DNA of 36,480 nucleotides, taken from assembly GCF_001194135.2 (NCBI RefSeq), contig NC_068983.1:126079038-126115517 (forward strand), in the 5' to 3' direction. Numbering within the stretch: position 1 is the stretch's first letter; each line of letters opens with the position of its first letter. The position numbers and the translations under genes were made by a program. The notes under the pieces were generated by a model. The model did not search any database, was not told where the DNA came from, and saw only the letters and a program-made list of their open reading frames with translations. The DNA comes from Octopus bimaculoides. Taxonomy: Eukaryota. Positions 1 through 36,480 of this stretch are shown one piece after another.

Positions 1-40
<40 letters not shown>
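1..40. repeat. (CA)n microsatellite
   Basis: Pure CA run from window start. Confidence 0.98.
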
Positions 41-43
<3 letters not shown>

Positions 44-420
44 TCACAAACTCAGCTACATAGATATAGATTATACTCTAGTTTGTATCATCTAGCTTGC
101 TGCAGTTTCACCAATCCTTTATATCACGTGCAGGATATCATATTTATCCTCTTTTTCCTGCAGGTATCAGCTAAACTATGACTGTGAACATACGAATATC
201 AATTTCACCACCCTTAATCCTCTCCTGCGGTAATATAAATCGTATAAAACTAACAGATTTACTTTCATTATACGGTTATATAAATCTTAAAAGACAAGAT
301 TTACGTAAGAGGAGGGATTCAATTCCAAATAGATTTTATAGGCTGCAATTTACTGAGGGATGGAATATGGTCAAATATAAACAACATAAAACAATGTTAA
401 TGTTGTTTGAGATCTCTCTA

Positions 421-500
421 TAACGACACGCACAAGCGCGCGCACACACGCACACACACACACACACACACGCACACATGTGCGCGCACACACACACATG
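421..500. repeat. (CA)/(CG) compound microsatellite
   Basis: cacacg/cgcgca/caca runs. Confidence 0.9.
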
Positions 501-672
501 CAAATATATATAATTCAATATAACTTGATTATCTACAAAAAATTGCAAACTTTCACTGAATACAAGGTTCACTACATGCACAGAGTTTAATGTTTATTAG
601 ATTTCCAAATTATACTTACCGATATATCGATGTTTGGACATATGCCAAATCTTCGAAATATCTGGATTCTTC

Positions 673-887
673 TTTTCTACTCCAAGCAGAAGGCCCGGAA
701 TTTTTTTTAGGGGAGTGGGCAAGTCGATTGGACTGATCAGTATGCAACTGTTAATCAATTTATCGACCCCGAAAGGATGAAAGATAAAGTCGACCTCGGC
801 GGATTTTTGAACTCAAAACCTACCGACAGACGAAACACCGCTAAGCATTATTACGGCGTGCTAGCGTTTCTGCCAGCTCACTGCCTT
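673..887 (-). mobile_element. tRNA-derived SINE, Octopus-type
   Basis: Reverse complement reads aaggcagtgagctggcagaaacgctagcacgcc...gagttcaaaaatccgccgaggtcgacttt...tttcggggtcgataaa; same family as the copy at 22184. Confidence 0.85.
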
Positions 888-2744
888 AATATTTGGATTA
901 TTGAAACTGTTTTGATAAGTAAAACTATGGGCGTGTAGAACGGAGAGTGAACAAAATTTTAAGGCGCATACACGTGCTCATAACCACACGTGCTCGCACA
1001 TGCATGTACTCTCTTTCTCACGTACTTACTCTCTCTCGTCTTTCCTTATTTTTCAAAAGCACACATTGATTGTCCTATTTGCCCGATTGCTGCAGATAAA
1101 TGGGTCTTATGTTTCATAAAATTATTTCCGAATGAAATCAAATTATGTAACTTAACGCTTAAACATGCAGAGACGCATAAGTCCTCATCGGTTTAAATAT
1201 ATATTCCCCCGAAAGCATATAGAACTTACATGATGTATGCCATGGTTTACTTTTCTATGAAGCCATCTTAATAAAGAGTCTTGGTGCCTGTTTTTTGTTT
1301 TTTTATCAGAAAATTCCCCAGGTCAAAAGTGTTTAGATTTGTTGTATCTTCTCTGTTTGGCTGTATCTGTGGAAATTCTAAAACTTTAGTGAACATTTTA
1401 AACTTCGGTGTATTGATGTAATTTTCCACGCTTTTTCCTGAAATATTCTTCAGAAACGTTAGAGAGATTTAAAGTTTGATAATGTTCACCCAGCCAGAAA
1501 ACAAGATTTGAAAGATGTCATTTTGTGCGTGACCGCATGACTTGTCAACTGTAAATAAATGAAATATTGGCGGAATCTCGCTTTACGTACCCCTAATATA
1601 TTTTTTTGTTTGAATTCTCAGAAGATTTTTGTGAATTTGTATTTTGCATACGGGAATGCATTCGATTATGCAAAACAGAAAAAAAGAAGTTCGGTAACAG
1701 CTTGGCTTGTTACTATGGAAACAGACAACTATATGTCTGTGACTTTGGATTGGCTAAAATTACCGTAAGTTTGCATATTTCAAAGGCTATTATCACTTTA
1801 TTTATTCATTCATGGCGAATATGAATTTCCTGCCAGTGATCTCATCACACAACTACACCAAAACATCAAATATGAAATCATCTAGGGGGAAAAATGCAGA
1901 AATTGGTAAGTTGCAGCCAAACAGAAAATATCCGATTTGCTTTATGTTTTTATGAATAAATATGAAAGTGATATTTTGACATAGTATTATATTTTGGAAA
2001 ACAATTTGCAATGTTTTCATATTTCAGCATAAAAAATGTTTATTTTAACTACAGAAAAATTTAACAACGTGAAAACTTGGAGAAATTTTAATATTTTCCC
2101 TGCACTACAAATGGAGAAAATGAATCTGAGTGTGGATGGGCGAAAGAGAGATTGCTATAAATGTTTATTTGTGCTAGAGTAATAACACACTATGACAATC
2201 TCAGGGGAGAAATTTAATGTCAAAACTCAAATAATTAACTTCCTGAAGATTCCTCTATCATAACAATGTAGGAACTTGTGGTTCTGAAACTGACAAAAAT
2301 AGCAGTCAGACTCATCTCAAATCACGGTAGAAAAGAAATTGGAACGTCCATTTTTTTTTTATAAATGTAATATATATTGAGAAATGGATGAAAGATCACA
2401 GGTGATATGTCTTCGATCATAATGCGGTCAGTGAAGATTCAATGATTCACCACAATAATCATCACACGCACCATTGTATTAATGTCAATTTCTCAATTGA
2501 TACAAAGACACTGATTTTATGACAGAGGAAAAATATTTAGAGTTAAGCCTTTATTTTTGTTCGTTTCTTTGAAACAAGAGATAAGAAAGAAGTGCTAACA
2601 TCAGCATGATTTAACTACTTATTATGACAAATTTAGTCCACTGTCAATGGTATTCTAATCATTAAGAGTTCATGTATCGATGTATCATTATTCCTGTCAT
2701 CATTTTATTACTAATGCCAATAACATGTGCACTAAGTTATATAA

Positions 2745-2747
<3 letters not shown>

Positions 2748-2804
<57 letters not shown>
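2748..2804. repeat. (TA)n microsatellite
   Basis: Pure TA run. Confidence 0.98.
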
Positions 2805-2807
<3 letters not shown>

Positions 2808-4237
2808 TGCCAGATCATACAATCAAAAATGGCGTCAAATTTGGACTCCAAATCTAGACAACCCAACGGGAATGAACGTTCCATGGAACTTTGAAAGTTT
2901 TTTTTTCCTGCCTTTTACTACGTACAAAATCATTATCAGAAAGATGACAATAATACATAGAGCTATTTTCCCATATATTTCAACGGAAAAATGTTGTATC
3001 TATATATATATAAAATCTAAATAATAAAACTCACTCCGACTAGGAAACCATGGAATGTTATTTTGTTTCCTTTTTCTACTCTTCATTTATTATGGATACT
3101 TTAGCAAATATCAGACCAGCACCATAGAAATTCATGTGATTCGTCAGAGTCTCTTTGTCAAACCAAATAATCTACATTTATTTATGAAGGTAAAATATAC
3201 TTCAAGCCGATAGCTAACTGAAGAAATATATTTTTTAATGTACATTAAGAGTATTCCGGATTATGGATATATTCATTATATTTTCACTTCATTTACAACA
3301 ATCGACATGTTTTAAATAAAGCAGAATATTTGCAATGATAGTTACCTCCGAAATATGAGCCTGTTAGAAAAAACGAAATAATCTTCGAAGAATATGTTCA
3401 ATATCTACTTTGTACTTTTCCGCTTTGTAATATGCTCCGACATTATACTGAGTCAATTGACTGATTTTAAGCCATATATAGTAATTTAATAATTAGATCA
3501 TATAATTAACATTGATTGATTTATTTTTGTAGCAATTTACTCTAATCGTAGTATGATATTGCAAAATAGCGGTCCTATAACTTTTATCATTCAGATAAAT
3601 ATATGAAGTTGACATAGTAAGGAACCTCTATCAGAATTTATAGTATTGTACCATGTCAGTCCTGGTTGTTTAACTGACTGATAAGTTGTGGTCTTCGAAC
3701 ATTAGTTTATTGTTCATGTCATATTATGTTTGACTGGTGATGATGCTCTTCAATTTTAGTCATTGTGACGAGGAAAAAATTGTGTTCTTTATTTGAGATG
3801 ATAATGTGTTATTTAAAGAAATTTAGTTAACAAATATTTCACATCCTATAACTTCGTTTATGTTGCAACATTCAGTTTGTTAATTGCTATAATGTAGCAT
3901 AAATTTACTGTTGTGATAATCATATATCATGTCAAATGAGTGAGACAATGACTAAATATCACGGGGCATGTAAACCCCTCGTAACATGTGTGTTGTTTAT
4001 TTTATTATTTTTGTTTTAGAAATAAAGGATCGAAGGCGTGAATCATTGGAGATATTAAATATTTGCTACAATTCAAGTGTAAAAAAATGGGGATAAATAC
4101 TAATTTATTTATTACATCTTATGTGATAACCAGTATATTACCAAGTCAGATATACGAAAAGTCATATACATTCAGATTTTAATTTGTAGATATCTAGTAT
4201 AATAATCAAATTATTTCATTTCATATATATATCTACC

Positions 4238-4367
4238 AATGCTAACTGTTTGAACTATCGATACATGAAAAGTGGTTTTAAAATCCATTGCTAACTGTTT
4301 GAACTATCGATACAATGCTAACTGTTTGAACTATCGATACATGAAAAGTGGTTTTCAAATCCATTGC
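4238..4367 (+). repeat. Local triplication/duplication (53 + 23 + 54 nt)
   Basis: ctaactgtttgaactatcgatac occurs three times; the following atgaaaagtggtttt(a/c)aaatccattgc occurs twice. Confidence 0.95.
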
Positions 4368-6657
4368 GACAAGGTAAGTAGTTATGCATTAACAACATTT
4401 CTTAGCTTGTGCCTTAACTATATAAAATAATACATAGAAATGTAACTCCATTTGACACATGCTCTGTTCAGAAATATTTTATTTCTATCTAAGAACGAAC
4501 TCATTAAGCATAGCGTAGTCTAGATCCAAATTTATCTATATGAACAACAGATGTTTTCTGGTTATTACGGTTGAAATAGTTTCACTTACTAGGCAACGGA
4601 TAGCTTTGTGCATCTTCTGCATGTAATTGCCCTAAATTTGCAGTAATTGAAATCATTTACTGTATATGAAACACTAATATTGATTCACCTAAAGGTTACC
4701 TGCTTAGTAAACAACATTAGTAAACACCTGGAAAACATTCAACCTGAGTTTTCAACATCCGGTTCAAATACCCTTCTGAACGGATACATGCACTGATAAG
4801 CGTTGCAGTTCTCTACAGCTAGAACAAAGAACATATGATACCATTTTATAAACGACTACATAACAAAAGCGCAATTTAATGATCCCTGTTCGGTGCTAAA
4901 TTTAGGGATTAATTTAACTCCACAATTAATATGCGTTTGCGTTTAGTTTGGTATTATCTACAATTCGTATAGTTTAACTTAATTTTCCCAGATATGTAGC
5001 ACTTCAAACTAGAACGGTTTTACCAGTTCTTCAGCTACTCCGTCAACGGGTAAGTATAACGATATTGAATTGAAAATTACTATTTGTAAATCTCTGAACA
5101 ACAGATATTCAGTAACAGTCCTTTAGAGTAGACAATACTGGGTGTCACAATTTGTAGATAAAAACTAGTTATATTCCACGTCAATAAATATAAGGCATTA
5201 ATGATAGGATACTGATTATTTAGATTTGTTTAAGTTCAAACTTGCTGGCACATAATTCGCCCTGAAAATCAAGAACATAGCATAATATTGCAATCAGCTC
5301 AATTCACCATTGTATACATCAACTTCTTCATTATGATAAGTTGAAAGAAACAATATTTTTCCTGAGTAGTCCTGTGTATTAGACAAAACATGATTATATA
5401 ATGCTGAAAGAAATAAAAAGAAATAATTAGTTGTGTTTGTATAAAACGGAATATATTCGCCTCGAAACTCTGAAGTTTTCTAAGAATAACAACGAATTAG
5501 CAACAAAAGAAGCGCGGTAAAATTCATGAAAGGCCTTGATACACGGACGGACAAATAATAAAGAAAGTTACTTCTAGTGAATCAATAATTACGCGATATG
5601 CACACTGTGCAAAAGTAATAGCCTTCTTTTCGTTTCTCACGCAGCGGTTTTGTTTTGATCTATTGATAAAAGTACTTAAATTAATACGACGGATATTGGC
5701 AGTGCTCTTCAACACGTTTGTAGATAATCTCACAAGAACATGCACATCTACAGTCACTTCTCACATATTGTTTTCACTTATAGTTGCTACCACATTTCAC
5801 TGGTTCTTCACCTCCAGATATGTTACCATCACAGCTGCCTGTGTAACTGTGTGATGTTTCCTATTCAGGTATTGATTTTAGGTATTTGGTCACTTCTGAG
5901 TTTAGCAGATTGGAAATGCTTTAAATTAAGCGCTGTATAGAGATATTTTTATCTTTCAATATATCACTTGATGCATTCTACTGTATACGTTCATCCCCAA
6001 GGCTGTGCATATGTTTGCTTATGCAATGCGCAAATGAGTCAATTTTATTGTTTGAACGACAAATGTGGATCTGTGCTTATAAACTGTTAAAAGATAATCT
6101 AAACATGTGCTACATACTAATGGAGGTAAAATATTGTATTTACATTTATATAGTTGCAAATAATATAAGATCTAACACACATACAGACACACACACAGAC
6201 ACACACATGCACGCACACATGCACACATAATTACAGTTAACGTATTAAATCTAGTAATATTTTAAAGAAAAGCGAATATGTAACGAAACATATATAATAA
6301 AAATATTACATGAAAAAAGGATTTCTTTCCTGGAGTCACTAACTAAATGCGTTTTTAATGTTTAAAAGCAATACATGTAAAGAAGATTAGTATGAATTGG
6401 TAATGGAAATATTCCTTTGTATAACGAAATTACCAAAAATTATGTGCTTCTGTATTACAGGTTGTTATACCAGATGGTATTATGTTAATGATTTCGTGGT
6501 ACGGAAAGAGTTAAATAGTACATAATCAGGGAAGATGTTCAAAGAGAATCAACTATGGTTATCATAAGATTGAAACAAAAACACAGAACTAAATAAAGAA
6601 ACGTAGTTGACCGGAAAAGATACATGTTTTTAACGTTGGAATATTTATTGTATCATA

Positions 6658-6720
6658 AACGTTAAGGTGGTTATATAGATATAACTTGTAAAGTTATATC
6701 TATATAACCACCTTAACGTT
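6658..6720. repeat. Perfect hairpin, 30-bp arms, 3-nt loop
   Basis: aacgttaaggtggttatatagatataactt-gta-aagttatatctatataaccaccttaacgtt. Confidence 0.95.
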
Positions 6721-7613
6721 ATATCTTTGGGAACGATTTAAGGATGAGATCGTATAGGAAGCGGAATGAATGAAGATAATGTGAGAAAGGACAGCGGATT
6801 GTAACAGTCAAGCCCATGTTTTCATTGAGGACAATAGAAGAGACTTTTACAAAATGTCAATGTTTTTCATTTCCTCGCGTTGATTACATTCATATTATAT
6901 GCTATAGCTAGAGTTTTCCTTAAATATATGAGAGAACGCGATTCTGACAATCACGTTCCTGATGACATATTTATTATCTCAAACAAATTCTGCTGACACT
7001 TTTTTCATACTTTTAGCTACAGCTTCTTCGACTTCTGAGCAAAGTTCCTTAAATCTAAAAACATCATAGGCTAAGCTTGAAGCAGTGAGGCTAAACCTGT
7101 GAAATCTTGCAAGCATTAATTTCAAATTTTAGTATTGACTATATTTTATCTTTTCAGTTAAACTGTCATCTGCCAGTGCAAAGAAGACTTCAAATGTAAC
7201 TAGTTGCGACTTAAAAGTGGACAAAATTCGGCATCGTGGTGGTATCTAGTATCTGCAGAAAAAAAGCTTTAGCGCTCAAAGACATTCATGTTGACATGGT
7301 TGCTACATGAAAGGAAAACGCTATAGCTTAATCAACATTGCAAAATGCAGAGATGATAGAAATTCATAAATTATTTAATGCATTGCTACATATGTCTACA
7401 TAAAAAAGCTATGCTTTAGTTGTTGTATTCCTCATCCATAGGATATTTCAAATATGCTTTCCAAAATCCATGAATCTTCAGGGGAATATTAGTACATGTG
7501 TTTTAATAAAAGCTGCATTAGTGTTCTGAATGTATGAGTGTTTACCTTCGGGATATTTACTAATTTACAGCAATTAGAAGTATCTGTGGGCAGTTTCTGT
7601 GACTATTATGACT

Positions 7614-7616
<3 letters not shown>

Positions 7617-7652
<36 letters not shown>
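7617..7652. repeat. (TA)n microsatellite
   Basis: TA run. Confidence 0.97.
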
Positions 7653-7654
<2 letters not shown>

Positions 7655-8083
7655 CAATATTGGTGAATGAATGTATATAGTGCTTTACTTTGTATTTAGA
7701 CCTTTGTGCAAATGGGCGGGTGTGAAGAGGAGAATTAAGGGCGTAGCCAGAATTCGAAATCACGATGCAGGTATATCCGATTCTTAATTCTAGAGATTTG
7801 AGCTGTGAAGATTTCTTAATCTTTATTCGTTTGCGCAATTTCTGTTGATCTATTGTGTATTTCAGTGGAATTCGGTGATTTAGTTGATGATTTAGCTCCT
7901 CTTTCTAGTAAGGTGGTGCCTCGTGTGCCCTCTAATTATAATTATAAATTTTATTCACTACCTATTTAACGCTATTATTAGTTGCTACCACCTATATTTT
8001 TGTTGTTATTATTATCAATTATTTATATTTACCTCTGTTAATAATATTATCTATATGAATATTCCTTCGAATATTTACTACTT

Positions 8084-8086
8084 ATA

Positions 8087-8173
<87 letters not shown>
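8084..8173. repeat. (TA)n(TG)n compound microsatellite
   Basis: TA run followed by TG run. Confidence 0.97.
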
Positions 8174-8175
<2 letters not shown>

Positions 8176-9099
8176 CGTGTATTAGTTGCTGAGATTATCT
8201 TTTCGAATACCTTTCATTTTCCTGTAAATGGAAGTTAAATCCTGGCGTACTCAATGCCTCATAAAATTCGATTTCTATATTTTGTACTTCTATTATCTGC
8301 CATTAATAAACACATTCGACACAAGTGCAAGTGTAATCTTCTTTTATTAAACCTATGGCGATATTTTAGAGAAATTATAAAATACAATCGGGATGCAAAC
8401 GATGGATGATCCTAAATTTGGAACACATTTTGTTAACGTTTGCTATGTTGGACTACTACTAAGCGATAAGAAGAAAATATCTTAAAATATAAAGTTCAGA
8501 TAAATAACTGTATATTGTCCCGTACAACGATTGCTCTCAAATTGTCTCAAATTGTGGCGATAGACAGATGACAGACTTGTGACGCAAATTCTTCCACAAT
8601 TAATCCCCCTCACTATTAAGTCGTGATGTTTCTAACTCATACTCCTTAATTTCTATAGATCAGATTAACATATACCTGAATTCCGTACTTTACATTTTTA
8701 TTTATGTTGTGATTAATTAACATTGCTAAATTCGTAACATTGTTTATTCCACCCTAATGCTAATTCATCTAAATTGTTAAATACAATGCATTGAAAACAG
8801 AGCTCTGCGACCAAAGGATTGTTTCAAAATTACTTGGTGAAATCGATTAAATTTTACAAACAAAGTATCCTGACACGTAAAGTTTCTTCGGAAAATGGAC
8901 CATTCTATTTTACTATTATGCCCGAATTTGACTTTTATAATTAATATTAATTGCCATATTTATATAGACTAGAACACTATAATTAAGAAGCATAATTTTG
9001 GAAAATAAGCACCTAACAGAATTTAGGCCTATTCAGCTACTCCGAGAGGAGCGTGCATCAATGTAACTTCAATCAACCACAAACAGTATTGTCGAACCG

Positions 9100-9377
9100 T
9101 TAAGTTAGGGGGACGTAAGTACACCACACTAGTTGCCAAGCAATAGTGAGGAGATAAACAAACACAAAAACACAAAGGCAAATACACACACGCAAACATA
9201 TATGCGACGAATTTCTTTCAGTTTCTCTCTACCTCTCTACAATCCACTCAGGAGGTGTTGGTCGTGGTCGGCCCGAGGTTTCTGGAGCAGATACTTTCCC
9301 AAGGTGTTAGGCAGTGGAAGTGAATCCGGAGCAATGTGATTTGGGAAAAAAGCTTCTTACCACACAGCTACGCCTAT
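9100..9377 (-). mobile_element. tRNA-derived SINE (second family)
   Basis: Reverse complement starts ggcgtagctgtgtggtaagaagcttttttcccaaatcacattgctccggattcacttccactgcctaacaccttggggaaagt..., a tRNA-like A/B-box head followed by SINE body. Confidence 0.8.
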
Positions 9378-9919
9378 GTACATAGGTATGTATACACATG
9401 TACATATATATATGTGTTTGTGTGTGCGTTGTAGATAGATCGATATATATATAGATCGATATATATATATAGAGAGAGAGATAAAAACCAACTGGTTCTA
9501 CTGCCTTTTTATAAGAAACAAGGACACTATCAACATAAGGTGGCTTAAATATACCCGATGATCACTAGCAAAACGTCCCCACCCCGAAAAATGGAATAGC
9601 ATTTACCACAGCTACTAAAACCACTTTTTAACACCCTCTGTCACTAATAGGCTATTAGTAGTAGCATTTAACCAAACAGTCATTGAAACACACCAACGCA
9701 TTATACATAAATTTATGTATGACGTAAGTGATGAAAACGGAGGTTAGTTGTTCCAGGCGATATCCAAAGGGAACATTAACTTAACAACCTATTCTGATAA
9801 AGGAATAAACACATCATACCAACATATAGGCACACACACACAATCATGTTCATTTGTCTGCATAGATATGTATATATGTTTATATGTTGGAGTATCTGCG
9901 TATAGTTTATTTGCTAAAG

Positions 9920-10084
9920 TTTAGTTGCTAAAAACAAAATGGTATGTTTTGTGAAAGTAATCAATCTCTCTCCCCATATAAATATATATATTATATTCAT
10001 ATGGGGAGAGAGGGGGAGAGAGAATGAGGGAGTTAGAGAGTGATTACTTTCACATAAAAAACCATTTTGTTTTTAGCAACTAAA
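9920..10084. mobile_element. MITE/foldback element
   Basis: 24-bp perfect terminal inverted repeat tttagttgctaaaaacaaaatggt (9920-9943 / 10061-10084); imperfect pairing continues inward (gtgaaagtaatca, ctctctccccatat). Confidence 0.7.
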
Positions 10085-10507
10085 ATTTTACATCGAACGA
10101 TTATATTTCGCAGAGCACTGTTATCTAGAGATTGTACTTTACAGAAGAGAGAAAATCTTCATATCTTCCATTATTGGTGTTTTGACTTGATTGAAGTCAA
10201 CAAGTATACGATTTTTTAATGTTTAACTAATTAATACAATATTTGTGCTTTTGTGAATTAAACTGGTTTTCAAGAATTTAATTAATTTTGTAAATTTCGA
10301 ATATTAGAACACATTCGGAATTGCTTTTAGTACATCTGACCTAAAAAAAAAACACAATCATACATTGATGAAAATAACAATGTTATTATAGATAAAAATT
10401 AATATAGAATGATGATTTTGAAATGGTGGATTATTATTGGACTTAAACATTCTTAATCATTGTGGTGGAATTCTAATTGGTAGACCAAATGCTAAACGTA
10501 CAAGGAC

Positions 10508-10581
10508 ACGTAAACCACACAAAAAATTAACATGTACGGAAAAAACGTAAACCATACAATAACTTGACATGGACGGAAAAA
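10508..10581 (+). repeat. Degenerate ~37-bp tandem duplication
   Basis: acgtaaaccacacaaaaaattaacatgtacggaaaaa / acgtaaaccatacaataacttgacatggacggaaaaa. Confidence 0.75.
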
Positions 10582-10739
10582 CACGGAGAAATGGTACACA
10601 ATTACAGATAACAGGACATTAACGACTGATGTATTTCGACTAAGCATGAATTAAATTAAGCTGGTGTGTGTGGATGTATAAAGCCTTACGGCAGTGACGG
10701 TTGTTCCGAAATTCAATTTTTCCAAAATTTGTTATCCAT

Positions 10740-10784
10740 ATTTACAGTTGAAAAGATCTCAAGGATCGAAACCGGTACTGAAAT
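10740..10784 (+). ncRNA. Minimal type I hammerhead ribozyme candidate, U3-A8 core variant
   Basis: Stem I AUUU(A)CAG / CUGAAAU; core UUGAAAA (10748-10754); stem II GAUC-ucaag-GAUC; GAAA (10768-10771); palindromic ACCGGU stem III; GUA cleavage after 10777. Confidence 0.65.
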
Positions 10785-11035
10785 GTTTTTTATAAAAGTA
10801 TTTTAGCATTTTCTACCTTGACTTTTATTTTGCATATATATATATATATATATATAATATTAGGGACAAAATCCAAAATAACAGGTAGAAACTTGTTTCT
10901 TTTCCCTAAAACTATATATATATATATATATATATACACACTCAATATTGTTACACACACTCTCCGATGGACATTCATCTTACACTAGAATCATTCACAC
11001 TTACTAACATCGGTGTTTGTTCAGAACGAGAGGGA

Positions 11036-11130
11036 GAATGAGAGAGTGTGACTGAGTGATAGAGAGAAAGAGAGAGAGAGAGAGAGAGAGTGAGTGACTG
11101 AGAGAGACATAAGGAGAGAAAGCGTAAGAG
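11036..11130. repeat. (GA)n-rich low-complexity tract
   Basis: gagagagag/gagtga runs. Confidence 0.9.
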
Positions 11131-11334
11131 AAATTTGTAGAGATAAATACGCTAACAGATAAAGAGTAACAAAGACTTGGGAAGAAGCAATATTATACGC
11201 ATAAAAGAATATTACAAATATAGAACTTTAGAAACTTAATTGAAGCAGTTAATATAACCCAGAAAATACCAAAAAGATTAAGTTACGGCTAGAAAAACCC
11301 ATTGAGTATGAAAATCAATTACAATAACAAAATG

Positions 11335-11369
<35 letters not shown>

Positions 11370-11397
11370 ATGCACACACACTTATATACATATACAT

Positions 11398-11795
11398 ATA
11401 TGGTCACGAATGCTGGGTAATGACTAAATTAGTACGATTGCGAATACAAACAGCAGAAATGGCGTTCCTCCGCAACAGTGTGCACACCTTGGAGATCAGT
11501 ATGCCTGGCAAGATAGAGCCGCTACTTATCTGCATTTAGAAGTCACAGCTACAGTACTATGAACATGTGATTAGAATATCACAGGATTGAATCGTAAGAT
11601 ACTTCAAGCTGAACTAGGAAAGACGAAGAACGGTTTGTTCGTATAGCATTTAAAGTTTGAGACTGTCAGGCTTGGAAATCCTGCCGGAATGCCTAGTGAC
11701 TACAGCTTCGGATATTATATTTTGTAGAAGTTACCTTAGGAGTCTACGTTCCCCCACCCCAAGAAATATCGGATAGGTAGGATGGATGGATGGAT
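11398..11795 (+). mobile_element. RTE-clade LINE 3' fragment, decayed
   Basis: YGHECWVMTKLVRLRIQTAEMAFLR...IEPLLICI*KSQLQYYEHVIRI matches the RTE ORF C-terminus (YG.E.W...AAEM.FLR...IE.SQL.W.GHV.R); ends in (GGAT)n. Confidence 0.8.
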
Positions 11796-13789
11796 TTACG
11801 TCAGTTTCGATTAACGCTCATAAGTCCTAGATGCATCCAGATAAAAGACATCTGAGAAACTTATAAAATCTCTCACAGACACGCGGTAGCTTCTGGTCTA
11901 CAGATATATTGTGGTTCCTTTCTAATGTTTCTTCTCCTGCTCTTCTCTTCCTTTGAAATTAACTTAGCTAATGCCTCTTTTATCCACACACGCTCGACTC
12001 ATTAAAGACCCCTCTTACAGTTACCCTTCTTTTTATCTACCACCCTCCAGGACCCGGGCAGTCATTATCCGGAGGCTTTTCCGCAACGTCAGCCCTCTGA
12101 AATTATTTCACTACGCATGATATATCCAGAGTATTTTCAGTCACACATGTTTAATTGAAACGTGAATTGCATCAATCTTATCGGTATAGAATGGCCTGCG
12201 AAAGCCATGGTTACTCCCCCTTCCTCAAGACACAGTTCTTAGGGTGCAAACGACGTGAAACTATGTGACAAAGCTGCATCATTTAAAGTCAGTAGCATTC
12301 CTGATAGAAAATCAGAGATAAGAATATACCTATGTTCTGGATTGATATTTTTTGAAGTGATAGAATGCATAATTGATTTCAGTAAGAATTCAACTCCGTG
12401 GAAAGAATTAGAACGAAAACGCAAATCATTCTATAAGATCTATGATAATTCTATCAATGTGCATCATTTCTGTATTATATAGTCATAATCAAGAAGAGGT
12501 CTTGACTTCTCAAAAAATCCTAACTGAACATCAGTTTTCAGTTTTCAATTCTCTTAGGTATTGAATAGATGTGACAAGGAATTTCTTATCTATATTGAAT
12601 AACGTATTCATTGATTCCTTGAAATAATTCATATATCTCTCTCGTAGAATTGTAATATTTACTTAAGACATAAGGCGCGACAGGCCACGATCATGGCCGT
12701 CAGATAGAGGTCGACAGGCCTCGATCGTGCGCCAGATAGATGCATTTAATTTGAGCGTTTGTTGGTTGGTGTCTAATATCACTCAAACGCTCTGATATCC
12801 ACCCACCCCGAGAGTACAAGTGGACTAATAGTTCAACTAATGACTTTTCAGTTGATGTAAAACTTGCCCCCATTATTTACTAAGAAGATATTTTAACTAA
12901 TCTTTTTGTTTTTTAGGTGTGCAATGTAGTCTCATTTTCATAAAATGTGCTCAGCAGTGCGTGCTATGTAAGTGCAAATTCCTGCGCTTCATCGGTTAAA
13001 CAATATCGGATTAAAATCAGAAAATCCTTTAACTACTTGAACTGTACTACAAGCGGTAACAAATGTTATGATTATGCTGATAAATTTGTTGAGTTTACCG
13101 AATATATATCGTATATTTCATATGCCTGAAATATAATAGTATAACCCAAAGCAATTAATTTTAACTGATACTTCACCTCCTCTTGTTCGAAGACAAACCA
13201 ATTTTTTCCTATCATGACAGATATGACAAATGCGATTCGCTTGTAAGAAGCATTCTTTAGTTAAACATAAACTAATTTGTAAGAGATGCAGACGATATTC
13301 CTGATATAGACTTGCCTCAAACAATACTTCCAGACAACTGGAGGCTAGAAACGACATGCGTTTCCGCAACGGCAACCAAATTACAAAATATGTAAATTAT
13401 TAAGTATTATATAACAATTACAACCACATCAATCATACACGAACGCTCACATATCACACTAATAGAACTTCATGAACTGTTCAATGAACACATACACATA
13501 CTAGAGTATAACAAAACGTTAATATATACGGTGAAACATAAAAATAATTTAAATATATTGAGGCAAGTTGAAAGTTTTGTAATATTTACATAGCTGTTAG
13601 CTTGCAGTGAGTAAATAACAAGATCCAAACAGTTCAGTATGTCGAAGATGTCTGATGATATTGGTAGTATCGTGATAGTTGGTGCGCTGATATGTTGCCG
13701 CATTTGATTACAGTACTGTAATCATATAGTTCAAAACATTTCGCTCAGGTTGCTGAACCTCGACGTTGAAGAAAAGTAAATTAGGTCTA

Positions 13790-14220
13790 AAAATATGGAT
13801 TTCAACGCTGTGTTCTAAGCCATAGCGGCAAATCTGACGAGCTTCGAAACTTACGAAAGTATGCCACTGTGAGGCGAAAATCCTCGGTTTTGGTTGACAG
13901 AAATCGGGATCTTCTGCAGCAAGACTGCGCAACACTTTATTCCACTCGAACAACCCTGAATAACTCCGAACTTCAACGAATCGAACCAATGTCAAACAAC
14001 ACCATGCATATAGGGTGGACATAGCTCTTTCGGATTACAACAGCTCGGATCCATGGTTCACTTTATGCACTCGCAATGTTTCACCAACCAAGAAGAGGTG
14101 GAAGCTTCAGAGAAGGAGTTCTTCATCTCGAATGAGAAAATCCCGTACCAGCGTGGGATCAAAGAACTTGCAGAAAGGTTGCTTAAGACGATGCAACTTG
14201 ATGGACTCTTCTTAGACTGA
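13790..14220 (+). mobile_element. Mariner transposase C-terminal fragment, decayed
   Basis: LVDRNRDLLQQD...IALSDY...SMVHFMHSQCFTNQEEVEASEKEFF...YQRGIKELAERLLKTMQLDGLF matches the mariner LLQQDNA / SPDLAPSDY region and C-terminus. Confidence 0.85.
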
Positions 14221-14509
14221 CACGCTGAAGAAATAAGCAAATAGAAAGCTAAAATATTAGAAAACGTTTGACGGGAATCTCTAAAATTCCGTATTGTACC
14301 AGTTACATATGAAAATAATTATGAGTAAATATAAATTAGACTTAAATAATAAAAAAAGTAGGACATACATTGCATTTTCAAGAAACATGGTTTAAAATAT
14401 GAGAAAGAACAGTTAAAATATTAGATAAGGGAAAAGGAGATACAATGAAATAAAATAGTTAAAACATACAGTGATTATTTTCTAGAGGATTGAAATTGAA
14501 AATAGATGT

Positions 14510-14542
14510 CTGTCTCTCTCTGTCTCTCTCTGTCTCTCTCAC

Positions 14543-14588
<46 letters not shown>
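14510..14588. repeat. (CT)n microsatellite running into gap
   Basis: CT run. Confidence 0.97.
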
Positions 14589-15460
14589 NNNNNNNNNNNN
14601 NNNNNNNNNNNNNNNNNNNNNNNNNNNNNNNNNNNNNNNNNNNNNNNNNNNNNNNNNNNNNNNNNNNNNNNNNNNNNNNNNNNNNNNNNNNNNNNNNNNN
14701 NNNNNNNNNNNNNNNNNNNNNNNNNNNNNNNNNNNNNNNNNNNNNNNNNNNNNNNNNNNNNNNNNNNNNNNNNNNNNNNNNNNNNNNNNNNNNNNNNNNN
14801 NNNNNNNNNNNNNNNNNNNNNNNNNNNNNNNNNNNNNNNNNNNNNNNNNNNNNNNNNNNNNNNNNNNNNNNNNNNNNNNNNNNNNNNNNNNNNNNNNNNN
14901 NNNNNNNNNNNNNNNNNNNNNNNNNNNNNNNNNNNNNNNNNNNNNNNNNNNNNNNNNNNNNNNNNNNNNNNNNNNNNNNNNNNNNNNNNNNNNNNNNNNN
15001 NNNNNNNNNNNNNNNNNNNNNNNNNNNNNNNNNNNNNNNNNNNNNNNNNNNNNNNNNNNNNNNNNNNNNNNNNNNNNNNNNNNNNNNNNNNNNNNNNNNN
15101 NNNNNNNNNNNNNNNNNNNNNNNNNNNNNNNNNNNNNNNNNNNNNNNNNNNNNNNNNNNNNNNNNNNNNNNNNNNNNNNNNNNNNNNNNNNNNNNNNNNN
15201 NNNNNNNNNNNNNNNNNNNNNNNNNNNNNNNNNNNNNNNNNNNNNNNNNNNNNNNNNNNNNNNNNNNNNNNNNNNNNNNNNNNNNNNNNNNNNNNNNNNN
15301 NNNNNNNNNNNNNNNNNNNNNNNNNNNNNNNNNNNNNNNNNNNNNNNNNNNNNNNNNNNNNNNNNNNNNNNNNNNNNNNNNNNNNNNNNNNNNNNNNNNN
15401 NNNNNNNNNNNNNNNNNNNNNNNNNNNNNNNNNNNNNNNNNNNNNNNNNNNNNNNNNNNN
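14589..15460. other. Assembly gap (872 N)
   Basis: N run; ORFs that cross it are artefacts. Confidence 1.
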
Positions 15461-15477
15461 ATACGAGACTTATTAGG

Positions 15478-15551
15478 TAGCCATGCTAATACTCCGAGTT
15501 TCGGATGCCGGGGTGGGAACCCACGCCACTATCTCTTCAGTTATCCGGCCA
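15478..15551 (-). ncRNA. Type I hammerhead ribozyme candidate with long stem II
   Basis: Minus strand: UGGCC-gga-UAA CUGAAGA g-au...gugg-guuc-ccac...au-c-c GAAA CU-cgg-AG UA / UUA-gcau-GGCUA; core at + 15534-15540, GAAA at + 15499-15502. Confidence 0.6.
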
Positions 15552-15598
15552 TTGAAAATTCCTGTGAAAAATGACCGTCAAACAAAGGGAAATTACTG

Positions 15599-15838
15599 TG
15601 TGGTTGACTGTTATTAAGACAAAAGAGCTAAGACCGCTAAGTAAGGGAAGGAATTAGAGGTAAGGGAGTAGAAATGTCTATGGTGTTCGCGTAAGCGCAC
15701 CAATCTGTACATTCGCCTATATGTATATACTCAACCACGCTCGCTTGAAACACACATACTCTCCCACATGCTCGCCATAAACTATATATTTAACCAACTC
15801 ACGAGGAAATAAACTCACAACGAGTTACGAAACCAACA
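15599..15838 (+). mobile_element. Possible 5' LTR of the Gypsy element
   Basis: TGTGG...CCAACA ends, TATA-like tracts, AATAAA near 15808, 42 nt before the gag ATG; no PBS seen after it. Confidence 0.35.
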
Positions 15839-15880
15839 AATCTTTTTTGTGCAAATTTTACTGCAAAGAATCGTAAAATT

Positions 15881-18800
15881 ATGGAACATTTTTTGGCCGG
15901 TTTGCTCCAATTGTAAGATCAGTAACAAGAGCAACTAAAAGAACAACAACAGCAGAAGCAACAACAACAACAATTACTATTACAGCGAAAGATGCTGCAA
16001 GCAATAAATAGTATGTCATCAGGAAATGCTGAAAAAGTTTTCTCGCCATTTGAGGTTGCCAAATCGATAACAATGTTTAAGTACGAACCAGGTAAAGGAG
16101 TTGCTTTCGAGGCGTATTATCGGAGATACCAACAAATATTCGACAAAGTGTGCGAAGATAGGAACGACGATATGAAAATTGGCAGCAAGAGACCATGAGC
16201 GTTACATCAATTACGTACTCCCGAAAAAACCTTCTGACATAAACTTAAAAAATACAATAGACATATCGTGTAAAACTTTTAGTGAGAAAAGCTCGTTGTT
16301 CAATACATGTTGGAAATGTTTGAACCAAGAAAAAAAAAACAAACAACGAGGAGGAATACATCACATATACTATTAGAGTTAACAGGGATTATGAAAAGTT
16401 CAAGCTGGACCAATTTATGCCAGACATGTTCAAGTGTCTGATTTTTACAAAAGGACTGACTGCAGAAACAAACGCAGAGGTAAGAACAAGAATTCTCACT
16501 AATCTAGAACATAAGTAAGCTGAAACGTAACCAAGCTGTTGCCATACAACAATTGTCAGATGAGTGTGTAAGAATAGTAGATTTAAGAGAACATAAAAAA
16601 TTAAGAGAACATAAAGATTGCTCCCAAGTGAAACAAGTGCGATTTAGAAAACAACTGTGTACCAAAATACAGTCCAAACAGGACAAGAGCAAGAAAAAGG
16701 CGTGTTTGCATATGGCGGTCTACACCAGAGAAAAAAGTGACCATTTAAGACAGGCGAATGCTTCCGTTCTGAAAATGTTCTCACACAAAAGCGCACGGTA
16801 AAACTAAGATGACAAAACGTCGGAACAAAAGAAAGAGAATAAACAGGATGTCTTCGAAAGAAAATAGTAATATAACAAAAAGGAAATTTGTAAATGTGAA
16901 AATTTTAAAATAGAAGATTAAAAATGCAGTTAGATAATGTAAATAATATTAGCATTGTAAATGAAGAAACATGAAAGTATGTCGCTAGGCCGAAATTAAT
17001 TAAATCTATAAAAGTCGCGCATGGCGTTACGGGCAAAAGATTGTATTTTATTAGTGAATTTGTGTATAATGTAACATTTCATGACCAAATGAAAACGGCA
17101 AAAATATGTGCTAAAAAATTCAGTTAATTAATTCGGCATAGAATTGTTCAAATTATGGAATACGCCCATAAGTGTTTTGTATGGGAATATAATCGGTTAA
17201 GACGAAGGTTCGAATGAGGCTGAGGAACTGAAACAAAAAGTAAAACATTTATTTCCAGATGTTTTCTCGGAGGAACTGGGATGTTGCACGAAAACGAAGG
17301 TAACAATTGCTGTAAAACAAAGTGCATCGCATGTATTGAAGCCAAAACGGAATGTACCCTTCACAGAAATAGACCAGGTAAATAAAGAACTTGAAAGACT
17401 TCAAAGCCTAGGAATAATCGAGAAGATGGACCACTCAGAGTAGGCAGTACATACGGTCTGCATAGAAAACAAAAGTTAAGAGTTCATGCAGATTTTTCAA
17501 CAGGTTTGAATGATTCGTTAATCTCACATAACTACCATTGCTGAGTCCTGAGGACGTGTGTGCAATATTGAATGGAGAAAACTCTTCTCAAAATTAGATA
17601 TCTCGGAGGAATATCTACAAATCCAAGTAAAAGAATGGTCTCATTTATTAACAATTAATACACGCAGTGGCTTATTTAAATTTAAGCGGCTTTCCTTCGG
17701 TGAAAAGAGCGACTCCTCCAATATGTCAGCAATAAATGGATAAAATACTGGGTGACTGTGACTTTGTTATCGCCTATTTAGACGAAAATCTAATAAAAAG
17801 TGAATCACAAGAGCAACAAGTAGAACACGTTAAAAGGGGATTCGAGAAGATAAGAGAATACAGTTTCAAGTTCACGGAAGACAAAAGCGAGTACTTTATG
17901 AAAAAATATTAAATACTTGTGCCAGATAATAGATAAACATTAACGAAAGGCGGATCAATTCAAAGCAACTGCAATGCAAAATATGCCCACGCTGAATAAT
18001 GTGACTATGCTACAAGCATTATTGGGCTTAGTAAATTATTATCAAATTTACAGTCCCAATATACATAATATAATGGCCCCACTCAATGATTTGTTAAAGA
18101 GAAATAAAAAATGGTGTTGGACTCATAAGTGCCAGAAGGCATTTGCCGAGTTAAAATAATATCCTCACACCGGACTTATCGTTAAAGCATTTTGATCCAA
18201 AGTTGGATATCATACTGACTACGGATGCAAGTGATTACTGTGTCAGAGCCGTATATATGACGATGGCAGTAAAAAGGCTATAGCCCACCCAAGCGTCACA
18301 ATTATTATTACGGCTGAAAAGAACTATAGTCAGATATAAAAGGAAAGTGTAGTATTCATATTCGGTGTGAAAAATTTCCATAGATTTTTCATGGAAGACG
18401 TTTCTGTCAAGAAACGGATCATCGCCCACTACTATCAAGATACGGTTCTCGTAATGGAATGCTAACAGACACAGCAAATAAACTACAGCGATGGGGCACT
18501 ACATTATTGAATTATGATTACAACATGGAATATTTACCGTAAAAAGGAAAAAGACTATGGCATTTGGAGGGTTTGTTCAGACTGATACCGAAACACTACA
18601 ATCCATTGGAAGATAGAATAATTACAGCATTAAGATCAGAAGGAGAAATAAAAGAAATGTAGAATGTGGTACACGTATTACAGGTAACTCTATAAGACAT
18701 GAAACGGAATGCGGTAGCGGACAAATCCATAACAGAAAGGAAAAGAATATTGTGGTCAAGAGAAGTAAGTAGGAAAAGGATTTGTGTGAAACGAAACCGA

Positions 18801-19616
18801 AACGTGGACATATACTCATTTTCTGATGGCATACTGATGCATGCACAGAGAATAGTGATACCTGAAACACAACAATGAAAATATTGAAGGAATTTCCTGT
18901 TGGACATCCTGGTATTTTGAGGATGAAAGCTTTAATGCGTAGTTACGTGTACTGGCCAAAAATGGATACAGAAATCTAAAATTTAGTGAAAGGCTATAGA
19001 GGACGTGCTCTAGCAGCAAAATTACCGACAATAAACAGTGAACCTTGGCCAAATGCAGATATTACGTATTTGACACTACACATCGATTTCGCTAGTCCTT
19101 TGAACTGTTCATACTACTTCGTGGTAGTTGATAGTTTTTCTAAATGACTAGAAATTTGTAAGTATATAAAACCAACGTCCTCAAATCTGACAATTTTTTT
19201 ACATGAGCTGTTTGAAAAATTTGGCATCCCAGACGCTGTAGTGTCCATCAATGGAACGCAATCTGTGTCTTTTGAATTTAAAATTCGTGACACAAGAACG
19301 GAAAAAGTTATGAAGGTGGCATAATTAACAAACGCATAGGAAAAATGCTATACTTGGTAAAAAAAAAGTAGAATAGGGCTACACAAAAGACACATGAACC
19401 AACTGAAAAAACAAAATTCGTTGAGAGCGAACCCAAGAGAATGGAAGAACCAATGAAATGGTTAGATGATACTTTTCAAGTACCAACGCCACTGCGACTG
19501 ATTGAACTGAGACGCACAAGCGTAAGAAAAAGAAAATCTACGGAGTTCCTAGAGGTGGATGCCAAACGGAAAAGCTATTAAACGTGTAACTAACAAAAAA
19601 ACTCAAAAATGGGAGG
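15881..19616 (+). mobile_element. Decayed Gypsy (Mag/K02A2.6-like) gag-pol
   Basis: Gag SITMFKYEPGKGVAFEAYYRRY, HERYINYVLPKKP; RT FPDVFSEELGCC, FSKLDISEEYLQI, YLDE; RNase H TDASDY, TDHRP; integrase GHPGILRMKALMRSYVYWP, LHIDFASP, VVDSFSK, FGIPD. Many stops/frameshifts, integrase core deleted after NGTQ; PPT-like aaaaatgggagg at 19605-19616. Confidence 0.95.
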
Positions 19617-19697
19617 TGGACTGATATAAAAAAAGTATTGCTATTAAAACAGCTAAAACAGCACACCCGAAGAAAAGGAAAAACTTAACAGGGGAGG

Positions 19698-19902
19698 TGT
19701 TGCGGGGATAATACTAATGATGGTACACTCCTCCCTTGTGACGAATATAATGCGGCTGTCGCTATAAATAATTTGACGTCAGTGAGTATAGGGACAGAGT
19801 ACGAAATAGACGTTCTTAGATAGTGATGTTTTTACTGGTCTAACAAATATGCTGTTATACCGATGTGGGTGAGGTAACAATCCGACATTAAGCATTACAA
19901 CA
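19698..19902 (+). mobile_element. 205-bp LTR with a PPT before it and a PBS after it
   Basis: aggggagg (19690-19697), then TGTTG...CAACA, then gtggcgac (19903-19910). Confidence 0.8.
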
Positions 19903-20106
19903 GTGGCGACAAAGACACAATAGTATAGATACTAAAAAAGGCGGCTATACGCAATATACAACGAAGCAAATATTCAGTTGTCACTAATTGCGACTGAGGT
20001 GAAGGGTAGAACATTTCTAGAAATATGATCTAAGAGCCCTTGGGGCCGGGGAGTAACGCATGTCTACGTACTAACATGGGAGATAACCGCCCCCCCCCCA
20101 GCTAGC

Positions 20107-20167
20107 GAGTTCATCATACTAGACTAGTTTCGCTTTGAATTAAAAGCTCATCAGTGATGACTACACT
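20107..20167 (-). ncRNA. Type I hammerhead ribozyme, canonical core
   Basis: Minus strand: UCAUCA CUGAUGA GCUUU-uaauuc-AAAGC GAAA CUA-guc-UAG UA / UGAUGA. Perfect 6-bp stem I, 5-bp stem II, 4-bp stem III; cleavage predicted between 20117 and 20116. Confidence 0.9.
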
Positions 20168-20432
20168 AGGTCTATGAACTCGCTATTTGTATGTGCATAT
20201 CCATGTGTTCTTTGTGGCACTATGGGTTTTCAGCTCTTAATTCTACTAATATAGGTGCTACTTAGTCACAATTAGTGACAATTAATTTTTTAATTTTTGG
20301 TTTTATATTGTGTATAGCCGCCAGCGTTATTTTATAATTTCCACATCGCTACTTTACTGAATCATCCACTGATTTATAAGGTAAATCATATATATAGTGA
20401 TAGCGTGAATTTAGCCAAGCTATCGAGCGACG

Positions 20433-20490
20433 GAGTACTCATCACTGATGTGATTTAGTTAAAAGCGAAATTAAATTCGTATGATGATCC
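20433..20490 (+). ncRNA. Degenerate paralogous hammerhead
   Basis: UCAUCA CUGAUGU gauuu-aguua-aaagc GAAA uuaaauucg UA UGAUGA; A9-to-U change and weakened stems II and III. Confidence 0.7.
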
Positions 20491-20621
20491 ACTTGCTATG
20501 GAGTGTTTACCTCCCCTACCAGTACATAGACATGTGTTCCTTTCCGGCCCTTAGGGCTTTTAGCACATATTACTAGCAATGTAGGTGCTACCCTGCACCA
20601 ACAGTCACAGTTAATGACAAT

Positions 20622-20647
20622 CACACACACACACACACACATGTATA

Positions 20648-20745
<98 letters not shown>
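20622..20745. repeat. (CA)n(TA)n(TG)n compound microsatellite
   Basis: Consecutive dinucleotide runs. Confidence 0.97.
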
Positions 20746-22183
20746 TGTGCTAGTGTGCGTGTTTGTGTACAAAAAAACAACAGACCTGCATATATATATA
20801 TATGTGTACTTAGCTGAATATACATGTATACACACAACTTTATTAGAACACATACAATGCGAATTATACACACAAATAAACACACATATGGGCATACACA
20901 CGCGCAAATCTAATAATGTATATCAATGCAAATGCATATTTGCATACACACACAAATAAATCCAGCGCTTGAAGATCTTTAACCTTTGATACACAAAACC
21001 TAAAGATAAAGTACACAAACAAGCAGGTTAACAGAGGATCAGAATTAAAAATAGAGGAAATGTTCATGTGTCTCACGTAACTATGTGCTATGCTGAAAAT
21101 ATACTGACTTTGAAATATGCAGGAAACCAAAAATTAATTGGCATGATACTTACATGTAAACAATACCAGAGAGTGGAATGAGCAGTAAAATATATAATAG
21201 AAAACGAACCAAGAAATATATCCTTCAGTTAAATGAAGATCCACTCATACTACAGGTGTGGATATATATGTGCTCCTACAAAAGAATAATGGTGGTTACA
21301 AAATAGGGAATAAATAATATATAATGCATTAAGAAATGTAAAACTATACTTAAGATATGAATGTAGCTGAGGTGAGAAGTAAAGTAAGATGTTAAAACCT
21401 ATGTTCCGTAGCTGACAATATGTGCATCTCTGATCATGAGTAGAAGTAGTGGGGGTGCATGAGAGACATGTATGAGGAAGGTTTATTTATGGTTTGAATA
21501 AACATAATAATAGTAAAGTTTGAAGGAAATATAAGCCATTTTTCGTACTTTCTAGGGGTAAGCGAATCGAAAATAGCAATTGCTACTCAAGGACAAAAGC
21601 TATGTTATACGGTGTTATTTATTATACAATAAAGAGTATTATAATTATTAAAGTTTCAAACTTAAGCATCCATCACGTGACCAAGAGTATAGAATATAAC
21701 ACCTCCCATCATCATACATACATCTTTCGTGATCATAACGATATTGTACATGTTATAACAATTTTGGAGGTCATAACAATATTGTATAAAATGTAATAAT
21801 TTTCCTTATCATGATCAAAAATGTATTGGCGAACAATAATATCCATCTTGTGCTCATAACTATATAATACAGACCATAGCATCTATCTTGCGATTTTCCC
21901 TACATTTTCGTGACTATAACATCCATCTCCAGCAATGCAAGTAGCAGATGTGTATATGCTTTAAATGTTGAGTTACGTTAACAAATAATTAATTGTATTA
22001 TTTGCTTAGTTACTTTTACAATATTGTTATTTCTAATCGCACTTACTTTTATCATGGTACAGTTATTATACAGTAGTTCAAATTAAAAATGTAAAAGAAC
22101 CCTAATAATGTGACTTCTTTCGTGAATGTCTGATCAGTTCAGGAAATAGTTTCTTCATTTACAATATCAGGGATTTGTTATAA

Positions 22184-22390
22184 GAAGGCGAGCTGGTAGA
22201 ATCGTTAACACAACAGACACAAATGCTAATCAATATATCTTAAGTTCTGAGTTCAAATTACCCCGAGGTCGACTTTGTATTTTAACCTTTCGGAGTCGAT
22301 GAAAATAAGTAGTAGCTACGAACTTGGTCAATGTAATCGACTGATCCACTCCCTCGAAATTCTAGGCCTTATGCCAAAAACTCAGAGCCA
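22184..22390 (+). mobile_element. tRNA-derived SINE (same family as 673-887)
   Basis: aaggcgagctggtagaatcgttaac...gttctgagttcaaattaccccgaggtcgacttt...aatcgactgatcc. Confidence 0.8.
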
Positions 22391-23319
22391 ATATTCTTCA
22401 TTCTTTTTTTCATTTCTCGATCGGATACTCTGTCATTCATAAACTGGATTTTGCGTACCGAGAGTGCCTTGTCGTATTTGTTCCGCCACTTTGAGTTCAG
22501 AATTCGTTCAAATCCTCCCAGTGTCTTCATTAACACAACCACCTCGAATTTCTAAATCCTTCAAGGCGGAGCTCCAGCATGGACGCAGGCGAATGACAGA
22601 GTAAAAGATCGTGAGTCTATATGTGTAGCAAATAAAATGGATCCCAGAATGCAAACAAACATACAGCAGCAAACCGTTTTCTTTCTTATGTGAACACTAA
22701 ACTTTTACAGTCAATCTAATAATGCATTATTAAACAGAATATACATTTATGAAGACGAATTCTAATTGCAATGCATCTATATTCACGCGAATCAAACTTA
22801 GCGAATTCTGCTAGTTATCAAATCTCATGTATTTCTCATTAAATTCAAAATATGTTTGTTTTTTTCTTTACTGTATCTTCATCTTGGTAAATATCCACAT
22901 AGCTAAGGCTGCTAGATTAATCAACATTTAGACAGCATATTCATTTTTCCTTTGTTTATTATTATTCATTATATGACTTCCTTCAGTTTTCAATTCCGAA
23001 CATAGCTAAATAATTTGAATTGATATCTTTTTACGCAGCATATTAAACAACGTATGTTTTTCTCTTCATTATAAAGTCTTCGTCACTAACTATTCCTAAT
23101 AATGTTAGTTCTACAACATTTCATTTCCTCTTTATTTAAAATTATTTAACATCTCAAATTCATTCATTTTTGAACTTTTCACAAATAACTATAACGATAG
23201 TCTATGAATTCTCAAGTTAGTTAATAATTATATATAATTTCTGGCAATTTAAATTAATCTTTTTCGTGTACATTCATTTCATCTCACTTGAGTATGACAG
23301 ATGTGTAACGTGGCCGAAG

Positions 23320-23440
23320 TTAAAACAATAGCTTAAAGTATTCATTTGATATTCTTTCGAAGCTTTCTCCATAGAGTTACCCTTTACCGGAATCAGGCAT
23401 GTGATCCCTTTTTCGAGAAGTGGACCGCTTGAGAAATGAC
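23320..23440 (-). mobile_element. Possible non-LTR (R4/Dong-like) RT fragment
   Basis: LLEKGITCLIPVKGNSMEKASKEYQMNTLSYCF resembles the WL..GIT.LIPK...NYRPITCL motif; short and decayed. Confidence 0.35.
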
Positions 23441-23614
23441 TCATCATAAGGCAGGTCACACTGAAAAGCTATGACTGTTCGCTGTGCGTACCATTCAGCA
23501 AGTTTTGCAGACCGCATGCAGCCCGCGGGTCACAGTTTCCCCTATGACTAAATACATTTGCCCCGCTCACGATACGTAATTTGCAGGTATCTAACAATTC
23601 CGACGAATAAATAA

Positions 23615-25646
23615 CGCTGGCCAACAAATTCTAACTTTATTCTACTGACGTACGTTTCAAATCTATTTTGGGGGTAATTTGGGGTCCCTAAGAGTTAAAA
23701 TGGGAATAGTAGTATTCTATCACGTCGACATTTTTTTCTATGGGCTGGTCCATATTGGCCCCACCTGTAGGTCAATGTTTCAGAAATTGCTCGATGTGTT
23801 TTTCGTAAGGTACGCTTGCAGTAAGTCTCAGTGTCAATTGAGCGTTCAGTGGGGGAGGATGTGACGCTCTGGCGATCTAGTATATTTACCTGCGTAGAAG
23901 TGTATTTCCTAATAAATGTGTGCTCGAACTTCGACCGTCTTAATTTGTGTTGTTAATCTCTTTTTACTATCAACAAATATATAAAAGATATCATTTCTGT
24001 TGAATATTTATTTTATGTATGTGTTTAGACATCAGCTTAGACAAACCTAGATATATAAATATATTCTGTATTATTTTCTCTCCTGGGGGTTCGGTAGCAT
24101 GGTGTTACTACGAAGGAAATGTTTGAATCCCCAAGACACTTTTTGTTTTATATGTGGGTGTTTTACAGTACCAGTTCAAATAATGAACATTGGTGACTTT
24201 GTGAAAAGATCCTACTTCACTTTCTTTACGTTTAAATTTGCTGGTCAGGACACGTCCTGGGCTCCGCACAATTTATGTAAACCCTCTGTCGAAACTTTTA
24301 CGCCAATTGACAAAGGACACCAGGAAACCACTAACATTTAGCATTCGTATGGTATGGTGGCAGACAAAAGAAAAAAAAACAGATAAACGATTGCTACTTT
24401 TGTCTCACAAAGACCTCTGGTTATAGGAAGAGAACGCGACAGAAAATGTTATTCAAATCTGGATTCAACAACCCGTTTTCAAGGATCTACCTCTACTGCA
24501 AGATGTAAGTGATATATGTGAAGTAGAAGTAAATCATGAACATGACAGTGATACAGACATTTTAGAAACATCAACCAAAGAACATGAAAACATCGACCAA
24601 GCATAACTTATGATTTAGTTAGAGACCTAGGACTGTTAAAAGAGTATCATAATTGTTAGCTTCTAGGTTTAGAGAGAATAATCTATTGCAGAAAGAAACA
24701 AACGTGACTTTTTAACAAAACTGTCTTTTTATCTGAACTGGAAAATATTTTGCTTACTCTTTTGACATGACGGGACTGTTAAACATGATGGGTGTTGAAC
24801 AGTACGATCTTAGTGAATGGAAACTCTAGATAGTTCAAAGAGGAGCCTAAAGTGTGTATTACTCCGTAATGGAAAATTGTTTGGTGCGTTTCCTATTGGT
24901 TAGTTAGTGCAGATAAAAGAGGATTTTGATTACATAAAAGTTGTATTAGATTCCCTCAAGTATTATGAACATAAATGGGTCATATGTCTGGATCTAGAAA
25001 TGATCGTCTTGCTTGGCCAATATCCGTATTTCATGTGTTTATGGTATAGTCGAGTGAGAGACAAATATTGGGAGCAGAAACTCTTGCCAGTTAGTAAGAG
25101 TTTGCCATTTGGGAAGAAGAATATCATCTAGGAACTATATGTTGAGGGAGCGAAAATCATCCACTCCCTTCATATTAAACTAGGACTAATGAAGATATCA
25201 AAGATATCAAGGCGGATGGAGCACACACATGACGGCGGACTACTGTGGGAGTGTTCAAAGAGACTGTGTAGACATGAAACACTCCTGATGCTTTCGAAAG
25301 CGAAATTTTGTTTCGTGATTGTGAAGACATATGCATGATTATTTGTGTTTTATCCATCATATTAGAGAATTAACAGTATGTATTTAGTAAAATGTGTTGC
25401 CATTTTACATTTCATTTATCATTTCATATTCTATTGACATCATAACATATGGTCTGACGCTAAAAGACTTAGTAAACAATCCTGAGCAAGTAGATTATTT
25501 ATAGAGTACATCATAAGGAAGGAATATGCTACAGAATGAAAACCTTATGTTAGAAAAAAATAGATATCACATTTGAAATCAACAACTAAGAATTAACTAA
25601 AAACAATCACAACACCAAAGTCACCAAAGAGGTGTGTTGACCAGTG
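23615..25646 (+). mobile_element. Chapaev3-type (CMC) DNA transposon, internally deleted
   Basis: TIR cgctggccaaca / tgttgaccagtg (10 of 12 match), TAA on both sides. Transposase remnants CLNPQDTFCFICG, DQD-like WAPHNLC, KWVICLDLEM, FMCLWYSR, PLHIKLGLMK, DYCG. Confidence 0.85.
24099..25320 (+). pseudogene. Chapaev3 transposase pseudogene
   Basis: ORF pieces 24099-24341 and 24907-25131 plus LHIKLGLMK near 25170; frameshifts; region between GLMK and the C-terminal QDI..ME segment is missing. Confidence 0.8.
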
Positions 25647-25869
25647 TAATCCGTCAAATAATACTGGTTATTACTAGAAGCTGACTTAACCCCACGGATT
25701 ACAAACGAGTGGAATTTTCTAAAATTGCCTGAAGGCCATCGCAAAATTATTCACAGATTTGGCGGTTATCCAGAAGTCGTACCGAAACTTATTAAACATT
25801 GACTGATAAATGACAAAGCGTTCTTAGACGGTTTTGGAACAGAAAGGACAGTCAGTACAACAGGAAAAT

Positions 25870-26110
25870 AAGTAAGGCATTTGTTGTATACGTCACTTCC
25901 CGGACCGGGCTGTGTGTTGTGTTCTTGAGCAAGGCACTTTATTTCACTTTGCTCATGTCCAATCAGCTACAGAAATGAGTTGCGACATCACTAGTGCCAA
26001 ACCGTATCTGCCTTTGACTTTCCCTTGAATAACGTCATTGTCGTGGAGAGGGGATTCTTGTATGCATGAATGTCTGGCTGGTCTTCCATAAACAAGCATG
26101 CTTAAGATTT
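25870..26110 (+). mobile_element. CORE-type SINE, decayed
   Basis: gtgttgtgttcttgagcaaggcactttatttcactttgctc...cagctacagaaatgagt resembles the conserved CORE/V-SINE central domain. Confidence 0.6.
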
Positions 26111-28544
26111 GAGTTTGCTTCATTAGATATCTAATTTGCAGAGAGGTAGAATACTTCAGTTGACATTCTCACCCCAGAATATACACAAGAATTCTTTTTT
26201 AAATGAAAGCAAGTATATTACGTACATATATATTTTAGAATGCTTAGGGCACAAATCTTCACCTCATTACCATAAACCTGTTGCTTGAAAACTTTTGACA
26301 CGCATGGACCTTGAGCAAGCTCTTCATTTTACGTTGATATATTCCTCGTTGCTTATGTGTTCTAAATGGATGATGGTGCAACTCTCTTCCCCTGTATCTC
26401 ACGCATCCTAGATATTTCTCGTAGGTGTCTCCACGCGATTGCATTTGCTCTGAAGACTATTCGCAAACGTTTGGCATATGACAGCAAAACAATAGGTGCT
26501 AGTGATAAACAAACGACGAAGACTTACAATCCCCTGATTGACCAACACAGCCCACACTAATTATATTCTGAAAAGTAAATGAAAACAGGAAACAGACATA
26601 TAGAAGCTGAGAATCAGACGTGAATGAATGCCTTAGTGGATTGCTAAATTGCAATCTGCTGATAACATATAACAATATTTCACTTAATACAATTTACGAA
26701 ATTCACGAGATGTTGAAGCTGATTTCCTCTATATGCATTAGAAGCAACAGTGTCATATACGCACGCGCACACAGGAGCGCATACCTACACACACAAGCAC
26801 ACATGCACAAATACACACAAATACACAAATACACATAAATGACGTTACATCCTTTGTTTAAGATCTTTGATTATGTTGTCAGCAATTTCATAGGTATGTG
26901 TTGAATAATGATGCCTGATAAAGACCATAGTGTTCCTGTAATTAGAGAGTGAAAAACATCAACACTGTTATGTTCAGACAACGTTTCCAGTAAAGAGTTG
27001 AGGGACAGAGGATTTTCTATAGTCTAAGTAAAGATATTTGAATATGACATAGTACAATAAATCCCATTTATGTATACATGAACATTATAAAATTTATATT
27101 AAGATAATTGCATAAATCAATAAGCATTACTACTAATCTTTAGAAAAATCTTCATTGTGTGTAAATCATAATTACCTAATGATAATATGTTTATCTTTAA
27201 AATATCTAACGAATACATAATTGGAGTAAAAGTTTCTTTCTAGTACAGAGCAATTTTTTTTCACGAATAAATATTAAGTGTAATAATCCTGATAATAATC
27301 TATTTGTACTACAGGAGATTTGCTTCTACTGCCATTTAGATAAAGTCAAAGAGAAACGCCTATTGGTTCAGTGGACGTTTCTGATTCCTTCCTTTTTCAA
27401 CTGGAGTGAGCGTGGCCATAGTTTATCTCCACAATATGAGTGTTTGCATGGTCATGGCTGATCATCCGCCACAGTAACTATCAAAAACATTTGCAGGTCT
27501 TTCATTGTGGAAATTTGGTAAATATGGTAAAAGACCACCGGGAAAGAAGGAATGGCAGATGAGAGAGGACCGAGGGCAATGAACATATATTATGTATAGT
27601 GCTGCTTCTACAAAGAAAAGATGAGATGATGACTGAAGAGAACACGAATGTAGTGTGCATGCAGATAGATATATCAAGGAGTATTGGAACAGCTGACTGA
27701 ATATTTGAGAGAGGATAAGAATTAAGTGAAATGTAGTACGAATAAAAATACACCCAATCGAAAACTCTACTTCATTGCTTCCTGCCCAAAATTTGTAAAA
27801 TGATTTGTACCTAATACAGTTCTATATTTCATTTGTAGCTCGTGAACAATGAAGTACTTTTGTAACTTTGAAACAGTTTGACAAGTAATGAGATCCAGTA
27901 TATATAAAGTTATGAGATTTCGCTATTATAAATCTTCATTAGTGAATCGGTCAAGCATTTGTAAAGACTTCTTTGTTGCATGTTTTTCACGATGAAGTAA
28001 GAAAAGATGTGAGTCTCTTCATCCACAGGTATAAATATAAAATTGAAACTTTTTGGACACAGTTTGAGGCGACTGTTGTTATTGTTAGGCCTAACTCATC
28101 GTAAAATAGGTATCACCACGATCCATATCCAAACTACAGTGGGAAATACCAGCAACTGTATTTGGTTAAAAAGAGGCGATGAGCGATAGCTGGAAGTATA
28201 TTGTGCTTTATTTGATAACCAGTTGATATAGCAAGGTGCGCCTCATATCAGTGGTGGGGGTGGAGACGGTGTGCATTGATACCGTCGAGAAGTAGGCCCC
28301 GAAACGGTGCGCATTCTCTCCTGATGACCCCATTAATTTGCTGGCTCCCGGTATGCGGAACTCTCGACTAGTAAAACTTGCATGTGTAAGTTGTTTGCAA
28401 AACATCAGTGCGTATCTTAGAAAACAGTCTTATCATTATGAGGAATCTCATATCTATCCTACTCCTTGTGTAGTGGGGTGCGTATGTTTTTAGGGCTGAT
28501 ATGTGGGGTCAAGCTTGGAATTGAATTAGAGAACAAATTGTATC

Positions 28545-28640
28545 AGTCATCAACTCATCGTCGTCGTCGATGTCATCATCGTCGTTATCATCATCATTAG
28601 TAGGATTACAATACTCATCATTACCATCATGATGATCCCT
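28545..28640. repeat. (TCA/TCG)n low-complexity tract
   Basis: tcatcgtcgtcg...tcatcatca. Confidence 0.85.
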
Positions 28641-28949
28641 CTTACGTCCATTTATAGATACTTTCATGTATATGACAAAATCTGAACGCAGATTTCGCCA
28701 ATTGTTGTTGTTTCTTTCATAACTTTTCATAACCCTTCACAACATTTCTCCGTACTTTCTTTGCTCTTCGCTAATGGGTTCTTTTATTTTGATCGGAAGT
28801 AACCTGACACGTATTCCGCGACTGTTTCCATCCCATTACTAATCACTTAATCACTTTGTATTAGATTCACATATTTTACTACAGAAAAGCATTAAACTTT
28901 GCTCAGAAGCATCTGTCTTCTATTTTATGAGAGATTTTGTCGTCAGGAG

Positions 28950-30300
28950 AGTTAAAAACCTCACTAAATTTACACTCGTTACACTGCTATAGGAAGGTCC
29001 ACGAGAAATGCTAAGATCAGCTGGGAAACAGTAGCTATGAACTACTTTGAAGATACCTTCAAACCTGAAATGATAATCTTCATGGCTGCATTTTCTGTCA
29101 GATGATCTGTACATCGGTTACCTGTGGTATTTCCGTATTTCACAAATGCGCCAGTGATAAGACAGAGCTAGTTATATACTCTTGATATTGTATTGAGTAC
29201 ATCATCAGAAATTCCTTTATGTGCTTATCTGCATTTAAGTTGCCGAGTCCTTTCATTGCAATAAAAATATATAGTATTTCCCACAAGGGAAAACATCGGT
29301 TTTTCACTAGTATAACTTTGAAGTTTCTCAATTCAAATGGTTTTAATGTTTCAACTTATTTCTATTTGAACATCACCTGTCCACCTCAGAAAACTAAACT
29401 TATTGTTATGCCAGATATCCCCCAGGGCAACTCTTCAGCTGTGGTTGGAATAATTAATATATTCAATAAAGATCCAAGAGCTGCCCCTTGATGAATTAAT
29501 GTGCTTGTTAAATTTCTAGATCACTCTTCTAACATTTAGATAGCTGATGGCATGCTTATATATATATATATATATATATAGCGTGTAGAACACACACATG
29601 CCACTTCTTTATCTCTAATTCCTCTGTGACATCTATGATACACGGCATGATATCTACTAAAACTTTTCACAATTTTATAGGTTTTTGATTTTCTTATGCC
29701 CTAAAAAAGTTTACTTCTTGACTCACTACAAAGAATCCTTTGAAAGTAATTCACACTGACAGTGAGGTTAAGTTCATACCATCTCACTTTCTAATCAATT
29801 GTGCCAAAATTTCATTCTCATACTTTCTTATTTGTTCCTTAATTTTCTGTTCGTGCACGCGTTTTTTTTTTGTTTTTTTTTTTCAGGAACACCTTTGCAT
29901 CAGTTGACATCATCTTTAGCGAATTGGTATGACATTGCCCTTTAGTAGTCGATTCGTTATGCAAATCTGCCAGGAATTTCCAGCATTTAATTTTTCTACG
30001 TAATACTGATAATTAATTACGAATTTGTTATATAGTTTCGCTTCGCCCGTATGGATATATCTATTGCACTGTTCCGCGACTATGTCACACATTTGACTGA
30101 AAATTTTCCCGTCTACGGATTTGGTATCACAGCAAGATGTTTCGTATAAATTTCGTGTTTACTTTGTAAGCTATGTGCCACTCTCCTCTCCACCTCAATA
30201 CACGCGTAAGCTAGAACTTCTTTGAGGCAACATCTAAAGTAGAGACATTTTGGCTTCTATAATTTTCTTCTTCAAGTAGTCTTGCTTTTTGTATCCATTA
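28950..30300 (+). pseudogene. Decayed coding-like region with weak cadherin-repeat resemblance
   Basis: FTNAPVIRQS*LYTLDI; FNVSTYFYLNITCPPQ..VMPDIPQGNSSAVVGIINIFNKD; GTPLHQLTS after a strong acceptor near 29886; QQDVSYKFRVYF. No DxNDN motif seen. Confidence 0.25.
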
Positions 30301-32427
30301 TACCGATAATCATTAATTTATGTGGATAATTTTGCAATTTTAACAAGGTATACAAAATTCACTCTGAATGTTGTAGACATTTTTTTCTTCTGAGTATGAA
30401 TTATATAGGGCTCGAATGTTAGCCTTCCTTATAAGTCATGAAATAGTTGAAAGATTTTCTAAAGTTAATGCTGAAAACCTAGATTCAAAAACTACTCTTC
30501 CCGTTTCACTCCGTACGCTATAACAGTAGGGCTTGATTTATCATATTTTTCATTCCTTTGTATATCATATATTGGTGATCTTTTTTTCTCATTCGTCGGA
30601 CAACAAGCTAGTTGTTTTACCGAAAATTACTCTACAACTCTGCATAAAGCGATTTTGAAGGATATTTATCGTGTTATTTTCACTAGAGAAGTTGTATGGC
30701 TGGGCTGAATCGTTCCTTAATCTTTAAATATGTTTTATCCCTTCATCCTAGACGAAGTATATTGTTTGCGGCTTGTGGTATCTACGTTTGTACTCCTATA
30801 AACGGCTACATGAATGCCAGCATCCTGAAAACCTGGTTTTCAGTATAGCTGTGAGAAAATATCTTCCTATATTATGTCGAAAGGGGCGCAGTACGACAAG
30901 TAGTAGAATGAGTCGTAAAATGAGGTAGTGGCTTTCAATATTGTATTTATCAACGTTGAAATATTTCCTGTCTGTAATGGTTTTAAAATAGTTCTTTTTT
31001 TGTTTTTAATAATATCTGTGAGTTATATCTCCCTCGTAAAGGGTGCCACGATATAACTTATATGCAGATAGGGAAAGATAGCAAGCATACTCGTCAAAAT
31101 GAGTATTTTTTTTATCTCTCTGTAACGATGTTGATAAAAACTTTAACACCGGATTTCTACTGGCTGTAAGAGCGGGATGGAAAGAGAGAGGGGGAGAAGC
31201 AAAGATAGAGAGAGATAGACAGACTGAGATAAAGAATGAGAGAAGGATGACAGTGGGTCTTTGTGTTGGGGTAAAAGAACTCCATCAAGTTATATGGTTA
31301 ACAGAACGTCAATAATAAGGGCTGCGGCACACTTATTTTTATTTGTCCTATCGTTTGTGTAGGCTTCTGATTAACAAAATAATTTTGCTCCAAATTATTA
31401 TTTTTAAGTATTAGTAATCGGAAGTTCTATTCTACGTACGTATCGATTTGTTTGTGAATAACAGGATCAACGTCCTGTAAATGCACTCTTGACTGCTTTA
31501 TACGTATCTTTTATTCAACAACAAAATAAGTATAATCCTTTCAATATTTTTCTCTTGGAAATTAATTACGTAGAAGCATATATGTTGTAATAAATACCTG
31601 TACAGCGTTATTCTATTAGAGAATAACATGCTGGTAATATCCCCCCCCCCCCCAAAAAAAATAAAAGAGAAACTTGTTCCGAAATAATCTTCCAATATTC
31701 GACCGTACATATGAACAACTCGCACATACTGATGCATTAGATAGGCGATATTCTCCTCGCCAGAATGTATCAAGTTACGTTTTCAGAGTACACCTAACAT
31801 GTTTATATTTTAGATATAAGCACAAAAATGTTATTGATGAAAAAATTACAGCAGAAAATAAATTGGAATAGACAAATATTTCGTAGATATGAGAGCTCTC
31901 GTGTTATTTAAAAGTTCAATCACAATCTAAAATAGCTGATAACATTTCTCTGAATATGCATAGTGTTTTTTCTTACCTTGGAAATTTAAAAAATTTCTAC
32001 CAAGCTGCTTTGAAGAGAGATAGTGAAGTCTATTTCAGAAGAAGAAACTAGCTAACGATGAGAATATATGTTATCTATTTCTGATCAAAGGGGAATCATT
32101 TTGCTCAAGGTAACTTTTGTTTATAGTACAACGCATGAAAGTAAAGAAAAGTTCTCGATTGCATTAAAGTTTGTACTTGAGACCTACATTATTTTATAGA
32201 TCCCCACTATATAATAAAAGCAAAAGTTTACATTTGTTGGATTTGAAATCAGAAGATGGAGATCCAGAACAAATGCCATTAAGCATTTCTTCGCTGCTAT
32301 AGTCATTTTTCCAACGCGTTACCTTTACTCAAACTGCCAATACTGTTTAGTTATGTATGAAAATATCAGTATACGTTTATTTTAATATTAACGCTTATGA
32401 CTACCTTCAGCGCTGTACTCATCGTTT

Positions 32428-32600
32428 TCACCACCACCACCACCACAACCAGCACCACCACCAGCACCACCACCAGCACCACCACCACGCCATCATTATC
32501 ATCATCATCATAATCATCATCATCATCATCATCATCACCATCACCAGCTGCAACATCGTCGTCATCATCACAATATCAATACAATATCATCACAATAGCA
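32428..32600. repeat. (CAC/CAG/CAT)n trinucleotide tract
   Basis: Explains the poly-H/I stretch of ORF 32357-32623. Confidence 0.95.
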
Positions 32601-33862
32601 CATCACGAAAGTTCCCATCATAACCATCCTGCTAACTGCCACCATTATATGCATTACATTTTCCTATATCATACCCGTTCCATTCTCATTATCGGTATGA
32701 ACATTATATCAGTCATTTATTATCCAATATTTGCATCTTTGATACTATAATTAAAGTTATCAGTGCATAACACTTACTTAAAATATTAACTTTTATTTCA
32801 ATGTGCTTTTGTAAATCTTTGAAAGATCGATGTGCGTAATGTGCTTTTGTAGAACATTAGAAGAATGACGTCTGTCTGTCATGTGGCTTCAACTAGTAAG
32901 AAAACCAAAATCTATAGTCGGATTGTCTGGCTGTTTGATATATAAAACTATAGATACTGTTTCTATTGACAAAACAGAACATTCTCACCATAAATCTAAT
33001 TACGCGCCTACAAATTCACGAAACAAATTTAAATGAGTTTATTAATGCATACAGACGGAAAATAGTATATAGAAAATGTCAGGTACTCATTATAAATAAC
33101 CTCAGACGAAATTATAACACACATTGCGATTTCTAATGTATTAACAATTCAAAGCTCAAACTTAGCAGCATTTAAATAGCGCCATTTTCTTTCAAATGAA
33201 ATTATATTAGCAATCAGCCAAATCTATTTAAATTTAAAGACTAGACAAATTTCCTAGTTTGAAGCTACGCATCGAGAGAATCTCATAAAATTTCTATTCA
33301 GCATAATTTGCATATCTCTTGCAGAAGTTCTAATAAGAAATAACGATACTTAGCAATAATATTGAATGAATAATTTAGCGTTAACCGTAAAGCGTAATTA
33401 CTACCGCTCCAAGAAAATTGAGAATAGAGAAATATTGAATGATACCTCGGTGATATATTTAATTTATAATTGAATTGAAGATATGCTGATATACATCAAA
33501 TTAAGCGCCGTCACAACTACCAAAACTAATGCTAAATTAATCAGCATCGTCTCAAACGTAACAATCATCATCATCGTCTTCATCTTCGCTATCGTCGTCG
33601 CGTCATGATCATCATCCCGATTTTGTTCTACATTAACGACAACAATATCCAGTGAGCGAGGGTAGAGAAATGGAAATCCCCCCCCCCTCGCATCTATACT
33701 GTCAACAATTGAAATTTTACTTTGAACAATGTAGTCCTATAGTTATGTTATCAATGACAATCTGATTTCAATTCCAAACCGACTTCGATCGCAGATCATT
33801 ACAATTGGGTTGAACATTTGGTCAACAGCAACAACAATAGCAACAACAACAACTAAGACATC

Positions 33863-33920
33863 TGTGGAATTTGAACTCAGAACATAAAGTGAGAAGAAAT
33901 GCTGCGAAGCATATTGTCCT
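33863..33920 (-). mobile_element. SINE head fragment
   Basis: ggaatttgaactcagaacataaag...aaatgctgcgaagcat matches the family at 673-887. Confidence 0.6.
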
Positions 33921-34130
33921 TTGAAACAAATAAGAGACACATCTTCACCCAAATCTCTCTTGATCATACTAACAACGGGAGTACATTGAACAAACAACAC
34001 ATAGCAGACGTGGACTCAGGACGAAATAAAGCCCAGTCACATGATGGAACACATATGAGAAAAATCTGTACCAAAATCACGCTCCATCATGTTATCAATT
34101 GGAATTCATTGAACAAGGTATTATGTATAT

Positions 34131-34752
34131 NNNNNNNNNNNNNNNNNNNNNNNNNNNNNNNNNNNNNNNNNNNNNNNNNNNNNNNNNNNNNNNNNNNNNN
34201 NNNNNNNNNNNNNNNNNNNNNNNNNNNNNNNNNNNNNNNNNNNNNNNNNNNNNNNNNNNNNNNNNNNNNNNNNNNNNNNNNNNNNNNNNNNNNNNNNNNN
34301 NNNNNNNNNNNNNNNNNNNNNNNNNNNNNNNNNNNNNNNNNNNNNNNNNNNNNNNNNNNNNNNNNNNNNNNNNNNNNNNNNNNNNNNNNNNNNNNNNNNN
34401 NNNNNNNNNNNNNNNNNNNNNNNNNNNNNNNNNNNNNNNNNNNNNNNNNNNNNNNNNNNNNNNNNNNNNNNNNNNNNNNNNNNNNNNNNNNNNNNNNNNN
34501 NNNNNNNNNNNNNNNNNNNNNNNNNNNNNNNNNNNNNNNNNNNNNNNNNNNNNNNNNNNNNNNNNNNNNNNNNNNNNNNNNNNNNNNNNNNNNNNNNNNN
34601 NNNNNNNNNNNNNNNNNNNNNNNNNNNNNNNNNNNNNNNNNNNNNNNNNNNNNNNNNNNNNNNNNNNNNNNNNNNNNNNNNNNNNNNNNNNNNNNNNNNN
34701 NNNNNNNNNNNNNNNNNNNNNNNNNNNNNNNNNNNNNNNNNNNNNNNNNNNN
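34131..34752. other. Assembly gap (622 N)
   Basis: N run. Confidence 1.
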
Positions 34753-34850
34753 GTATACGAGAGAAGGACGTGACAAAATAAATGTGGTTACGTGTGAGAA
34801 AATCATTACTCATAAGTATATTGTGAGACGTAGCAGCGAAAACAAGAAAT

Positions 34851-34860
34851 ATCATCATCG

Positions 34861-34891
<31 letters not shown>

Positions 34892-34912
34892 GATCGTCGT
34901 CGTCGTCGTCCT
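34851..34912. repeat. (CAT)n(CGT)n trinucleotide tract
   Basis: catcatcat...cgtcgtcgt. Confidence 0.95.
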
Positions 34913-35449
34913 TCTCTTCTTCCTCGAAATTTTAGCACCCCCCCCCCTATGGAAATAATTCTTAATTTGATTAGTTCACGAAATACTTTCGAAGTAGTAC
35001 TTGTTTATCAACTCAGTTCATAAGATATGGTGTCGAAGTTACAAGAAGGACACAGTGGAAGTGTTATGTTCAGCAATTTATTTACACAAAAAGAATTACA
35101 TTATATTTTTGAGAATTTCAATATATTTAGTTTTCCAAATTTTTGCTGTGCATCTGCGACTTGTCACTTATAGTTTTCCAAATAAATTATTGTGTGTGTG
35201 TTCTGTCAATTCTTATATACATATCAAGATAACTTTCCTTTTCTCCATTTAATGTTTATTATTTATGTTTTATTGAAACGTCCGTCATTTAAACTTGCAA
35301 TTAATTTAGAGTTTGTCACTGAGTTGCTATTAGTTAGATTTACGTTCGGATTCAACGTCTGTATAAGTTTGTACACTTCATTGATACAGTCCCTTTTATT
35401 GCCATTCCTGTGTTTGCTTTTGGACAGAAAGGAGACATAATGTATTACT

Positions 35450-36240
35450 TAGTGGTTTATCAGATAAACTCGTTTATTTTTTTCATATATTATAACATCT
35501 ATTTTCAATCAGTAATTGTAACATATCCGTGAATAATTTATCCTTAGTAACTAATAGACAATGTACGTTGGCAATACTTTGACGTTAGAATTCTCCGTGT
35601 CTTGACTGCTGAACATAAAGATCTACATTTATCTTGTGATTGTTTTTAACAATCTCTTTGCGGATGTGCTCTTGTCAATCCCATGAAACACAAAATAGAT
35701 CCTTGCGTGGATGCAGCTCTGGATTGACACGAAATATCGCTTGCTTGTTGGAATTAAGTCACTCATCTCATTGTTTCCTATTGACGTAAATACAGTCTTT
35801 CTTTTTATTGCCGCTGATAATGCAGCAAGTAAATCTATGTTCGTATCCTCCAGTTACTTGGTGTCGAACAAGCCAAATCGTAGTCATAGAAGAGCATTGG
35901 AATTAGCCTTATTCGTTCCAAAAGTGTCACTTTCCATGCTACGAGTTTTGAGACGTTATGTTACAAACAAAGGTGTCGGGAAAAGCTCTCAACAATTTTT
36001 TAGTGGATTGATGCGGATACTCGGGGATTAGCTTGTTCAATCGATCCTCGTCGAACAGAAACAGTCAATGGGCGTTTGTGAGGTTATAGATACCCTTCTT
36101 GAATGGTGAAAACCAGTTCTGTACAAATCCTGCGCCTTTTCGGTACAAAGCCGATTGTTTCAAGGCACATGTCAGAGATTTTGAACGTGCATAGTAGGAA
36201 ACGTCGAAGTGCACATTTCTTCATCTACTTAACACCTCAT
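35450..36240 (-). mobile_element. Mariner transposase N-terminal/central fragment, decayed
   Basis: LFDEDRLNKLIPEYPHQSTKKL...VNPELHPRKDLFCVSWD...INVDLYVQQ matches mariner FDE.RLN.L..E.P..TTRELA and LHP.K.MLC.WWD. Confidence 0.8.
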
Positions 36241-36440
36241 CGTTATATATCTCAATAGATGCACATTTTAATCAAATATAAAAGCTGATAAATAAAATTT
36301 ATAGAAGAAGAATAGGTACAAAGAGCCAAAAAAACATTGCCATCAAATTATTGTCCGTGTTAATTCAACTAATATTGAAGAGGAACAAATGAAACTAGCT
36401 GAAAACCCAATATACATATATACAAGCATACATACATGCA

Positions 36441-36442
<2 letters not shown>

Positions 36443-36480
<38 letters not shown>
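36443..36480. repeat. (CT)n microsatellite
   Basis: CT run to window end. Confidence 0.97.

What the first reader, a model, noticed from the sequence alone, without database searches (positions are those of the whole stretch)
19940..20620. Retrozyme-like array: ~310-340 nt repeat unit carrying a canonical type I hammerhead ribozyme
Seen: the minus strand 20160-20111 reads UCAUCA-CUGAUGA-GCUUU(uaauuc)AAAGC-GAAA-CUA(guc)UAG-UA-UGAUGA, with every core nucleotide present and three closing stems. A second, degenerate copy lies on the plus strand at 20439-20487. The plus-strand array starts at about 20172, within a few nt of the predicted cleavage point, and repeats with a ~310-340 nt period. No RT or endonuclease ORF is nearby. 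Established: short ribozyme-to-ribozyme tandem units with type I hammerheads and short stem III are the hallmark of non-LTR retrozymes and Penelope-like element terminal repeats, which yield small linear and circular RNAs. Inference: this is a non-autonomous, ribozyme-processed retroelement family in a cephalopod, possibly with an abundant circRNA.
Basis: partly seen in the sequence, partly recalled or inferred. Interest (0 to 1): 0.85.

Follow-up and report, generated by a model that had tools for sequence, protein, structure and literature searches.

The report
Decayed hammerhead-ribozyme repeat relic
A complete hammerhead self-cleaving ribozyme motif sits in one of three old, diverged copies of a short non-coding repeat in octopus-like DNA; it is most likely a dead remnant of a known kind of ribozyme-carrying mobile element (animal retrozyme or Penelope-related), not a working array.

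Summary
The motif is real. Minus strand 20160-20111 carries every hammerhead core nucleotide and three helices of 6, 5 and 4 bp, with predicted cleavage at 20117/20116. A motif this good is expected about 3e-5 times per window, roughly 2 per 2.7-Gb genome. No Rfam model reaches its gathering score (best 24.9 bits against 48.5).

The "array" is small. Copy A is inverted (20166-19940) and joined head-to-head to a 5'-truncated copy B (20167-20322). A 116-nt tail and copy C (20439-20620) follow, and C's ribozyme is broken (A9U, helix III lost). Copies are 72-77% identical. B-to-C spacing is 329-330 nt. A (CA)n(TA)n(TG)n microsatellite cuts C.

This layout (inverted 5'-truncated copy, partial tandem, microsatellite edge) matches published Penelope-type insertions. 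Unit size, 40% GC and lack of ORFs fit animal non-LTR retrozymes.

"No RT nearby" is wrong. A degraded Gypsy-type LTR retrotransposon fills 15.8-19.9 kb, and its LTR ends 37 nt from copy A. Its relatives are in Octopus bimaculoides.

Genomic copy number, stem covariation, cleavage and circRNA could not be tested. This locus cannot release unit-length RNA by double self-cleavage.

Verdict: a likely new member of a known kind, of modest interest.

The parts
20111..20160 (-). Intact-looking type I hammerhead of copy A. Helix I 5' strand 20160-20155; CUGAUGA 20154-20148; helix II 20147-20143 paired with 20136-20132 (loop 20142-20137); GAAA 20131-20128; helix III 20128-20125 paired with 20121-20118 (loop GUC 20124-20122); A17 = 20117; predicted cleavage 20117/20116; helix I 3' strand 20116-20111. 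A possible outer extension is GUG 20166-20164 paired with CGC 20107-20105, across a 3x3 internal loop.
   Evidence: Sequence read directly. Only descriptor hit in the window, with 0/3000 random windows as good. Chance estimate 2.8e-5 per window. Sub-threshold Rfam hits. Canonical fold -9.8 against MFE -12.0 kcal/mol; helices I and II are probable, helix III has P about 0.04 in cis.
19940..20110 (-). Body of copy A: 171 nt downstream of the cleavage site, ending ...UAUAGCCGCC at 19940. It includes a G10 run (20100-20091) that is absent from B and C.
   Evidence: blastn A against C, 73% over 192 nt; A against B, 77% over 62 nt. MAFFT alignment.
20167..20322 (+). Copy B, 5'-truncated inside its hammerhead. 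Only a helix III remnant is left (20167-20174). The homologous cleavage position is 20174/20175 and the body runs 20175-20322, ending TATAGCCGCC. B is joined head-to-head to copy A.
20323..20438 (+). 116-nt tail or spacer between the body of B and the ribozyme of C. It is present only once in the window and completes the roughly 307-330-nt cleavage-site-to-cleavage-site unit.
   Evidence: No match elsewhere in the window or in L003/L004. Direct-repeat spacing 329-330 nt.
20439..20487 (+). Degenerate hammerhead of copy C. It has A9->U (CUGAUGU), a mismatch and a 1-nt deletion in helix II, and helix III reduced to A-U and U-G. The GUA site is 20479-20481.
   Evidence: No Rfam hammerhead match even at E<=10.
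20488..20620 (+). Body of copy C, cut short by the microsatellite. It lacks the last roughly 45 nt seen in A and B.
20621..20770 (.). Compound microsatellite (CA)n(TA)n(TG)n at the 3' edge of the repeat.
   Evidence: It yields only spurious sub-threshold miRNA-family matches.
19698..19916 (+). Context. A 205-nt LTR (TG...CA, 19698-19902) of the neighbouring Gypsy-type element, followed by a primer-binding-site-like TGGCGACAAAGAC (19904-19916). It lies 23 nt from the end of copy A.
   Evidence: Alignment with the LTR/PBS regions of O. bimaculoides loci L003 and L004. This is the only LTR copy in the window.
15785..19697 (+). Context. Degraded internal region of a Ty3/Gypsy-type LTR retrotransposon with many stops and frameshifts: gag-like DUF7083, RT, RNase H and integrase.
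   Evidence: Pfam on read-through pieces: RVT_1 30.2 bits (cut-off 29.6) and Integrase_H2C2 31.9 bits (cut-off 25.5); RT_RNaseH_2, rve and DUF7083 fall below their cut-offs. Best protein relatives are O. bimaculoides K02A2.6-like proteins. DNA identity to L003/L004 is 74-78%.

Best explanation
This is a dead, rearranged remnant of a short, non-coding, hammerhead-carrying retroelement. It is of the animal non-LTR retrozyme / Penelope-related kind and sits in a TE-rich stretch of an octopus-like genome.

Inferred history: a multimeric or unit-length RNA of a roughly 310-335-nt element was reverse-transcribed by a Penelope-type machinery supplied in trans. The element consists of a type I hammerhead, a roughly 170-nt body and a roughly 115-nt tail. 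Integration produced the typical composite of an inverted 5'-truncated copy (A) joined head-to-head to a partial direct tandem (B-tail-C), with the 3' ends pointing outward and one end in a microsatellite. The copies then drifted to 72-77% identity.

Shown: the motif, the three copies, their orientation and junctions, the spacing, the microsatellite edge, and the lack of ORFs.

Inferred: retrotransposition, the Penelope partner, and past ribozyme processing.

Today only copy A keeps a catalytically plausible ribozyme. A minus-strand transcript could be cut once, after A20117. There is no second working ribozyme on either strand, so the locus cannot release monomeric or circular RNA. In its native context a stronger alternative hairpin competes with the active fold.
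For: The complete hammerhead core and three helices are the only such motif in the window, and 0/3000 random windows match it. Expectation is 2.8e-5 per window.

A homologous second ribozyme sits at the same place in another copy. It is 80% identical, against 73% for the whole unit, and both helix I strands and the core blocks are intact.

Direct spacing of 329-330 nt and a unit of about 307-335 nt fall within published retrozyme ranges: 150-450 bp in PMC7229834, and averages of 313-342 bp in insects and Anthozoa in the 2026 preprint. GC is 0.40, below the published 45% limit. No ORF exceeds 48 aa.

Copy B begins at the position homologous to the cleavage site.

The layout matches the Penelope insertion anatomy described in PMC8557442: an inverted 5'-truncated copy abutting a partial tandem, with a bias towards (CA)n/(TA)n microsatellites.

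Helix III is stable enough to resemble the canonical invertebrate type rather than the minimal PLE type.

Type I hammerheads have already been annotated in a cephalopod genome: 235 Rfam hits in the giant squid, PMC6962438.

Failing the Rfam cut-off is weak evidence against. Complete bacterial or phage-type hammerhead motifs on metagenomic locus L002 also fail it.
Against: No copy outside this 680-nt locus could be found. None is elsewhere in the window. None is in 41 kb of O. bimaculoides DNA. None was found in the viral, metagenome or prokaryote collections, which do not hold the source genome.

All Rfam hammerhead scores are below gathering.

There are only two ribozyme copies, so there is no covariation. 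The differences in C break pairs rather than compensate for them.

Unit RNAs are not more structured than shuffles (z = -1.06 and -0.68).

Helix III is improbable as a cis hairpin (P about 0.04).

In the native context the predicted fold is a -31.6 kcal/mol hairpin that disrupts helices I and III.

No Penelope-type RT or GIY-YIG remnant was seen in the window. The check was limited to selected ORFs.

About 2 chance motifs of this quality are expected per 2.7-Gb genome.
Confidence: 0.55

Rival explanations
1. This is a terminal (pseudo-LTR) fragment of an autonomous Penelope-like element, not a separate non-autonomous retrozyme. The repeats would be what is left of a PLE's tandem or inverted terminal repeats after the RT-endonuclease ORF was lost by truncation or deletion.
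For: The inverted 5'-truncated copy, the partial tandem and the microsatellite edge are exactly the PLE insertion signature, and hammerheads lie in PLE pseudo-LTRs (PMC8557442). Retrozymes and PLE pseudo-LTRs are phylogenetically intermingled (bioRxiv 10.64898/2026.07.22.740005). Penelope elements are reported in cephalopod genomes (PMC6962438).
Against: No PLE-like ORF remnant lies next to the repeats. Downstream is microsatellite and unrelated sequence, and upstream is a Gypsy-type LTR. PLE hammerheads are described as atypical minimal variants (PMC7229834), whereas this one has a 6-bp helix I and a 4-bp helix III. The roughly 330-nt ribozyme-to-ribozyme period fits retrozymes.
Confidence: 0.2
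2. The hammerhead motif is a chance match inside an ordinary unclassified local repeat, such as an old inverted or direct segmental duplication or a foldback or MITE-like element, with no ribozyme biology.
For: About 2 motifs of this quality are expected by chance per 2.7-Gb genome, and the finding was selected by eye for the motif. No Rfam model reaches threshold. There is no thermodynamic signal. There is no evidence of a family beyond this locus. A and C form an 83-190-nt inverted repeat about 270-400 nt apart, which resembles a foldback element.
Against: The per-window probability is about 3e-5. The motif coincides with independent retrozyme-like traits that were not used to find it. These are the 330-nt period, the copy boundary at the cleavage position, the PLE-type inverted and tandem junction, the microsatellite edge, low GC and the absence of ORFs. 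The homologous copy C keeps both helix I strands and three core blocks despite about 27% overall divergence.
Confidence: 0.15
3. The hammerhead units are cargo of a Gypsy-type LTR element, arranged as LTR-PBS-hammerhead units. This would be an animal analogue of plant LTR retrozymes, mobilised by the neighbouring element's family.
For: An LTR (19698-19902) followed by a PBS-like TGGCGAC... lies only 23 nt from copy A. That is the start of an element's internal region, not a normal 3' end. The same LTR family has coding copies in O. bimaculoides.
Against: There is no second LTR anywhere downstream in the window. The copy nearest the LTR is in the opposite orientation. The LTR itself holds no hammerhead, and the motif is type I rather than type III. 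Two other copies of the LTR family have an ordinary gag leader after the PBS and no hammerhead unit. Simple juxtaposition in a TE-rich region explains the data.
Confidence: 0.04

Closest known systems
Metazoan non-LTR retrozymes (Cervera & de la Pena 2020, PMC7229834; mussel, coral, axolotl)
   Same: Type I hammerhead at the unit boundary; a unit of roughly 300-350 nt; head-to-tail arrangement; GC below 45%; no coding capacity; mollusc host lineage.
   Different: Only about 1.4 direct units plus an inverted copy are present. The copies are 23-28% diverged and one of the two ribozymes is dead. Unit RNA is not predicted to be highly self-paired. Copy number and circRNA are unknown. No cephalopod retrozyme turned up in four literature searches; one search listed only 15 of its matches.
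Penelope-like element insertions and their hammerhead-bearing pseudo-LTRs (PMC8557442; Cervera & de la Pena 2014, as cited there)
   Same: An inverted 5'-truncated copy adjacent to a partial tandem; insertion edge in a (CA)n/(TA)n microsatellite; a hammerhead in the repeated terminal sequence.
   Different: No RT/GIY-YIG ORF is present. The hammerhead is canonical-looking (helix III of 4 bp) rather than the minimal PLE variant.
Amphibian satellite 2 / axolotl HHR_Amex repeats (330-350 bp)
   Same: Nearly the same period (330 nt) and a type I hammerhead. Helix III is weak in cis and could form in trans between two units; the duplex ACUAGUCUAGU x2 is predicted at -10.9 kcal/mol.
   Different: Those repeats form huge arrays of 60,000 motifs per family, with a 1-2-bp helix III and conserved loop 1-loop 2 contacts. 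Here there is a single relic locus and the loop contacts have not been assessed.
Plant LTR retrozymes (PMC4918200)
   Same: Non-coding and hammerhead-bearing, and here physically next to a Gypsy-type LTR and PBS.
   Different: The plant elements carry type III hammerheads inside two flanking LTRs. Here the motif is type I and lies outside the single LTR, and there is no second LTR.

Membership tests
Hammerhead ribozyme, type I | Conserved catalytic core (C3 U4 G5 A6 N7 G8 A9; G12 A13 A14; A15.1-U16.1; H17 not G) | tested here: met
   Read directly at 20154-20148, 20131-20128 and 20118-20117. Descriptor hit.
Hammerhead ribozyme, type I | Three helices around the core, with helix I open (5' and 3' ends in helix I) | tested here: met
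   Helices I/II/III are 6/5/4 bp, and 0/3000 random windows are as good. Helices I and II have ensemble probability 0.5-0.97, but helix III has only 0.04 in cis.
Hammerhead ribozyme, type I | Match to a curated Rfam hammerhead covariance model at its gathering score | tested here: not met
   No gathering-level hits. Best scores are Hammerhead_3 at 24.9 against 48.5 bits and RAGATH-1-hammerhead at 16.9 against 56.3 bits. Complete hammerhead motifs on L002 fail it too.
Hammerhead ribozyme, type I | Compensatory changes in the helices across related copies | tested here: inconclusive
   Only two ribozyme copies exist. Helix I is identical in both, and helices II and III of copy C are broken rather than compensated.
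Hammerhead ribozyme, type I | Site-specific self-cleavage (after A20117) | not testable with these tools
   This needs in vitro transcription. A competing -31.6 kcal/mol hairpin is predicted in the native context.
Metazoan non-LTR retrozyme | Type I hammerhead in each unit of a 150-450-bp head-to-tail repeat (dimer to multimer) | tested here: inconclusive
   B-to-C spacing is 329-330 nt, but only about 1.4 direct units are present. B has lost its ribozyme and C's is mutated. TRF does not report it.
Metazoan non-LTR retrozyme | Low GC (below 45%) and no coding capacity | tested here: met
   GC is 0.40 over 19940-20620. The longest ORF is 48 aa and partly microsatellite.
Metazoan non-LTR retrozyme | Multi-copy family dispersed in the genome | not testable with these tools
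   The source genome is not searchable here. No copy was found elsewhere in the window, in 41 kb of O. bimaculoides, or in the viral, metagenome or prokaryote collections.
Metazoan non-LTR retrozyme | Highly self-paired unit RNA | tested here: not met
   z = -1.06 for the 308-nt unit and -0.68 for copy A, against dinucleotide shuffles. These are decayed copies, so the consensus could differ.
Metazoan non-LTR retrozyme | Expression as linear and circular unit-length RNA | not testable with these tools
   No RNA data are available. This locus lacks two working ribozymes on one strand.
Penelope-like element (autonomous) | ORF with PLE-type RT and GIY-YIG endonuclease | tested here: not met
   No such remnant was seen among the window's ORFs. 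Only a Gypsy-type RT, RNase H and integrase were found. The check covered selected ORFs and was not an exhaustive profile scan.
Penelope-like element (insertion anatomy) | Partial tandem plus an adjacent inverted 5'-truncated copy; microsatellite target bias | tested here: met
   A (minus) is joined at about 20166/20167 to 5'-truncated B (plus). B-tail-C is a direct tandem. The (CA)n(TA)n(TG)n tract starts at 20621. Compared with PMC8557442.
Plant-type LTR retrozyme | Hammerheads inside two flanking LTRs, with PBS and PPT | tested here: not met
   There is a single LTR, 19698-19902, without any hammerhead, and no second LTR in the window.

The most novel reading that the evidence does not exclude
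The hammerhead units are the internal cargo of a non-autonomous Gypsy-type LTR element (LTR-PBS-hammerhead repeats). This would be an animal counterpart of plant LTR retrozymes and would link type I hammerhead repeats to LTR rather than Penelope machinery. A milder reading, also not excluded (about 0.3), is that this relic belongs to a still-active cephalopod retrozyme family that makes abundant circRNAs of roughly 310-335 nt.
Probability: 0.04. Interest if true: 0.7.

Novelty: new member of a known kind. Interest (0 to 1): 0.3.

Why it matters
If a genome search confirms a family, this would extend hammerhead retrozymes to cephalopods. Type I hammerheads have been counted there by Rfam annotation (235 in the giant squid, PMC6962438), but no paper found in the library searches here described them as retrozymes. 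The head-to-head A/B junction and the microsatellite edge give a concrete example of Penelope-type integration of a ribozyme repeat. That is relevant to the recent proposal that animal retrozymes derive from PLE pseudo-LTRs. On its own this locus is an inactive relic. It opens no new question and adds no new mechanism.

Tried and rejected
1. Rfam at gathering thresholds over the whole window gave nothing. E-value mode on three sub-ranges gave only sub-threshold hammerhead hits for copy A and none for copy C.

2. Tandem Repeats Finder does not report the repeat, because there are too few and too diverged copies.

3. More copies were sought in the flanks (19000-19939 and 20770-21800, both strands) by Smith-Waterman against shuffles. 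None exceeded the null.

4. I looked for family members elsewhere.
- A hammerhead-pattern scan of the metagenome contigs returned two unrelated bacterial or phage-type motifs, L001 and L002.
- The same scan of the viral contigs returned 0.
- Body-pattern scans of the prokaryote genomes and viral contigs returned 0.
- These collections do not hold the source genome, so absence there means little.

5. A protein route to other copies was rejected.

6. The SINE idea was checked with a tRNA scan. No tRNA-like sequence was found.

7. The LTR-hammerhead-LTR architecture was rejected because the window holds only one LTR copy. No hammerhead unit is present in two other copies of the LTR family.

8. 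There is no thermodynamic support. z-scores run from -0.7 to -1.6 for the ribozymes and units. The only marked value, z = -2.35, belongs to the competing A/B-junction hairpin.

Selected stop-free pieces and read-through pieces were used instead.

10. Literature searches.
- No paper combines "hammerhead ribozyme" with "Octopus bimaculoides".
- No paper prints this ribozyme's sequence strings.
- No supplement is held for PMC8557442.
- There are no cephalopod terms in the supplement of PMC7229834.
Full report
THE OBSERVATION

Reading the sequence directly, the minus strand from 20160 to 20111 is UCAUCA CUGAUGA GCUUU(UAAUUC)AAAGC GAAA CUA(GUC)UAG UA|UGAUGA. Every invariant hammerhead position is present: C3-A9, G12-A14, the A15.1-U16.1 pair and H17 = A. 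The usual G10.1-C11.1 and U1.1-A2.1 pairs are also there. The topology is type I, with helix I open.

A descriptor scan I wrote finds this as the only hit on either strand of the window. It requires CUGANGA, helix II, GAAA, helix III closed by A15.1-U16.1, H17 and helix I. The helices here are 6, 5 and 4 bp. Of 3000 first-order Markov random windows, 15 held any relaxed hit and none held one this good. Multiplying the component frequencies gives about 2.8e-5 per window, or about 2 per 2.7-Gb genome. The motif is therefore far beyond chance for one window. It is not so rare that a genome-wide hunt could never turn one up by accident.

RFAM

No family reaches its gathering score. With E-value reporting the best match is Hammerhead_3 at 24.9 bits (cut-off 48.5, E about 1e-3 to 1e-2). 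That alignment is a permuted reading which deletes helix I and so is not a viable ribozyme. The RAGATH-1-hammerhead model reproduces the type I reading at 16.9 bits. What Rfam recognises is the core plus helix II.

I give this failure little weight. The metagenomic contig L002 carries two textbook-complete hammerhead motifs and gave no gathering-level hit either.

Thermodynamics neither helps nor hurts. The canonical three-helix structure is -9.8 kcal/mol against an MFE of -12.0. Helices I and II are highly probable in the ensemble. Helix III has probability about 0.04 as a cis hairpin, while two units could form it in trans at -10.9 kcal/mol.

THE REPEAT

blastn and MAFFT show three copies of one unit and nothing else like it in the window or the flanks.

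- Copy A lies on the minus strand, 20166 to 19940. It holds the ribozyme and a 171-nt body ending UAUAGCCGCC.
- Copy B lies on the plus strand and is joined head-to-head to A at about 20166/20167. It has lost the 5' two-thirds of its ribozyme. It keeps a helix III remnant and then the sequence that follows the cleavage site (UGAACUCGCUA from 20175). Its body runs to 20322.
- A 116-nt tail seen only once (20323-20438) leads into copy C.
- Copy C runs from 20439 to 20620. Its ribozyme (20439-20487) is 40/50 identical to A's. It carries A9->U, a damaged helix II and essentially no helix III. Rfam sees no hammerhead in it.
- C is cut about 45 nt before the end of the body by a (CA)n(TA)n(TG)n microsatellite at 20621-20770.

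Pairwise identities are 72-77%. B-to-C spacing is 329-330 nt. The distance from cleavage site to cleavage site is 307 nt in this copy. It would be about 335 nt with the segment that B lacks.

The "array" is thus about 1.4 direct units plus one inverted copy, and Tandem Repeats Finder does not report it. GC is 0.40. The longest ORF is 48 aa and partly microsatellite. There is no tRNA-like part.

THE SURROUNDINGS

The statement that no RT or endonuclease ORF is nearby is wrong. Stop-free pieces on the plus strand between 15.9 and 19.6 kb read as gag, RT, RNase H and integrase. Pfam gives RVT_1 at 30.2 bits and Integrase_H2C2 at 31.9 bits, both above their cut-offs. RT_RNaseH_2, rve and DUF7083 fall below theirs.

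The best protein relatives of the RT are Octopus bimaculoides "K02A2.6-like" proteins at 49% identity. Two O. bimaculoides loci fetched through them (L003 and L004, chromosome CM046603.1) are 74-78% identical to window 15.8-19.9 kb at DNA level. This supports a cephalopod origin, probably an octopod, without fixing the species.

Aligning those loci defines a 205-nt LTR (TG...CA) at 19698-19902. It is followed by a primer-binding-site-like TGGCGACAAAGAC, and copy A ends 23 nt beyond that. It is the only LTR copy in the window. The place where a 5' LTR would lie is next to an N gap at 14589-15460.

L003 and L004 hold neither the repeat nor any hammerhead motif. The repeat is therefore not part of that LTR family. 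The two are neighbours in a TE-rich, rearranged region. No Penelope-type RT or GIY-YIG remnant was noticed, though only selected ORFs were profiled.

WHAT IT MOST LIKELY IS

The traits that were not used to spot the motif all point the same way:
- a non-coding, low-GC unit of roughly 330 nt with the ribozyme at its boundary;
- a copy that starts at the cleavage position;
- an inverted 5'-truncated copy abutting a partial tandem;
- an edge in a (CA)n/(TA)n microsatellite.

The first two are the published description of animal non-LTR retrozymes: 150-450-bp units, GC below 45%, found from molluscs to arthropods (PMC7229834). [quoted passage not shown] A 2026 preprint argues that animal retrozymes derive from PLE pseudo-LTRs and that most families have few repeat units and many monomers.

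My best explanation, at confidence 0.55, is a relic of such an element. It would have been reverse-transcribed from a ribozyme-bearing RNA by a Penelope-type machinery acting in trans, and has since decayed.

The rivals are:
- a pseudo-LTR fragment of an autonomous PLE (0.2);
- a chance motif in an ordinary local repeat (0.15);
- hammerhead units as cargo of a Gypsy-type LTR element (0.04).

WHAT THE LOCUS CAN DO NOW

Releasing a unit-length RNA, the precursor of a circle, needs two working ribozymes on the same transcript. On the plus strand B has none and C's is mutated at A9 and lacks helix III. On the minus strand A stands alone. At most, a minus-strand transcript is cut once after A20117.

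Even that is uncertain. In the native context the antisense of B's start pairs with A's post-cleavage sequence in a 12-bp helix. The predicted fold (-31.6 kcal/mol, z = -2.35) replaces helices I and III. The unit RNAs are not more structured than shuffled controls, so the "highly self-paired" trait of retrozyme RNAs is not seen in these decayed copies. An abundant circRNA, if it exists, must come from other copies.

WHAT COULD NOT BE DONE

The source genome is not in any searchable collection here. Pattern scans of the metagenome, viral and prokaryote collections found only unrelated bacterial or phage-type hammerheads, or nothing.

In the literature held here, no paper combines "hammerhead ribozyme" with "Octopus bimaculoides", and none prints this ribozyme's sequence. 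The giant squid genome paper lists 235 Rfam Hammerhead_1 hits without further analysis.

VERDICT

This is probably a new, so far single-locus, member of a known kind and not a new kind of system. Interest is 0.3. A genome-wide search for the unit is the cheap, decisive next step.

Noticed in passing
window 15785-19902 (+): Degraded Ty3/Gypsy-type LTR retrotransposon (gag-like DUF7083, RT, RNase H, integrase, 205-nt TG...CA LTR) with many stops and frameshifts. It is 74-78% identical in DNA to two loci on Octopus bimaculoides chromosome CM046603.1 (L003, L004).
   Followed up: yes
window 19904-19916 (+): The only LTR copy in the window is followed by a primer-binding-site-like TGGCGACAAAGAC, as a 5' LTR would be, although it sits 3' of the pol remnant. 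This suggests a tandem or recombinant LTR-element arrangement that was later truncated. No 5' LTR is seen after the N gap.
   Followed up: partly
window 20621-20770: The compound microsatellite (CA)n(TA)n(TG)n is a near-perfect long palindrome. It produces a string of sub-threshold Rfam miRNA-family matches (mir-3149, mir-1277, mir-297 and others) that are artefacts of the simple repeat.
   Followed up: partly
window 20264-20279 (B), 19984-19970 (A, minus), 20595-20610 (C): A small hairpin, GUCAC-AAUUA-GUGAC, is kept in copies A and B, where an A->G change in A gives a G-U pair. Copy C keeps it except for the closing pair. A second hairpin, GCCC-NNN-GGGC, is kept in A and C. These are possible structured parts of the unit RNA, but three copies are too few to test it.
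   Followed up: partly
window 20091-20100: A C10 run (G10 on the element's strand) lies inside copy A. It belongs to a roughly 25-nt segment that copy B lacks and that is different in copy C.
   Followed up: no
L002 446-512 (+) and 1014-1077 (+): A 2.3-kb metagenomic contig (Ga0181591_10107176) carries two complete hammerhead motifs. One has closed helices I and II and open helix III (GCUGUC|UGACGC...GCGUCA CUGAUGAG...CGAAACAGC). The other has an 11-bp helix III. Neither reaches an Rfam gathering score. They are unrelated to the window's repeat.
   Followed up: partly
window 14589-15460 and 34131-34752: Two runs of N (872 and 622 bases) are scaffold gaps of a short-read assembly. The first lies where the 5' LTR of the Gypsy-type element, or the continuation of the repeat, could be.
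   Followed up: no
window 13700-14220 and 11312-11536 (+): By eye, the stop-free translations resemble a mariner-type transposase C-terminus (13.96-14.22 kb) and the tail of a LINE-type RT (11.3-11.5 kb). Pfam found nothing in these pieces, so this stays an impression.
   Followed up: partly
window 24051-25335 (+): Several adjacent stop-free pieces with cysteine-rich and conserved-looking motifs (for example CFICGCF...GQDTSWAPHNLC) look like a degraded transposon-derived ORF. Pfam gave no match.
   Followed up: partly
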